NCBI GenBank assembly: GCA_035717985.1
Contig: DASTHW010000005.1
Span: 28,989 to 92,988 of the forward strand
DNA from: Candidatus Saccharimonadales bacterium
GTDB taxonomy: Bacteria > Patescibacteriota > Saccharimonadia > Saccharimonadales > UBA10212
DNA length: 64,000 bases
Direction of reading: 5' to 3'
Under the pieces are notes generated by a model. It saw only the letters and a list, made by a program, of their open reading frames with translations, ran no database searches and was not told where the DNA came from. Positions within the stretch are counted from its first letter, which is position 1, and each line of letters opens with the position of its first letter. A program made the position numbers and the translations under genes. This document shows, piece after piece, positions 1 through 64,000 of this stretch.

Positions 1-1116
1 GCCGTCAATTACCGGTGTCAGCGGCATGTAATTGGTAATGCTCTGAAGCCAATCCGGCATCAAAAAGCGCGGGAAGAATACGCCGGTCAAAAACATCATC
101 GGAAAGACGATAATATTACCCAGCGGAGCGGCCTGTCGCTCATTGCGAGCCCAGCCGCCCAGAGCCAAACCAATCCCCAGTATCATAATGATTCCATAGG
201 CCAAAAAGAGTGCTAGCTCACCGTAATTGCCGATGACCTTCAAATGAAATACGGCGATAGCGGCAATAAACATCACAGCAATGCTCATTAGCCCGGTAAC
301 GGCATTACCCAGCATATTAGCCAGAAAATATTGCCAAACCCGCAAAGGCGTAGTGTGAAGCCGACGCAAAATGCCCATCTTTTTAAGCTCGGGAAAAACG
401 TTCATCGGCCCAAAGATACCAGCGCCTAAAATGGCAAAGCCCAGCAGGCCCGTAAAGGTATAATCAAACGGCCGAAGAGAGTGCTCGTTGGTTTGCCGGC
501 CGGTCACACTAAACGGCGACGGAGCTTTAATAAACCTAGTATTAAGATCTGAAAACTGTGAGTTTAAAACTGAGATTAAGGTGGTAGCCGCTGATTGATT
601 ATTTTGGGTGTAATGAACAATGGCTTGGCCGGAAGGGTACTTTTGGCCTGGCTTGACCTGCCCAAAAGCCGGCGGTAGTTCAATGGTGGCATCAATCTCG
701 CCGCGGCCCATCTTCTCATTAGCTTGGCTGAAATTGGTCACTGTTTTATCAACCTTGAATGTTTTCTGATTTGAACTTTCGGCATTAGCCACGAACTGGT
801 TAGCAATTGGCGAACTACTCTCATTAATAATCGCTACCTTAAAAGAGAGGTGCGAGTTATTGCCGTTTAAAGCACCAAATACAAATAAGAAAATCAGCGG
901 GAATAAAAAGGTAAAAAATAGGGCCAGCCGGTCCCGAAATAGCCGCCACAGATTTATGGTAAAGAATACCCAAACGGTGTATAGCCGCTTTTGCCAGGGG
1001 GTCATCGGCTTTAGTGGCCGGGCTGGGCGGCTTTTATTTTTTGCTGGCCAAAGCCCAAACCGGTAAGCCAGCCGAAAGACAATTAGTGCAATGATGACTA
1101 TCCACAGCCACTTCAT
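1..1116 (-). CDS. ABC-2-type transporter permease (3' end beyond window edge)
   Basis: Reverse-strand frame is open from ATG at 1116 to position 1 (372 codons, MKWLWIVIIALIVF...) with several hydrophobic segments. ATGA start/stop overlap with the upstream ATPase gene. Absent from the ORF track because it has no in-window stop. Confidence 0.7.
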   Translation of the reverse strand, partial: MKWLWIVIIALIVFRLAYRFGLWPAKNKSRPARPLKPMTPWQKRLYTVWVFFTINLWRLFRDRLALFFTFLFPLIFLFVFGALNGNNSHLSFKVAIINESSSPIANQFVANAESSNQKTFKVDKTVTNFSQANEKMGRGEIDATIELPPAFGQVKPGQKYPSGQAIVHYTQNNQSAATTLISVLNSQFSDLNTRFIKAPSPFSVTGRQTNEHSLRPFDYTFTGLLGFAILGAGIFGPMNVFPELKKMGILRRLHTTPLRVWQYFLANMLGNAVTGLMSIAVMFIAAIAVFHLKVIGNYGELALFLAYGIIMILGIGLALGGWARNERQAAPLGNIIVFPMMFLTGVFFPRFLMPDWLQSITNYMPLTPVIDG

Positions 1117-1889
1117 GCGCCGACCCCGGCTTCCCTATGCAGTTCCTTGCCGGTCATATCTATAAAGACATCCTCCAAATTGGCCTGCTCGACGTGCTGG
1201 GCCTTTTTAAAACCTCTTTTCAGGAGGTCCTTAATCAGCTTTTGCGGGGTGTCTAGGGCAATGATTTTGCCCTGGTCCATGATGGCTACGCGGTCGCACA
1301 GGATTTCGGCCTCGTCCATGTAGTGAGTGGTTATGATGACACTGATGCCGCGGTCGCGGACTTCTTGGACCAGCTTCCAAAGGTTACGCCGGGCGCCGGG
1401 GTCCAGGCCGGTAGTCGGCTCATCCAAAAAGAAAACCTTAGGGTTATGAACCAGTGCCGCTACGATAGAAAAACGCTGTTTTTGGCCGCCGGATAACTGC
1501 TCGACATAGCTATCGCCCTTATCACCAAGGTTTACGTCCTCTAAAAACTTTTTGGGATCCACCCGCTCGCCGTAGGCCGAAGCGAACATCTGGATGAGTT
1601 CGGTCAGCTTGGTCTTATCCTGAAAACCGGGCGCCTGCGGCTGGACGCCAATCATGCCCCGGATTTTGTATGGTTCACGGGCTACATCCACGCCGTCGAT
1701 AAAGGCCCGGCCACCGTCAATTTCGCGCAAAGTCTCAATCATTTCCAGCGTGGTGGTCTTGCCGGCCCCGTTAGGCCCTAAAATGCCGAAGATCTCACCC
1801 TTTTTGACTTCAAAACTAATACCGCGGACAGCCTTTTTATCACCATAAGATTTTTGCAGGTTTTCAACCTTAAGAATTACCTCGGACAT
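1113..1889 (-). CDS. ABC transporter ATP-binding protein
   Basis: Walker A GPNGAGKTT, signature LSGGQKQR, Walker B FFLDEPTTGLD. Likely start is MSEVILK (ATG at 1889); the track ORF extension to 1931 runs into a terminator hairpin. Confidence 0.9.
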   Translation of the reverse strand: MSEVILKVENLQKSYGDKKAVRGISFEVKKGEIFGILGPNGAGKTTTLEMIETLREIDGGRAFIDGVDVAREPYKIRGMIGVQPQAPGFQDKTKLTELIQMFASAYGERVDPKKFLEDVNLGDKGDSYVEQLSGGQKQRFSIVAALVHNPKVFFLDEPTTGLDPGARRNLWKLVQEVRDRGISVIITTHYMDEAEILCDRVAIMDQGKIIALDTPQKLIKDLLKRGFKKAQHVEQANLEDVFIDMTGKELHREAGVGA

Positions 1890-1924
1890 GACATTAATAT
1901 TAACCGGCTGGCTGGCTAAAAAGC

Positions 1925-1953
1925 AAAACACCCGCTTTCTGGGCGGGTGTTTT
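1925..1953 (-). terminator. Rho-independent-type hairpin downstream of the 65-aa gene
   Basis: AAAACACCCGC-tttctgg-GCGGGTGTTTT: perfect 11-bp stem flanked by A/T runs. Confidence 0.5.
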
Positions 1954-1973
1954 GTCGGTTTGTGATATCTATT

Positions 1974-2171
1974 TTATTTGCGCTTTAGGGTCAAGAAACC
2001 GTTGCGTGGGTTCTCATTGACGACGCGGTCGTCAGGTAGATCAACGCCAGTGTCAGGACGCTCGTCCTTACTAAAGTAGTAAATTGTCTGTGTTTTGCCG
2101 CCGCGAAGGGTAACCTTCTTGGAGTTCAAGTAATATGTAACGCCTTTGCTGTTAGTGTGCTTATAAGCCAT
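1974..2171 (-). CDS. small hypothetical protein (65 aa, basic)
   Basis: ORF MAYKHTNSKGVTYYLNSKKVTLRGG..., followed by a terminator hairpin. No function recognised. Confidence 0.5.
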   Translation of the reverse strand: MAYKHTNSKGVTYYLNSKKVTLRGGKTQTIYYFSKDERPDTGVDLPDDRVVNENPRNGFLTLKRK

Positions 2172-2418
2172 TACTCTTTTCCCTCTCCGTTAAATTAGTA
2201 TGGTACCCCTAAAATAACCTTATCTATTCACCGATGTCAACAGGTATTTAGTACAACGCCCCCTGGTGCGGACATAACATTGGCTTAGGCGATACCCCTG
2301 ATAAGGTCTTTTGCCGTAGCTTTTAAAAATTACTTTAGCAATTGCTTGCACGCCAAAGTGCTTATGCGTTAATATGTTGGGGTAATTCTTAAAAGTAATC
2401 CAAAAGGTGGTATAAATC

Positions 2419-3069
2419 ATGGAATTTATGTCCCGTAGCAGACGCTCTGCTGCCGCCGGTGGCGCACCGGCACATCATCCGCGCCAAGAAGATTGGGGAG
2501 CCAGAACCGTCCGGTTTGAACTCTTCATAGTAATAGTGGGGGCGGCTCTTTTGCTGGCGGCCGTAGCCCTATACGTCGCTCTTGGCGGCGGCTCCTCTAA
2601 CGAGTCCGGCCAAATCCAAAAGAATAAGTACCAGGCCGTCTTTCTAAACGGCGGCGCGACCAGCGGCTCAGTGGCCTACACAACTTACTTCGGTCACATC
2701 ACATCTCTAAACAGCCGGTACTTCATCCTTAAAGACGTCTATTACCTAACGACCAACCAAACCAGCTCTAACGGCCAGGTTAACCCGCAGTTGACGAAGC
2801 TCGGCTGTCAGCAGTTACACTCACCGTATGACGAGATGGTCATTAACCGCAGTCAGGTAGCTTTCTGGGAAAACTTACAGGACAGCGGTAAAGTGGTTCA
2901 GGCTATCAAACAGTTCCAACAGCAGAACCCCAATGGTCCTAACTGTAACGCCTCGGCGTCCAGCAGTAGCTCTAGCACCAACGCACCTAGCTCGGCTGGC
3001 ACTTCCGGCACCACCACCCAAAACGCCGGTAACGCTAGCACTAACAACTCAAATACTAGCGGCCACTAA
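2419..3069 (+). CDS. hypothetical membrane-anchored protein with Ser/Thr/Asn-rich C-terminus
   Basis: ORF with one hydrophobic segment (FELFIVIVGAALLLAAVALYVAL) and a low-complexity SSSSSSTNAPSSAGTSGTTT tail. AAGGTGG lies upstream of the ATG. Confidence 0.5.
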   Translation: MEFMSRSRRSAAAGGAPAHHPRQEDWGARTVRFELFIVIVGAALLLAAVALYVALGGGSSNESGQIQKNKYQAVFLNGGATSGSVAYTTYFGHITSLNSRYFILKDVYYLTTNQTSSNGQVNPQLTKLGCQQLHSPYDEMVINRSQVAFWENLQDSGKVVQAIKQFQQQNPNGPNCNASASSSSSSTNAPSSAGTSGTTTQNAGNASTNNSNTSGH

Positions 3070-3092
3070 AATCTAAGAGCAAAGGGTCAAAT

Positions 3093-3123
3093 AAAATAAC
3101 CCCTCTAGGCGAGGGGTTATTTT
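3093..3123. terminator. bidirectional hairpin between convergent genes
   Basis: AAAATAACCCCTC-taggc-GAGGGGTTATTTT: perfect 13-bp stem with A/T runs on both sides. Confidence 0.55.
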
Positions 3124-3746
3124 AATGGGCTGAACCTTGGAAGTTTAAGGCTTGTAAACTTACTAAGAATAAAAGTAATTACAGTGGCTAGACCGGCTAT
3201 AATGGCTACCACTAAGCTCCAGCCGGCTAGATCGGGGCTCCAAGATGGGCTCTGAAAGTCAAATTCGTATAAACCGGCCGGCACTTGGGCTGGCGGCTGG
3301 CCGCCGTGGCTGGTGATATAGCTAGTAACGCAGGGAATTCGGCCGGCGCCGTAAAAGGAGACACTGCCTGGTACCACCTTTTGGCAGTAATCTTCAGCCG
3401 TGGTATAAAGACCGGCATTGCCAGCTTTAGCTTGAGCCGCGGTTTCTAGCCGCTGATAAGTGTAGGCAAGCTGGATGGGCGGCTTGATATTACTGCCGGC
3501 CGATAAATTTGTGTTCATATGGCCGTAGACGTAGGTCCGCAGGTTATTAAGAGCGGCGTTAACATTGCCGCCGTTTTTATCGGCCGTGTAAACCGCCTCT
3601 CGCAATTTGACCATTTGCGAGTTGTTATGGCGTAGTGCCACCAGACAAATGACCCCGCTAACAATGAAGGCAACCAAGAAAGGGAAGTAGGCCTGGCGGG
3701 AGAGCTTTCTCAGCCACTCGCTAAAGTTAAAAATGAATTTATCCAT
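3117..3746 (-). CDS. hypothetical membrane protein (N- and C-terminal TM segments)
   Basis: ORF of 209 aa with hydrophobic segments near both ends. No family recognised. Confidence 0.5.
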   Translation of the reverse strand: MDKFIFNFSEWLRKLSRQAYFPFLVAFIVSGVICLVALRHNNSQMVKLREAVYTADKNGGNVNAALNNLRTYVYGHMNTNLSAGSNIKPPIQLAYTYQRLETAAQAKAGNAGLYTTAEDYCQKVVPGSVSFYGAGRIPCVTSYITSHGGQPPAQVPAGLYEFDFQSPSWSPDLAGWSLVVAIIAGLATVITFILSKFTSLKLPRFSPLK

Positions 3747-3824
3747 CAGTTAGTATGTTGGCACGCTAAAGCATATCCGTCAAAGCCGTTTGCAGGTTAG
3801 CTAACCGTATAGTTAACTTGGTTT

Positions 3825-5123
3825 ATGCATATTTATTTTTCCGGTATTGGCGGTGCCGGCATTGGCCCGTTGGCACTGATTGCTAAACAGGCCGGCTACG
3901 ATGTCAGCGGCTCGGATGCGCATGATAGCAGTTATATAGATTACCTGAAGAAAAAGGGCATCAGCGATATTCATATCGGTCAAACTGAAGCTGGTATCGC
4001 CCAAGTTCAGGCTAATATGCCAATTGATTGGTTTGTTTATAGCTCGGCCCTGCCTAAAACCAATCCTAATCACCCGGAACTGCTTTTCTGCCGCAAGCGG
4101 GGTATTAAAGCCACCAAGCGCGACGAATTTTTAAACCAAATCTTAGCTGATAAGGACCTAAAGCTGATAGCGGTTGCCGGAACTCATGGCAAAACCACCA
4201 CCACGGCCATGGTTGTATGGCTGTTTAAGCAAATGGGCCGGCCGGTTAGTTATTCAGTAGGTGCTAAAACTTCTTTTTCTGACATGGGGGCCTATGAGGC
4301 GGACAGTGAGTATTTTGTTTACGAAGCCGATGAATATGACCGTAATTTTCTTAGCTTTAAGCCACGATTGAGTCTGATTACCGGTATCGATTGGGATCAC
4401 CCCGATATTTACCCCAGCCGCGACGATTATTACCAGGCCTTTCGCGATTTCATTAATCAGAGTCAGCATACTTTTATCTGGCGGGCTGACGCTCAGAAGT
4501 TGGGCCTGTCCGAAGGTCAAAATGTCACTTTGATTGATGACAATGACCCGGCTATTGCCACAATCCGCTTAGCCGGCGACGTAAACCGGCGCGACGGCTG
4601 GCTGGCCAGTCAAATAGGTTCAGAAGTTGGCCAGCCGGCAGGGGATTTAGCGAAATTTGTTAGCACCTTTCCAGGCCTGTCTCGGCGGTTTGAGCAAATC
4701 GCGCCGAATGTTTACAGCGATTATGCCCACACGCCGCCTAAGATCCGCGGCGCCCTGCAGTTAGCCAAAGAGGTCGCCGGCGACAGAGTAGTGATTATCT
4801 ACGAAGGTCTGCATAACACCCGCCAGCACTTTATTAAAGATGAGCTGGCAAATTTATTTGATGAGGTCAAACAGCTTTATATTGTGCCCAGCTATCTAGC
4901 CCGCGAAGATGAAAGCCTAGAGTTACTGATACCGGAAAAATTACTTGACTTGTTAAGTAATCAGTCTAAGCGGCATGCTGAGGCCGCCCAGCTGGATGAT
5001 AATTTGGCTAAAGTGATTCGTCAGCACGCCAATGCCGGCAATTTGGTGCTTTGCCTATCAGCCGGCGGCGCCGGCTCGCTGGATGAATGGCTCCGCCGGC
5101 AGTTTTCTAACTTAAAGGCCTAA
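3825..5123 (+). CDS. murC: Mur ligase family, UDP-N-acetylmuramate--L-alanine ligase-like
   Basis: N-terminal MHIYFSGIGGAGIGPLALIAKQAGYDVSGSD and P-loop GTHGKTTTTAM are typical of MurC/Mpl. Confidence 0.75.
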   Translation: MHIYFSGIGGAGIGPLALIAKQAGYDVSGSDAHDSSYIDYLKKKGISDIHIGQTEAGIAQVQANMPIDWFVYSSALPKTNPNHPELLFCRKRGIKATKRDEFLNQILADKDLKLIAVAGTHGKTTTTAMVVWLFKQMGRPVSYSVGAKTSFSDMGAYEADSEYFVYEADEYDRNFLSFKPRLSLITGIDWDHPDIYPSRDDYYQAFRDFINQSQHTFIWRADAQKLGLSEGQNVTLIDDNDPAIATIRLAGDVNRRDGWLASQIGSEVGQPAGDLAKFVSTFPGLSRRFEQIAPNVYSDYAHTPPKIRGALQLAKEVAGDRVVIIYEGLHNTRQHFIKDELANLFDEVKQLYIVPSYLAREDESLELLIPEKLLDLLSNQSKRHAEAAQLDDNLAKVIRQHANAGNLVLCLSAGGAGSLDEWLRRQFSNLKA

Positions 5124-5933
5124 GTTTTGATTACTCAGGGCCTGAGAGTCAAAATCTTGAGAGTCGTTTAGAGAATTTAGCTTAGACTGTAAGCCGTTGG
5201 CATAATCATCTAAATCAGACGGCCTAACCAGTGTGCCGCCAGCTTGCTGAATGGCGTCGCTAGATGAAGACGAAGTGCCAACCTTGCCCGGCTGGTAAGA
5301 CGCCGTGTGGTGCGGGTTTCGATAAGCAAGAACCGCTAGGGCAATAAGCGCCAAGACGACTATGGCAGTAACCGCCAGTACGCCAACCGGCCGGGGCCCT
5401 TTAAATAAGCCCATAAGACTAGCTATAGAAAATTTTAGCTTTGGTTTTGGCAGAGCCGATTTACTTTTGTCTTGAACCTGCGGGATTTTAACTTTAGTAT
5501 TAACGGCCTGGAGAATTTTATCTAAATCATCCTCTTCTGTCTGTGAATGCGTAACAGCCGCCGGCGCCGGCATAAAAGGGTTGGCTGGAGCCGGGCCAGG
5601 TTGGCCGGGGGCGTGAACAGGGATGTCTTGAACGATCTGAGGGATGATGGGCTCTGGCCCGGAAGTGTCGGCGGCCGCTTGAGCTGGTGCCGGCGCGGCC
5701 GGATGAGCCTGAGCAGGGGCTGGCTGGGGAGTGGCCGCCGGCTCATGGGCGGCCGCTTGCGGCTGAGCTACTTGGGGCGAGGTTATCGGAGATAAAGGTG
5801 GGGCTGGGGCGGGCTGGTGAGTAGCCGGCTGGCTGACCGGTTGTGGTTGAGGGATTGAGGCCGGCGGAACTGGAGCCGGCGCGGCCGGTCTAGGCTGATT
5901 ATCATTCGGGGCTAGATTAACTTGGGGTGCCAT
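5112..5933 (-). CDS. Pro/Ala/Gln-rich membrane-anchored hypothetical protein
   Basis: 273-aa ORF with a long PAPAP/QPQP low-complexity N-half and one TM segment (VGVLAVTAIVVLALIALAVLA). Confidence 0.5.
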   Translation of the reverse strand: MAPQVNLAPNDNQPRPAAPAPVPPASIPQPQPVSQPATHQPAPAPPLSPITSPQVAQPQAAAHEPAATPQPAPAQAHPAAPAPAQAAADTSGPEPIIPQIVQDIPVHAPGQPGPAPANPFMPAPAAVTHSQTEEDDLDKILQAVNTKVKIPQVQDKSKSALPKPKLKFSIASLMGLFKGPRPVGVLAVTAIVVLALIALAVLAYRNPHHTASYQPGKVGTSSSSSDAIQQAGGTLVRPSDLDDYANGLQSKLNSLNDSQDFDSQALSNQNLGL

Positions 5934-6590
5934 TTACGGGTTAGCCTTTGTCTTTACGCCATTTTTAGTTATCAGTAGTTGCCGCTCTGTGGACAGGGCC
6001 TTAACCAGTGACGTCTGATCTTTTTTGATGGCGGAGGCGTCTACTCCCAGTTGAGTCCGCCACTTGCGGGCGTCTAAGACGCTGGCCATAAAGCCAATCG
6101 GATCGCTTTTACAGTCAATGGTAATCGAATCGTCAATGGCCGCTTTGTAGTTCTCGGCGTCGTTCATGTAGGTGTTAACTAGGCCGGTAAACTGGTTCTC
6201 GGCGGCCAGCAAGCTGGTGGCGTCCACGCCTTGTGCTGAAAGATTATCAACCAAAAAGGACAGCCTGGTCACCAGACTGCTATAGGTCTGAACCCGGTCG
6301 GCCTCGTCTTTGGTATCTTTACTGCGCACATCAGTTATGGCCGATTGAGCCAGCACGCATTTGCCGGCTAAATTGACGCTATTAATGCCGGCTAGCTGGG
6401 TTCTATAAGTGTTTTTACGGCTGACTAGCCTTTGGTCGATAGTGGTGGTACCTTCCAAACTGGTAGGGGTTATCGGCGAAGATAAAACCGGGTTTAGGCT
6501 GTCGGCATAGACCGCGCCGGCGCCAATCACCAAAATACATAAAAAGCTAGTGATGGTTAGCAAGTGGTTTTTGGCTGGCCAATGTTTCAT
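5934..6590 (-). CDS. secreted/membrane-anchored hypothetical protein
   Basis: 218-aa ORF with a signal-like N-terminus (LLTITSFLCILVIGAGAVYA). Its stop directly abuts the start codon of the next gene downstream (5112..5933). Confidence 0.5.
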   Translation of the reverse strand: MKHWPAKNHLLTITSFLCILVIGAGAVYADSLNPVLSSPITPTSLEGTTTIDQRLVSRKNTYRTQLAGINSVNLAGKCVLAQSAITDVRSKDTKDEADRVQTYSSLVTRLSFLVDNLSAQGVDATSLLAAENQFTGLVNTYMNDAENYKAAIDDSITIDCKSDPIGFMASVLDARKWRTQLGVDASAIKKDQTSLVKALSTERQLLITKNGVKTKANP

Positions 6591-6690
6591 TTTAGAGCGA
6601 TTTTCCCCTGTTATTGTAGCATAGCTTAAGCACTTTTTAGCTTTGCCGATTTGCCGCTTGCTAGCCTTAGTCTGCTTTAATTAAGGCAGT

Positions 6691-7338
6691 ATGAGCTTTG
6701 AAGATAAACTGCGCCAGGCTGAAAAATATCTAGCCCGGCGAGATAAAAAGCTGGCACCGGTGATTATGGCTAGCGGCCCCTGCCGGATTGCACCGCATCG
6801 TGACCATTACGGCGAGCTGGTCGGCAGTATTGTCGGCCAGCAGTTGTCGGCTAAAGCCGGCGCCGTGATTTGGCAAAGAGTGCTAGATCTATTTGGCGGC
6901 AAAATGCCCTCGCCGCAGAAGTTGATTGAAATGGACGCCGACAAAATTCGGGCGGCCGGCGTTAGCCGGCCCAAGATTGCCTACATGAAGGACTTGGCCC
7001 AGCACATAATTGATAAACGTCTGGACTTAGACCATATCGCCACTATGCCCAATGATCAACTGATAGAGCAATTGACGGCCGTCAAGGGAATTGGCGCTTG
7101 GAGCGCACACATGTTTATGCTGTTTGGTTTGGGGCGACTGGATATTTTGCCGGTCGGCGACCTAGGTATTAGAAAAGCAATAAGCAGTTTATACGGCTTT
7201 AAAGACTTGCCAACGCCAGAACAGATTATAACGGTAGCCAGCGCCAACAGCTGGCATCCATATGAGTCAGTAGCCAGCTGGTATCTTTGGCAAAGTCTGG
7301 ATAACAGCCCCGCCAAAAAAACCAGACATAACGTCTAA
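6691..7338 (+). CDS. HhH-GPD DNA glycosylase (3-methyladenine glycosylase II-like)
   Basis: Helix-hairpin-helix region LTAVKGIGAWSAHMFMLFGLGRLDILPVGDLGIRKA is typical of the AlkA/HhH-GPD family. Confidence 0.75.
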   Translation: MSFEDKLRQAEKYLARRDKKLAPVIMASGPCRIAPHRDHYGELVGSIVGQQLSAKAGAVIWQRVLDLFGGKMPSPQKLIEMDADKIRAAGVSRPKIAYMKDLAQHIIDKRLDLDHIATMPNDQLIEQLTAVKGIGAWSAHMFMLFGLGRLDILPVGDLGIRKAISSLYGFKDLPTPEQIITVASANSWHPYESVASWYLWQSLDNSPAKKTRHNV

Positions 7339-7482
7339 ATTAAAGCGCGCCAGGGGCGCTAGCGAACCTGTTTTAAACAGGTGCGCGCCCGTGGCGCGGT
7401 GGACGGAAGGAGCCTGCTTTCACTCACTTCCGTCCCGCTTCCTCTGGCTACCCGTGACCCGTGAGACCCTTTCTGCGGGGCT

Positions 7483-7812
7483 CTAGAAACCCGGCCAGCG
7501 GCCCGAACTTCTGAACACCACCGGCTGACCCGGCCTCGGCCTGAACCGGCGGGTCATCGGGAAACGGCTTGACTCGTCGCCCTTGACGATGGCCAAGCCC
7601 ATCAGGACGCCGATGACGGCCACTGCTCCACCGGCCGTCTCGGTCAACGGAGTGATCTGGATGATGCCCCACGTAATCCGGCCTACGTCTGTGGGGTTGG
7701 CCTTGAATCCGCCGACTGCGTCCTGCACCCCGTCCATCAGGACGATGATGCCGACGTAAGCGCCTGCGGCCAAGCCGGCCAGCGCGACCAGAATCCCTGA
7801 CAGGATTCTCAT
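7483..7812 (-). CDS. small two-TM membrane protein encoded in a GC-rich segment
   Basis: MRILSGILVALAGLAAGAYVGIIVLMDG... with AAAGGAG 8 nt upstream of the ATG at 7812. G/C-ending codons dominate this frame. The last ~30 codons are Arg/Pro-rich and an alternative frame (7448..7672) is also open, so the 3' end is uncertain. Confidence 0.45.
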   Translation of the reverse strand: MRILSGILVALAGLAAGAYVGIIVLMDGVQDAVGGFKANPTDVGRITWGIIQITPLTETAGGAVAVIGVLMGLAIVKGDESSRFPMTRRFRPRPGQPVVFRSSGRWPGF

Positions 7813-8009
7813 GAGGGTACTCCTTTCGGTTCGGGAAGAGTGAAGAACTAACCTCGGTCCAGCACCTAGAACTGGCTTTATAAAGATGTAAGCAAAGCTA
7901 GCTTTAGGCACTGACCCGAAATTTCAGGGTAACTATACAATAAAACTTAAGTATTATCAATCAGATAAACATTCTAAAAGCCAAAAGCGGTCTTTATACT
8001 AAATGGGAG

Positions 8010-9608
8010 ATGAATAAATGGCTTAACCGGGCAAACAGCCGCCTGACGCTGACTTCTGCCGCCGCTCTTTTAATCTCCGCTTCACTGGTCGGCCAATTGT
8101 TGGGCTTTATCCGAACCCAGGTTATAAATGGTAATTTTAACCGCCCCGGCCACATAACCACCGACGCTTATTTTGCAGCCTTTAAGATACCCGACTTCTT
8201 CTTTTACACCATTGCCGCCGGTGCGCTGGGCGTGGCTTTCATGCCGTTTTTGGCTGACAAACTGCACAAGGGCGACCGTAAATCTATCTGGAAATTAACC
8301 TCCGGCCTGCTTAACCTGCTGGGTCTGCTAATGGCCGGCGTCGGCGTGGTTATATTTATATTTGCTGAGCCGCTAGTCCATATCGTAGTAGGCCATCACA
8401 TGAGTCCGGCTCAAACGCACGATGCCGTTTTAATAATGCGAATTATCGCCTTTAACCCGCTTTTGTTTACGATTTCCGGCATTTTGACGGCGCTTCAGCA
8501 GACCTTTGGCCGCTTCTTTTTCTATGGACTGGCGCCGCTACTTTATAACGGCTGTATCATTGCCAGCGTTTATATTTTTAGAGACAACCTGGGCATTGTC
8601 GGCCTTGGCATTGGCGCTCTGGCCGGTGCCGTACTCCAGCTAATACTGGTCAGCCTGGGGCTGTGGGGGATGAAATTCAGATATGTGCCGACCTTTAGCT
8701 GGAACAGCGATGACTTTAGGCGGATTTTAAAACAACTGCCGCCGCGCTCTGTCGACCAAGGCATCGACTCGATTAACTCGATAGTTGAGACTAACCGGGC
8801 CAGCGCCCTGGGCCAAGGCAATATTACTTTTTATGAAAACGCCTATACTCTGCATCTGGTGCCAATATTGCTGATTGGTACCACCATTGCTACGGCCGCC
8901 TTCCCGCGGCTTAACGACCGTTTAAGCCAAAACCGGCCGGATTTATTCAGGAAAGACTTTTTGATGGTCCTGCGGGCCATGATTTGGATAATTTTACCGA
9001 TTGCAGTCATCGCTTTTTTTGCCCGAGGCTATCTAGCCCGCTTAATTTATAAAAACATTGCTCCAGAAATTGCTTTGATTTTGGGCTTTTTGGTCGGCGC
9101 CATTTTCTTCCGCACGCTTTATGCCATTATTTCGCGCTACTTTTATGCCCAGAAAGATACTAAAACACCGCTGTTTGTGTCGATTTTTGCTATCGCCCTG
9201 AACGTTTATTTAGCTTTTACCATGGCCCGGCCTCAAGCCGCCGGCGGTTTTGGCGTAGCCGGGCTGGCTATTGCCCAATCTATAGTGGCGGCCGTAGAAG
9301 TATTTATTTTGGTTTTAATTATGCTGTGGCGCGATCACAAACTGTTTAACGCCAATTTTTGGAGCGGCATTGTCCGTACCCTCTCGGTTACCGGCTTTAC
9401 TATCCTGACAACCTATACCATGGTGACGCTCCTGCCGTTGTCGGTGTCCGATAAAGGCTTTAGTACACTGGGGGCAAAGTTACTCAGTATTATCTTACCG
9501 ACGCTGATAGTGCATGTGGGCGTGTCGGCTTTGTTTGGAATTGAAGAGGTTCAGCCGGTACTCGATAAGCTGAAGAAAGTTGTTTTAAAGCCCGTCAATA
9601 TACAATGA
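8010..9608 (+). CDS. murJ: lipid II flippase MurJ/MviN
   Basis: 532-aa polytopic membrane ORF. The N-terminus LVGQLLGFIRTQVI...DAYFAAFKIPDFFF is typical of MurJ. Confidence 0.85.
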   Translation: MNKWLNRANSRLTLTSAAALLISASLVGQLLGFIRTQVINGNFNRPGHITTDAYFAAFKIPDFFFYTIAAGALGVAFMPFLADKLHKGDRKSIWKLTSGLLNLLGLLMAGVGVVIFIFAEPLVHIVVGHHMSPAQTHDAVLIMRIIAFNPLLFTISGILTALQQTFGRFFFYGLAPLLYNGCIIASVYIFRDNLGIVGLGIGALAGAVLQLILVSLGLWGMKFRYVPTFSWNSDDFRRILKQLPPRSVDQGIDSINSIVETNRASALGQGNITFYENAYTLHLVPILLIGTTIATAAFPRLNDRLSQNRPDLFRKDFLMVLRAMIWIILPIAVIAFFARGYLARLIYKNIAPEIALILGFLVGAIFFRTLYAIISRYFYAQKDTKTPLFVSIFAIALNVYLAFTMARPQAAGGFGVAGLAIAQSIVAAVEVFILVLIMLWRDHKLFNANFWSGIVRTLSVTGFTILTTYTMVTLLPLSVSDKGFSTLGAKLLSIILPTLIVHVGVSALFGIEEVQPVLDKLKKVVLKPVNIQ

Positions 9609-10129
9609 GACCTAATCCGATACTTAGAAAATTCGTTAAATTCTTTGGAGCAGGCCTAGGCGCCCTAATTTTAATCTACATCGTTTTCTTTTTATTTACG
9701 CACAATCCGCTTAGAAACCCAGCGCAAGAAAAATTCAAACCGATTGGCGATGGGCTCAAAAAAATAGGCGCTCAGCAGATTTGCGATAATGGCGACAGCG
9801 GGAAGGGTATTGATAATACGGTACCCTGGTACCAAGTTTATTATTCAGCCCCACAAAGCACCGCTACCGAGAACCAAGTAAAATTTTTTGCGGCCAATGC
9901 TGGGTATACTCTAATACCTGATGTTCATACTAAGCATCAAGTAGCGGGTTTGAATGGCTATAAAAATACTACTTTTCTAAAGTCCAAGAATAATCAACTG
10001 ACCGTCAGTATTGTACCTCCAGGTGACTCGGATAATTTGTACTGCTCAAATGTTAAGAATTATGGTCAAGCAAAGACTGCGCAAAAAAATGAGGTGCTTC
10101 TAGACTTCAGGATAACTTTACCAGGCTAA
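9605..10129 (+). CDS. hypothetical membrane-anchored protein
   Basis: ATGA overlap with murJ and one N-terminal TM segment. No family recognised. Confidence 0.5.
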   Translation: MRPNPILRKFVKFFGAGLGALILIYIVFFLFTHNPLRNPAQEKFKPIGDGLKKIGAQQICDNGDSGKGIDNTVPWYQVYYSAPQSTATENQVKFFAANAGYTLIPDVHTKHQVAGLNGYKNTTFLKSKNNQLTVSIVPPGDSDNLYCSNVKNYGQAKTAQKNEVLLDFRITLPG

Positions 10130-10163
10130 TTATAAGCCATTACCTCTGTTATAATCTAGATTA

Positions 10164-11942
10164 ATGGATCAAGAACACATTAGGAATTTCTGCATTATTG
10201 CGCATATTGATCATGGCAAGAGTACGCTGGCTGACCGCCTGCTGGAGCTAACCGGAACGGTAGAAAAACGCCAGATGAAAGCCCAAGTTCTGGACCGCAT
10301 GGAGCTGGAGCGCGAGCGAGGCATTACTATCAAGCTGGCGCCCGTACGGATGAACTATAAAGGTTACGAGCTGAATCTGATTGATACGCCCGGGCACGTC
10401 GATTTTTCCTACGAGGTCAGCCGAAGCCTGGAAGCGGTTGAGGGCGCTATTTTGGTGGTGGACGCCAGCCAGGGCATCCAGGCTCAAACTCTAGCCAATG
10501 TTTATTTGGCGATGGAAGCTGACTTAAAAATCATCCCGGTTATGAATAAAATTGATCTTCCAGCCGCCGACCCGGACCGGGTAGCCGCCGAAATTATTAG
10601 CCTGCTGAACTGCAAGCGCGGGGATATTCTGCAGGTTAGTGCTAAAACCGGGCAGGGTGTAGACCAACTGCTGGAGCGGATTATTAACGATGTACCGGTG
10701 CCCAATGGTAGCCAAAACGCACCTGCCCGAGCCTTAATTTTTGATAGTTATTATGATGATTACCGAGGCGTGATTTTATATCTGCGGGTAGTTGACGGCC
10801 AAATTAATCAAAATAACCAGATAAAAATGATGGCCGCCGAGGCCGGCGGGGCGGCCCTTGAAGTTGGCTCGCTAAGCCCCGCTATGAATCCGGCCAGTAG
10901 CCTTAGCGCCGGCGAAGTGGGCTATGTTGTTACCAACCTTAAAACTACCCGCCAGGCTAAAGTAGGCGATACCGTAACGCTGGCTGACCGGCCAGCCGAG
11001 AAAGCTCTGCCGGGTTACCGCAATGTTACCCCATTTGTTTACGCCGGCTTTTTTCCGGATAGTCACGAGAATTATCCGCTCCTAAAAGACGCCGTGGAGC
11101 GCTTATCTTTAAGCGACAGCGCCCTGCAGTTCGTGCCGGAAAACTCACCGGTGCTGGGCTTTGGCTTTCGGATTGGCTTTTTGGGGTTACTTCATATGGA
11201 TATCGTCAAAGAAAGACTGACCCGTGAGTATAGCCTAGATTTAATTGTTACCAACCCTAGCACCGACTATAAGATTAAAACCACAAAAGGCAACGAGCTA
11301 GATATTAAATCGGCCGCCGAACTGCCTGATATGAGCGAGGTGGAGCTGATTGCCGAACCCTGGGTTAAGGGCGAAATTGTCTTACCGAGCCAGTACGTTG
11401 GCGCCATTTTACAGCTGGTAGTCGGTGCCCGGGGTGCCCAAAAGCACATTAGCTACATCGATGATTTGGCGGTCATTGATTTCGAGGCGCCTCTAGCCAA
11501 CCTACTGACCGATTTTTACGACCAGCTTAAATCATTAACTTCTGGCTACGGCTCGTTTAATTACGAATTAGCCGATTACCGGCCGGAAGATCTAGTTAGA
11601 CTAGATTTTTATGTGGCCGGCGAACGTATAGACGCTCTAGGCATCATGGCTCACCGCCGGGAGGCCGAGCGGCTGGCCCGCTCAATGGTAGCTAAACTGA
11701 AAGAAGTCATTCCCCGGCAAAACTTTAAGGTAGCTCTGCAGGCCGGCATTGGTGGCAAGTTTATCGCCCGCGAAGACATCAGTGCTTACCGCAAAGATGT
11801 AACAAGCGGACTATACGGCGGCGACGTATCGCGTAAGAAAAAAGTGCTGGCTAAACAGAAACGCGGCAAAGAACGGATGAAAAAATTCGGCCGCGTTGAT
11901 ATCCCGGCTGAAGCCTTTGCCGTAATGCTCAAAAGGGATTAG
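10164..11942 (+). CDS. lepA: translation elongation factor 4
   Basis: IRNFCIIAHIDHGKSTLADRLL, DTPGHVDF, NKIDL GTPase motifs, and the LepA-type C-terminus ...GKERMKKFGRVDIPAEAF. Confidence 0.95.
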   Translation: MDQEHIRNFCIIAHIDHGKSTLADRLLELTGTVEKRQMKAQVLDRMELERERGITIKLAPVRMNYKGYELNLIDTPGHVDFSYEVSRSLEAVEGAILVVDASQGIQAQTLANVYLAMEADLKIIPVMNKIDLPAADPDRVAAEIISLLNCKRGDILQVSAKTGQGVDQLLERIINDVPVPNGSQNAPARALIFDSYYDDYRGVILYLRVVDGQINQNNQIKMMAAEAGGAALEVGSLSPAMNPASSLSAGEVGYVVTNLKTTRQAKVGDTVTLADRPAEKALPGYRNVTPFVYAGFFPDSHENYPLLKDAVERLSLSDSALQFVPENSPVLGFGFRIGFLGLLHMDIVKERLTREYSLDLIVTNPSTDYKIKTTKGNELDIKSAAELPDMSEVELIAEPWVKGEIVLPSQYVGAILQLVVGARGAQKHISYIDDLAVIDFEAPLANLLTDFYDQLKSLTSGYGSFNYELADYRPEDLVRLDFYVAGERIDALGIMAHRREAERLARSMVAKLKEVIPRQNFKVALQAGIGGKFIAREDISAYRKDVTSGLYGGDVSRKKKVLAKQKRGKERMKKFGRVDIPAEAFAVMLKRD

Positions 11943-11987
11943 TGTCCATTTTTAAAGCCAAATGCTTTACAATTATTTTAAACGCTT

Positions 11988-13166
11988 ATGTTAAAGAGGT
12001 ATAAACTTACACCGCAGTCGCTGACAACTATAGTTGTCATTTTGATAATTATTATCGGCGTGCCGCTACTCGCTTGGCATACCCGGACTAAAAAACAAAA
12101 CGTCTCTACCTCTCCCCGTCTAGTACTGGCTGACCCAAGCAAAGGGCAGTTTTATTTAGCTAGCGCCAGCGGCAAGCAGTTAAATAAATATAGCTCCGCC
12201 AAAGGCAATCTGCTTAGCTGGCTAGCTAGTGACGTAAATGGCGATATGTTGTTATCTCAGGGCGCTAACCCGCCGGGCCAAGAGGTGTTAATAGTTGAAA
12301 ATGGTAAACTACAGCATCTAAGTTCAGCCGCCAGCCAGTCTTTAGCTAAAGTTTTAAATGACTCCGGTATTTACTTTGTTGATCAAAATTCTGTTTTGGC
12401 GGTTATTTGCCCCGATGCCAAAACTGACTGCGCACTGGACAGCATTAATTTAGTGAATGGTAATAAAACAACCATCATGGAGCTGGGCATTAAACAGACT
12501 ACGCCGCCCTTTTTGCCGGTTAATTTAATGGGCTACTCTGCGGACGATAAAACAGCTTATCTATGGGTAAACGGTCACAATAAACTGGGCCAGTTAGATA
12601 ACGGAATTTATCAGATTGACACTTCAGCCAAAAAAGTTACGGCCAGCTATAGCGTACCGGCAGAATCGGCTTTTTCAGCTAGGTTGTCGCCCGATTATCA
12701 GACCTTGGCCTATCAACAAGTTGGCTCCGGCGGCAAAGATACTATTCACTTACTAAATCTAGTTTCCGGCAAAGACAAAAAAGTGGTTTACAATCTTGGC
12801 GGCCTGCCGGATAGCGCCATCAATTGGTCGCCGGACAGCAGTAAACTGCTGATTCAAAGCCAGTCCGTTTTATTACCGGCTAGCATGAGTGCTAGCCCAA
12901 GCCCCATAAAATCAGTTTTGGTCAATGCGCTCAGCGGCAAAGCTCAGCAGATTTATCAAATAGCCGACAGCCGTTATGATCAACTAGCCTACCAAGGCTG
13001 GTTGGATAGCGGCAGTGTAATTTATCAAACCAAAAAAACTACTACGGCTAATGACTTTAACAGCGCGCCGGCGGTAACTACGGTTTTAAATATTTCAAAT
13101 CAAAAAGCGAGTAATCTCAAAGTGCCAGCCGGCGATTTAATTCAAGTTTTCCAGCAGGCGAATTAA
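11988..13166 (+). CDS. hypothetical periplasm/surface protein, possible beta-propeller (PD40-like)
   Basis: N-terminal TM segment. LSPDYQTLAY and WSPDSSKLL motifs resemble TolB-type WD40-like repeats. Confidence 0.5.
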   Translation: MLKRYKLTPQSLTTIVVILIIIIGVPLLAWHTRTKKQNVSTSPRLVLADPSKGQFYLASASGKQLNKYSSAKGNLLSWLASDVNGDMLLSQGANPPGQEVLIVENGKLQHLSSAASQSLAKVLNDSGIYFVDQNSVLAVICPDAKTDCALDSINLVNGNKTTIMELGIKQTTPPFLPVNLMGYSADDKTAYLWVNGHNKLGQLDNGIYQIDTSAKKVTASYSVPAESAFSARLSPDYQTLAYQQVGSGGKDTIHLLNLVSGKDKKVVYNLGGLPDSAINWSPDSSKLLIQSQSVLLPASMSASPSPIKSVLVNALSGKAQQIYQIADSRYDQLAYQGWLDSGSVIYQTKKTTTANDFNSAPAVTTVLNISNQKASNLKVPAGDLIQVFQQAN

Positions 13167-13186
13167 AAGTCTTATAATAGCTTTAA

Positions 13187-13867
13187 GTGACAAAAGCTGA
13201 TTTTCTGAGGCAGTTTCCTCAGCTGGTTAAAAATTACCAGCCGACTAGCGCTGTCGCTCAGCAGATTAAACAGGTTAGTCTGCTGATAATTATCGGCGCT
13301 TCGGGTGTTGGTAAAACTAGCTTAATTCAAAAACTCGATTTGCCGTTTGTGCCGTCAGACGTTACCCGGGCTCCCCGGCCAGGAGAGCAGGAAGGCCGAG
13401 ACTTTTATTTTCTAACTGATTATCAGCAAATTATGGCCGACATTAAAGCCGGAAAATTCGTACAAATTGCGATTAGTCCGGACGGCGAATTTTACGCCAG
13501 CCGGGCCAGCGCTTACCCACCTTCCGGCTGGGCAGTTCTGCCGGTAGTATCAACCGCCGTACCGGCCTTTAGGGCACTTGGTTTTGCTAAAACATTGTCT
13601 GCCTTCATTGTGCCGCCTAACTGGGATGAATGGATGAGGCGGATGGGCTCGCATAATTTAAGCGAAGATCAATTAAGCCGACGCCTGGCTGAAGCCCGAC
13701 GGTCATTTGATTTTGCCCTTACCGATCCAGATGTACATTTTATTTTAAATGACAAGCTAGACACCGCCACCGGCCAGTTAAAAGCAATGCTTAATGGTAA
13801 GATAGATAACAACAGAGAGGAAGCCGCTAAAGCTATAGCAAGAGAGCTTCTGGAGAAAATTAGGTGA
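13187..13867 (+). CDS. guanylate kinase-like protein
   Basis: P-loop GASGVGKTS and VTRAPRPGEQEGRDFYFL resemble the Gmk TTRxPRxGExxGxxYxF motif. Confidence 0.6.
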   Translation: MTKADFLRQFPQLVKNYQPTSAVAQQIKQVSLLIIIGASGVGKTSLIQKLDLPFVPSDVTRAPRPGEQEGRDFYFLTDYQQIMADIKAGKFVQIAISPDGEFYASRASAYPPSGWAVLPVVSTAVPAFRALGFAKTLSAFIVPPNWDEWMRRMGSHNLSEDQLSRRLAEARRSFDFALTDPDVHFILNDKLDTATGQLKAMLNGKIDNNREEAAKAIARELLEKIR

Positions 13868-14454
13868 AATCTCTTGATGGTTCACTAGTCAAAAAAAATA
13901 TTATTACTATCGCCGGCCGGCCGGGTAGCGGCAAATCTACCACTGCCAAAGCAGCAGCTCGGCAATTAGGTTTTGAGCATTTTTCATCAGGTGATTTTTT
14001 TAGGGAACTCGGTAAACAGAAAGGTATAGATGTCTTGCTGGCTAACGCTTCACCTGGCGTAACTGAAGAACTTGACCGCTTGGTAGATGGAAAACTCCGG
14101 GAAATTGGTGCTAAAGGCGATCGCATGGTTATTGACTCACGGACGGCATGGCACTGGATTCCTGGGTCTTTTAAGGTTTTTTTAAACCTAGATTTAGAAT
14201 CAGCGGCCCGGCGGATCTTAAATGAAATAAATGAAGAGCGCCAAAATAGTGAAAAAATCCATGAAAATCCTATTGACTATGCCAAAGCTTTAAAAAAGAG
14301 GCTAGACGCTGAAACCGAGAGGTATAAAGCTATTTACGGCATAGATCCTTATGAGATGAGCAATTATGACCTGGTAATTGATACGGAGTCCAATTCCATT
14401 GAACAAGTTATTGAGAAGGTTATCAATGAATTCTCAAATTGGCTTAAGCGATAA
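13864..14454 (+). CDS. cytidylate kinase-like NMP kinase
   Basis: IITIAGRPGSGKSTTAKAAARQLGFEHFSSGDFFR. ATGA-type overlap with the preceding kinase gene. Confidence 0.6.
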   Translation: MKSLDGSLVKKNIITIAGRPGSGKSTTAKAAARQLGFEHFSSGDFFRELGKQKGIDVLLANASPGVTEELDRLVDGKLREIGAKGDRMVIDSRTAWHWIPGSFKVFLNLDLESAARRILNEINEERQNSEKIHENPIDYAKALKKRLDAETERYKAIYGIDPYEMSNYDLVIDTESNSIEQVIEKVINEFSNWLKR

Positions 14455-14481
14455 TTGAACTAGATTAACTCCTTAGCAGTC

Positions 14482-14510
14482 TTGACAGCGGAGCGCTAAA
14501 AAAGTAAACT
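14482..14510 (+). promoter_or_regulatory. sigma-70-type promoter of the heat-shock operon
   Basis: TTGACA (14482-14487), 17-nt spacer, TAAACT (14505-14510). It overlaps the left arm of CIRCE. Confidence 0.5.
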
Positions 14511-14535
14511 AGCACTCAGAGTATTAGAGTGCTAA
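14509..14535 (+). promoter_or_regulatory. CIRCE operator (HrcA binding site)
   Basis: CTAGCACTC-agagtatta-GAGTGCTAA matches the consensus TTAGCACTC-N9-GAGTGCTAA at 17 of 18 arm positions. It lies 10 nt upstream of the hrcA ATG. Confidence 0.85.
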
Positions 14536-14544
14536 TAAGGTGAT

Positions 14545-15255
14545 ATGACAGATCGTCAGCAGGAAATTTTAGGCGCTATTATCGAGCAATATGCTGAGGT
14601 GGCTAGCCCAGTCGGTTCTAGCCTGCTAGCCAAACTATTTAATGTCTCCAGCGCCACAATCCGGGCCGAAATGGCCGAGCTGGAGCGGGCCGGCTACATC
14701 AGCCAGCCGCACACCAGTGCCGGCCGGGTACCGACCGACAAAGGCTACCGTTTTTACGTCAACCAACTGGCCGAAACTGGCGTTGTAAGTAAACTTAGTC
14801 AGCCCCGCGGCGAGCGGGCTCTAACGGCCCGGGTGGCCGGCGGCGGCTTGCCGGAGCAGACTATCCGAAATGCCGTAGATACATTGGTAGAGCTGACGCA
14901 TAATTTGGGGCTAGCCACCATTGGCGACCAGTTATATATGAGCGGTCTGTCAAACCTTTTCGGCCAGCCGGAGTTTGGCCACCCGGGCCAAGTCCAAGAG
15001 GTTGCGAGGCTTTTGGACAATCTGGAACCCTGGCTAGCCGAGGCCGCGCCGAATGAGCCGTTAAGCGTCTTTATAGGCCGCGAAAATCCGATTGGCCGCT
15101 CGGCCGGCGCTTCTTTAATAATCGGCCGTTTTCGGAGCCCGTTTTCAGATAAAAGTTATATTGGCGTGCTGGGCCCTACCCGCCAAAGCTATCGTCAGGT
15201 AATGGGCTTAGTTCAGCGGGCCGGCAAAACTCTGGAGGAGACACTTTATGGGTGA
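14545..15255 (+). CDS. hrcA: heat-inducible transcription repressor HrcA (short form, 236 aa)
   Basis: N-terminal wHTH RQQEILGAIIEQYAEVASPVGSSLLAKLFNVSSATIRAEMAELERAGYISQPHTSAGRVPTDKGYRFYV. C-terminal IGVLGPTRQSYRQVMGLV. Confidence 0.85.
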   Translation: MTDRQQEILGAIIEQYAEVASPVGSSLLAKLFNVSSATIRAEMAELERAGYISQPHTSAGRVPTDKGYRFYVNQLAETGVVSKLSQPRGERALTARVAGGGLPEQTIRNAVDTLVELTHNLGLATIGDQLYMSGLSNLFGQPEFGHPGQVQEVARLLDNLEPWLAEAAPNEPLSVFIGRENPIGRSAGASLIIGRFRSPFSDKSYIGVLGPTRQSYRQVMGLVQRAGKTLEETLYG

Positions 15256-15484
15256 AAGTTATGATCACTTGCCAGAGAATGTAGCCAAGGCTTATCCGGA
15301 TTTTGCTCATATGACTAAGGTTTACACCGAGGAGTTGGAAACAGCTCTTGATGAAATGGGGAGCCCTGCGAATCCGACCGGTGGCAGTGTAATTAATGCC
15401 GTCAAAAGGGCCAGAGAGAGGCTAGACAACGAAAGGTTTGAAGCCCAAGATGGCGGACAACCGGGAGATGCTTTCGATGTCTAA
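15248..15484 (+). CDS. small acidic hypothetical protein (78 aa)
   Basis: ATGGGTGA overlap with the hrcA stop and GGAGGAG upstream. Its end overlaps the grpE start by 8 nt. Contains a YPDF motif. Confidence 0.55.
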   Translation: MGESYDHLPENVAKAYPDFAHMTKVYTEELETALDEMGSPANPTGGSVINAVKRARERLDNERFEAQDGGQPGDAFDV

Positions 15485-15941
15485 AAAAATAGATCCGGCT
15501 GAGCTAGAGCAAAAACTTGCCGAGCTAACCGAGGCGCTACAACGTGAGCGGGCTGACTCTATCAATCTGCGCCGCCGGGTAGAGGAAGATAAAATCCGCC
15601 TAGCCAGTTTTTATAAGGCCAAAGTTATCCGCGAGCTTTTACCGGCGCTGGATAATCTAGAGCGGGCCTTAAAGCACGTCCCCAAAGACCTAACCGAGCA
15701 CGATTACGTCAAGGGCGTGCAAAGTGTGGCTAAGCAGTTTGAGCAAAATCTGGCGGCTCTGGGTGTCGAAAAAATCAGGACCGTCGGCGAAAAGTTTGAC
15801 CCCGATTTGCATGAGGCCATCCACATGGAAGATGGTGAAGGCGACCAAGAGATTGTGTCTGAAGAGCTCCAGCCGGGTTATAAAATCGGTGATGAAGTTA
15901 TCCGCCACGCTGTAGTTAAAGTCAAAATGGAGAAGAAATAA
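15477..15941 (+). CDS. grpE: nucleotide exchange factor GrpE
   Basis: LQRERADSINLRRR...LLPALDNLERAL...FDPDLHEAI. I prefer the ATG at 15477 (GGGAG upstream) over the track start at 15438. Confidence 0.9.
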   Translation: MSKKIDPAELEQKLAELTEALQRERADSINLRRRVEEDKIRLASFYKAKVIRELLPALDNLERALKHVPKDLTEHDYVKGVQSVAKQFEQNLAALGVEKIRTVGEKFDPDLHEAIHMEDGEGDQEIVSEELQPGYKIGDEVIRHAVVKVKMEKK

Positions 15942-16234
15942 TGGGCGAAATTTTTCACGAACAGCGCGAAAGACATGATTATTTAGATGAGCCGGAGATT
16001 TCAGAAGTAGCCCTGCGCTCGACTGTAATTCAGATCCTAGATTCTGGGCGCTCGCCCGAAGATCAATCAGCTCTAATTGATGAGGCCAAGGCAGAGTCTA
16101 TCCGGTTCGGGCTGGATAGCTTTAGGGCAGACAGGATTCACCAAGACGCCCTAACAACTAAGGCCATGCAAAACTTGAACTCGGACCTAATGGCTAGAAT
16201 CCGAGAGATAAAAGAAGACCAGGGGGAGGCATGA
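15941..16234 (+). CDS. small acidic hypothetical protein (97 aa)
   Basis: TAATG 1-nt overlap with the grpE stop. No family recognised. Confidence 0.55.
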   Translation: MGEIFHEQRERHDYLDEPEISEVALRSTVIQILDSGRSPEDQSALIDEAKAESIRFGLDSFRADRIHQDALTTKAMQNLNSDLMARIREIKEDQGEA

Positions 16235-16473
16235 AAGAAGTAATCTACACCATCGACGAACGACAACGGCTTAGGCGAGAGATGGAAATTTTTGCCATGG
16301 AAAGCGTAGCCAATTTAGGAATCGATGCCATTAAAAGACGCCGGCTAGAAGGAGCTGGCGACCAGCCGATCCAGCTGGAGGGCACTATTGACGGCGTTGA
16401 GTATTTTGTGTGGCTGGGGCCGGAAGGCTCGCAAGAAGAAGATTTTGTATTAATTGATAAAGAGGAAGGGTAA
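16231..16473 (+). CDS. small acidic hypothetical protein (80 aa)
   Basis: ATGA overlap with the preceding ORF, with GGGGGAGG directly upstream. Confidence 0.55.
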   Translation: MKEVIYTIDERQRLRREMEIFAMESVANLGIDAIKRRRLEGAGDQPIQLEGTIDGVEYFVWLGPEGSQEEDFVLIDKEEG

Positions 16474-16476
16474 ATA

Positions 16477-16704
16477 GTGGAAAGAAAACAAGACCAAGCA
16501 AGACAAACCGAAGACCGGATATCGCTAGCTGAGCGGGTGGCGGCTATGACACCGGACGAAATAAGCAGAATTGTACGCGGGCTAGGCCGCTCTACTATAA
16601 TTGGCCGGCAGGAAAATGGCCTGCCGATAACCGAAGCGAGCCTGATCATGGATGAAATTTTGAGACAGCAAAACTCAGCAAGAGCCGAGCAGGAGGCGGC
16701 TTAA
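16477..16704 (+). CDS. small hypothetical protein (75 aa)
   Basis: GTG start 3 nt after the previous stop, with GAGGAAGGG upstream. It ends 1 nt before the dnaK start. Confidence 0.5.
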
Positions 16705-16705
16705 A

Positions 16706-18655
16706 GTGGCAAAAATTATTGGAATCGACTTAGGAACTACCAACAGCGCTATGGCGGCAATGACCGCCGGCAAGCCAGAGATTATTGCAAATTCTGAGGG
16801 CAACCGGACTACGCCTAGCGTGGTAGCGATTAATAAAAACGGCGAGCGGCTGGTGGGCCAGGTAGCTAACCGCCAGCGCGTCACTAACCCGACTAATACT
16901 ATTTTTGGTGTTAAGCGTCTAATTGGCCGCAAATTTTCTGACGCCGAAGTTCAGCGCGACCTAGAGCTAATGCCGTATAAGATCGTCAAAGCCGGCACCG
17001 GCGTAAAGGTAGAAATGGCCGGCAAAGAGTACAGTCCGGAAGAAGTCAGCGCCATGATTTTATCTAAGCTAAAGGCTGACGCTGAAGCGTTTTTGGGCGA
17101 GCCGGTAACCGAAGCGGTAATCACCGTGCCGGCCTACTTTGACGATAGTCAGCGCCAAGCTACCAAAGACGCCGGTAAAATTGCCGGCCTAGAGGTTAAG
17201 CGGATCATCAACGAGCCTACGGCCGCGGCTTTGGCCTACGGCCTGGACAAGGGTAAAGAAGAGAAAATTGCCGTCTTTGACCTAGGCGGCGGTACTTTTG
17301 ATGTTTCGGTGCTTCAGCTGGGCGACAGCGTGTTTGAGGTGCTTTCAACCAACGGTGATACCCACCTGGGCGGCGAAGACTTTGACCTTAGAATCGTCAA
17401 CCATTTTGTAGAGCAGTTCAAAAAAGAAACTGGCATAGACGTAAAAGATGACAAGGCGGCTATGCAAAGGCTGAAAGAAGAAGCCGAAAAGGCCAAAAAA
17501 GAGCTATCTACTACTGAGACAGCTGACATTAACCTGCCATTTTTGACGGCCGACGCTGAGGGGCCCAAGCACTTTGAATATAAGCTGACCCGCTCCAAAT
17601 TAGTCGAGCTAGTTCAGGATTTAATCGATAAAACGCAGGAGCCAGTCCAAAAGGCGCTTAAAGACGCGCACCTAGAGGCCAAAGATATCAACGAAATCGT
17701 GCTGGTAGGCGGCATGACCCGCATGCCAGCCGTGGTTGATAAGGTAAAGCAGATTTTTGGTAAAGATCCTTTGCAGGGTGTTAACCCGGATGAGGTTGTT
17801 GCCGTTGGCGCCGCCATCCAGGCCGGCGTTCTCCAGGGTGATGTTAAAGACGTCCTTTTGCTGGACGTTACGCCTCTTTCACTTGGTATCGAGACTCTGG
17901 GCGGCGTGACTACCAAGCTAATTGAGCGTAATACCACCATCCCAACCAGCAAGAACGAGGTCTTTTCAACCGCCGCCGATAACCAAAACTCGGTAGAAAT
18001 CCATGTTTTGCAGGGCGAGCGTGACATGGCCGAGGGCAATAAGAGCCTGGGCCGCTTTGTGTTAGACGGCATCCCGCCGGCACCGCGTGGCGTACCGCAA
18101 ATTGAAGTCACCTTTAACATCGATGCCAACGGCATTTTAAATGTCACGGCCAAAGATAAAGGCACAGGCAAAGAGCAGTCCATCACTATCTCCGGCTCCG
18201 GCAATCTAAGCAAAGAAGACGTAGAGAAGGCCGCTAAAGAAGCTGAGGCTCACGCCGAAGAGGATAAGAAAAAGCGTGAGTTCGCCGAGGCTAAAAATAT
18301 GCTGGAGAATTCTGTCTACCAAGCCGAGAAAATGAAGACCGAGTACAAGGAAAAGCTGTCTGAAGACGACCTTAAAACTCTGGACGAGGCTGTGGCTGAA
18401 GCCAAAACTCACCTAGAGGCCACCGATAAAGACGAGCTGGAAAAAGCCGCCAAAGAGCTCTCCGATAAGCTGATGCCGATTGGCTCAAAGATGTACGAGT
18501 CGGCTAAGTCGGATTCCGTCGAAGAGGCGCAGTCGAGCGATGAAGATAAGAAGGAAAAAAAGTCCGGTAAAGACGAGCCCATCGAAGGCGAAGTAGTCGA
18601 CGACCCCGGTAAGAATTCTGCGAATTCTGACGGGGCAAGCAAGAAAGAAGAGTAA
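16706..18655 (+). CDS. dnaK: chaperone DnaK (Hsp70)
   Basis: [21 protein letters not shown] and [10 protein letters not shown] signatures. GTG start with AGGAGG 9 nt upstream. Confidence 0.97.
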
Positions 18656-18657
18656 CC

Positions 18658-19083
18658 ATGGAGCATGGCCATGGCGAAGGCCCTTCGGTAGATTTTATCC
18701 CTGAGAAACTGACTAAAAATCAGGGAATGACCCTGCTTTTGAGCAAGGCCCTAGAGTCTAAGCCGTGGCAAAGGCTGGAGGAAAAGCCTGACTTCGAAGA
18801 ACGAAGAGCGTCGGTTGACTTAGATGGTGGCACGGCTACTCTTAGCCAAAAGAGGAGGTTAGGAGATATTGATATCGCTAGCTCCGTCGAGTTACATGAC
18901 TGGACGCGCCGTGGAGCCGTAGATTTTAATCCGGGGGTAACAGAATTTGCACTAAACTGGACTTTAGAAGGCCGCAGTCTTAGTACGGATCCAGCGTTTA
19001 TGGCCGTGGCTTCAGTATTCTTAGAAGCCATCCAGGACGCAGGTATCCAAATAATGGGAGCTGACAGTGAAGAAAACCTCTAA
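18658..19083 (+). CDS. hypothetical protein (141 aa)
   Basis: The ATG lies 2 nt after the dnaK stop. No family recognised. Confidence 0.55.
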   Translation: MEHGHGEGPSVDFIPEKLTKNQGMTLLLSKALESKPWQRLEEKPDFEERRASVDLDGGTATLSQKRRLGDIDIASSVELHDWTRRGAVDFNPGVTEFALNWTLEGRSLSTDPAFMAVASVFLEAIQDAGIQIMGADSEENL

Positions 19084-19222
19084 CTTTTTGCGCTATGTAG
19101 TTTTGCCGGCGGTAGCAATGGGTGCCGGAGTAAAGCTGGGCATTAAATATGCCAAAGACCACTATGTAGTACGCGACCGCAAATTTATTGAAGGTAAAAC
19201 TATAGAGAAAGACAATGTCTGA
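19067..19222 (+). CDS. possible 51-codon micro-ORF with one hydrophobic segment
   Basis: Below the ORF-track size cutoff. GTG at 19067 has GGGAG 6 nt upstream. Hand translation gives VKKTSNFLRYVVLPAVAMGAGVKLGIKYAKDHYVVRDRKFIEGKTIEKDNV. It overlaps the preceding ORF by 17 nt and the next by 8 nt (ATGTCTGA), filling the only apparent gap in the operon. Confidence 0.35.
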   Translation: MKKTSNFLRYVVLPAVAMGAGVKLGIKYAKDHYVVRDRKFIEGKTIEKDNV

Positions 19223-19469
19223 ACTAGCAAATCTTGATTTAACAGAGGTATACCCGGACTTTCCGCCGATTGAAGAAAGGCTTAGCCGGGCTTACGCAGA
19301 TCCATATGTTCATGAGCGATTTTTGGAGATTAAGGCCGCCAGCGAAGTTGATAGGCCGGCTCTGCAGGCTCAATTGAATGCCTACTTAGCGGCGGCATAT
19401 GTATTATTCCCTGAAGAGTCGCAGATTATTCACGATTCACTAGAACAAACTAATTCTAATGCTGGCTAG
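19215..19469 (+). CDS. small acidic hypothetical protein (84 aa), YPDF / DPxV motif family
   Basis: The ORF shares a YPDF motif with the 78-aa ORF and a 24-residue block with the ORF at 20065. Confidence 0.55.
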   Translation: MSELANLDLTEVYPDFPPIEERLSRAYADPYVHERFLEIKAASEVDRPALQAQLNAYLAAAYVLFPEESQIIHDSLEQTNSNAG

Positions 19470-19487
19470 AGCTCCTGGAGATAGAAA

Positions 19488-19760
19488 GTGACCAGACCTA
19501 GATTCGAATTAGTTAGCAATGCCGGCAATCAGGCCGAGGTTGAGCGGGCTACCGAAAATATGCGGGCGCTTTTAAGCGGCACTCGCCCTAGCACGGCTCT
19601 AGAAGCCGATTTCGTGAGCCTTTACAGCGAGCTACTGGAGGCCTGCGGCTTTGATGAGCAAAAGGTCACCAGCATTTTAGATGACCTAACAAAAGTCGAA
19701 AGTACACGGCCACACTTGAGCTTGGCAAGTGAGGGCGAAATCGTTCGGGAGCAAATATGA
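19488..19760 (+). CDS. small acidic hypothetical protein (90 aa)
   Basis: GTG start with GGAGA upstream. ATGA overlap with cutA. Confidence 0.5.
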   Translation: MTRPRFELVSNAGNQAEVERATENMRALLSGTRPSTALEADFVSLYSELLEACGFDEQKVTSILDDLTKVESTRPHLSLASEGEIVREQI

Positions 19761-20064
19761 GTTATTGCCGGCTAGAGCTAACCTGCGCGGATAAAGGAGA
19801 GGCCGATAAAATTGCAAATACTTTACTGGTTAAGCATTTAGTAGCTTGCGCTAAACAAATCCCGGTAAAGTCTGATTACCGCTGGCAGGGTAAAATAGAG
19901 CGAGCAAGCGAGAATTTGGTAGTCATGGAAAGTAAATTAGAGCTATTCGATAAGGTTGAGAAGGAAGTAGTTAAGCTACACAGCTACGACACTTTTGTGC
20001 TAACGGCTATACCTTTAGCCAAAATCTCAACCAAAGCTGAAAAATGGCTAGCCAAGGAGCTAAG

Positions 20065-20068
<4 letters not shown>
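19757..20068 (+). CDS. cutA: divalent-cation tolerance protein CutA-like
   Basis: 103 aa. The pattern LVACAKQIP..SDYRWQGKIE...E..V..ES is typical of CutA1. Confidence 0.7.
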
Positions 20069-22008
<1,940 letters not shown>

Positions 22009-22082
22009 GACTTAAATTATAACTTTTGTGAGCAAAATCATATTGAACCAAGCCGGCCCGCGGGTATAAAATTAAACTGTTA

Positions 22083-22196
22083 ATGCCAAACAAAAAAACT
22101 CAAAACGGCTTCATTCCACTGCTAATTTTATTGCTAGTCATCATATTAGCGGTTATTTGGTTTGTCTTTAAAAAAGTTGTCCAGGCCCAACACTAA
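22083..22196 (+). CDS. possible 37-codon TM micro-ORF
   Basis: Hand translation gives MPNKKTQNGFIPLLILLLVIILAVIWFVFKKVVQAQH. Its stop lies 1 nt before the GATase ATG. No clear SD; below the track cutoff. Confidence 0.3.
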   Translation: MPNKKTQNGFIPLLILLLVIILAVIWFVFKKVVQAQH

Positions 22197-22197
22197 A

Positions 22198-22809
22198 ATG
22201 AAAATACTGCTGATTGATAACAACACAAAGCACCTGCCGGAGCTAACCAAGGCTCTAGCCGGACATGATATAGAGCAGGTAGCCTACATGCCCGGACGTC
22301 GCTTTGGCACAGCCGACAAAGATTTGATAGTACTTTCCGGCGGCGGCGGCGAGGGTAACGAAATCAATGACCGCCAGGCGCAGGGCGGACTTTGGTATGA
22401 GGACGAACTTAGGCTGGTCCAAAAAATTAATAAACCAATCGTTGGCATTTGCATGGGCTTTGAAGTTATTGCTAGAGCTTTCGGTGCTGAAGTTAAGCCG
22501 GCCGGCCGGCTAATAAAAGGCTGGTGTTGGGTAAACGCTACTACAGCCGGCCAGCAGGCGTTTGGGCAAAACAGGCTAAAACAATATGAAGCCCACAGGT
22601 GGTGTGCGCCTAGTGCTCCGGCTGGATTTAAGGTTCTAGCCGGTTCTGCCAGCGGAGTAGAGATTATGGCTCATCAAAGCCGGCCAATAATCGCTGTTCA
22701 ATTTCATCCCGAGGTGGCTGGCGGCAGTCTTAATCTCGGTCAAATTATAGATTTAGTGTTAAGTGCGGCCCCAGCCGGCAAGCCAATGAGTGTCCATGCC
22801 GCAAGCTAA
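22198..22809 (+). CDS. class I glutamine amidotransferase-like protein
   Basis: Nucleophile elbow PIVGICMGFE and VQFHPEV His/Glu context. I prefer the ATG at 22198 (MKILLIDN) over the TTG at 22162. Confidence 0.75.
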   Translation: MKILLIDNNTKHLPELTKALAGHDIEQVAYMPGRRFGTADKDLIVLSGGGGEGNEINDRQAQGGLWYEDELRLVQKINKPIVGICMGFEVIARAFGAEVKPAGRLIKGWCWVNATTAGQQAFGQNRLKQYEAHRWCAPSAPAGFKVLAGSASGVEIMAHQSRPIIAVQFHPEVAGGSLNLGQIIDLVLSAAPAGKPMSVHAAS

Positions 22810-24241
22810 GCTAGCTGAGAAAATTGACTTTAACCAAGAGGCGGTTTTTATCGAGCAAGGTTTTGCCTCACAGGAAATGGGGCCGGTTAGCTCGTTCAAA
22901 CCGGAAAATAAAGCCGAGACTAAAAAAATAGCTTTAGAGACTGGCCACATATACGGCGATTTTCAGTACTGCGGCCCTTTTAGCGACTCGCAGGCTAAAA
23001 CTATCCGTCAAGAATTGGTAACGACCAGGAATCTGATTAATATCTTTGGCGATAAATTAGTGACGCCGGACATTGAAAGTTTGCCTCCTCAGGACCTGGC
23101 TCTGAGGCTGTTTGCCGACCGAGTGGTTAACGAAGCCGTGCTGGTAGAGGGCGCCCGTCGGGCGGCGCTGGCTGTCCGCGGTGAGGGTTCAGACGACATT
23201 GATTTTTGCAAACAAGAAATGAATTACGCCATGGAGCAAATCTACCCGGCGCCTCAGCGCGAGCTGGCGCTATCGGCTCTAGGCCTGTTCCATACCAGGC
23301 TAGAGAATCTTATGAATGATGATAAAAGCCGGGGTCTAGCTGAAGAAACCTTAGCCAAATACCCATTTCTAGCTGAAGCCGGCGGCCGCCAGCCCGAAGT
23401 CTTGAAGCCTCAGGTGCAAGCTGAGGTAAAGGCTTACCTTGACTCAAGGTTTGCTGAGCCGTTTGCGCAAGTTAGGCAGGAAATCGGCGAGATTAATAAT
23501 GACAATATGACTCAGGCCGTAAAAAGCCTCATGCGCCTACTGGGATTTTTGGACCAGGGGTGGGCCGTGCAGTTTGTAGGCGACGCGCGGGTTGGTTTTT
23601 ATGTAGACCCGACTGGTAAAAAAGTAGAAGTTGGTAATCGGACAAAAGAAATAACTTGGCCGGCATTTGAAAAATTAATGATTCATGAGGTTGGAGTTCA
23701 CGTCACCAGAGCGGCTAATGCATATTCATCCGGCCATAATTTGGCGGCCGCCGGCTGGGTCCAGTATGAGAATGCTGAAGAGGGCCTGGCTATCATATGC
23801 GAAAAAGCGTGGGACGGTAAAGCGGCCGAAGCCGGAGTAATTGACCGCGATCATTACCGCTACATTATTGGTGCCTTTGCCAGCGGGGCGCTGGACGGGA
23901 ATTATCACGGACCAGACGACTCTTTTAACCTAGCTACCCGGCTAAGCACGATAAGCGGTCTCAGTACCAAACTAAAGCAAAATAAGGAAATTAATCTAGC
24001 TGAGGCGGAATCAAAAGCCCGCAGTGCGGTGTTTGAACATGTTTTTCGGTTTTACCGCGGCATGCCCGACGGCCTAGTAATGATTAAAGATATTATCTAC
24101 CTTGACGGCGCCAACCAGCTGGTTAAATTCCTTAATCAGACGGATCGTCCGATTGCCGAGGTCCTGGACGAGTTTGGGCGTGGTAAGTATAATCCTTTCA
24201 TTCCTTTACAAGCAAAGGCAATGGATGGATTGTATGCCTAA
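22790..24241 (+). CDS. DUF1704/MATCAP-like HExxxH metallocarboxypeptidase (paralog 1)
   Basis: HEVGVH at 23684-23701, EEGLA from 23777, later KDIIYLDG. Start is GTG 22790 or ATG 22796; both overlap the GATase stop. Confidence 0.7.
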   Translation: MSMPQAKLAEKIDFNQEAVFIEQGFASQEMGPVSSFKPENKAETKKIALETGHIYGDFQYCGPFSDSQAKTIRQELVTTRNLINIFGDKLVTPDIESLPPQDLALRLFADRVVNEAVLVEGARRAALAVRGEGSDDIDFCKQEMNYAMEQIYPAPQRELALSALGLFHTRLENLMNDDKSRGLAEETLAKYPFLAEAGGRQPEVLKPQVQAEVKAYLDSRFAEPFAQVRQEIGEINNDNMTQAVKSLMRLLGFLDQGWAVQFVGDARVGFYVDPTGKKVEVGNRTKEITWPAFEKLMIHEVGVHVTRAANAYSSGHNLAAAGWVQYENAEEGLAIICEKAWDGKAAEAGVIDRDHYRYIIGAFASGALDGNYHGPDDSFNLATRLSTISGLSTKLKQNKEINLAEAESKARSAVFEHVFRFYRGMPDGLVMIKDIIYLDGANQLVKFLNQTDRPIAEVLDEFGRGKYNPFIPLQAKAMDGLYA

Positions 24242-25460
24242 ACCAGTCAAAATTTTAGAAGAAAACCAGGCCAAGATCCTGCGTGGAGGCCCGTTGGTTT
24301 ATCTGAATTTTCCCCGAAGCTACCGGCTGAGCGCCTATGACTTCCTTATTAATTCAGCGCCCCTGCCACCTTATAAGCCGAACTTTGATGCCCAAACTCT
24401 AGAGATTATTGACCATTATCAAAACGGCACTGCCGATTTACTGAATCGGGCCGAGAATGAAAAAAATGCTCGACTGGCCCGCCGCTTGGCTGAAGTAGCC
24501 CTGATCAAGTCGTACCGCGATATGTACGCCGGCCGCGGACCGGCCGACTTTAAAAAAGCGGTAACGGCTGTGTGGGGCCAGCCCAGCCGGGAGCTGTTTT
24601 GGGAGCTAGTTGATCAAGCGCTGGCTCAAGCTGGAAAGCCAAGTCGAGACGCGGCGGTCTTGGCCGAAGTGAAAAAGCTTATTAACATCAAGCCAGCCGA
24701 CCAAACGGCGACTTGGATACACATTAGCCCTAAACTGTTTAAGCCGGCCCGGGCCGAGTTTAAAGAGTTGTTCAAGCCCGAAGTTGATATGCTGAACCGA
24801 GCTTTGGCAGACAAGCCGCCAGTTCACCGCTATAACTACCAAGAAGTCATCGAGCTACTGCGTCAAGCTATGGTCTTTTACGGGTTGGATAAAGACGGCT
24901 GGCAGATAGTCATTAGCGATAAAACCGAAAAAGTAATGGTTAACTATGATACTAAAAGCATCAGTGTCTCCCGCGGTTCGCTGAGGCTGAGTAAAAACCG
25001 GATGATTGGCCTGGTTTTACATGAAGTTTTTGTGCACGCTAAAGCCAAGCCGCATATTAGGGCTCACGCCGGCAAAATCGGCGAACGCCGAGTAGTTGAA
25101 GAGGGGCTTGGCATATTTATTGAACAAATGGCTCTGCGCCGGTTTTACCCGGTACGGTCTTTGCGCTACATATCTTTGGGCCTGGCCCTAGGCCTAGATG
25201 GCAAGCCCAGAAATGCCCGCGAGGTCTATGAAATAATTTGGCGGCTAAGATACCTGGGCGGCTCGGCTAAAAGCCGGCGGGTGGCCAAAGAGTACGCCGC
25301 TAAGGAAGTGGTGCGTACCTTCCGCGGTATGCCGCTTGCTCAGCGGGGAGTTGTAATCACCAAAGATAGGGCGTATGTTGAGGGTAACCGTATGATATGG
25401 GCCTACCTTGCTGACCACGGCCCGAAAATTATTTTCAGCCAACTGTTAGGAAAAAAATGA
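24234..25460 (+). CDS. DUF1704/MATCAP-like HExxxH metallocarboxypeptidase (paralog 2)
   Basis: HEVFVH at 25020-25037, then VEEGLG and KDRAYVEG. ATGCCTAA overlap with the preceding stop; the track start at 24102 is probably too early. Confidence 0.65.
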   Translation: MPKPVKILEENQAKILRGGPLVYLNFPRSYRLSAYDFLINSAPLPPYKPNFDAQTLEIIDHYQNGTADLLNRAENEKNARLARRLAEVALIKSYRDMYAGRGPADFKKAVTAVWGQPSRELFWELVDQALAQAGKPSRDAAVLAEVKKLINIKPADQTATWIHISPKLFKPARAEFKELFKPEVDMLNRALADKPPVHRYNYQEVIELLRQAMVFYGLDKDGWQIVISDKTEKVMVNYDTKSISVSRGSLRLSKNRMIGLVLHEVFVHAKAKPHIRAHAGKIGERRVVEEGLGIFIEQMALRRFYPVRSLRYISLGLALGLDGKPRNAREVYEIIWRLRYLGGSAKSRRVAKEYAAKEVVRTFRGMPLAQRGVVITKDRAYVEGNRMIWAYLADHGPKIIFSQLLGKK

Positions 25461-26362
25461 TGAAAAAAGTCCTGCTAATTGGGCGCCGTCACCACGGCGA
25501 AAAGAATAATGTCCACCTTCTAGCCGACGGCCTGAGGGGCTATTTAGAGGGGGCCGAGGCAGACTGGGCGCACTGGGAAGATTTGCTGGTGAGCGTCCGC
25601 CGCTCAGGGGTTAAAGTCGAAATTATACGAGACGGCCAGAGAACTGATCTGGCCGAGTTTAATCTTTTGATAACCATGGGCTGGTCGCACGAAAAACTTT
25701 ATAGCGATCTGGCTCACACTGTCGCTTTATATGCTGGGGCCAACGGCAATGAAGTCTGGAACTCAGAGGTTAGTAAAGCCCGCTCCATGACCAAAGTCAG
25801 TCAGATTTTTAAAGCTCACCAAGCCGGTATCGCTGTGCCGGAAACCATTTTTAGCCTGGATACAGCTAAAGCCATAAACCATAATTTTTTGCCCTTGCCG
25901 CTAATTGCTAAAGATCCGACAGCCAGCCGCGGCCGGCGCAACTTTTTTGTCACTAGCGCGCAGGAGCTAGAGGCACTCCCCGGTAAAGACTGTCCGCTTA
26001 TCTTGCAGGAATATATTGAAAATGACTCCAGCGATATCCGTATCATTACGGCCGGCGGCCAGCCGGCGCTGGCCTTTAGGCGAGTCGGCTCGGGTGGCCA
26101 TCTGCATAATACTTCGGCCGGAGCGGCCGCCGAGTTGATAGAGATAGATAATCTGCCGGCTGAACTGGCTAGTGCCAGCCGGCACATTGCTAAGTTGTTT
26201 AACCGCGAGCTAACCGGCATTGATTTCATAATTGACAAAAACTCTAAGCGCTATATATTTTTAGAGGTTAACGGCATGCCGCAGTTATCCAGCGGCGCCT
26301 TTTTAGATGAGAAGCTAAAAGCCCTGGCCGCAGATATAAGCTCCAGAAAGGAGACGAAATGA
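25457..26362 (+). CDS. ATP-grasp ligase, RimK-like (divergent)
   Basis: LIAKDPTASRGRRNF...ILQEYIENDSSDIRI...TGIDFIID...IFLEVNGMPQL. ATGA overlap upstream. Confidence 0.75.
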   Translation: MMKKVLLIGRRHHGEKNNVHLLADGLRGYLEGAEADWAHWEDLLVSVRRSGVKVEIIRDGQRTDLAEFNLLITMGWSHEKLYSDLAHTVALYAGANGNEVWNSEVSKARSMTKVSQIFKAHQAGIAVPETIFSLDTAKAINHNFLPLPLIAKDPTASRGRRNFFVTSAQELEALPGKDCPLILQEYIENDSSDIRIITAGGQPALAFRRVGSGGHLHNTSAGAAAELIEIDNLPAELASASRHIAKLFNRELTGIDFIIDKNSKRYIFLEVNGMPQLSSGAFLDEKLKALAADISSRKETK

Positions 26363-27261
26363 GAATCGCTATTTTAACCGAAAGCGGAAGAACCTATTCA
26401 CCCAAACGCCTAGCCGAGGCCGCCGAGGCCCGCGGGCACCAGTGCCAGATTATCCGTTTTCCGCGCTGTTATGTTGATATCGAGCAAGATAATCCCCAGG
26501 TTCGTTACGAAGGCCGGGAAGTGTCTGATGTCGACGCCATTATTACCCGTACCACTCCCACGCTGACCACTTACGGCGCCGCCATTGCCCGCCAGTTCGA
26601 GCTAATGGGCGTCTATACCGTCAATCGATCCATTGCTATTGTTCGCTCGCGTGATAAACTGCGCACTCTCCAGCTTTTATCCAAGGCTGGGGTCGGTATT
26701 CCTAAGACAGTCTTTTCTAAAAGCACGCCCGCCGTAGATGACCTTATTGAGCAAATTGGCGTACCGATGATTATTAAGGTGGCCCGCGGTTCACAAGGTA
26801 ATGGCGTAGTGTTGGCCGAGACTAGAAAAGCCGCTAAGTCAGTAATCCAGGCTTTTTACGTTGAAGGCGTGAGCATCCTTTTACAGGAATTTATTGAAGA
26901 AGCGGCTGGCGCTGACATCCGGGCTTTCGTAGTCGGCAATCAAGTGGTGGCCAGCTATAAGCGCCAAAGTCTTGATGATGATTTTCGTTCTAACATCCAC
27001 CAGGGCGGCAAAGGCACGGCCATAAAACTAACTGACGAAGAGAAGCGGACTGCTCTTAAAGCCGCCCGGGCGGTAGGGCTACAAATCGCCGGTGTCGATT
27101 TAGTCCGCTCTGAGCGCGGTCCGCTGGTGCTGGAAGTTAATTCATCGCCGGGGCTGGAAGGCATCGAGAAGGTGACTAAGCGCGACATCGCCGGAAAAAT
27201 TATTGAATATGTCGAGCGGAATGCTAAAACCCGCCGGCGCAAAGACCGAGTCGGCGCCTAA
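26359..27261 (+). CDS. rimK: RimK-type alpha-L-glutamate ligase (ATP-grasp)
   Basis: MIIKVARGSQGNGVVL...ADIRAFVVGNQVVASYKR...DFRSNIHQGGKG...AGVDLVRSERGPLVLEVNSSPGLEGIEK closely follows the RimK pattern. AAGGAG upstream and ATGA overlap. Confidence 0.85.
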   Translation: MRIAILTESGRTYSPKRLAEAAEARGHQCQIIRFPRCYVDIEQDNPQVRYEGREVSDVDAIITRTTPTLTTYGAAIARQFELMGVYTVNRSIAIVRSRDKLRTLQLLSKAGVGIPKTVFSKSTPAVDDLIEQIGVPMIIKVARGSQGNGVVLAETRKAAKSVIQAFYVEGVSILLQEFIEEAAGADIRAFVVGNQVVASYKRQSLDDDFRSNIHQGGKGTAIKLTDEEKRTALKAARAVGLQIAGVDLVRSERGPLVLEVNSSPGLEGIEKVTKRDIAGKIIEYVERNAKTRRRKDRVGA

Positions 27262-27340
27262 CTTCATCGGCGCTGGAGCTGTTTTCGGCCGGGCCTTTGG
27301 GCCTGCTAGTGCTCTAAGAATAAAGGGTAAGAATAAATAA

Positions 27341-27805
27341 ATGGCAAAATTAGCACCGCTGGCCAAAATCATTTTGCTTTTGGCTATCGCCGCGGCCGCT
27401 GGCATGGCCTCTTATTTTACTGGCCGTCAGACCTGCACAGAAGTTTACCGTCATGATATTTCGCTTAAAATTAACGGTAAAATATTAAATGCTCAAACGG
27501 CAGTGACGCCGGCCCAGCAGGAAAGAGGTCTGTCCGGCCGCCAGTGCCTAAGTGCCGGTAACGCTATGCTGTTCGCCTTTCCAGACGCTGGCTATTACTA
27601 CTTTTGGATGAAGGATATGAACTTTCCAATTGATATTGTCTGGTTATCGCCTGCTAAACAGGTGGTCTGGATTAATCCGGACACTGCGCCAAGCACTTAC
27701 CCAGGCTCGTTTGTCAGCCCCAGTCCGGCTAAATATGTGCTGGAGCTGAAAGCCGGCCAGGCCACAGCGCTTGGCTTGGGTACTGGTAGCTATGTTAGTT
27801 TTTGA
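27341..27805 (+). CDS. DUF192-like protein
   Basis: N-terminal TM/signal segment. AMLFAF...MNFPIDIVWL resembles the DUF192 (COG1430) core. Confidence 0.55.
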   Translation: MAKLAPLAKIILLLAIAAAAGMASYFTGRQTCTEVYRHDISLKINGKILNAQTAVTPAQQERGLSGRQCLSAGNAMLFAFPDAGYYYFWMKDMNFPIDIVWLSPAKQVVWINPDTAPSTYPGSFVSPSPAKYVLELKAGQATALGLGTGSYVSF

Positions 27806-27829
27806 AACAGCTAATGCTAAAATTAGCCT

Positions 27830-28309
27830 ATGGCCGACGGCGTTATTTTACTGTTAATCTTGGTGCCGGCTTTTCTTACCTATTTTTTAAGAAGTAATGG
27901 GGCAATTGTTTTTTTGTCGGTTTGTGCCGGTTTTACTTCTGCTAGCCTAGCCGGAAATGAGGTAGCCAGCACGCTATCCAGTGCCAATCTCAATCTTCGT
28001 AGTACAGACGTTGATTTGCTATTTATGTTTTTGCCGATGGCTTTTAGTGTTTTTCTAACGGCCCGCTCCGTAAGTGGTAAGGCAAAAACTACCCTGCATG
28101 CTATCGCCGCGGGCGTAGCCGGCGCCCTGTTTGTGGTAGCCGGCGCCCCGTTTTTGAATATTTCTCTGCATTTGGGTCTAGACGGCACCCATATCTGGTC
28201 GCCCTTGCGGAGCGCTGAATCATATCTAGCCGCTGGCGGCTCGCTTTATAGCCTGGTTTTGATTTGGTTTTTTTCAAAAAACAGACATGCCAGTAAAAAC
28301 AAACACTAG
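27830..28309 (+). CDS. hypothetical polytopic membrane protein
   Basis: 159-aa ORF with about 4-5 hydrophobic segments. Confidence 0.45.
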   Translation: MADGVILLLILVPAFLTYFLRSNGAIVFLSVCAGFTSASLAGNEVASTLSSANLNLRSTDVDLLFMFLPMAFSVFLTARSVSGKAKTTLHAIAAGVAGALFVVAGAPFLNISLHLGLDGTHIWSPLRSAESYLAAGGSLYSLVLIWFFSKNRHASKNKH

Positions 28310-28383
28310 ATAAGTGCTAAAAATTACAGCTTAAACTCAAGCTTACAAATATAAAATAGTCATTACTAACTGCTGGTCATTAA

Positions 28384-29259
28384 ATGAACTATCAAAACTA
28401 CCCAGCTTACAAAGGGCCGCCGAAGAATCGCCGCTGGCGCGGCAGGAAGTTTTTTGGCTTTCTGCTAATAGTGCTGGTCATAGCTGGCCTATTTATATAT
28501 AGATCCCAGCATAGCCAAGCCAGTAAGCCGAAAATGCCGGTCAAACAACTCAGAACTACCTCGCTAAGTGTAATGGCCGGCCAAATTAATTCTATTATTA
28601 GTACTTATCCGCAGATTGACATTTCGGTTACGGCAATAGATTTAAACAATAATCAGGCCTATAACTATGGTGCTAATGTACCTTTTGTGGCGGCTAGTAC
28701 GGCTAAATTAATTACCGCCACTGACTTTTTGCATCAAGTCGAAGCCGGCCAGGAAAGCTTAAACGAAAATCTAGGCGGCCAATCTGCCCAGAGCCTGCTT
28801 AAAGCCATGATAGTCCAAAGTGACGACAATGCGTGGTATACGCTAAATAACGAGCTGGGTTACGACAATTTGGGTAACTATGCTCAAAACCAGATAGGTA
28901 TTAAAGACTGGGATGAGTCCGACGATACTCTAATGTCCGGCGACATAGCGCTCACTTTGCAAGAGCTTTATGAGCATAAACTACTAAATACCAGCCACAC
29001 CGCTCTACTACTGTCTTATATGAAAATCGCTAACCGGGCCGAGTATATTCCGGCGGCCGTGCCAGCTGGCGTAAAAGTTTACCATAAGGCTGGCTGGCTG
29101 GATGACCGCATTCATGACAGTGCCATAGTTGATAACGGCATTCACCCCTACGTGCTAGTAATCTTTACTAACGGACACGGTGTTTATGATGAACCTCAGC
29201 GCACTCAAATTTTGCAAGACATTACCAAAGCCACGGTAGCCCACTTTATCGGTTCGTAA
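28384..29259 (+). CDS. class A beta-lactamase-like serine hydrolase
   Basis: N-terminal TM segment. SxxK (ASTAKL), SDN-like (QSDDNAW) and KTG-like (HKAGW) motifs appear in the expected order. Confidence 0.65.
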   Translation: MNYQNYPAYKGPPKNRRWRGRKFFGFLLIVLVIAGLFIYRSQHSQASKPKMPVKQLRTTSLSVMAGQINSIISTYPQIDISVTAIDLNNNQAYNYGANVPFVAASTAKLITATDFLHQVEAGQESLNENLGGQSAQSLLKAMIVQSDDNAWYTLNNELGYDNLGNYAQNQIGIKDWDESDDTLMSGDIALTLQELYEHKLLNTSHTALLLSYMKIANRAEYIPAAVPAGVKVYHKAGWLDDRIHDSAIVDNGIHPYVLVIFTNGHGVYDEPQRTQILQDITKATVAHFIGS

Positions 29260-29266
29260 TAAGTGG

Positions 29267-29776
29267 TTAGGGGTTGGCTATAATCGGCCAACGCCGGAAC
29301 TTTCTTCCCAGATAATTATCAACGGCCCATTTCGGTGCGGAGGCTAGGCGGTCTAGACCGTAAAGGGCAAAGAAAACAACTGCGTAAATTATAGCTGTGC
29401 CGATGTCCGTCGAACCGGCCGAGTAGGGTCCGCCAAAGCCTTCGGCCACACTCCAAATTATTAAACTAAAAACGGCGGCGGCTAAGTAGGTAGCCCGCCG
29501 GGCGAAGCCAAAAATTAGTGCCAGCGCAATATAGCTTTCAATCACTGCCGTCAGGATGGCGAACAAGTGCGGGTCATGGCCTAGGAATTTATCCCAAAAG
29601 TGAAACCAGGGGTTTAGCCAAAGAGGCTGGTCCTGCCCGGCGGCCCTAATTTGGTCCAAGAAACTGTTACTAAAAGCTGGTAGCCACTTAAAACTAGCGT
29701 CTACGGCCCACAGTAGCCCGAATATAATGCGCAGTATAGCGATGTGCCTAGATAGTTTTAGCGGAGTCTTGACCAT
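29267..29776 (-). CDS. membrane protein, DoxX-like
   Basis: 169-aa four-TM ORF. The family assignment rests on general resemblance only. Confidence 0.4.
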   Translation of the reverse strand: MVKTPLKLSRHIAILRIIFGLLWAVDASFKWLPAFSNSFLDQIRAAGQDQPLWLNPWFHFWDKFLGHDPHLFAILTAVIESYIALALIFGFARRATYLAAAVFSLIIWSVAEGFGGPYSAGSTDIGTAIIYAVVFFALYGLDRLASAPKWAVDNYLGRKFRRWPIIANP

Positions 29777-29846
29777 ACTAAAAGCATAAGTGGTTTAGTT
29801 AGCGTTATCAACCTGGAAGAGATTGCCTTTTAGTAAAAGGCTAAAT

Positions 29847-29874
29847 AAAAAGTCCAGCCTTAGCTGGGCTTTTT
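29847..29874 (-). terminator. hairpin downstream of the DUF4287-like gene
   Basis: AAAAAGTCCAGC-ctta-GCTGGGCTTTTT: 12-bp stem with one mismatch and flanking A/T runs. Confidence 0.45.
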
Positions 29875-29943
29875 ATGGAGGGTCATCGTGTGCGCTATTG
29901 AAACCGAACTAGTCGCAGTAAACGAGATATTTATAACTAGCTT

Positions 29944-30168
29944 TTAGGCTTTATTGCCGGCGAGTGTCCAGCCTACCAACGCATTAGCGTGGCCATGCCC
30001 CATCTGGTATTCAGATTTGAGATAGTTGACAATCTGCATGTGCTTTTCAAGGCCGCAATCATTGATAATCTTTTGCCATTCTGCTATAGAGCGTCCGTAT
30101 TTTTTCTCAATTGATGAAAAGTATGATTCTGGTCCGTATTTTGACCATTGCGGTGATTGATCTGTCAT
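29944..30168 (-). CDS. DUF4287-like small protein
   Basis: SYFSSIEKKYGRSIAEW...MGHGHANALV pattern. Confidence 0.55.
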   Translation of the reverse strand: MTDQSPQWSKYGPESYFSSIEKKYGRSIAEWQKIINDCGLEKHMQIVNYLKSEYQMGHGHANALVGWTLAGNKA

Positions 30169-30204
30169 TACACTAAGGTGTTACTGATGTTATATATTAC
30201 CACT

Positions 30205-30281
30205 TGGAGGGCCCACTGGGACTCGAACCCAGGACACCCTGCTTAAAAGGCAGGTGCTCTAACCGACTGAGCTATGGGCCC
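30205..30281 (-). tRNA. tRNA-Lys (anticodon UUU), CCA encoded
   Basis: Hand-folded cloverleaf: GGGCCCA/TGGGCCC acceptor, GCTC/GAGC D stem, CCTGC-CTTTTAA-GCAGG anticodon arm, CTGGG-TTCGAGT-CCCAG T arm. Confidence 0.9.
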
Positions 30282-30508
30282 GCGTCGCAGTTTTCGCGCT
30301 TGCCTCATTTTGGCATACTGCCAAAAGCTTCGGCTTAGCGCTATACTGCTCCTTTCACTTTCGCAATTATCTGCTAAAGCACGAAATTGCGAAATTGGTT
30401 ATTAGCTCAGAATAACACCTTATATTATCTGTTTTTTGCTTAAAAAATCAACCAGCTAGGGCTATTTGAGTAATTCTAAAATTATTATAAGATATTCTTA
30501 AGCCAGCG

Positions 30509-30985
30509 ATGCCTACGAGAGGTATCGTGGTAAACCCCCAGGAGGTGGTGAAATTGGCACCTGCGACTGGATTGGTCGCGAGAGCCTCTACCGCTCGCCC
30601 GAGCGAGCAGTTCCACCCCGAGGTTCGGAGGGTGACCCAGGAGGACATCATCCAGGCCGTTCTGCGCGAGGCGCAGACCGCCGATGTTCCCTGCGATCGC
30701 CACCGGGCCCAGCAGGTCTACGGCCTTATGCACCGCGCGGTGCATAAGGTCCGCAAGTGGGACTACCGGAGCCCGTACCACGTCACGCAGGACGAGCTCG
30801 ATCGCCTGCACCCGGTGCTGGCGGTCGTCATGCCCGACGACGTGATCGAGCCGGCGGCCGGCACGGCGCACGACCTGATCAACCGGCACTTCCTCCGGCG
30901 GACGGAGTTCTCCGTGGTGCACACGAAGGATGCGTTCCGCGGTGTGGAGTACTGCGCGGTGGCCCTCGAGCTCCGGGCGATCTAG
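30509..30985 (+). CDS. hypothetical protein encoded in a GC-rich segment
   Basis: G/C-ending codons dominate only in this frame. An alternative TTG start at 30554 has AGGAGG (30540-30545) 8 nt upstream. No family recognised. Confidence 0.55.
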   Translation: MPTRGIVVNPQEVVKLAPATGLVARASTARPSEQFHPEVRRVTQEDIIQAVLREAQTADVPCDRHRAQQVYGLMHRAVHKVRKWDYRSPYHVTQDELDRLHPVLAVVMPDDVIEPAAGTAHDLINRHFLRRTEFSVVHTKDAFRGVEYCAVALELRAI

Positions 30986-31095
30986 CGCGCCTCCTCGGAC
31001 GCCGGGGGGGGGTGCGGCCGACCGGCCCCACCCCGCCCCTAAAGCATTCATAAGCAATTAACTTAGTCGGCTAGCTATGCCATCATATTTGGCAA

Positions 31096-32535
31096 GTGAG
31101 AAGATTTGGGCGAACAACCTTGATTACGGTGGGTTGTTTTGCCGTGCTGGCAGGTCTTGGCCTAGCCCGTCTAGAAGCATTTACGCCCCCGGCTTGGTTT
31201 ATCCTTGGTATTCCAATTTGTTTAATACTAGCTAAAGCTAGAAGCAAGTTGTCGCTATTAATTGTTATATTTTTAGGACTGGCCATCGGGCTGGCCCGCG
31301 GTAGTGTATACGTCCAACAACTCAGCCTGCTAAATAATTACTCTATGCATAAAGTCACCGTCGAGGGTACGGTTTTAGCAGATTCGGTTTACGGTAAAAA
31401 TTCTCAAACTACTTTTGAAATCAGTAAAATTCATCTGTCGTATCCGGCCCAGCGAGCCCTGGCCGGCAAGTTTAAAATTAGCGGTTTTGGCATACCTATG
31501 GCTTACCGCGGCGACCGCGTACAGATTATCGGCAAACTTTATACCTACCACGGCGGCGACCAAGCCAGCATTTCCTACGCTCAGATAAAAGTTTTGAGTC
31601 ATAACACCGGCTGGCTCAATGACTGGACGCGCCGCTTTAGCGCCGGTATGCATAGCGCCTTGCCAGAACCGATTGCCTCGTTTGCGCTTGGCCTGCTGAT
31701 CGGTCAGCGCAATGATTTGCCCTCGACTGTCACAACCCAGTTAACTATGGTTGGCTTAGTCCACATCATTGCCGTTTCTGGTTATAACTTAACTATCTTA
31801 GTCCGGGCCGCCCAAAAGCTGAGGCTGAAATCTAAATATCAGCGACTAGCTATGTCACTTTGTTTAATCGCCGCCTTTGTACTGGTGACCGGCTTTAGTG
31901 CCTCTATTATCCGGGCGGCAGTTGTCTCGGTTCTTGGACTATGGGCTTGGTATTACGGCCGAGCTTTAAAGCCGTTACTCACAATTGCATTCGCGGCGGC
32001 CTTAACGGCTACGGCTAACCCGTTTTATGTCTGGGGCGATCTAAGCTGGTATTTATCGTTCCTAGCCTTCTTTGGCATCTTAGAAGTGGCGCCGCTAATA
32101 ACCGGCCGGTTCTTAAAAAGCCAGCCTAGGCTGTTGGCTCAGGTGATTATTGAAACAATGTCAGCAGAGATCATGACCTTGCCGTTAATCATGATGAGCT
32201 TCGGCCAGCTGTCATTGATTGGTCTAGCCGCTAACGCGCTGATTGTGCCGCTGGTGCCGTGGGCGATGATGCTGTCAGCTGTGGCTGGCGGGGCTGGTGC
32301 CCTAATTCCTCAGCTAGCCGGCTGGCTAGCCTGGCCGGCCAGTCTGCTGTTAACTTATATGCTGGATATTGCTCATCTACTATCTGGTGTGCCGTCTATC
32401 TTTTTGCACCTCAGCCTCAGCCCAGCCATGATGATTTATCTATATGTTTTGGCCGGTCTGGTGATAATGTCACTTAGGCGCCGCCTCAAAAACCAGGCTG
32501 TAAGCTCGGCTGGCGAGCTAGCCATAACACCTTAA
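31096..32535 (+). CDS. comEC: ComEC/Rec2 family DNA-uptake channel (no C-terminal metallo-beta-lactamase domain)
   Basis: 479-aa polytopic ORF. GLLIGQRNDLP...LTMVGLVHIIAVSGYNLTIL is typical of the ComEC competence domain. GTG start. Confidence 0.8.
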   Translation: MRRFGRTTLITVGCFAVLAGLGLARLEAFTPPAWFILGIPICLILAKARSKLSLLIVIFLGLAIGLARGSVYVQQLSLLNNYSMHKVTVEGTVLADSVYGKNSQTTFEISKIHLSYPAQRALAGKFKISGFGIPMAYRGDRVQIIGKLYTYHGGDQASISYAQIKVLSHNTGWLNDWTRRFSAGMHSALPEPIASFALGLLIGQRNDLPSTVTTQLTMVGLVHIIAVSGYNLTILVRAAQKLRLKSKYQRLAMSLCLIAAFVLVTGFSASIIRAAVVSVLGLWAWYYGRALKPLLTIAFAAALTATANPFYVWGDLSWYLSFLAFFGILEVAPLITGRFLKSQPRLLAQVIIETMSAEIMTLPLIMMSFGQLSLIGLAANALIVPLVPWAMMLSAVAGGAGALIPQLAGWLAWPASLLLTYMLDIAHLLSGVPSIFLHLSLSPAMMIYLYVLAGLVIMSLRRRLKNQAVSSAGELAITP

Positions 32536-32554
32536 AAATGTTAAAATATTAATA

Positions 32555-33282
<728 letters not shown>

Positions 33283-33286
<4 letters not shown>

Positions 33287-33651
33287 AAAAGTTTGAGGGA
33301 ACAACTTTCCCTGGCCTGCTTGAATCCTTACATAAAAGAGCGGGTAAATTAGCTAAATCCGGTGTGGCGCCCGACCCGGAGCTTTTTGCCATGCTGGCAG
33401 AGGGCATCCAAGGCAATCTAAGCGAGGAAGAAAAAAGTCATTTGCGGGCCATGATAGCTCTTCAGATGGAATTAGTTACTGACACCAGCGGCAATGCTGA
33501 GCAATGGCGGGCCATAGCCAGTCTTGTCAGTAAGGAAGTGGTTGAAGTGCGAAAAGTAAGCGATTTTAACCGCCTGCGAGAACCGCTAAAGTTAGCCCTG
33601 CGTGATATTTTGTTACTACGCCCCGCTCAAGGCCGGAAGATCGGCGGATGA
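33283..33651 (+). CDS. hypothetical protein (122 aa)
   Basis: ATGA overlaps at both ends. No family recognised. Confidence 0.5.
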
Positions 33652-34295
33652 AACTATTTTTATCGTCCTACCGCGCCGGCCGGCATGATAAAGAACTGCT
33701 AGATTTTCTTGGACCAATTAAAAAAGTAGCTATTATTACCAACGCCAAAGATTACAAATCCCAGGCCGAGCGTAAGATTAGGGTTAAAGAGAATTTTGAC
33801 TATTGGCGCTCTATCGGCTTAATGCCGACGGAAATAGATCTGCGGCCGTATTTTAAAAAAGCCGGCGCCGAGAAATTAGTGCACGGTCATGAATTTGTCT
33901 GGCTGGCCGGCGGCAATGCTTTTTTATTACGCAGAGCTTTAAGTTATACCGGGCTCGATAGATTCTTAATTGAAAAAGTCCGGGCTGGGCAGATTATTTA
34001 CGGCGGCGAGAGTGCCGGGGCGATTATGGCCGGGCCAACTCTGCATGGCTCAGAAGACGATTCCTCGAATGAGGACAATCCGCATTTCGTGCCCAGCCCA
34101 TATGAGAAAAGGGTGCTTTGGGACAGCCTGAATTTCACAGACTTTGTACCTGTGCCCCATTACAAAAGTGCTGAAATTGGCGACAGCATTGACGGCTACG
34201 TGGAATACTTAAGAAAAAGAAAAATCGCCTACAAAACCATGACCGACGACCAAGCTATAGTTATTAATGTAAATAAAGAAGAGTTTTTGGGATGA
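33648..34295 (+). CDS. peptidase S51 (dipeptidase E-like)
   Basis: FVWLAGGNAFLL...IYGGESAGAIMAGP matches the S51 nucleophile-Ser context. Confidence 0.65.
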   Translation: MKLFLSSYRAGRHDKELLDFLGPIKKVAIITNAKDYKSQAERKIRVKENFDYWRSIGLMPTEIDLRPYFKKAGAEKLVHGHEFVWLAGGNAFLLRRALSYTGLDRFLIEKVRAGQIIYGGESAGAIMAGPTLHGSEDDSSNEDNPHFVPSPYEKRVLWDSLNFTDFVPVPHYKSAEIGDSIDGYVEYLRKRKIAYKTMTDDQAIVINVNKEEFLG

Positions 34296-34768
34296 GAATT
34301 ATCGGCATTGATCCTGGTACCGGAATTTTGGGGTTTGGCGTTATTGACGCCGAGCAAGGCAAGGCAAAACTGGTTGACGCCGGCGTCGTCCGGACAGAAG
34401 TTCACCAGCCGTTGGATGAGCGGTTGGAAGAAATTTATACTAGCCTATGCGAGATAATCAAAGACACTAAGCCGCAGGTTATGGTGGTAGAAAAGCTGTT
34501 TTTTTCCCAAAATATCACTACCGCTATCAGCGTTAGTCACGCCCGCGGCGTGGCTATGCTGGCCGGTAAGCTAGCGGGCCTCACGATTATCGAATATACG
34601 CCCTTGCAGATTAAGCAGGCTCTAACCGGCTACGGCCGGGCCGACAAAAATCAGATTCAACAGATGGTTAAAATAATGTTGGGCTTAAAAGAAATCCCCA
34701 AACCGGATGATTGTGCCGACGCTCTAGCCGCCGCTCTGATGCACGCCACAGCACTTAAGGTAAAATAA
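34292..34768 (+). CDS. ruvC: Holliday junction resolvase RuvC
   Basis: MRIIGIDPGT...VVEKLFF...PDDCADALAAAL. Confidence 0.9.
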   Translation: MRIIGIDPGTGILGFGVIDAEQGKAKLVDAGVVRTEVHQPLDERLEEIYTSLCEIIKDTKPQVMVVEKLFFSQNITTAISVSHARGVAMLAGKLAGLTIIEYTPLQIKQALTGYGRADKNQIQQMVKIMLGLKEIPKPDDCADALAAALMHATALKVK

Positions 34769-34772
34769 AGAA

Positions 34773-35348
34773 ATGATCTCGACACTTAAAGGCAAGGTGG
34801 CGGAAAAATCTTTAGACGGTGTGGTTATAGATTGTGGTGGCGTGGGCTACGGCGTAAATGTAACTTTTGAAGATTACGGAGCGCTGGAAGACGGCCATGA
34901 GGCTAAGCTCTATATCTACGAGCATATCCGTGAAAATACGCATGAGCTATACGGCTTTCGCACTATGGAAACCAAAATGCTGTTCGAACAACTACTTTCG
35001 GTTAACGGGGTAGGGCCCAAAATGGCTCTGTCTATCCTAAGTTTGGCCAGCGCCGGCCAGGTTCGCCAGGCTATAGCATCCGGCGATACAAAATTCATTT
35101 CTCAGGCCAGCGGCGTAGGCAAAAGAGTGGCCGAGCGGGTGGTAGTAGACCTTAAAGACAAAGTTGGCTTAATTGCCAGTGATGACGCCGTCGGCTTTTT
35201 GAGCACGCCCACCGGTAATCCTAACGACGAGGCTTTGCAGGGTTTAGTGGCGCTTGGCTTTTCAGTAGCAGATGCCGCCGAGGCTCTAAAAAATATCGAT
35301 CAAAAACTACCGGCGCCGGAGCGGATTAAGCAAGCGCTTAAAAATTAG
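34773..35348 (+). CDS. ruvA: Holliday junction branch migration protein RuvA
   Basis: MISTLKGKV...GVGYGV...LLSVNGVGPKMALSILS...GVGKRVAERVV. Confidence 0.9.
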   Translation: MISTLKGKVAEKSLDGVVIDCGGVGYGVNVTFEDYGALEDGHEAKLYIYEHIRENTHELYGFRTMETKMLFEQLLSVNGVGPKMALSILSLASAGQVRQAIASGDTKFISQASGVGKRVAERVVVDLKDKVGLIASDDAVGFLSTPTGNPNDEALQGLVALGFSVADAAEALKNIDQKLPAPERIKQALKN

Positions 35349-35394
35349 CGTAAAATTAAGCTAAAGCTAAATTTTAAAAACAGAAAATTAAAAT

Positions 35395-36633
35395 ATGGAT
35401 GAGCTGACTCCCCGATCCACCTATGAAGAAAGGACTTATGACGTTTTAAATGGTGATGATCAAGCCGCCCTAGAACACTATCTTTCGGGCGGCGGTCGGG
35501 AGGGAATCAGGGGTTATGCTGGGCCGGAGCGGCGCTCGCCAGCTAGCCGTCTGGACCGTGAAATCCCGGTGATTACCGGCATGCGGATGAGGGTAGATTC
35601 ACCAAAGTCTCCGGCCGATCAGCTAGTCGACTATTTTCAAGATTATGGTCCCCATTCTTGGCAAGAGGGCAGAGCGCTTTTTAGCGGCGCGGCTAAGCGG
35701 GTAGAGTCGGCCAGCCGGACGCGCCAAGGCAACCCGGAGGCGGCCGTTAAAGATCGGTACTACACTTACAGCGGCTATCTTTTAAGCTCAGCTGAAGACA
35801 AAGCCGTCTTAGATAATCTCTTAACCCCCCAGTCTGATGGTACCGCCCGGCCGGACATAGCCCGCCTGCGCAGTGACCGCCAGGCTCTAGATATAATTGC
35901 CCGGCAGTTTATGAACAGGGGTTTTTTGTGGGATAAGCGTGGGCAATATTGGCCCAGCCAGCGTTCAGGGCTTTATAAAGAAAGACACCAATACTGGCTA
36001 GGCTTTGCTTTGGCCTCGGCCCGCTATGCCAGCGATGAATCTATTCAGATTCTCTATGACTTTGCCAGTTCGCGCACCGACAGGCTGATACGCGAATGGT
36101 GGACCCAAATTCAGCAGATAGAAAAAATGCCTATCGTCCAAAAACTAGAGCGAGAAGAAAAAATTATCCGCCTAAATTATTCCAAGCTATGGCGTCATAA
36201 GGCCCAGTTAGCGCTGGAACCAGAAGAGACGGCGCCGGAGTCCAAAACTGCTACCGATTTTGAAGCCATGATACCCGAAAATGTGCGCCAGGAAATTGCC
36301 GTCCGCCGGGCCAGAGAGGAACAAGCTGCCGAACTGGCCGACGCCGAATACGACCGCGAACTTGAAAAGAAAATGCAGGTGCCGTATATGACCTTAGAAC
36401 GCGCCAGAAAAGAGCTTAATGCTCAGGGCATAGGCCAGCTGGCGCTTAGTGATGAGCGGTTTGAAGAAGATATTAACCGCGAAATTGAAGATACTAGCAG
36501 GCGGGCTAACGCCCCCAAGCCGCCAAAAAAGAAAAAACGGCGCCGTTTTCGCCGGCCCTTAATTGGCCGGGCGGCCGACACAGCTGATTCCGACAAAAGA
36601 GTAGAAGACTTCTATCAAGACAGCCTCTTCTAG
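35395..36633 (+). CDS. hypothetical protein with polybasic C-terminal patch
   Basis: 412-aa ORF. PKPPKKKKRRRFRRP lies near the C-terminus. No family recognised. Confidence 0.5.
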   Translation: MDELTPRSTYEERTYDVLNGDDQAALEHYLSGGGREGIRGYAGPERRSPASRLDREIPVITGMRMRVDSPKSPADQLVDYFQDYGPHSWQEGRALFSGAAKRVESASRTRQGNPEAAVKDRYYTYSGYLLSSAEDKAVLDNLLTPQSDGTARPDIARLRSDRQALDIIARQFMNRGFLWDKRGQYWPSQRSGLYKERHQYWLGFALASARYASDESIQILYDFASSRTDRLIREWWTQIQQIEKMPIVQKLEREEKIIRLNYSKLWRHKAQLALEPEETAPESKTATDFEAMIPENVRQEIAVRRAREEQAAELADAEYDRELEKKMQVPYMTLERARKELNAQGIGQLALSDERFEEDINREIEDTSRRANAPKPPKKKKRRRFRRPLIGRAADTADSDKRVEDFYQDSLF

Positions 36634-36649
36634 TACAATATCCAACGCG

Positions 36650-37630
36650 ATGAGTTTTTTAGATAATTTACCAAAGCCGTTTTTTTTACTGGCGCCGATG
36701 GACGATGTAACGGACACGGTTTTTCGTCAGATTGTGGCAGACTGCGCTAGACCGGACTTATTTTTTACCGAATTTGTAAATGTAGACGGATTAAATAGTC
36801 CTGGCCGGCCTAGACTTTTGCATAAGCTATATCTATCTAAAAAAGAGGGCCCGGTTATTGCCCAAATTTGGGGATTGAAACCCGAAAACTACTATAAAAC
36901 TACCAAAGACCTAAAGCAGATGGGTTTTGCTGGAGTAGATATAAATATGGGCTGTCCGGTGAGAACCGTGGTAAAAAACGGCGCCTGCTCGGCGCTAATA
37001 AATAACCGCGAACTGGCGGGCGATATTATTGGGGCCGTCAAAGAGGCGGCAGGCGAGGATTTTCCGGTTAGCGTAAAAACCAGGGTCGGTTTTGGCTCAG
37101 TAGATCTTAGCTGGATAGAATTTTTACTTAGGAAGAAGCTTGACATGTTAAGTATTCACGGGCGGACATCAAAAGAAATGTCAAAGGTGCCGGCTCACTG
37201 GGATTTGATTAATGAGGCGCGGGCCCTGCGTGACCGGCTGAGCCCCGAGACGCTAATTGTCGGCAATGGCGATATAAAAAGCCATATTCAAGGCCTACGG
37301 CTAGCTGGTGACTACGGTTTAGATGGCATTATGATTGGCCGCGGCGTCTTTGATGATCCGTTTATTTTTTCAAAAAATAGCCCTTGGCAAAACTGGACGC
37401 CCCAGCAGAGAATCAATTTATTTAAAGAACACATAAAACTGCACCAAACTACCTACCAAGCCGGCCAAAGGCGCTTTGAAACACTACGCAAGTTCTGCAA
37501 GGTTTATATAAACGGCTTTGATGGTGCCAGCGAGCTGAGAGCTCAATTTATGATGACGGAGAATCCGGCTGAGGCGCTAGCGGTTTTAAATCAGGCAGGT
37601 CTGCGCCAAGGTGCGCTGGCGCCGGCTTGA
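36650..37630 (+). CDS. dus: tRNA-dihydrouridine synthase
   Basis: LAPMDDVTDTVFR...GVDINMGCP...LSIHGRT signatures. Confidence 0.85.
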   Translation: MSFLDNLPKPFFLLAPMDDVTDTVFRQIVADCARPDLFFTEFVNVDGLNSPGRPRLLHKLYLSKKEGPVIAQIWGLKPENYYKTTKDLKQMGFAGVDINMGCPVRTVVKNGACSALINNRELAGDIIGAVKEAAGEDFPVSVKTRVGFGSVDLSWIEFLLRKKLDMLSIHGRTSKEMSKVPAHWDLINEARALRDRLSPETLIVGNGDIKSHIQGLRLAGDYGLDGIMIGRGVFDDPFIFSKNSPWQNWTPQQRINLFKEHIKLHQTTYQAGQRRFETLRKFCKVYINGFDGASELRAQFMMTENPAEALAVLNQAGLRQGALAPA

Positions 37631-38036
37631 CCCCAAGATCGACTAGGCTAGCAGAGTCAGCTCCAGCCGGTAAGTTTGTTTGAACAGCCGCTATCTTGGG
37701 ATTATCACTTCCCGAGTCTACTGGACTGCCGACAGTAGTATTTGCGGTCTTGGCCGGCTGGTTATTGTCTGTCTGATTTGTCGGGTTGGCTTGGCTAGAT
37801 GGCCGGGCAGGGGCGGGCACAGAAACTTCCGGCAGTAGTCCGACATAGTTAAAGGAATCAGTTGTCGTCTGCTTTTGCGTAAAGCTGTGAATTAATGTCC
37901 GCACGGCATTTTGGCCCATGGCGGCCACGCCCTGGTTGCGTGGCTTGAAATGGCTAAAGATAATTACGAAAATTAACAGGCCGAGGCCCAAAAAGGTTAA
38001 AACAACCTGTACGTGCTCTTTGAGATTTGTCTGCAT
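37548..38036 (-). CDS. hypothetical membrane-anchored low-complexity protein
   Basis: N-terminal TM segment (VVLTFLGLGLLIFVIIF) with a T/N/Q/P-rich remainder. The 3' 83 nt overlap the end of dus, so the true stop is uncertain. Confidence 0.4.
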   Translation of the reverse strand: MQTNLKEHVQVVLTFLGLGLLIFVIIFSHFKPRNQGVAAMGQNAVRTLIHSFTQKQTTTDSFNYVGLLPEVSVPAPARPSSQANPTNQTDNNQPAKTANTTVGSPVDSGSDNPKIAAVQTNLPAGADSASLVDLGVKPAPAHLGADLPDLKPLAPQPDSPSS

Positions 38037-38165
38037 AAGTTAAACATAGCCCGTACGAGTAGGAGTTAGCAGTAAGGCATTTTACAAATCTTTGAGGGTA
38101 AATCCTACTGCTCTAATACTCAATAAGTATCATGATTTAACCATGAATAAATAAAGGAGGACTAT

Positions 38166-38528
38166 ATGCAAGACGGCATAGAAGCAAGAGATATAAGGTC
38201 AATGGCCGGGATTAACTTCCTGCTGGGCATTTGGCTAATAATCTCGCCGTGGATCTTAAGCTACAATACCGGTGGCGCCAAATGGAATCAGTTTGCATTT
38301 GGAATAGTAATTTTGGTCTTAAGCGGTCTTAGATATATTTTCCCGCGGGCCCTGGGGGCCAGTTGGCTTGTCGCCCTAGCCGGTATTTGGATGATAATTG
38401 CTCCGTTCATCATTGGCTACAATTCTACGGCGGCCTATTGGAACGAAGTGATTGTCGGTATCGTTGTAACCATTTTGGCCCTGTCTAATATGGGTACTTA
38501 CGGCCGGACGCACGGTAGTCCTGCCTAG
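38166..38528 (+). CDS. SPW-repeat membrane protein
   Basis: Two repeats of the LIISPWIL / MIIAPFII type in a 4-TM, 120-aa ORF. AAGGAGG upstream. Confidence 0.6.
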   Translation: MQDGIEARDIRSMAGINFLLGIWLIISPWILSYNTGGAKWNQFAFGIVILVLSGLRYIFPRALGASWLVALAGIWMIIAPFIIGYNSTAAYWNEVIVGIVVTILALSNMGTYGRTHGSPA

Positions 38529-38610
38529 GTCTCGGCTATATCTCAAAACCAACAATAATGCCGTCTGAAACCAGGCGGCATTATTAGTTTGGCTTAAATT
38601 GTTACGTGCG

Positions 38611-38686
38611 TGGTGGGGATGCCTGGATTTGAACCAGGGACCAATCGGTTATGAGCCGACTGCTCTAACCACTGAGCTACATCCCC
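38611..38686 (-). tRNA. tRNA with CAU anticodon, elongator type (tRNA-Ile2/lysidine-like or tRNA-Met), CCA encoded
   Basis: Hand fold: GGGGATG/CATCCCC acceptor, GTCGG-CTCATAA-CCGAT anticodon arm, CCTGG-TTCAAAT-CCAGG T arm. From memory, the anticodon-arm/variable region resembles E. coli tRNA-Ile2 more than tRNA-Met. Confidence 0.85.
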
Positions 38687-38706
38687 TCGGTGAATTTACA
38701 GATGAA

Positions 38707-38715
38707 ATTATACCA
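38707..38715 (-). promoter_or_regulatory. extended -10 element (TGgTATAAT) for the tRNA at 38611..38686
   Basis: Reverse strand reads CTGGTATAAT about 20 nt upstream of the tRNA 5' end. Confidence 0.4.
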
Positions 38716-38743
38716 GCCAGCCGGCATATTTTATACTTAGGGT

Positions 38744-39199
38744 GTGACAGCTTCTAAAATCCAAACCTGGTGGGCAAGCAATAAAAAACAGCTGACTGAT
38801 ATTAAAAATATCGGGCTTTATATTTTTACGGTTATTCTCTTAGCCATTGCCTGGAGTACGGCCAAAACCATCCAGAATAATTATCAACTGCAAAAGCAGA
38901 TTTCAGTTTTGCGTCAGCAAAACCAAGTTCTTTCTCTGGAAAATCAAAACGCCGGTTTGCAGAACCAGTTTTATCAAACTAATCAGTACTTGGATCTATC
39001 GGCTAGGCAAAACTTAGGCCTGGCGGCACCGGGTGAAAAGGTTTTGCTGGTACCGCAAAACGTGGCTCTAAGGTATATCGATCCGGCCATCGTTAAGACC
39101 CAGTCTGCTAGCGCTCAGGCGCCGGATAATAGGTCAAAAATTATAAAAAACGTCGAAGCCTGGCGCGATTTTCTGCTTGGCCGCCGCCCCGTAGAGTAG
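38744..39199 (+). CDS. FtsB/DivIC-like septum formation initiator
   Basis: One TM segment followed by a Q/L-rich coiled coil (QLQKQISVLRQQNQVLSLENQNAGLQNQ). GTG start. Confidence 0.5.
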   Translation: MTASKIQTWWASNKKQLTDIKNIGLYIFTVILLAIAWSTAKTIQNNYQLQKQISVLRQQNQVLSLENQNAGLQNQFYQTNQYLDLSARQNLGLAAPGEKVLLVPQNVALRYIDPAIVKTQSASAQAPDNRSKIIKNVEAWRDFLLGRRPVE

Positions 39200-39226
39200 A
39201 AAACCTAGTGGCGGTCAACCTATAGT

Positions 39227-39264
39227 CCAAGAAAAAGACCCCAAACTTGGGGTCTTTTTCTTGG
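39227..39264. terminator. bidirectional terminator hairpin
   Basis: CCAAGAAAAAGACCCC-aaactt-GGGGTCTTTTTCTTGG: perfect 16-bp stem. It abuts the 3' CCA of tRNA-fMet on the minus strand and follows the FtsB-like gene on the plus strand. Confidence 0.6.
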
Positions 39265-39336
39265 TAGCGGGGGCAGGATTTGCACCTGCGACCTCGTGGT
39301 TATGAGCCACGCGAGCTACTACTGCTCCACCCCGCG
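39262..39336 (-). tRNA. initiator tRNA-fMet (CAU), CCA encoded
   Basis: CGCGGGGTGGAGCAG...GGCTCATAACC...AAATCC...CCCCGC.ACCA closely parallels the E. coli initiator as I recall it. Unpaired C1 opposite U72, and A11. Confidence 0.85.
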
Positions 39337-39416
39337 TCGGTAATGAGACAAAACCTACGGTTTTTTCTCATCGGCGCTTTTCGGAATGAATCCGAATCCG
39401 CGCTTGCGCACGGACC
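39337..39416 (-). other. structured 5' leader of tRNA-fMet (copy A of a paralogous leader pair)
   Basis: Reverse strand: GGTCCGTGCGCAAGCGCGGATTCGGATTCATTCCGAAAAGCGCCGATGAGAAAAAACCGTAGGTTTTGTCTCATTACCGA. Three hairpins; alignable to 39735..39813. Confidence 0.6.
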
Positions 39417-39460
39417 ACGCCTGCTCTTTTTCCCTAGGATAACCAAGGGCTAGTTAAATT

Positions 39461-39489
39461 ATTTTAATCTGTTAATGGTGGTCTGTCAA
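39461..39489 (-). promoter_or_regulatory. sigma-70-type promoter for the tRNA-fMet leader
   Basis: Reverse strand TTGACA-17 nt-TAAAAT, roughly 120 nt upstream of the tRNA 5' end. Confidence 0.5.
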
Positions 39490-39588
39490 TCTGTAGCGGC
39501 GCCGATAAAAAGCACTAGCTTTTTAGGTAAAAGTCTGTTATAATGGCATTTAAGTTAGCAAAAACAAAAAACAAATAGGAGAAAGTAA

Positions 39589-39666
39589 ATGCCGGAGCTA
39601 GAATTCGAGTTGGCACCAACGACAAACGAGGCCATTTTGGCCATTGACGAAGTGCTGATAGCCTAA
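39589..39666 (+). CDS. possible 25-codon micro-ORF
   Basis: MPELEFELAPTTNEAILAIDEVLIA. AGGAGA lies 7 nt upstream and the extended -10 TGtTATAAT sits at 39536-39544. Below the track cutoff. Confidence 0.25.
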   Translation: MPELEFELAPTTNEAILAIDEVLIA

Positions 39667-39687
39667 GGCCAATAACAGATGTAATTA

Positions 39688-39696
39688 TGCTATAAT
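39688..39696 (+). promoter_or_regulatory. extended -10 element (TGcTATAAT) for the tRNA-Met leader
   Basis: TGCTATAAT about 118 nt upstream of the tRNA-Met 5' end. Confidence 0.45.
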
Positions 39697-39734
39697 TCAT
39701 CTGTTTCCATGTCTTTGCGGGAAAGGTAGTAGCC

Positions 39735-39813
39735 GCGGTTCGTGCGCAAGCGCAAATTCGAATTTAATCGAAAGCGGCGTTGAAGGAAAACCGCAGGTTG
39801 TCCTTCAACTTAA
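39735..39813 (+). other. structured 5' leader of tRNA-Met (copy B of the paralogous leader pair)
   Basis: GCGGTTCGTGCGCAAGCGCAAATTCGAATTTAATCGAAAGCGGCGTTGAAGGAAAACCGCAGGTTGTCCTTCAACTTAAG. Same three-hairpin layout as copy A. Confidence 0.6.
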
Positions 39814-39890
39814 GGCAGGGTAGCTCAGTTGGTTAGAGCACAGGACTCATAAGCCTGGGGTCGCGAGTTCAAATCTCGCCCCTGCTACCA
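39814..39890 (+). tRNA. elongator tRNA-Met (CAU), CCA encoded
   Basis: GGCAGGG/CCCTGCT acceptor, GCTC-AGTTGGTTA-GAGC D arm, CAGGA-CTCATAA-GCCTG anticodon arm (A31/G39 unpaired), GCGAG-TTCAAAT-CTCGC T arm. Resembles E. coli elongator tRNA-Met. Confidence 0.85.
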
Positions 39891-39946
39891 TAGTACTTAT
39901 GCCTAAACTCCTATAATTTTATAGGAGTTTATTTTAAGCTTAAGCT

Positions 39947-40450
39947 ATGAATAAAAGCCAAAAAGGCTTTAGTGCAATCGAAGGTTTATTAATTTTAGTT
40001 ATTTTTGGGGTTATTGCTATTGTCGGAATATATGTATATTCAAACACCAGCACAAAATCCCTTAGCTCTATTTCGATTAAATCGGGAGCTGACATAGAGA
40101 TAATTTCAGGTGCAGGCGGGATGCCTCCGAATACAAGCTCCGGAGAGTTATTGGTGGGTGAGAAATTTACTGTTGTTTTTACTGCACCATTTTCAAGTTT
40201 AGAAAATTGGCAAGCCTCAAAGGAGATAAAAGAAGTCAGCACTACATCAGGCAGGGCTAGCATTGATTTACCGGCAGGTAAATACGGAGCTTATTACATT
40301 TACAAAGGTCATAAAACGCTTTATTCGGGCTTAACTCTCGAAAACCCCAGGAACGATATCCAAAGGGACAAACAAGGGCCTTGGTATATAAAAATTAACA
40401 ACTTACAAAGAACCAAACTCAACTTTTCTGTAAATGCGCAACCAGTCTAA
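39947..40450 (+). CDS. type IV pilin-like protein (prepilin-type N-terminus), low-GC gene
   Basis: MNKSQKG/FSAIEGLLILVIFGVIAIVGIYVY matches the class III signal G|F(S/T)xxE plus a hydrophobic helix. Confidence 0.65.
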   Translation: MNKSQKGFSAIEGLLILVIFGVIAIVGIYVYSNTSTKSLSSISIKSGADIEIISGAGGMPPNTSSGELLVGEKFTVVFTAPFSSLENWQASKEIKEVSTTSGRASIDLPAGKYGAYYIYKGHKTLYSGLTLENPRNDIQRDKQGPWYIKINNLQRTKLNFSVNAQPV

Positions 40451-40575
40451 ATCCTTGTTGTTTCTAGCTTCCGCTACTCAATTCCGCCAAAATAAGATTC
40501 CAATTCGAAGATGGGTCTAAAGCTATGATGGTCAAGGCCAACTAAGCTTGTTAATTTATGGAATTATTGTAAAAT

Positions 40576-41364
40576 TTGGACAATATGATAAGGCAAGTAG
40601 AGGCGGGGCCTAGAACCTTTCGGCCGATGGGCACAGGCCGGCGGCATATACATGAGCATGGTTTAAAATGGACAGCCGCTAAAAGCCGCCCGGCTGACAT
40701 TGGGCCTAACGAGCAGTGGCCTGATCACGAGCGGGCTCGGCGTTTTTTTGAAGTGGCCAGTAAACTACAAGAGGCACCCAACGGCCATCACCCCGATCAC
40801 TCATTAACCATACATACGGCTCGGATCGCCAGGGATGCGGGCTTTGCGCTGGTGCGCCAGGCGATTACGGCTGAAAAAGGAGCCCGGCTGGCTATGCTGA
40901 AACAAGCCTGGCAAGAGCTGGCGGACTCAGCTCAAATGACGGAGAGTTTGATGCCGGTTGAGGCGGAGCCACTGCCAGTCTATACGCCGGAGGCCCGGGC
41001 TTTTCTAGATAGTGAGCACGGTGCCACCATATCTTGCTTAGGCCGGACGGCGGTAGTAGCTAAAGTGCTCGATATCCAAACCAAAGAACCTGATATTTTC
41101 TTTGATGAGGCCCAAATTTATTTAGCCACCGGATCCAACCGTTATTACGAAACCAGCAACGCAAAACAAGCCGCCCGCTGGAGCGTTATTTCCGGCCAGA
41201 CTGATAGAGCCCAAAGCTGGCTAGAGACTGCCAGAGACAGCGTGAAGAGAGCCCTAGAGGAAAACCCAGTTAACTACCAGGCGGCCCAGGCCAGCTTATA
41301 TGAAGCCGAGCCATACTTGGCTAACCCGGTGGCCGCCCGAGCCGCCGCGCTGGCGCGGCCCTAA
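40576..41364 (+). CDS. hypothetical protein (262 aa)
   Basis: ORF only. The start (TTG/ATG) is uncertain and no family is recognised. Confidence 0.45.
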   Translation: MDNMIRQVEAGPRTFRPMGTGRRHIHEHGLKWTAAKSRPADIGPNEQWPDHERARRFFEVASKLQEAPNGHHPDHSLTIHTARIARDAGFALVRQAITAEKGARLAMLKQAWQELADSAQMTESLMPVEAEPLPVYTPEARAFLDSEHGATISCLGRTAVVAKVLDIQTKEPDIFFDEAQIYLATGSNRYYETSNAKQAARWSVISGQTDRAQSWLETARDSVKRALEENPVNYQAAQASLYEAEPYLANPVAARAAALARP

Positions 41365-41365
41365 C

Positions 41366-42568
41366 CTAGAGTAGATTTTTTATGGCGTTAATTAAGGCCG
41401 CTTCTTTTAGGCTGACTTTATGCTTTTTGGCGGCAGTATAAAGCTGGTCTGCGGCGCCGGCGATGTAACTCTCCAGCTTTTTATTAACCTTACTCTCAGA
41501 CCAGTGCTCGCCCGCTTTGTTTTGGAACCACTCTAGATAGCTGACGACTACGCCGCCGGCATTGGCGACGATATCCGGCACAATAGTCACGCCTTGTGAC
41601 GTCAGTTTATCAAAAGCTTTTTCGTCGATGGGGCCGTTGGCCAGCTCTAGTATAGTTTTGGCCTTAACGGTGCGGTAGTTATCCTCGGTCACGGCGTCGC
41701 CCAGGGCGGCCAGAACTAGCACGTCAACCTTTTGACCGATAACCGCCTCGGCTGGTAAGACCTTTACACCGGTTTGCTTAAAATTGGCAAAGCTTTTATG
41801 GCCGGCCTTGTATTTTGCTAGCTCATCAGCATCTAAACCATCCTTAGCGTAAAGGGTAGCCGACGAGTCACTGGCTGACACCAGTTTCCACTCGGGATGA
41901 TCTTTAGCCGCTACCGTGGCAAAAAATGAGCCGACGTTCCCAAAGCCCTGGACAGCGTAAGTCAGTGGCTTATCAAGCCGGCCGCTATGAGCAAGAAGTT
42001 GGCGCAGGGCAATTACGCCGCCGCGGCCGGTAGCGGCTTCTCGGCCTAAACTGCCGCCTTTTGCTAAGCTTTTGCCGGTAAAGCTGGCATGGGTGGTGTC
42101 ACCAGCCAACTTTTCATATTCATTAACCATCCAGTCGATAATCTGGGCGTTGGTATTAACATCGGGTGCCGGGATGTCTTTATCGGGACCAATGTGCGGC
42201 GCTAGATGGCGGGCGTATTTACGGCTTAGCTCTTCCAGCTGAGCCGGGCTTAGCTTTTTAGGGTCGACGACAACACCGCCCTTGCCGCCGCCCATAGGCA
42301 AGCCAACGGCCGCCGTTTTAAAACTCATTAAAGTAGCTAGAGCCCGCACCTCATCTAAATTCACCTCAGGGTGAAAACGAATACCGCCCTTATACGGCCC
42401 GCGCCGCCGGTTGTGTTGCACGCGGTAAGCGTCAAAGCTTTGGCCGTCGTCTAATTTGACTTTAAAAATATGCTCTTTATCGATTTTTATAAGTTCGTCT
42501 ATGGCTTGGTCGTCTAAACCAATTTTTTTGCCGGCGCGGGTAATCAGCGCCTGAGCCGTCTCTAACAT
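41366..42568 (-). CDS. gdh: Glu/Leu/Phe/Val dehydrogenase family, glutamate dehydrogenase-like
   Basis: GPYKGGIRFHPEVNLDEVRALATLMSFKTAAVGLPMGGGKGGV catalytic Lys region and GFGNVG Rossmann motif. Confidence 0.9.
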   Translation of the reverse strand: MLETAQALITRAGKKIGLDDQAIDELIKIDKEHIFKVKLDDGQSFDAYRVQHNRRRGPYKGGIRFHPEVNLDEVRALATLMSFKTAAVGLPMGGGKGGVVVDPKKLSPAQLEELSRKYARHLAPHIGPDKDIPAPDVNTNAQIIDWMVNEYEKLAGDTTHASFTGKSLAKGGSLGREAATGRGGVIALRQLLAHSGRLDKPLTYAVQGFGNVGSFFATVAAKDHPEWKLVSASDSSATLYAKDGLDADELAKYKAGHKSFANFKQTGVKVLPAEAVIGQKVDVLVLAALGDAVTEDNYRTVKAKTILELANGPIDEKAFDKLTSQGVTIVPDIVANAGGVVVSYLEWFQNKAGEHWSESKVNKKLESYIAGAADQLYTAAKKHKVSLKEAALINAIKNLL

Positions 42569-42639
42569 ATGCCGCTCCTTTTTTACTATAGATTTCTAAG
42601 GCTATCTAATTATAAACCGGACTTGTAGAATTTAAAGAT

Positions 42640-43173
42640 ATGACTGAAAAAGAAGAGTCACCAGCCAAACAGCCGACGCCAAAAGTCGATTTAACAGATA
42701 GAGCTTTTCGGGCAGGACTCTTCTTAAAAGGTCTAGACGGCCTGATTGAAACTATTGGCGGCATACTGCTTTTACTGGTCAGCCCGGCTCAGATAAACCA
42801 TTTAGCCCGCTGGCTGACTGAGGGCCAGCTAGATAGAAATCCGCACGACTTTATTGCTAACCATATTTTAAAATCTGCCCACAGTCTTACTGGTGCGTCG
42901 CTAATTTTTGGCGCGGCTTATCTTTTAAGTCACGGTATAGTCAAAATTATTTTAGTGTTTGAAGTCTTGCGCGGCCGGACCTGGGCCTATATCGGTCTTA
43001 TAGTTGTCACCGGCCTATTTGTGATTTATCAAGTTTATAGAATTACTGCCGTCAAGTTCTCGGTTAGCCTGCTTCTTTTAACCATTTTTGATCTGATAAT
43101 TATTTATTTGACGCAAAAAGAATACCGTCGCCACAGAGCCCGCCTTGAGCGTGCATCTGATTCAGAAGACTAG
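42640..43173 (+). CDS. DUF2127-like membrane protein
   Basis: FRAGLFLKGLDGLIETIGGILLLLVSP... 4-TM layout. Confidence 0.5.
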   Translation: MTEKEESPAKQPTPKVDLTDRAFRAGLFLKGLDGLIETIGGILLLLVSPAQINHLARWLTEGQLDRNPHDFIANHILKSAHSLTGASLIFGAAYLLSHGIVKIILVFEVLRGRTWAYIGLIVVTGLFVIYQVYRITAVKFSVSLLLLTIFDLIIIYLTQKEYRRHRARLERASDSED

Positions 43174-43445
43174 CCCTTGTCTGACTTTTTAGGTTTATAG
43201 CCCAAGATGCCCCGGTTACCCGGGTCCTCTACCTCGGTGGCGCCGGCGATGCCCTCGTCATAATGTTCGTGCGAATCGACATTAGTATCGGCCTCTTGGT
43301 GGGTGTCGTCTACGGCGTCGCGGGCACCGCTAGGTGCTGAAAACGGCGTGGAGTAATCCTGTGGTAATTCCTCGGCCCGTTCTTCGTCATCAGTTAATCC
43401 ATGCGGCGGCATAGTCCTCCTTTCCGCTTCAAGTAAATTAAACAC
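43170..43445 (-). CDS. small acidic hypothetical protein (91 aa)
   Basis: ORF with a GGAAAGGAGG-type SD upstream of the ATG. No family recognised. Confidence 0.5.
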   Translation of the reverse strand: MFNLLEAERRTMPPHGLTDDEERAEELPQDYSTPFSAPSGARDAVDDTHQEADTNVDSHEHYDEGIAGATEVEDPGNRGILGYKPKKSDKG

Positions 43446-43546
43446 CTATCCTGCCTCTAGCATAAGTAAAATATCTTACTTCGCCCCTGAACTTTAATTG
43501 TTAAATTAATAAAAGCAGTTATTAAATGGATAAAGAGGAGGCAGGT

Positions 43547-44086
43547 ATGGCTGATTTATCAGGCAAGAAGGTGGCTGTAGTAGCCACGGATTATTTTGAA
43601 GAGGCCGAGCTGACTGAGCCGGTCAAAGCCTTGCGTGAGGCGGGCGCTAAGGTAGAGATTATAGCTCCTGAGGATGGCAAAATAAAAGGTTTGAAACATG
43701 TGGAACCGGGGGAATCCGTTAGTGTTGATAAAACGTTGGAGCAGGCCAACCCAAATGATTATGATGCCGCTGTTTTTCCAGGCGGCGCCGTTAACGCCGA
43801 TCAACTGCGAGTTAGCCAAAAGGCCCGCGATTTTCTGACCAAAATTATGGACGAGCAGGGCAAACCAACAGCTATAATTTGCCACGCGCCGTGGATGCTG
43901 GCGAGCGCCGGCTTAGCCCGGGGCCGAAAATTGACTAGCTATCACACTATTGCTGACGATATGCGTAATGCCGGCGCCGACTGGGTGGACGAAGAGGTGG
44001 TGGTTGACGGTAATTTAATCACTAGCCGGGACCCTGATGATCTACCGGCTTTTAATAAGGCATTAATCTCGGCCTTAGCTGGCTAG
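43547..44086 (+). CDS. DJ-1/PfpI family protein
   Basis: KKVAVVATDYFEEAEL...AIICHAPWML (nucleophile Cys-His context). I prefer the ATG at 43547 with AAGAGGAGG upstream. Confidence 0.8.
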   Translation: MADLSGKKVAVVATDYFEEAELTEPVKALREAGAKVEIIAPEDGKIKGLKHVEPGESVSVDKTLEQANPNDYDAAVFPGGAVNADQLRVSQKARDFLTKIMDEQGKPTAIICHAPWMLASAGLARGRKLTSYHTIADDMRNAGADWVDEEVVVDGNLITSRDPDDLPAFNKALISALAG

Positions 44087-44123
44087 TCGAACTGGCCGCA
44101 CCGGCCTGCTAGAATTTAAGGAC

Positions 44124-45023
44124 ATGAACGTCAAACTGTTACCAGGTAAATATGTGCTGGCCGTTAGCGGCGGCGTTGACTCGATGGTACTGCTGGACTT
44201 ACTAGCTAGCCGGCCCGGCCTTGATTTGGTTGTGGCTCATTTTGACCACGGTATTAGGCCTGGTTCCACTGGCGATGCCCAATTTGTTAAAACTAAGGCT
44301 CAAAAGCTAAATCTCGCTTTTGAACTTGGCCAGGGCCGGTTAGGGCCAGCCGCCAGTGAAGAACAGGCCCGTCGGGCCCGCTACGACTTTTTAGAATCCA
44401 CGCGGGCAAGACATAACGCCTTGGCCATAGTTACCGCTCACCACCAGGATGACTTAATTGAAACGGCTCTGATTAATACTATCCGAGGTACTGGCCCGCA
44501 GGGCCTGACGGCGATTTTACGAAACCAGGAGATCGTCCGTCCGCTCTTATCTACTCCCAAGGCTCAAATTTTGGACTATGCTCGCGCTCAAAATCTGGAC
44601 TGGGTCGAGGACGAAACTAATACCGACGAACGCTATTTGCGAAATTGGGTGCGGGCTAGATTAATGCCAAAACTATCAGAAACCGACAGGCAAAAACTGC
44701 TAACCGGCCTTTACCGGCTGGAGCAAGTTTTAGACGAGACTAACGTGCTCATGGACCGCGTCTCGCGTCGAGTAATTGAGCATAATATCATTAACCGGGC
44801 AGAATTTACCAGCCTGCCTCAGGCCATTGGCCAAGAGCTTTTATATCGCCGGCTGAAAGCACTAAAAGTCCCAGATTTAGACCGCCGGACGGTAGAGCGG
44901 CTGGCGGTGGCCATACGTACCGCTAAAGCCGGCACAAAACAGGAGATTAAAAAAGACTTTGTATTAAAGATTAAGCGGGATACAGCCCAAATAGCAGTAG
45001 CTAACAGGGGCTGGTATAATTAA
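44124..45023 (+). CDS. tilS: tRNA(Ile)-lysidine synthetase
   Basis: PP-loop AVSGGVDSMVLLDLL and HFDHGIR...AHHQDD. Confidence 0.85.
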   Translation: MNVKLLPGKYVLAVSGGVDSMVLLDLLASRPGLDLVVAHFDHGIRPGSTGDAQFVKTKAQKLNLAFELGQGRLGPAASEEQARRARYDFLESTRARHNALAIVTAHHQDDLIETALINTIRGTGPQGLTAILRNQEIVRPLLSTPKAQILDYARAQNLDWVEDETNTDERYLRNWVRARLMPKLSETDRQKLLTGLYRLEQVLDETNVLMDRVSRRVIEHNIINRAEFTSLPQAIGQELLYRRLKALKVPDLDRRTVERLAVAIRTAKAGTKQEIKKDFVLKIKRDTAQIAVANRGWYN

Positions 45024-45026
45024 CCT

Positions 45027-46901
45027 ATGGATAGAAAGCAATTCCGTATAAGAGGTAGCGGCGGGCCTGGTAAGGGTCGCCGGAACAACTTCAAAAACGC
45101 CGGCTTTATTGCGCTTTTGATTTTATTCGGTCTTGTTTTTTACGCCGCTTTTAGCCAGTCACCCAGCTTAAAAGAAGTCCCTTTTTCGCAGGTTATCTCG
45201 GATGCCAATAGCGGTAAAATTTCCAAAATTGTTGTCAACGGCACCGAGCTGGATGTCACGCCCAAAGGCCAAAAATCAGCTACCGAAAAGTCCTACATGG
45301 AGCCCAATTCCAGTATTTACCAACAGGGCCTCAAGCAGGGCAAGGTCACACTGGTCAACAAGCCGCAGTCCTCGAGCGGCAGTATTTGGATAACTATTCT
45401 AGCCAATGTTTTACCGGTAGTGGTTATCGCTTTCATCTTAATTTTGATGTTCCGAAGCGCCCAGGGTCAGGGGAACCAGGCTTTAAGTTTTGGTAAAAGC
45501 CGGGCAAAGCTTTACGGCGGCGAAAAAAAGCGGGTGACTTTCAAGGATGTAGCCGGCAATGACGAGGCTAAACAGGATCTGGAGGAGGTGGTTGAGTTTT
45601 TGAAGTATCCCAAAAAGTTTGAGGGCGTGGGCGCTAGAATCCCTAAAGGTGTGTTACTGGTGGGTCCGCCGGGTACCGGTAAAACTTTGCTCGCCCGGGC
45701 AGTTGCCGGCCAAGCTAATGCACCGTTCTTTTCAATTTCTGGTTCGGAATTTGTGGAAATGTTTGTCGGCGTTGGCGCCAGCCGGGTGCGCGACTTATTT
45801 AATAAAGCCAAGAAAAACGCCCCCTGTATTATCTTTATTGATGAAATTGACGCCGTTGGCCGCCGCCGAGGCTCGGGTATGGGCGGCGGACACGACGAGC
45901 GCGAGCAGACACTAAACCAGATTTTGGTAGAGATGGACGGCTTTGAGCAGGGCCAGAATGTGATTGTTTTAGCCGCCACTAACCGCTCGGATGTACTCGA
46001 CCCGGCGCTACTGCGCCCCGGCCGGTTTGACCGGCGGGTAAACATTGATTTGCCTGACCGCCGCGACCGCAAATTAATTCTTGAGACCCATTTTAAAGAT
46101 AAACCAATCAGTAAAGATGTTGATATGGAGGCGCTGGCCGCCAAGACCGCTGGCTCATCGGGTGCGGATCTTGCCAACATCGCTAACGAAGCGGCCATTT
46201 TAGCCGCCCGTCACAACCGCAAAGTCATTGATAACGAAGACGTAGTCAACGCCTTTGAAAAGGTAGCCATTGGCCCGGAGCGCAAGAGCAAAATTATGAG
46301 TGATAAGGAAAAAGAATTGACGGCTTATCACGAGGCCGGGCATGCCGTAGTTGGCCATGTTTTGCCGGACAGCGATATGGTGCATAAAGTTACCATCATC
46401 CCCCGTGGCGGCACTGGCGGTGTTACCTGGTTTATCCCGCCGGAAGATAAAAGCTATCATAGCATTATCGAATATAAGGATGTACTAGCCCGTATGCTGG
46501 GCGGCCGGGCCGCCGAAGAGCTGGTTTACGGCCTGGACCGAGTAACTACCGGCGCCGGATCTGACCTACAGAAAGCCGCCGAGCTGGCCCGCGATATGGT
46601 AGTTAATCAAGGCATGGGTAAAAAACTGCGCGACCAAGTCTTTCACGTTGAGGAGGGTATGATGCTGGAGCGCATGGTGCATGAGCGCCAATATTCGGAT
46701 GAAACCGCCAAGATTATAGATGATGAAGTTGAATCATTGATTACCGAAGCCGCCCGCCGGGCCCGCATAGTTCTTAAATCCAACCTAAAGAAGCTGGAAA
46801 CTCTCAAGGACGCTCTGCTTGAAAAAGAAACTGTAGAAGCTGAGGATGTTCTAAAACTGCTGGAAGGGGCACATATGCCCCCCGAAGCCGCACTATATTA
46901 A
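45027..46901 (+). CDS. ftsH: ATP-dependent zinc metalloprotease FtsH
   Basis: Two N-terminal TM segments, Walker [12 protein letters not shown] region, and HEAGH zinc motif. Confidence 0.97.
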
Positions 46902-47816
46902 ATGAAGGTATTGGTTTTATCCGGCGGAAATTCGCCGGAAAGAGAAGTCTCACTGCGCTCTGGTGAGAACATTAGATCTGCGCTAAGAGACAGCGGCCAC
47001 AAGGTTTATGACTATGATCCAGCTGGTGGCTATGGCGGGCTGGATGAATACGTCGGTAAGGTGGACGTAGTTTTTCCGATTTTGCACGGGGCTGGCGGCG
47101 AAGACGGTGAAATACAGGAGGAGTTAGAGGCCAGGCAATTCAATTATTTAGGCTCCGGACCGAGAGCCTCGGCGGACTGTTTTAATAAAGTAAAAACTAA
47201 GGAAATACTTAACAAGTTAAGTATTTTGACTCCTAAGTATGAAATCGTTACGGCTGATTCTTTTGCCGGCTCTGCTTTGACTAAAAAACCATATGTTCTA
47301 AAACCGATTGAGGGCGGCTCTACCATCGACGCATTCATTGTCCGTGCGCCCGACAGCGCTCAAATCGACGTTGACATACTCAAAAGGTATAAAAGTATGC
47401 TTTTGGAAGAGCTGGTTGACGGCAAGGAAATTACGGTGCCGGTTTTAGGCAATAAATCTTTGCCGGTAATCGAAATTATTCCGCCGGCCGGTAGAGAGTT
47501 TGATTATGAAAATAAGTATAACGGCGAAAGCCAGGAGCTTTGCCCGCCAAAAAATGTGGACGAGGGGATCCAGCGGAGGGCTCAACAATTAGCATTGCAG
47601 GCTCATAGGGCGCTAGGTGCCAGGCACCTTACAAGATCTGATTTCATTGTTGATAGCGGTGGTCAAATCTGGGCTTTAGAAATTAATACTATGCCCGGGA
47701 TGACGGCTGAGAGTCTTTACCCGAAATCGGCCCTGGCGGCCGGCATAAATATCGCTCAGCTGGTAGATCGGTTTACTGAGATGTCGCTTCAGCCGACTAA
47801 GTCTACTAGCCTGTAG
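46902..47816 (+). CDS. ddl: D-alanine--D-alanine ligase
   Basis: MKVLVLSGGNSPEREVSLRSG...FPILHGAGGEDG...EINTMPGMT. Confidence 0.9.
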   Translation: MKVLVLSGGNSPEREVSLRSGENIRSALRDSGHKVYDYDPAGGYGGLDEYVGKVDVVFPILHGAGGEDGEIQEELEARQFNYLGSGPRASADCFNKVKTKEILNKLSILTPKYEIVTADSFAGSALTKKPYVLKPIEGGSTIDAFIVRAPDSAQIDVDILKRYKSMLLEELVDGKEITVPVLGNKSLPVIEIIPPAGREFDYENKYNGESQELCPPKNVDEGIQRRAQQLALQAHRALGARHLTRSDFIVDSGGQIWALEINTMPGMTAESLYPKSALAAGINIAQLVDRFTEMSLQPTKSTSL

Positions 47817-47872
47817 GCCTTAATTTGGCGTCAATCATAACAACATCTTTGACCTTGGCGCTAGTGTAGAAT

Positions 47873-48901
47873 ATGACTATGGCGATAGATAGAATCGTTA
47901 ATACTTCTGATGAGACTGAAGCCGAACAGGAATTTGAACAAACTCTCAGGCCGCATGACTTTGCTAGCTATGTCGGCCAGGAACGATTGAAGAAAAATCT
48001 AAAGCTGACTATCGGTGCTGCCAAAAAGCGGTCTGAGCCGATTGACCACGTTTTACTTTACGGGCCGCCGGGACTAGGCAAAACCACCATGGCCACAGTT
48101 ATAGCCAACGAAATGGGCGCCCAAATTAGAATTACTTCCGGGCCGGCTGTAGAGCGGGCTGGTGATCTAGCTTCGCTGTTGACTAATTTATCTGACGGCG
48201 ACATTTTGTTTATTGATGAAATCCACCGCCTGCACCGCTCTGTGGAGGAGGTATTATACTCGGCGATGGAAGATTTTAAGTTGGACATTATGTTGGGCAA
48301 GGGCCCTAGTGCCCGTTCACTGCGGCTAGATTTGCCACGCTTTACTATCATCGGTGCTACGACGCGGGCCGGAGCCTTGGCCGCCCCTTTGCGTGATCGT
48401 TTTGGTATTATCCACCGTTTGGAATTTTATGATGAGTCTGAAATTAAAAAGATAATCCAGCGGGCGGCCGGTATTTTAAAAGTTAAAGTTGATGAGCCGG
48501 CCGCCGGCTTGCTAGCCCGCCGTTCGCGGTTGACCCCTCGGGTGGCCAACCGGCTTTTAAAAAGGGTGCGTGATTATGCCGACATGAACGGCGACGGCAT
48601 AATAGACCAAGAAATTGCCAGAAAAGCTTTGGCTCTGCTGGAGATTGATGATCTTGGCTTAGACCCGGCTGACCGGCATATTCTAAATGCCATAATTGAC
48701 TATCATAACGGCGGGCCGGTGGGCGTGGAGACACTAGCGGCCTTAACAGCCGAAGAGCGCTCGACAATTGAAGACGCTATTGAGCCGTATCTTATGCAAA
48801 TTGGCCTGCTGGAGCGGACGCCTAGAGGCAGAAAAGTCACTAGCCGGGCCTACAAACATCTTGGTAAAAAGCCTACCTCGACTCAACCGTCGTTGTTATA
48901 A
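47873..48901 (+). CDS. ruvB: Holliday junction DNA helicase RuvB
   Basis: [13 protein letters not shown]...[12 protein letters not shown]...FIDEIHRL...IGATTR. Confidence 0.95.
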
Positions 48902-48910
48902 TTATCATAG

Positions 48911-49480
48911 ATGGAACCTCAGCTCCCCCAACCTCAACCAGTTGTCGCCGATCCGGCTAATGCCAATGATTTAATAGAGCAGGACGAACGAGTACTGGCC
49001 GTGGTGCGTAAGCACTGGGCCGGCGTAGCCGGCATGTACGCCATGGCGGTCTTGGTTTTGGTGGCCTTGGTAGTGCTTGGTATTTTTGTTATGCCTGATG
49101 TTGACGCCTCGGCCGGCGCTAAAACTCTGCTGATTGGCGGCGGTCTGGTGGTAGCGGCCTGTTTGATAGCCGTATTTTTGACAATGATTTATATCTATCA
49201 TAAAAGTAATCTGACTATCACCAACCAAAGTCTAGTCCAAACTATCCAGCGGAGCCTGTTCAATAAAAAAATCTCGCGCTTGTCGATGTCTAATGTTGAA
49301 GACGTTAACGCCGAACAGAAGGGGATTATTGCCAGTATGTTAGGCTACGGAACCCTGACGGTGCAGACAGCCGGCGAGGAAGACAACTTTGTTTTTAGCT
49401 ATTGTCCCGGCCCGAATGCTCTAGCCGAGCGGATTTTGGAAGCCCGCCAGGCTTACGCCCAGCATCATCCTGTCGTCTAA
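48911..49480 (+). CDS. membrane protein with bacterial PH (YdbS/YdbT-like) domain
   Basis: ERVLAVVRKHWAG followed by two TM segments and a C-terminal soluble domain. Family call is by resemblance. Confidence 0.5.
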   Translation: MEPQLPQPQPVVADPANANDLIEQDERVLAVVRKHWAGVAGMYAMAVLVLVALVVLGIFVMPDVDASAGAKTLLIGGGLVVAACLIAVFLTMIYIYHKSNLTITNQSLVQTIQRSLFNKKISRLSMSNVEDVNAEQKGIIASMLGYGTLTVQTAGEEDNFVFSYCPGPNALAERILEARQAYAQHHPVV

Positions 49481-49512
49481 ATAATATTCTTTTCCAAAGA
49501 ATCAAATCCTTT

Positions 49513-49536
49513 GCCACCTTTTGCCGAAAAGGTGGC
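49513..49536 (+). terminator. strong hairpin downstream of the PH-domain gene
   Basis: GCCACCTTTT-gccg-AAAAGGTGGC: perfect 10-bp stem. No clean T-run directly after it. Confidence 0.4.
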
Positions 49537-49687
49537 GCCAAACTCTCGGCGGCTTTTTCATCGTGACACGCCGCTAGTTAAAACTAGGCTCGGTTGAAAA
49601 ACTCCTCAAAATTTATCCACCGGATAAATTTCTCGTCAAACATTTTCAACCGACCAAGTACGCCTATTTTTAACAACGTCAAATCAG

Positions 49688-49722
49688 GAGGAAAAAGATG
49701 CCGAATAAAAACATTCTTCGGC
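49688..49722 (-). terminator. Rho-independent-type terminator of the pilus operon
   Basis: Reverse strand GCCGAA-gaatgttttta-TTCGGC followed by ATCTTTTTCC. Confidence 0.45.
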
Positions 49723-49799
49723 CCTCTTCATCCAGCTGAGCGAGCCTCAGCCTTTGAAGTTCGAGCCGAGAGCTTTGCTTTGGATCCAAATTAACATGA

Positions 49800-50096
49800 T
49801 CACTCTTGGAAGGGGTTATTCCGGGCGGAGTTAAAGAGACTATGTACCTGAGGGCTGGCTTGCTCCAGGCTTTGGATTTGGCTAATAGCTTTTTGATCAA
49901 CTTTTGGAATACTGGTATCGGATGAAACGGAGCCGGTGTCGGCCGGCTCGGCGCCGGCCAGTTGGCTAATTCGCCAGACTACCAGTATATAGGCGAATAG
50001 CACTATTAAAATGGCCGCAAAGACGGCGTGCTTTCTAAACCGACCACTATTGGCCCGGGCTAGTTTTAAAATTTGATCGATGTTGATATTTTTCAT
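49800..50096 (-). CDS. small membrane-anchored protein, last gene of the pilMNO operon
   Basis: ATGA overlap with the pilO-like gene. One TM segment (AVFAAILIVLFAYILVVW). Confidence 0.5.
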   Translation of the reverse strand: MKNINIDQILKLARANSGRFRKHAVFAAILIVLFAYILVVWRISQLAGAEPADTGSVSSDTSIPKVDQKAISQIQSLEQASPQVHSLFNSARNNPFQE

Positions 50097-50704
50097 GGCT
50101 TTATAAAAATATTAAGCGTTAAAGTGAAGTTGATCTGATTGCCCGGTGCATTAGCTACTGGCTGGAGCACTAGCCCAGCAATCTGGGCGGTGCGGCGGTT
50201 GTTTTCGATATCCTGCAAAAAGTTAATAAGCTTCTGGTAAGTTACTTGTTTAGCCGAGGGGACCTGCGAGCCGGTCTCTGGAGTGATTATCAGCTGGACG
50301 CTGTACAAACCGGGAATCCCTTTAACCGGCAGAGCCTGGCTTAGCGCACTAATTGATGAAGTTTTTAAGCCGAGGTTACTAGTCGGGAAGTTAACGGTCT
50401 GGAGGCTAATGCCGGCTTGGTCGGCCATCTGAAAAATGTCTAATACGGCCTGAGCCTGATCCTTGTCGTTAGGGATTACGGTGCTAGCTACGGTTTTGAA
50501 GTAGCTATATTTGGCAATTTGTTTCTTGGCAATTTCAAGGTTGGATAACTGAGCGTCGGCCGCCTGAGTTTTTTGCTTTAAGGCCGAGACGTCACTACCT
50601 TTAGCGGATAATTTGCTCAGCCCGCCAACCGCCAAAATGATGAAAACCAGCACGCAGGCAGAGAGGCCGGCCAGCAGTATCAACTGGAACCTTTTGCTAT
50701 CCAT
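50093..50704 (-). CDS. pilO: PilO-like pilus assembly protein
   Basis: Position after pilN, N-terminal TM segment then coiled coil. 1-nt overlap with the pilN stop. Confidence 0.55.
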   Translation of the reverse strand: MDSKRFQLILLAGLSACVLVFIILAVGGLSKLSAKGSDVSALKQKTQAADAQLSNLEIAKKQIAKYSYFKTVASTVIPNDKDQAQAVLDIFQMADQAGISLQTVNFPTSNLGLKTSSISALSQALPVKGIPGLYSVQLIITPETGSQVPSAKQVTYQKLINFLQDIENNRRTAQIAGLVLQPVANAPGNQINFTLTLNIFIKP

Positions 50705-51297
50705 TAACTGCCCCCCGGTACGTTTTGGTATTTTTTGATGGCCGAGGTGCTAAATAACGCCTTGAAACTGCCGTTACAAGCATAGGGGCCAGACGACGAC
50801 GAATTTGAGCAAGTGATGCTGACGATATCAACTTTAGAGAAAAGCCCGTTGGCTGGATCGTTTAGGTTGACGCCCACCTGAGCGGCGGCGGCGTAAGACT
50901 TGGCGTTAACACTTAAATCAATCGGCCCGTTAATTTTATCTAGGGTCAGAGAACTGAGGACCGTGCCGCTAGGCATAACTTTGCCGATGTCTTGAATAAG
51001 ATCTGAAAACCGGACTTCACTATCCAGCACCCGGTTAATTACTTTTACGTCGCCGGTTATAGTAGAGGCCTCTTTTTGCACCTGCGATAGATTTTGGGCC
51101 TTTAACTGAGCATTAGTTTGATCAAGCTGACCGTGTAAATCTGTAACCTGAGAGTTTAGGTACAGCCAGCCGCCTGCCAAAATTATCACCAGCCCACCGA
51201 TGGCTACCAGAGCACCGATAATCCAGCGCCTCAGAGAGGTGTTGGCCCGGCCGTATTTAATGCGGACTGCAAATTCCGGCGGCAGTAGGTTAATCAT
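50704..51297 (-). CDS. pilN: PilN-like pilus assembly protein
   Basis: MINLLPPEF... N-terminus then a TM segment, typical of PilN. ATGA overlap with pilM. Confidence 0.7.
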   Translation of the reverse strand: MINLLPPEFAVRIKYGRANTSLRRWIIGALVAIGGLVIILAGGWLYLNSQVTDLHGQLDQTNAQLKAQNLSQVQKEASTITGDVKVINRVLDSEVRFSDLIQDIGKVMPSGTVLSSLTLDKINGPIDLSVNAKSYAAAAQVGVNLNDPANGLFSKVDIVSITCSNSSSSGPYACNGSFKALFSTSAIKKYQNVPGGS

Positions 51298-52364
51298 CGA
51301 TAAATCTCCGGGGGGTCAAGCAAAGCCTCGCCGGCGGCGGTATTAAAAGCCGCTTGCTCGAGGCTGGATGGCCGCTTAAGGTGTCCAAAATCAATTTTTT
51401 TCCAGGGGTCAAGCGTGGTGGTCGGCAGTTCGATTTGCTTTGCTAGGTACTGATTGATACCGGGCATATTGGCACCGCCGCCGCTGGTAATAATCCGGGC
51501 AATCTTGCGCTGGGAGTGGCCGGCGCGGTCGGTGTAGTAGCGCGATACTTTACGAATCTCTTTGAGCAGATTTTCCAGCACTGGCTCAATGGCCGCTTCA
51601 ATTTGCTGTTGATTTTGGCTGATGCCGATGCCGTATTTACTGCGCATTTCAAAGGCCGATTCGGTGTCGGTATTTAACTTTTCGCTCACCAGCTTGGTCA
51701 TTAAATCGCTACCGCCCGGGATGGTGCTGTTAATAATCATAATCTTGTCAAAAACAGCGACGTCGATAGCCGCCGCACCAAGATCCACCAGCATTGAAGC
51801 GCCGTCCACCGGCTCGATTAAATTAAATAGCCTGGCAGTTGAATTGATTGACGGTTCTAGAGCTACCAGTTCTAAATCAAGGGCCGCCAGCAGTTTAACG
51901 TAACTATCGACAATTGTTTTGGGCGTAGCCATCATCAAAAGCTCAATACCCTCCGGCCCTCGGCTGGCAATTTCATAATCAATATAGAGATTGGCGGTCG
52001 GCATAGGGATGTACTGCTCAGCCTCCAGCTTTATGGCCCCGGCAATGTCTTTATCGGCTATGGCCGGCAATTTAATCAGCCGGCTAAAGGTGTGCGAAGT
52101 CGGTAGCGAGCAAACTACCCGGCGGGTATAAATTGAGCCGTGAATCTCTTTTTTAAAAAGCTCGTACATGGCCTTGCTAACAGCGTCAAAATTAGTAATA
52201 ACACCATTGTTAATAGCGCTGGGGTCAAACTTAGTAATTCCCCAACCCAAAACTTTAGGTAGTTGTGGAGACGAAAGATCAAGCTGAATGACTTTGATGG
52301 TGGACCAGCCAATATCAAGGCCAAACAGCGGCTCATCATGGTAAAAGTTAGCAAAGCCCATCAC
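51294..52364 (-). CDS. pilM: type IV pilus assembly ATPase-fold protein PilM
   Basis: LFGLDIGWSTIKVIQL...DLGAAAIDVAVF...ITSGGGANMPGI actin-like fold motifs. Confidence 0.8.
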   Translation of the reverse strand: MMGFANFYHDEPLFGLDIGWSTIKVIQLDLSSPQLPKVLGWGITKFDPSAINNGVITNFDAVSKAMYELFKKEIHGSIYTRRVVCSLPTSHTFSRLIKLPAIADKDIAGAIKLEAEQYIPMPTANLYIDYEIASRGPEGIELLMMATPKTIVDSYVKLLAALDLELVALEPSINSTARLFNLIEPVDGASMLVDLGAAAIDVAVFDKIMIINSTIPGGSDLMTKLVSEKLNTDTESAFEMRSKYGIGISQNQQQIEAAIEPVLENLLKEIRKVSRYYTDRAGHSQRKIARIITSGGGANMPGINQYLAKQIELPTTTLDPWKKIDFGHLKRPSSLEQAAFNTAAGEALLDPPEIYR

Positions 52365-52443
52365 AAGTATTTATATTGGTTATCCTTAATATTTATGAGT
52401 ATAACACTTAAGACGTCTTTGCCGGCAGGGTCGGAGATGGGGT

Positions 52444-53817
52444 TCAATAACTTCTCCGGTAGCCGCTGATTACCCAGAAGGTGGAGCTACCGGTTGGTAC
52501 GGCCGTACCAAAGGTGATAGTTCCGGAGTTGCTGAGGTTAATGGTCTGACCTAACAGCGCACCTATGGCACCAGCATTAGATATCGAAACACCGGTCCAG
52601 TAGCTGTATAAAATTGACTGAGGGGCGGAGGTGTTATTAGTCAGTGAGATAGTGTTAATAGACCTAGAATTATAGGCGTCAGTTCCGTCTAAACTGGTGC
52701 AGTCCGGCGAACAGCTGGCGGTGCTGTAAAAGGTGTAGACTTCAAAGCCGGTACCGCTAGAATTTGAGGCTAGCTTGGCGGTGTTACTAAGAGAAACCCC
52801 GTCCAGACCGTCCACCATGATATTAGGCCGGGTGCTGGCCAGACTATCGGCTACTATCAGCTGAGAACTGTTAGTCAGTGATAAACTGCCGTCTATCCAA
52901 ATATCGCCCTGGACGGTTACTTTACAGCTACCGCCAATCGTCACATCGCCGGTAATATGGGTGTTGGCTGGCCAAGTCTGAGATCCGCTATTGCACGAAA
53001 AACCGCCGCTGATAGTATTTGCCACGGCCGCCTTCTGGCTGGCTCGGTCATAAGTCGGCAAGGGCTGGGCCGTGACACCGGAGCTAGCCGTCAGCCCAGG
53101 ATTACTCATATTAGTGCCGTCGGTCTGGTTATTGGCTTTTACCGTACCGTAAATTTTGCCGCTGTTTTGGATGACGATAGGCTGAGGAAAACCATCTGCG
53201 CTGGTGCAGACTCTGGGGTACGTAGTGTTGAAATTGGGGTCTGATTGCGCCGGGCAGGTTTGATCGGCCACATTAACATTAACCGGATTAGTACTTAGAC
53301 CTATTTGGGCGGTGTTGGATAGACTTATGGTGCCATTAATAAATATGTCGCCGGCTACAATCTTGGAGCTATTATCCATATTCAAACCGCCTTCACCGCT
53401 GACAATACTGAAGTTGCCGGTAGTAACGGCTCTTAGGTCAACCTTTAATGTCACAGAGGCCGAAGGTGAGCTAGCGGTGCTGGGGTTGTAGGCCCGGCCG
53501 ATGACGGTTAGCGTATCGCTAACAGCGGAGTTACTGGTTAGGCTGGCAGAGAAAGTTGTCTTAACGTAAGTATCGCCGCTATGAAGAACCGTTTCGCTAA
53601 CGCCGCTCCAGGTTGAGTCCTGGTTTAACTGCTCAACGGAATAATCGACGCCAGCATCAGCGGCAATTTGAGCCTGGGTGTGCATTTGATCGGCTATGGC
53701 CAGGCGCAGGCTATTGACCGACAGCGCCAGGTAAGAGGCGGCTATTAACATCAGCGACGGCGCCACGATTATCAGCGAAATCAATATTTGGCCCTTCTCA
53801 TTTTTAGCTTGTTTCAT
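52444..53817 (-). CDS. pilus-associated large protein with PilX-like N-terminus and repeated (I/L/V)SL(S/T)N motifs
   Basis: N-terminal hydrophobic helix GQILISLIIVAPSLMLIAASYLAL. GDIFINGTISLSNTAQIG and GDIWIDGSLSLTNSSQLI repeats. ATGA overlap with the upstream minor pilin. Confidence 0.55.
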   Translation of the reverse strand: MKQAKNEKGQILISLIIVAPSLMLIAASYLALSVNSLRLAIADQMHTQAQIAADAGVDYSVEQLNQDSTWSGVSETVLHSGDTYVKTTFSASLTSNSAVSDTLTVIGRAYNPSTASSPSASVTLKVDLRAVTTGNFSIVSGEGGLNMDNSSKIVAGDIFINGTISLSNTAQIGLSTNPVNVNVADQTCPAQSDPNFNTTYPRVCTSADGFPQPIVIQNSGKIYGTVKANNQTDGTNMSNPGLTASSGVTAQPLPTYDRASQKAAVANTISGGFSCNSGSQTWPANTHITGDVTIGGSCKVTVQGDIWIDGSLSLTNSSQLIVADSLASTRPNIMVDGLDGVSLSNTAKLASNSSGTGFEVYTFYSTASCSPDCTSLDGTDAYNSRSINTISLTNNTSAPQSILYSYWTGVSISNAGAIGALLGQTINLSNSGTITFGTAVPTGSSTFWVISGYRRSY

Positions 53818-54488
53818 TGAAAATTATTCCTCAGTGTCACCCTAATATCATTGGTCAGCTTAATCGGGGCTCCCAGCGAATCTCTCTGCATAGTTAGTGA
53901 AATATCGATGGATTTAGCCTGCGCTGGGTCGGTAGTCAAAGCGGCGTCCTGGTCATAAAGAGTGAAGACCATGGAATTAACATAATCGGCTAAATCTTTA
54001 TCGGCCGGGCAAGAGGCGCTAGCTAGCGCGGCCGGGCAAGATGTCTTCAAAGTGTCGCCGGTGGCATTAGGGTTAGATAAGCTTCTTTGCATTAGTGAAC
54101 TACCGTTTTTGTAATAGACTAGCTCGTTCATATAGGGATTGCCGGTAGACGGGTCGATGATGTAATTGCGGCTAGAGTCGAGCGCCGGCGAGGCTATCAC
54201 AATAACAAAATTACTGTTACTGGTGGTCCAGCCGCCGGCCGGCGCGTTGGGGTCGGTAATTGTATTGGTTTGCCTAACGCCGCCGCCTACCCGCAGGGCT
54301 TCCACTGTCGTCCTGAGCAGATTTTGGGAACCAACCGTCAGGTCTATGGAGGCGTTATTTCTGGCAATGACTAGATAATAGTTGGTGAGGGCGGACAAAA
54401 AAGAGACGGCTAAAATAGCCGTGACGGCGGTTATAACCATAAGCTCTACGATTGTAAAGCCCGAGCTTGAACTGTTATTGGCCGACAC
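53814..54488 (-). CDS. minor pilin (prepilin-type N-terminus)
   Basis: SSG/FTIVELMVITAVTAILAV class III signal. Confidence 0.7.
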   Translation of the reverse strand: MSANNSSSSGFTIVELMVITAVTAILAVSFLSALTNYYLVIARNNASIDLTVGSQNLLRTTVEALRVGGGVRQTNTITDPNAPAGGWTTSNSNFVIVIASPALDSSRNYIIDPSTGNPYMNELVYYKNGSSLMQRSLSNPNATGDTLKTSCPAALASASCPADKDLADYVNSMVFTLYDQDAALTTDPAQAKSIDISLTMQRDSLGAPIKLTNDIRVTLRNNFQ

Positions 54489-54894
54489 CTAATTCTCCTA
54501 TGTATGTGGTATATGAATAGCTTCTGGTGGTACCCTGGTCATAAAACGACAGGGTTATATCGATTTGCTTAATTCCCGGGGATGGGTTAGTTATATCTAA
54601 GCTGGCGCTCTTAGGGTTTGGTAGGGCCGAGGGGAGCTCGCTGGTGATATCGCTATCGCCAACATTTAAAGCGTTAAAACCTTGGTTGCGAAGAGCCTCA
54701 ACCTTGCCCTCTACATAGGAGTTGGCTAGCAGTAAATTGCGGCTTTTTTGACCGGTGTGTAAGTAAGTATTGATGATATTGTTAGTCGCCAGAACCAAAA
54801 GCCCGCCTACGGCGATAGCGATAATTAGCTCCACTATTGAAAAACCAGCTGTACCGCTACCATCTTCCTGTTTAGCCCAATCCCAGGGTTTCAT
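54475..54894 (-). CDS. minor pilin (prepilin-type N-terminus)
   Basis: TAG/FSIVELIIAIAVGGLLV class III signal. Confidence 0.7.
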   Translation of the reverse strand: MKPWDWAKQEDGSGTAGFSIVELIIAIAVGGLLVLATNNIINTYLHTGQKSRNLLLANSYVEGKVEALRNQGFNALNVGDSDITSELPSALPNPKSASLDITNPSPGIKQIDITLSFYDQGTTRSYSYTTYIGELGVGQ

Positions 54895-54951
54895 GCTTAA
54901 GCTAATTATATGTTAAGCCTCCTCTGGTGGCCAGCTATCTGAAGGCCTAAT

Positions 54952-54982
54952 AAAAACCGGGGACTAAGAGTCCCCGGTTTTT
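54952..54982 (-). terminator. hairpin terminator/attenuator after the major pilin gene
   Basis: AAAAACCGGGGACT-aag-AGTCCCCGGTTTTT: perfect 14-bp stem, with a T-run on the minus-strand transcript. Confidence 0.65.
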
Positions 54983-55001
54983 AAACCAACTTTAGTCTAA
55001 A

Positions 55002-55481
55002 TTAGTCGGAGCCGGTCTTTTGATAGGTGCCGCCAGCCTCAAGATTGGCTACAAGAGTGTAGCTAGCGCACATGGTAGCGGAGTTGTCGCAACCGGTTGG
55101 CGATACAGTGTAGCCGTAGCAACCGCTAGCCGGAGTGGTGGAATTCTGCAATTGCACCACTCCGCTGGTAGTGCAGTTAGTATTGCCGCTCTTCCACTGG
55201 GGGTCCTGCAAAGCTGTTGGATCCAAACCCTTTAGCTGTCCGGATACGAAACTAGCGGTGTTCATATTGGCGTTGGTGGGGTAGTACCCATTTTGAGCAT
55301 TATAGGCTTCAACCTGCCCCTGGATTGAGTTAAGGTCGGTCTTGCGCTTGGTGTCCCGGGCCTTAGACTGCACGCCGTTATAGGTTGTGATAACTAGCGT
55401 CGCCAAGATACCAATTACGATAATGACAATTAACAGTTCTACGATGGTAAAACCGCGCTTGTCTTTTAGTTTAGAGAACAT
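55002..55481 (-). CDS. pilA: type IV major pilin
   Basis: KRG/FTIVELLIVIIVIGILATLVITTYNGVQSKARDTKRKTDL. It has its own strong promoter and terminator. Confidence 0.85.
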   Translation of the reverse strand: MFSKLKDKRGFTIVELLIVIIVIGILATLVITTYNGVQSKARDTKRKTDLNSIQGQVEAYNAQNGYYPTNANMNTASFVSGQLKGLDPTALQDPQWKSGNTNCTTSGVVQLQNSTTPASGCYGYTVSPTGCDNSATMCASYTLVANLEAGGTYQKTGSD

Positions 55482-55551
55482 TGTTGTCCCACCCTTCTTA
55501 AATTTTTAAATCATTTTAATGTTAAAGAGAACGGTTTGTTCTATGAGCATG

Positions 55552-55579
55552 ATTATAAACATGAGCGAATTGTTGTCAA
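55552..55579 (-). promoter_or_regulatory. near-consensus sigma-70 promoter of pilA
   Basis: Reverse strand TTGACA-16 nt-TATAAT, about 70 nt upstream of the pilA ATG. Confidence 0.6.
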
Positions 55580-55604
55580 GATGATACTAAGGGGATAACT
55601 TTTA

Positions 55605-56894
55605 TCATCCGCCGACGTTTTTGCTAAGGTTGGCAATCGGGCCCATAACTGAGGCGGCAATCAGACCAACTAACGAGCCCAACACAATTATCATTAGCGG
55701 CTCTATCAGGCTAGATAGGCTATCGATAACCACATCTACCTCTTCATCATAAAAGTCAGCCACTTTAACTAGGATGTCGCCAATATTACCGGTCTCCTCG
55801 CCGACGCTAATCATCTGGCCAACGATGGCCGGAAAATACTGCGCCTCAGCAAACTGCTTGCCCAGCGGCTGGCCATTACGTACCTTTTCAGCGATAGTGA
55901 CAAGCTCTTTTTGGATTACTTTATTGCCGACGGCCTTGCCGGTAATTTCCAGGGCATCCAGCACGCTGACACCGGAGCCCATTAGCGCCGAAAAGGTCCG
56001 GGCAAAACGGGCTACAGCAATTTTGGCGATAATTTTGCCAAACACCGGAATCCTCAATAAAAAACTGTGGTATTTATAGGCACCGGTCGGGGTTTTGGTC
56101 CAACGGCGCAAATAGGCTATGCCAACGGCGAAAATTATGATAAATAGCACGGCGTTGATGGTAAGAATCGATAAAATCGGCACCTTAGTTAGCGGCGGCA
56201 AGATAGCGTGGACTATGGACGAGCTTTTAAGAAAGTTGCTGATATCGAGCATAATCTGGGTATAGATAGGGAATTTGGCGTTAGGCCCGCCTAAAGAGTG
56301 CAGGATATTGCCGATCTTAGGCAGAATAAACAGCATGATGCCAAAAAAGGCGATGATGGTGATACACAAAATTACCACCGGATAGGCCATAGCCGAGCGG
56401 ATCTTTTTACGGATAGTAGCGTCTTTTTCCACCTGCAGGGCTAGGCGCTTTAAAATATCGTCCAAAATACCGCCGGCCTCGCCGGCCCGCACCATATTTA
56501 TATAGACGTCGCTAAAAACGTTGGGATATTTAGCCATGGCGTCGGCTAGCGAGCTACCGGCACCTACCTCGTGGTTAACCCCGTTGATAACCGATTTAAA
56601 ATAAGGGTTTTCGGCTTGGCCGGCCAAGGTTTCCAGGCACCTTGGCAGGCTGACGCCGGCGCTGACCATGGTCGACAGCTCACGAGTAAAAACCATCAAA
56701 TCGTGGAGCTTAACTTTCTTATTAGTGAAAAAACTATTTTTTTTAGCGCCGGCGTCAGCGCTTTCTTTAATGGTCAGCGGCCGGCTACCCTGGGCCCGGA
56801 GAGCCGATAAGGCTTCCTCACGCGAGCCGGCGGCCAGCACGCCGTGGGCGTGCTGGCCTTCTTTAGTAATAGCGTCATAAGCAAACTGGGCCAT
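55605..56894 (-). CDS. pilC: type IV pilus platform protein PilC (GspF family)
   Basis: 429-aa, three-TM, duplicated GspF-type domains (e.g. ...FPAIVGQMISVGEETGNIGDIL...). Confidence 0.9.
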   Translation of the reverse strand: MAQFAYDAITKEGQHAHGVLAAGSREEALSALRAQGSRPLTIKESADAGAKKNSFFTNKKVKLHDLMVFTRELSTMVSAGVSLPRCLETLAGQAENPYFKSVINGVNHEVGAGSSLADAMAKYPNVFSDVYINMVRAGEAGGILDDILKRLALQVEKDATIRKKIRSAMAYPVVILCITIIAFFGIMLFILPKIGNILHSLGGPNAKFPIYTQIMLDISNFLKSSSIVHAILPPLTKVPILSILTINAVLFIIIFAVGIAYLRRWTKTPTGAYKYHSFLLRIPVFGKIIAKIAVARFARTFSALMGSGVSVLDALEITGKAVGNKVIQKELVTIAEKVRNGQPLGKQFAEAQYFPAIVGQMISVGEETGNIGDILVKVADFYDEEVDVVIDSLSSLIEPLMIIVLGSLVGLIAASVMGPIANLSKNVGG

Positions 56895-56898
56895 GCTC

Positions 56899-58665
56899 TT
56901 AGCCTTCGGTAGTCACCCGCATTATCTCTTCCAAAGTAGTTTGGCCCCGCAGAGATTTAATTAGACCGTCAGTTTGCATAGTCACCATGCCTTCTTTGAT
57001 AGCCTCGTCCTGCAAGACCTCGCTGGAGGCCCCGTTAATAACCTGTTTTTGCACAGCCGTACTCATCGGCAGGACTTCATAAATACCCAGTCGCCCGCGA
57101 AAAGCACTGCCTTCGCCGCCGCGGATCCGCCACATTCTAATAATCGAATCATCCGAGGTCGACGGGTCGGTGGCCGGGCCAATGCTGGAGCGGATAGCCT
57201 GTAGTTCTAGTTGATGGATTTTCTTCATCGTCGTCGGGTCGTTCAGGCCAAAGGCACTCTGTACCCGTCTTAGCGTGGCCTCATCCGGTTTGAAGGCTTC
57301 CATGTTCTCTGGAATCAGCCGGCGCACCAGACGCTGAGCCACCACTGCCCGCACGGTGCTGGCAATCAAAAAGGGCTCAACGCCCATATCAAGCAGTCGC
57401 GGCAGGGCGGTGGAGGCATTATTGGTGTGAAGTGTGGAGAACACCAAGTGGCCGGTCAAAGCGGCCTGGACAGACAAACGGGCAGTCTCGCTGTCGCGGA
57501 TCTCACCGACCATGATGATGTTGGGGTCTTGGCGCAGAAGGGCCCGCAGGCCGCCGTCAAAAGTCATACCGCCGGCCGGGTTGACCTGCACCTGATTGAC
57601 GCCCGGTATCTTATACTCCACCGGATCTTCCACGGTGCTGATGTTAACGGTTGGCTGGTTGAGCCGCGACAGAATCGAAAATAAGCTGGTACTTTTACCA
57701 GAGCCGGTGGGACCGGTAAATAAAATCAGGCCGTGAGGGCGGGTTAGGGCGTCTTCCAGACGCTCTAGGTTGGCTCCCCAATAGCCCAGCTCCTGCAGGG
57801 TAGAAGCCTTGGTGTTTTCGTTTAAAATTCGCATCACTACTTTTTCGCCGTCGACTATTGGCAATGTGCTAACGCGCAGGGCATACTGGCCACTTCCCAT
57901 GGTCACCTTAAAACGGCCGTCCTGTGGTGCCCGGCGCTCGTCAATTTTTAAGGTAGATAAAATCTTAATGCGGCTAACTAGAGCTGGCAAAACTTTTTTG
58001 GGTAGTTTGTTGGTTTCGCGCAGTTGGCCGTCCACCCGGTAGCGGATGGCTACAAAATCTTCGCGTGGCTCGATGTGAATGTCGCTGGCGCCCTGTTTGA
58101 TGGCGTCTTCTATGACCAAATTAACAGTTTTGGCTACCGGGCTGTCTTCGGCGACATCTTCTTCGCTAATTTCTTCTTCCGGCGGGGCGGTATCTTCACT
58201 GGCGATGACCTGGGTCAGCTCGGTGCCGATATTACTTCGGTATTGGTCTAAAGCCGCCAAAATATTAGACCGCGTGGCAATATAGACGCGGATGTTGGAG
58301 CCCAGCTGTTTTTGCAAAAAGTTAAAGGCCTGTACGTCATCGGGATCTTCCATGGCTAGGTGCTTACTGCCATCAGCCTTGACGTCAAACAACACACAGC
58401 TATATTGGCGGGCGATGTGTTCGGGGATCAGGTTCAGCACTTCCTTGCGCAGGTTGCGCGGCACTAGTTCCACAAACGGTACTTCGATTTTTTGCGAATA
58501 TAGCTGAGTCAGCTCTTTTTCACTCAGAGCATTATTTTGCAAAACCACATCCTGCAAAGTCTTTTTTTCGGTTTTTTGCTGGTCCTGCAGGCTTTTGACT
58601 TGCTCGGAGTCTACCTTATGGCTCTCCTTTAGAAGGTCGACCACCAAACTGTCGCTAATACGCAT
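56899..58665 (-). CDS. pilB: type IV pilus assembly ATPase PilB (GspE family)
   Basis: Walker A GPTGSGKST, Asp/His boxes, and an N-terminal T2SSE_N-like domain. Confidence 0.92.
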   Translation of the reverse strand: MRISDSLVVDLLKESHKVDSEQVKSLQDQQKTEKKTLQDVVLQNNALSEKELTQLYSQKIEVPFVELVPRNLRKEVLNLIPEHIARQYSCVLFDVKADGSKHLAMEDPDDVQAFNFLQKQLGSNIRVYIATRSNILAALDQYRSNIGTELTQVIASEDTAPPEEEISEEDVAEDSPVAKTVNLVIEDAIKQGASDIHIEPREDFVAIRYRVDGQLRETNKLPKKVLPALVSRIKILSTLKIDERRAPQDGRFKVTMGSGQYALRVSTLPIVDGEKVVMRILNENTKASTLQELGYWGANLERLEDALTRPHGLILFTGPTGSGKSTSLFSILSRLNQPTVNISTVEDPVEYKIPGVNQVQVNPAGGMTFDGGLRALLRQDPNIIMVGEIRDSETARLSVQAALTGHLVFSTLHTNNASTALPRLLDMGVEPFLIASTVRAVVAQRLVRRLIPENMEAFKPDEATLRRVQSAFGLNDPTTMKKIHQLELQAIRSSIGPATDPSTSDDSIIRMWRIRGGEGSAFRGRLGIYEVLPMSTAVQKQVINGASSEVLQDEAIKEGMVTMQTDGLIKSLRGQTTLEEIMRVTTEG

Positions 58666-58833
58666 ATGCTTTAGTATATATTAACCAGGCTTTTGTTTAA
58701 GGGGTAATTTATCTGCCGGCACTTTGCTATAACCAAGAGGCTAATTTTTTTAAAGCAATTTAAGCTAAGCAGGAGCGTTTTTCGAGGCCCACCGCTTGGT
58801 ATACTATTTAAAGCAAATAGTAAGGAGCTACAC

Positions 58834-59862
58834 GTGGCAGATAAACTGAGCGCTAAAAAGGTTAAAGAAGATTCAGCCGGGAGCGGCAAGAGCCAGGCGC
58901 TCCAGTTGGCCGTAGACGCTATTGAAAAACAGTTCGGTAAAGGCGCCATCATGCGCCTGGGTGAGGCTCACGCCGCACACGTCGAGACTATTTCTACCGG
59001 CAGTCTAAGCTTGGATTTAGCACTGGGCGGCGGTATTCCCAAGGGCCGGATTATCGAAATTTACGGGCCGGAAAGCTCTGGTAAAACCACTGTTTGTCTG
59101 CACGCCGTAGCCCAGGTGCAGGCTGGCGGCGGCACGGCCGCCTACATCGATGCCGAGCACGCCCTAGACCCGGCTTACGCCAAGCGTCTGGGAGTTAACA
59201 CCGATAAACTGCTGATTTCACAACCCGATAGCGGCGAGCAGGCTCTGGAAGTTGTCGAGACCCTGGTGCGCTCCAACGCCGTTGATATTATCGTAGTTGA
59301 CTCTGTCGCCGCCCTGGTGCCCCAGGCCGAAATTGAAGGCGATATGGGCGATGCCCACATGGGCCTGCAGGCCCGGCTAATGAGCCAAGCTCTACGTAAG
59401 CTGACCGGTGTCATCAGCCGGACTAAGTGCACGGTTATTTTTGTCAACCAACTGAGAATGAAAATTGGTGTTATGTTTGGCAACCCAGAGACCACTACCG
59501 GTGGTAATGCCCTCAAATTTTATTCGTCAGTCCGGCTGGATATTCGGCGAATTGGCCAAATTAAAGCCGGTGATACCGTGATTGGTAACCGGGTACGGGT
59601 TAAGGTGGTTAAAAACAAAATAGCGCCACCATTCCGCGAAGCCGAGTTTGACGTTATGTACAATCAAGGTATTAGCCGAGAAGGCGATATTTTGGACCTT
59701 GCGACGGTTCGGGACATCGTCCAAAAGTCCGGCGCCTGGTTTGAATACGACGGCCAAAAAATTGCCCAAGGTCGGGAAGCCGCTAAAAATTACCTGCGCG
59801 AAAACCCTAAAGCCATGGAAAAAATCGCCGAGCAAGTCCGGACTGCCGCCCAAGCCGAGTAG
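58834..59862 (+). CDS. recA: recombinase RecA
   Basis: [26 protein letters not shown] start with AAGGAG 6 nt upstream. Confidence 0.97.
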
Positions 59863-60612
59863 ATGACCGCTCAAGCTAAACTGCATGTCGAAACTTTTAG
59901 GGTTTATAGCGACGATGTCTTAGCAGAGCCCACTGTTCGCCGCGGCGCCGCGGTTGTCAGCTTTTGGAATAACGGTATGCCAGCCAGGTTTTTAGACTTT
60001 CTAATGGATCCCGACCAAACGGACGCGGCCTCTACCTATAAAGGAAATTTGGCTTACCAACTAGATGAAGCTGATCCGCCCGAAGTGTCAGACGGCAGAG
60101 TTTACGAAATGGGTTTAGAGGCGGGTTATTTTGGCGGCAATCGTTCAACATCTTACTTTTTTCCAAACAAAGTCTACTCGGTAGAAGGCCGGCAAATGGG
60201 CCAGTTTGCCTTGGCTTGCCTCAAGAACGACTCCGTACAGTCATCGGCCGGCCGCCGGGCGGCCAATATAGTACGCCTAGGTACAGCTAGCGAAGTCCAG
60301 ACCTTGGCTAGCCCGTTCAGGGGATCCTCACTGCTTTTTATGCATGAACATAGTCCGGTAGTAATTGCTGACGGTGGTGAAGGCAAGGCTTTTGCGGACA
60401 CTAAATACCAGCTAATTTATGACAGACGCGCGGGACTCCGTGTCGAGCCGTATGAGGGTTGGCCAGGGGATGATTTTGGCGGGTCAGACCGCGAGCCGCG
60501 CCAGCCAATCAATCCTCAAACTTCTGGAGCTATAGAGGTAGAACTATCTGAGGAGGCGGAATTTCGGGCCTATCCGGCGCCAACTATTGAAACCGAGCCC
60601 AGCAGACTATGA
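59863..60612 (+). CDS. hypothetical protein (249 aa) between recA and recX
   Basis: The ATG immediately follows the recA TAG. ATGA overlap with the next ORF. No family recognised. Confidence 0.55.
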   Translation: MTAQAKLHVETFRVYSDDVLAEPTVRRGAAVVSFWNNGMPARFLDFLMDPDQTDAASTYKGNLAYQLDEADPPEVSDGRVYEMGLEAGYFGGNRSTSYFFPNKVYSVEGRQMGQFALACLKNDSVQSSAGRRAANIVRLGTASEVQTLASPFRGSSLLFMHEHSPVVIADGGEGKAFADTKYQLIYDRRAGLRVEPYEGWPGDDFGGSDREPRQPINPQTSGAIEVELSEEAEFRAYPAPTIETEPSRL

Positions 60613-61076
60613 CCGGCTTCAATCATGGAATGACAGGGGCGGTGATTGCCTTATTTGTTAAACAGCCGGCCTTAGCCGTGCCGCTGGCACTAGCCAGCCA
60701 TTTTGTTACCGACATCATTCCGCACTGGGACTACGGTGTGTCACGCGGTAAAGGTAAGCCCGAACACTTTGATAAACAGTTTAATCTAGTTTTAACCAGT
60801 GACTTTCTGTTTTCGGTTTTGCTAATGGTCGTTTTGGCTCTACTTTTTCCCAGCCAGAAGTGGCTAATTTGGGCCTGCATGATAGCCAGCGCCTGCCCGG
60901 ACCTGATGTGGGCCTATTACCAGCTATATAAGTCCAAAATTAAGGGTCAAAAACCGAAATTTGACCCGCTGGCCCGCTTTCATTTGTTCATACAGTGGTC
61001 CCAGACTAAGGCCGGCGGCCTGGTAGAGCTGGCTTGGTTTATCAGCGCCTGGGCGGTGGTACTAGTAAAAAGATAG
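60609..61076 (+). CDS. membrane protein, possibly YdjM/DUF457-like metal-dependent hydrolase
   Basis: MTGFNHGMTGAVIAL...HFVTDIIPHWDY His/Asp-rich TM ends. The resemblance is weak. Confidence 0.4.
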   Translation: MTGFNHGMTGAVIALFVKQPALAVPLALASHFVTDIIPHWDYGVSRGKGKPEHFDKQFNLVLTSDFLFSVLLMVVLALLFPSQKWLIWACMIASACPDLMWAYYQLYKSKIKGQKPKFDPLARFHLFIQWSQTKAGGLVELAWFISAWAVVLVKR

Positions 61077-61083
61077 AAGTGTA

Positions 61084-61695
61084 ATGAGAATTACCTCTAT
61101 TACTCGGCAGGTTAAAAATCCGGAGCGGGTCAATATTTTCTTAGCCGGCAAATACAGCTTTTCGCTGAGTCTTGATGAGCTAATCCGCGAGCGGCTAAAA
61201 AAGGACCAAGAACTAACTGAAGCTGAATTAAAAAAGCTAAAGAAAATTTCAGCTGACGGCAAACTGCGCTCGCGCAGTTTGGAGTGGCTCCTGGGCCGGC
61301 CGCACTCGACCCGGGAATTTAAAGACTATCTTCGTAAAAAGCAAGTGGAGGCTGAGTTAACGGAGTCTTTAATTGACGAATTTACGACTAAAGGCTATTT
61401 AGACGACGAGAAATTTGCACAGTGGTTTACCGACCTGCGCCAGCGGAAATATAAAAGCCGCCGGGCCATAAAAGCTGAGCTGGCCGGCAAGGGCATAAGC
61501 GGGGAGCTGGCAGAGCAAGTGCTAAGCCAAAGTAATGCCAACGAAGAAGAGGCCATTAAAGAAATTATCGCCAAAAAATCTAAATCATCGCGGTATAGAG
61601 ATGACTCTTTAAGGTTGATGAAATACTTAACAAGTCAAGGATTTAACTATAGCCTGGTTAAAAAGTGTTTAGCCGAGCACAAAACCGAAGATTAA
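61084..61695 (+). CDS. recX: RecA regulator RecX
   Basis: ITSITRQVKNPERVNIFLAGKYSFSL... plus repeated helical modules (YLDDEKFAQWF...). Lies downstream of recA. Confidence 0.75.
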   Translation: MRITSITRQVKNPERVNIFLAGKYSFSLSLDELIRERLKKDQELTEAELKKLKKISADGKLRSRSLEWLLGRPHSTREFKDYLRKKQVEAELTESLIDEFTTKGYLDDEKFAQWFTDLRQRKYKSRRAIKAELAGKGISGELAEQVLSQSNANEEEAIKEIIAKKSKSSRYRDDSLRLMKYLTSQGFNYSLVKKCLAEHKTED

Positions 61696-62315
61696 GCCGC
61701 CGGGACCGCGATCCGGCTGGTCTCGCCGGCCTTTATATCGGTGTCCTTTACTAAAATCCAGTTATTGGTGACTTCGATAATCTGCGAGCGGTCTATTATT
61801 AAGGTGTCATCGGCCGCAAAAACCTTGGTAATCGGCCTCTCAACATAAAGCTTTCGCACTAGCATATCTTCGGTATAACTATAGTCATTAACTTTGCCTA
61901 ACTTATGCCGCTTAGTTTTAACCGTCTTGCCAATGAGCTCAAAATTGATATCTAAAATATCCTTATGGCGGACTAGCTCAGCGGGATCACTCAGATCCTC
62001 CTCATCATTGATTGCCAGCTCGCTAGCCGAGCGGTCTCTAACATCACTAGCCAGCAGGACTAAATTACTAGGACTCATCGGGCTTTGGCACCACCAGCCT
62101 AAAATCCTTAGATTATGCGGATTAATAATCGGCTCGGCGGCGATAGCTACTGTCCCGTTAGTTCGTAAACTGAGCACTTTTAGATTCATTAAGCTAGCGC
62201 TTAGTTTTAGCATAGCCCCAGTATAGCTCATCTCTACCCTGCCTGGCTGTAAGCAGTTCTTAGTCAATCGTCCAGGTGTGCTCTTAGCATAAGCAATTGC
62301 CTTATTACGCCACAT
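61692..62315 (-). CDS. hypothetical protein, possibly PRC-barrel-like
   Basis: ORF only; the true start may be internal (MLKLSASLMNLKV...). Convergent 4-nt overlap with recX. Confidence 0.4.
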   Translation of the reverse strand: MWRNKAIAYAKSTPGRLTKNCLQPGRVEMSYTGAMLKLSASLMNLKVLSLRTNGTVAIAAEPIINPHNLRILGWWCQSPMSPSNLVLLASDVRDRSASELAINDEEDLSDPAELVRHKDILDINFELIGKTVKTKRHKLGKVNDYSYTEDMLVRKLYVERPITKVFAADDTLIIDRSQIIEVTNNWILVKDTDIKAGETSRIAVPAA

Positions 62316-62332
62316 GTTTATAATCTAGGCAA

Positions 62333-63661
62333 ATGAAAAGCTCCAGATTAATTCTAGGGGTGCTGATAGCCCTGGCCTGCCTGCTTAGCCTGCCGGCTAA
62401 AACTATGGCCGCCGGGCCCGAGCTTTATATCCGTGAAGTTAATATAACCGGCAATGAATTTTTGGTTCTACAAGCCGCCAGCGACATTGCTGATGTAAGT
62501 CAGTATTGGCTGGGCTATGTAAATAGCGACAATAGCCTGGCCGCGCCCTCGCAAGAGTTACCGGCTATTAGCTTGCTCGGAGGCCAAACACTTCTCTTAA
62601 GCAGTAGTCCCAGCGCTGTCTGTGACGCTAGCTTTATAGACCAACTAGGCTTTAGTGGATTTAACAATACTAAAGGCTCGCTAGCCTTGTGGCGGCAGGC
62701 CGGCGATAGTTTTAATCAAATTGAAGGCGTAAGCTGGGGGCCGGCCGCGGATAGCCCGGATATCATAATTGCCACTGAAAATTACCTTTCACCAAGCCCG
62801 GCTACGCCAGTCTGGTATAACGACGGTAGCGAAGCTTGGATAGTTGGCGATTTGCAAAACTGTGCGCTTACTAATGCTATCGATCAAACTTCCAATCACG
62901 CGTCTCAGGCAGACGTAAGCTGGACAACCGGAGCCGTGCCGCCGGCTATTATCGTCAGTCTAGCCAGCGGTGGGTCAAGCGCCGCCCTGCCGGCCACTGA
63001 CATTGGCCTGACCGGGCCGGAGATTACCGAGCTTTTGCCTAACCCGGCCAGCCCCGGTAGTGACGCCAGCGATGAATTTATCGAGCTTTATAATCCAAAT
63101 AATTCTAGCTTTGACCTCGGCGGCTTTAGCCTAGAAATCGGTCTAACCACCAAGCATGACTACACTTTTCCGGCCGGTACTAGCTTGCCTAGCCAAAGCT
63201 GGAAAGCTTTTTATTCCGCTGATACTCATTTGAGTTTATCGAATAGCGGCGGCCAAGTTTGGCTAATCGACCCTAGCGGCAAAATTGTTAGCCAGGCAGA
63301 TGCCTATTCTAAAGCCAAAGACGACCTAGCTTGGGCGCTAGCCGGGGATAGCTGGTATTGGACTAGCACGCCGACACCAGGCGCAGTAAATCTAATAAAT
63401 GGTGTGCCGGCGGCCCAGGCGGCCTCTAAAACTAAGACTACGCCGCTAGTTAGCGCTACCAGTACCTCTGCCAGCGCCGGCACATCTGCTAGCGCCAGTT
63501 CGCCGCCGGCCCAGCCAGCCGGTTCAGTTCACCCGGCAGTGCTTGCTCTGGTGGGCGCGGCCGCGCTACTATACGCTGGCTATGAGTACCGCACTGATAT
63601 GGCAAACCGTATCGACCAACTCCGCCGATACATTGAATCTCGGAAAACAGCTGGGCGCTAA
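62333..63661 (+). CDS. secreted lamin-tail-domain (LTD) protein with C-terminal TM anchor
   Basis: Signal peptide. ITELLPNPASPGSDASDEFIELYNPNNSSFDLGGFSL is a typical LTD core, and ELYIREVNITGNEFLVL is a second degenerate copy. S/A/T-rich linker and a C-terminal TM segment. Confidence 0.7.
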   Translation: MKSSRLILGVLIALACLLSLPAKTMAAGPELYIREVNITGNEFLVLQAASDIADVSQYWLGYVNSDNSLAAPSQELPAISLLGGQTLLLSSSPSAVCDASFIDQLGFSGFNNTKGSLALWRQAGDSFNQIEGVSWGPAADSPDIIIATENYLSPSPATPVWYNDGSEAWIVGDLQNCALTNAIDQTSNHASQADVSWTTGAVPPAIIVSLASGGSSAALPATDIGLTGPEITELLPNPASPGSDASDEFIELYNPNNSSFDLGGFSLEIGLTTKHDYTFPAGTSLPSQSWKAFYSADTHLSLSNSGGQVWLIDPSGKIVSQADAYSKAKDDLAWALAGDSWYWTSTPTPGAVNLINGVPAAQAASKTKTTPLVSATSTSASAGTSASASSPPAQPAGSVHPAVLALVGAAALLYAGYEYRTDMANRIDQLRRYIESRKTAGR

Positions 63662-64000
63662 ATTACCGGGCGGCCAAGTTATCGAGCTGGTCGCCGACCT
63701 AGGCGGCGGCAAAACTACCTTTACCCAAGGTCTAGCCCAGGGATTGGGTAGTCTAGACCAAGTCTCCAGCCCGACTTTTACTATTAATAAAATCTATTCA
63801 GCTAGCGGCGGGCGGCAGATCCATCACTTTGACTTTTATCGTTTAAGCGAGCCTGGCATTATCGCTGATCAATTGCAGGAGTCGCTGGCTGACCCGAAGG
63901 TTATAACAGTGGTGGAGTGGAGCGACGTAGTTAAAGACGTTTTGCCGCCGAACCGGCTGACTATTAAATTTGAGCTTACGTCGGGTGACCCCGACGAGCG
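63582..64000 (+). CDS. tsaE: tRNA t6A biosynthesis ATPase TsaE (3' end beyond window)
   Basis: Hand translation gives MSTALIWQTVSTNSADTLNLGKQLGAKLPGGQVIELVADLGGGKTTFTQGLAQGLG...SPTFTI. Not in the track (no in-window stop). The start is uncertain and overlaps the LTD gene by up to 80 nt. Confidence 0.75.
   Translation, partial: MSTALIWQTVSTNSADTLNLGKQLGAKLPGGQVIELVADLGGGKTTFTQGLAQGLGSLDQVSSPTFTINKIYSASGGRQIHHFDFYRLSEPGIIADQLQESLADPKVITVVEWSDVVKDVLPPNRLTIKFELTSGDPDE

Follow-up and report, generated by a model that had tools for sequence, protein, structure and literature searches.

A dispersed, structured RNA element associated with tRNA, rRNA and housekeeping genes in a subset of Saccharibacteria

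Introduction

Why should two divergently oriented tRNA genes carry long leaders with the same fold? The question is raised by a 64,000-nucleotide stretch of DNA (the window) from a Candidatus Saccharimonadales bacterium, in which tRNA-fMet and a second tRNA with anticodon CAT are each preceded by a structured segment of more than 100 nt. A preliminary description had taken these segments to be paralogous leaders without counterpart among known RNA families, and possibly a processing or regulatory element of methionine-family tRNAs. Saccharibacteria are ultrasmall epibionts with reduced genomes, some of which are now culturable and genetically tractable; to our knowledge very little is known of their RNA processing. 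We report here that both window leaders are members of a larger dispersed RNA element of a subset of Saccharibacteria, which is apparently undescribed. The literature searched yielded nothing relevant on RNA motifs or tRNA leaders of Saccharibacteria or on the sequence motifs of the element, with the exception of a remark on short rRNA insertions (PMC11270868).

Results

Structure of the two window leaders

When the 100 nt preceding the two genes are compared, each in the direction of its gene, they align readily; the leaders are paralogous. Copy A (39337-39454, reverse strand) precedes tRNA-fMet, and copy B (39701-39813, forward strand) precedes a gene that we take to encode elongator tRNA-Met and not Ile2, judging from the E. 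coli metT and ileX sequences (Table 1). No such leader was present in the upstream alignment of the third CAT tRNA of the window (38611-38686). A 19-mer pattern common to both leaders has only 2 sites in the 64 kb, where 0.28 are expected. The promoters proposed earlier were also recovered: each of the two tRNAs has a promoter-like site, at a distance of 111-118 nt, and these sites predict leaders of ~118 nt (copy A) and ~111 nt (copy B).

All three hairpins previously attributed to both leaders are present. Hairpin 1 is CGTGC-GCAA-GCGCG in copy A and CGTGC-GCAA-GCGCA in copy B, and hairpin 2 is TTCGGA-TTCAT-TCCGAA and TTCGA-ATTTAA-TCGAA, respectively. The terminal hairpin has the outer stem ATGAGA/TCTCAT in copy A versus GTTGAAGG/CCTTCAAC in copy B, an identical inner part (AACC-GYA-GGTT), and an end located 6 nt (A) or 4 nt (B) before tRNA +1. 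The leaders thus differ from one another by compensatory changes, as had been claimed. Their minimum free energies are -35.3 (A) and -34.3 (B) kcal/mol, with z-scores of -4.5 and -3.8 relative to dinucleotide shuffles. A scan detected no terminator-like site in either leader, and the terminal hairpin is not followed by a T-run.

Three features had been overlooked. The first is a closing helix, P1, which reads GGCGU/GCGCC in copy A and GCCGC/GCGGC in copy B (one of the pairs is swapped from G-C to C-G); it encloses hairpins 1 and 2, denoted P2 and P3, and generates a three-way junction. A conserved block, GGGAAAAAGAGCAG in copy A and GGGAAAGGTAGTAG in copy B, lies at its 5' side, and the terminal hairpin (P4) holds a conserved A.G mismatch.

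Table 1. Coordinates of features at the divergent tRNA locus
Feature	Position	Strand	Basis
tRNA-fMet initiator gene, anticodon CAT, C1 opposite U72	39262..39336	-	ARAGORN; Rfam tRNA 60 bits; sequence
Copy A linker, UUACCGA-type, single-stranded, P4 to tRNA +1; presumed RNase P site	39337..39342	-	fold, alignment
Copy A P4 hairpin AUGAGAAAAAACC-GUA-GGUUUUGUCUCAU, GNA triloop	39343..39371	-	fold, covariance-model alignment, family covariation
Copy A P4 A.G mismatch	39365/39349	-	fold, covariance-model alignment
Copy A three-way junction	39373..39421	-	fold, alignment, covariation
Copy A P1	39421-39417 with 39377-39373	-	fold, alignment, covariation
Copy A P2, GCAA loop	39414-39397	-	fold, alignment, covariation
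Copy A P3	39396-39380	-	fold, alignment, covariation
Copy A conserved 5' block GGGAAAAAGAGCAG, subtype A	39421..39434	-	sequence comparison
Copy A leader 5' end, from predicted transcription start	39435..39454	-	sequence
Promoter of fMet transcript, TTGACA-17-TAAAAT	39461..39489	-	scan, 11/12 matches
Extended -10 of tRNA-Met transcript, TGcTATAAT	39688..39696	+	sequence
Copy B leader 5' end	39701..39718	+	sequence, P0 tests
Copy B conserved 5' block GGGAAAGGTAGTAG, subtype B	39719..39732	+	sequence comparison, alignment
Copy B three-way junction	39732..39778	+	fold, alignment, covariation
Copy B P1	39732-39736 with 39774-39778	+	fold, alignment, covariation
Copy B P2, GCAA loop	39739-39756	+	fold, alignment, covariation
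Copy B P3	39757-39772	+	fold, alignment, covariation
Copy B P4 hairpin GUUGAAGGAAAACC-GCA-GGUUGUCCUUCAAC	39779..39809	+	fold, alignment, covariation
Copy B P4 A.G mismatch	39788/39800	+	fold, alignment, covariation
Copy B linker UUAA before tRNA +1	39810..39813	+	sequence, alignment
Elongator-type tRNA-Met gene, anticodon CAT	39814..39890	+	ARAGORN; Rfam tRNA 68 bits

A dispersed family with a common architecture

A pattern scan of 185,579 species genomes yielded ~70 structured matches in ~47 assemblies, nearly all labelled Saccharibacteria or Saccharimonadales. A covariance model then identified 84 homologous copies in the 627 kb of loci from the pattern scan, and 0 copies in 394 kb of unrelated metagenome DNA (80 loci listed) used as a negative control. 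The loci of this control are metagenome matches to a window-specific P2 pattern, considered at first as possible close relatives; as the covariance model finds nothing in them, they are chance matches only. Genomes contain 1-6 strict copies, and many Saccharibacteria are without the element. At gathering score, a Rfam 15 search of the window returned tRNA matches only, in agreement with the earlier view that the leaders belong to no known family. With E up to 10 over 38500-40000, the leaders were overlapped only by weak, chance-level matches centred on a tRNA or terminator (e.g., Phe_leader, E = 7.2, reaching 39367).

The module is ~100-130 nt long and consists, from 5' to 3', of a purine-rich block (consensus GGGAAA-RRK-AG-Y-AG), a variable central domain, P4 with its A.G mismatch and AACC-GNA-GGUU tip, a short A/U-rich linker and a helix of the downstream RNA. 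The central domain is either the P1[P2,P3] three-way junction or a single hairpin, and the single-hairpin variants are 67-69 nt long. Two sequence subtypes are distinguishable, with copy A belonging to subtype A and copy B to subtype B. A recent segmental duplication was rejected as the source of the window pair because the subtypes differ and each copy is closer to copies in other genomes.

The purine-rich block may take part in a 5' hairpin, P0 (5'-CUGUUNNN with NNNAGYAG), of which it would be the 3' strand. In copy A, CCCU (39449-39446) can pair with AGGG (39435-39432), and in copy B CUGUUUCC can pair with GGUAGUAG at 7/8 positions. Permuting flanks between copies gave no signal (6.49 vs 6.47), and shuffled flanks gave modest support (9.21 vs 8.85 +/- 0.07). 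CCC occurs upstream of GGG in 26/84 copies (13.9 expected), and anchoring on the promoter CTG gave p ~0.04-0.06; the tRNA at 38686, which is without the element, likewise has CTGT after its -10. We tentatively retain P0 as part of the element. Two other pairings of the 5' block were tried and discarded: as a Shine-Dalgarno mimic of the 16S 3' end (...CCUCCUUUCUA) it forms 6 bp in subtype B and 3-4 bp in subtype A, and as a switch with the P4 3' strand, judged by eye, 3-4 bp only in either subtype.

Covariation and selection on the transcribed strand

In the covariance-model alignment of the 84 copies, which had been fitted to the model structure, 95.2% of cells are paired and both sides have changed in 26 of 29 pairs. 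The covariation score is 0.51, compared with 0.15 for shuffles and 0.05-0.08 for slid partners. The proposal that structure rather than sequence is selected, originally made from the window pair, is therefore supported on 84 copies. Copies within one genome all differ in P1-P3, and orthologous copies differ by compensatory changes, as seen between the window tRNA-Met leader and those at L001 and L068, and between L034 and L063 upstream of obg. The unpaired motifs are conserved and the stems are variable. The tRNA-linked copies contain 21 G.U pairs and 4 A.C mismatches, an excess suggesting that it is the transcribed strand that is selected, whereas antisense copies show no such bias (3 vs 3).

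Several stems combined with a handful of invariant unpaired nucleotides could also describe a new self-cleaving ribozyme, a natural counterpart of the synthetic ribozyme insulators that free a downstream RNA from promoter-derived sequence. Consistent with such an activity, the element always lies directly 5' of a functional RNA or ribosome-binding site, and a small hairpin, P5, often follows it. However, no Rfam ribozyme family matches, even at E up to 10, which speaks against the core and fold of the hammerhead, twister, twister-sister, pistol, hatchet, HDV-like and hairpin classes. The single-hairpin variants show that the element can do without its central junction, its spacing from tRNA +1 is variable (3-9 nt), and tRNA 5' ends are already accounted for by RNase P. 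We give this explanation a slim chance. A hammerhead core (CUGAUGA...GAAA) was looked for by eye: subtype A has CGAUGAG with no GAAA after the stem, and subtype B lacks the motif.

Genomic contexts of the element

The contexts of the copies are diverse. Twenty-two copies end 3-9 nt before tRNAs of eight kinds (Pro, Arg, Tyr, His, Asp, Asn, Met and fMet), always at this fixed position and in the orientation of the tRNA. A strong -10 element lies 19-47 nt upstream of the conserved block in 18 of these 22, and therefore the leader consists of the element; the layout TATAAT-N5-CTGT occurs in 15/22 (3.7 expected). Two copies end at the start of 5S rRNA and one lies between two tRNAs (L083). Others are followed within 9-27 nt by the start codons of S10 (rpsJ), L10 (rplJ), S13 (rpsM), GroEL (groEL), FtsA (ftsA), PilM (pilM), PilC (pilC), HisRS (hisS) or an M48 peptidase. 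Eight copies are located inside 23S genes, and ~15 are antisense between co-directional genes, without a forward promoter.

These contexts overturn the idea of an element dedicated to methionine tRNAs. Both window copies do precede CAT-anticodon tRNAs, and at least four genomes (those of the window, L001/L070, L068 and L032) have the element before elongator tRNA-Met, but most copies precede other tRNAs, rRNAs or mRNAs, and the third window CAT tRNA and fMet genes of relatives are without it. The latter often have a short, ~15-nt leader (L004, L005) or a degenerate one (L001). The fMet locus as a whole varies, with subtype A in the window, subtype B in L048 and L019, none in L004 and L005, and a remnant in L001. 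Control of transcription by the leader, as had also been envisaged, is argued against because no terminator-like or other expression platform follows hairpin 3. A methionine-specific regulatory or processing role is almost certainly wrong. More generally, the genes concerned do not form the coherent set expected of a gene-class-specific cis-regulator (riboswitch or T-box-like), nor was a terminator/antiterminator or ribosome-binding-site sequestration found that could act as its expression platform.

The element might also be a cis-acting modifier of transcription, providing put/EAR-like processive antitermination or protection from Rho to untranslated or long housekeeping transcripts that need it. 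In tRNA genes and operons it is found near the promoter, further copies are present inside the rRNA operon, which is untranslated, and the conserved motifs could conceivably contact RNA polymerase. Yet in neither of the two operons inspected does a copy precede 16S, antitermination would be of little use to a lone tRNA gene of 75 nt, antisense copies occur, and Rfam reveals no likeness to the put or EAR families. We consider such a modifier highly unlikely.

Evidence for and against a mobile DNA repeat

The element may instead be a selfish, REP- or MITE-like mobile repeat whose hairpins act at the DNA level as substrates of a transposase (REP-associated tyrosine or IS200/IS605-type). Copies would then survive where they are harmless, in removed leaders, rRNA helix tips and intergenic spacers, and RNA effects would be incidental. 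Dispersed intergenic copies in both orientations, up to 5-6 per genome, are what such a repeat would produce. A head-to-head pair separated by 16 nt is present at L046, and reversed copies occur within 23S (L013, degenerate) and in a 23S-5S spacer (L071). Insertion sites within 23S differ between genomes, and the fMet locus is filled by differing subtypes in some genomes and empty in others. The lack of G.U bias in antisense copies agrees with this interpretation, as does a GTAG or GCAG directly before the GC-rich stem; REP sequences have GTAG next to a GC-rich stem.

Against a mobile repeat, near-identical copies within a genome are absent, each having its own P1-P3; orthologues keep the structure through compensatory changes; G.U exceeds A.C in transcribed copies; and all 22 tRNA-linked copies share one orientation and position. 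No transposase gene is located beside any copy in crude ORF maps of the 8-kb loci, and we know of no transposase for the element. Terminal inverted repeats are absent except for the inverted P4 partner of the 23S copies, and an unsystematic look at the 23S sites revealed no target-site duplication. We consider a selfish repeat of this kind unlikely.

Structured dispersed repeats are well known from other bacteria. Correia (Neisseria), ERIC/IRU (Yersinia), REP/BIME (enterobacterial) and BOX/RUP (pneumococcal) elements are multi-copy intergenic sequences of ~100 nt found in either orientation, which form hairpins in mRNA that can be targets of RNase III or RNase E. The Saccharibacteria element resembles them in being multi-copy, in length, intergenic location, occurrence in both orientations and hairpins. 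It differs in that copies within a genome are not near-identical, compensatory evolution is strong at individual loci, copies lie precisely 5' of mature stable RNAs and also inside rRNA, and terminal inverted repeats are missing outside the 23S copies.

Three further ideas were examined and set aside. Orientation set by replication direction was rejected because GC skew keeps one sign across nearly the whole window, with no switch near the element, while the window copies face opposite ways. Integron attC-like ends (GTTRRRY / RYYYAAC) fit poorly, especially in subtype A. The reverse complement of antisense copies is no Rho-independent terminator, as judged by eye from the lack of a U-tract after the stem.

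Copies within 23S rRNA genes

The eight 23S copies are in relatives of the window genome (L071, L083, L041, L031, L084, L038, L027, L055). One is inserted at LSU model position ~1216 and two at ~515-535 of the L013 23S gene, used as reference; in terms of E. coli 23S, we take these sites to be the helix-45 and helix-25 regions. The 23S copies contain an extra upstream segment that pairs with the P4 3' strand. Since the duplexes are bulged, an ungapped search for this partner failed to tell the classes of copies apart, and duplex energies were compared instead. The mean energy of the upstream flank with the P4 3' half is -18.8 kcal/mol for 23S copies, ~-12 for the tRNA, antisense and unclassified classes, and -14.4 kcal/mol for the mRNA class. 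Duplexes of ~20-22 bp (-20 to -25.5 kcal/mol) are formed by 5/8 of the 23S copies, and in L031 the upstream partner changes along with P4. The extended end duplex is absent from both window copies.

These insertions resemble the intervening sequences (IVS) of Salmonella, Leptospira, Campylobacter and Coxiella in being ~110-160 nt long, in their location at 23S helix tips, and in ends that pair into a long duplex of the RNase III substrate type. Unlike IVS, however, the core of the element, which forms the loop of the IVS stem, is kept in sequence and structure across genomes and also makes up tRNA, 5S and mRNA leaders, which is undescribed for IVS. The two window copies are outside rRNA altogether, in tRNA leaders, and do not themselves qualify as 23S IVS. 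Among 66 rRNA insertions reported in Saccharibacteria, 64 are short, without an intron or endonuclease gene, and probably of the IVS type (Tsurumaki et al., 2024, PMC11270868).

Discussion

The explanation that we favor, at a probability of roughly 45%, is that the element is a dispersed spacer module, structured at the RNA level and removed as the transcript matures. The entire transcript from +1 to the tRNA would, in the window, be module, folding by itself during transcription with its 5' end held in structure and leaving only 4-6 nt unpaired before the acceptor stem. A cut by RNase P at the linker would then set the module free, as a separate by-product of ~110 nt. At other loci, it would serve as a discarded spacer before 5S rRNA and between tRNAs, as the core of 23S intervening sequences excised through a ~20-bp duplex of the usual RNase III substrate kind, or by another endonuclease, and as a 5' or intercistronic leader of housekeeping operons. 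The cell might benefit in that the folding of downstream RNA is insulated or in that processing occurs at a set position. We think that the module probably dispersed as a repeat in the first place and that its maintenance today is at the RNA level.

Ordinary leaders removed by RNase P, RNase E/Y or RNase III likewise occupy the interval from promoter to tRNA +1 and have a few unpaired nucleotides before the acceptor stem, but they are short and unconserved between unrelated tRNA genes, whereas the element is ~110 nt, has conserved motifs, and is shared across genes and genomes. Some observations fit poorly with a discarded spacer. Purely cis processing of the forward RNA fails to account for antisense and reversed copies, P4 alone, at 13 bp, is short for RNase III, and the distribution is patchy. 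Close relatives without the element before fMet imply that it is dispensable at any given locus. Mere waste RNA should, moreover, need no conserved unpaired motifs, and their conservation suggests that the module is recognized by some protein or RNase. An 84-aa RRM protein, whose gene is near the Met tRNA cluster of relatives, is one candidate, and L039 and L054 each code for a protein with a C-terminus that we take to be that of RNase Y.

Whatever its role, the element constitutes a well-supported new RNA family with a covariance model available. One module would tie together tRNA leaders, a 5S leader, 23S insertions and the leaders of S10, L10, S13, groEL, cell-division and pilus operons, features so far treated separately; the rRNA insertions of the phylum are recorded in the literature as short and uncharacterised. 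The element can be used as a marker of precursor boundaries in these genomes and offers a concrete target for experiments. Binding of a specific factor would indicate a lineage-specific maturation or quality-control step. A stronger version, which we consider unlikely, is that the module is read by a dedicated factor or is itself catalytic, defining a Saccharibacteria-specific pathway that marks the mature 5' ends of tRNAs, 5S rRNA, 23S fragments and operon mRNAs, or that the released ~110-nt RNA is abundant and trans-acting. Any of these would make the element a new functional RNA class and no passive spacer or repeat.

The last of these possibilities, taken alone, is distinctly unlikely. The module released from many highly expressed precursors (tRNA leaders, rRNA spacers, intervening sequences and operon leaders) would be an abundant small RNA acting in trans by way of the GGGAAA...AG.AG block and the P4 tip; it might, e.g., be the sponge or the cofactor of an RNA-binding protein. 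The low number of strict copies per genome, the many Saccharibacteria without the element and the antisense copies without promoters argue against such a function. As a by-product of stable-RNA maturation able to persist, the module would be comparable to the E. coli 3'ETS-leuZ sponge; RNAs of that type differ in that they derive from a single locus and base-pair with known small RNAs, and the element is multi-copy. In favor of a trans-acting RNA, unpaired motifs are conserved as stems vary, helices P0 and P4 would shield both ends after RNase P cleavage, and it is the most strongly transcribed genes that carry the element. Its core is also conserved within the loop of the IVS stem, where it would be needless if excision were the sole purpose, and some copies (L035, L037, L050, L066) have a terminator-like hairpin behind them but no gene.

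The tRNA-fMet and tRNA-Met leaders share a fold

The window contains three tRNA genes with CAT anticodons. One has a C1/U72 mismatch and is the initiator; judged by resemblance to E. coli sequences, the others are presumably the elongator tRNA-Met and a lysidine-type tRNA-Ile2 (like ileX). About 100 nt upstream of tRNA-fMet (copy A) and tRNA-Met (copy B) align, each on its own strand; the leader of the tRNA-Ile2-like gene is short (∼17 nt) and unrelated to them. Both copies contain the three hairpins, here named P2, P3 and P4, noted in the preliminary description, with one base pair deleted from P3 between copies and an outer P4 stem that is wholly replaced in sequence yet compensated. Minimum free energies are -35.3 (copy A) and -34.3 kcal/mol (copy B), with z = -4.5 and -3.8 relative to dinucleotide shuffles. 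The folds also showed P1, a helix (GGCGU/GCGCC in copy A, GCCGC/GCGGC in copy B) that closes P2 and P3 into a three-way junction, and the alignment revealed a conserved purine-rich 5' block. The promoter-like sites imply leaders of ∼118 and ∼111 nt, within the ∼110-120 nt range proposed earlier, so that the leaders would be almost wholly element. The core pattern common to the two copies had no third site in the 64 kb (0.28 expected), and a covariance model found no further copies in the window.

Features around the tRNA-fMet and tRNA-Met leaders in the window
Feature	Position	Strand	Basis or remark
tRNA-Ile2-like gene, CAT anticodon	38611-38686	-	ARAGORN + Rfam
TATAAT-N5-CTGT promoter layout of this gene (region)	38611-38720	-
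Initiator tRNA-fMet gene, CAT anticodon	39262-39336	-	ARAGORN + Rfam
Copy A	39337-39454	-	leader of tRNA-fMet
Promoter-like site TTGACA-17-TAAAAT	39489-39461	-	putative promoter of copy A
Extended -10 TGtTATAAT	39536-39544	+	ahead of small ORF
Small ORF, 25 aa (MPELEFELAPTTNEAILAIDEVLIA)	39589-39666	+	GGAGA 7 nt upstream
Promoter-like site TGcTATAAT (extended -10)	39688-39696	+	putative promoter of copy B
Copy B	39701-39813	+	leader of tRNA-Met
Elongator tRNA-Met-like gene, CAT anticodon	39814-39890	+	ARAGORN + Rfam
A.G mismatch in tRNA-Met anticodon stem	39845/39853	+	gene positions 32/40

The P2 hairpin GTGCGCAAGCGC is common to both copies and present in none of 88 other loci compared, and the blocks flanking it are of a different subtype in each copy. 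A shared P2 within unlike flanks suggests local gene conversion between the inverted neighbors rather than recent duplication.

Between the divergent tRNA promoters lies a small ORF, and transcription from the -10 element ahead of it would enter the tRNA-Met promoter and leader. The TATAAT-N5-CTGT layout also occurs at the promoter of the element-free tRNA gene; CTGT may thus be a promoter or start-site feature instead of part of the element. The anticodon stem of tRNA-Met has an A.G mismatch as its last pair (31-39, standard numbering), and the same sequence is found in the tRNA-Met of L001 and L068, two of the L-numbered loci fetched from other genomes.

The leaders belong to a covarying RNA family

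A pattern of two blocks common to three sequences was scanned on one genome per species (185,579 species), giving 81 matching stretches. About 70 have the full structure. The ∼47 assemblies that hold them almost all bear the label Saccharibacteria, Saccharimonadales or Patescibacteria; a few have other bin labels, and several genomes contain 4-6 matches. Some ten matches in other phyla are without the structure and reflect chance. Typical copies also occur in assemblies labelled Binatia, Babeliales, Gammaproteobacteria and Bacillota (DATKKU01, DATIIZ01, L046, L077); these bins are probably mislabelled or contaminated, and genes flanking the DATKKU copy match the Saccharimonadales window.

There are two sequence subtypes, A (GGGAAAAAGAGCAG ... 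GAUGAGAAAAAACCGUAGGUUUUGUCUCAU) and B (GGGAAAGGUAGUAG ... GUUGAAGGAAAACCGYAGGUUGUCCUUCAA), and the window has one copy of each. The central domain likewise comes in two forms, one a three-way junction of 77-84 nt and the other a single hairpin of 67-69 nt. RNAalifold, run on 43 copies, recovered P1, P2 and P4; in 13 of the 20 pairs both partners have changed. The covariance model found 84 copies in 627 kb of fetched loci and had no match in 394 kb of unrelated contigs from metagenomes. In the alignment of the 84, which was fitted to the model, 95.2% of cells pair and both sides change in 26 of the 29 pairs, which bears out the proposal that structure rather than sequence is under selection. 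The covariation score is 0.51 versus 0.15 for shuffles and 0.05-0.08 for slid partners, a very large margin that agrees with an independent MAFFT alignment. No Rfam 15 family matches the element, in keeping with its first description as unrecognised.

Copies precede many tRNA, rRNA and protein genes

The FtsB-like protein adjoining the tRNAs in the window has an identical counterpart in a Candidatus Saccharimonadales genome bin and hundreds of homologues in that group; the one in L001, from a relative, is 69% identical. The elongator tRNA-Met leader of L001 is the same element, with a 5' block and P4 nearly identical to those in the window and with P1, P2 and P3 all rewritten compensatorily. 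The L001 fMet leader differs and is possibly degenerate, and in two other relatives only ∼15 nt separate the fMet gene and its promoter. Conserved though it is, the element thus does not belong to fMet as a constant feature. Within the L001 fMet leader (4040-4162), AAAGAGGAGAAGCAG is immediately followed by GAAAGGCCGTAGGAG, apparently what is left of a collapsed element whose 5' block has fused with the tip of P4.

The 3' end of 22 copies is 3-9 nt from a tRNA gene: for Pro (four), Arg (five), Tyr, His, Asp, Asn (two), Met or fMet. For 18 of the 22, a strong -10 element is found 19-47 nt upstream. In two copies the end coincides with the first position of 5S rRNA, one is placed between tRNAs, and ∼15 lie 9-27 nt upstream of start codons, some within operons. 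Proteins following the mRNA-leader copies, assigned with Pfam, include S10, L10, S13, GroEL, FtsA, PilM, PilC, HisRS and an M48 peptidase. These contexts overturn the tie to methionine-family tRNAs that the two window leaders had prompted, and a methionine-specific regulator, last of the five alternatives we considered, is very unlikely. The original observation is confirmed and extended. Its interpretation holds in part: for a structured, selected and unrecognised RNA, but not for methionine specificity. In copies not linked to tRNAs, P4 is followed after 2-4 A/U-rich nt by P5, a small hairpin rich in G and C (GGC-GRA-GCC or variants that covary), in the place occupied by the acceptor stem in tRNA copies.

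Copies within 23S rRNA genes are flanked by a pairing segment

Eight copies lie within 23S rRNA genes at differing positions, and one of them immediately follows a group I intron. The L071 copy is at approximately position 1216 of the LSU model and the L083 and L041 copies at ∼515-535 of the reference 23S gene (L013); in E. coli 23S terms, these would be the classical helix-45 and helix-25 intervening-sequence sites. An extra upstream segment pairs with the P4 loop and 3' strand, in five of the eight as a 20-22-bp duplex (-20 to -25.5 kcal/mol) that is missing from copies in other contexts. In L031, P4 is altered and its upstream partner is altered with it.

One 23S gene, in L038 (1391-2053), holds two group I introns (Rfam, 73.6 and 82.5 bits); a copy makes up the 3' end of the second, and another is present in the spacer between 23S and 5S (4048-4135).

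Antisense copies point to spread as a repeat

Approximately 15 copies, some among the best-scoring, are antisense between two co-directional genes, with the upstream gene's stop codon 2-10 nt from P4 or P5; a tRNA-type forward promoter was not found at these copies. They keep the strand-asymmetric features (purine block, A.G mismatch, GNA triloop). G.U and A.C pairs number 21 and 4 in tRNA-linked copies, the excess expected under selection on the transcribed strand, versus 3 and 3 in antisense copies. The copies that L034 and L063 carry ahead of obg are orthologous and have compensatory differences. A degenerate reversed copy occurs in the L013 23S gene and another reversed copy in the L071 23S-5S spacer. 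The antisense, reversed and head-to-head copies, patchy orthologous presence and varied rRNA sites suggest that the element, a dispersed repeat in appearance, has spread as one. A REP/MITE-like repeat whose hairpins serve mobility is the foremost alternative; an active selfish element is disfavored because P1-P3 are never the same in two copies of one genome and each locus preserves the structure individually.

In L046 (1326-1505), a head-to-head pair 16 nt apart is flanked by a 443-aa gene and a lysine-rich ORF of 48 aa and, if co-transcribed, would form a ∼90-bp duplex. Genes adjoining antisense copies in L009, L073 and L063 have TATAAT or TATATA only 8-10 nt from the ATG, a spacing suggestive of leaderless mRNAs in the genomes concerned.

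A structured spacer is the favored mode of action

In its presumed working, the element resembles an intervening sequence or structured spacer. We favor a structured spacer module acting at the RNA level, with a probability of roughly 45%. The module would fold autonomously from the putative transcription start, leaving a short stretch of unpaired, A/U-rich RNA ahead of the first downstream helix. RNase P would cut it from tRNAs, RNase III acting on the long duplex would cut it out of 23S, and another endonuclease may separate it from downstream RNA in other contexts. The analysis establishes the structure, the genomic contexts and the distribution; the start sites, the cuts and any benefit are inferred. 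That its unpaired motifs are conserved argues for recognition of the module by a protein or RNase, or else for a separate role of the RNA once released; a trans-acting leader-derived RNA ranks second among the alternatives. Third is an antitermination element acting in cis, and fourth a new self-cleaving ribozyme.

In Saccharibacteria, 64 of 66 rRNA insertions are short and without introns or endonuclease genes, and short non-intron insertions in CPR 23S genes cluster at known intervening-sequence sites; the Saccharibacteria insertions were neither characterised nor related to leaders (Tsurumaki et al., 2024; PMC11270868). A 2017 survey of 224 motifs lists only lysM-TM7 for this phylum, and literature searches for the element's motif strings and related subjects returned nothing. 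One conserved core common to tRNA leaders, a 5S leader, 23S insertions and operon leaders appears undescribed in the searched literature.

An 84-aa RRM_1 RNA-binding protein, 80-82% identical among relatives, is encoded near the Met tRNA cluster in L001 (4461-4715), L008, L016, L019, L048 and L068, with no such gene within the 64-kb window; it is a possible partner of the purine-rich block. In L049 (5592-5865) and L052 (6920-7238, minus strand), the element is followed by a ∼270-nt untranslated stretch ahead of rsmH/mraW (Pfam-shown in L049 only). This stretch begins with a conserved GCTATTTGGCAGTCA, has no Rfam match, and could be another cis-acting RNA heading the cell-division cluster.
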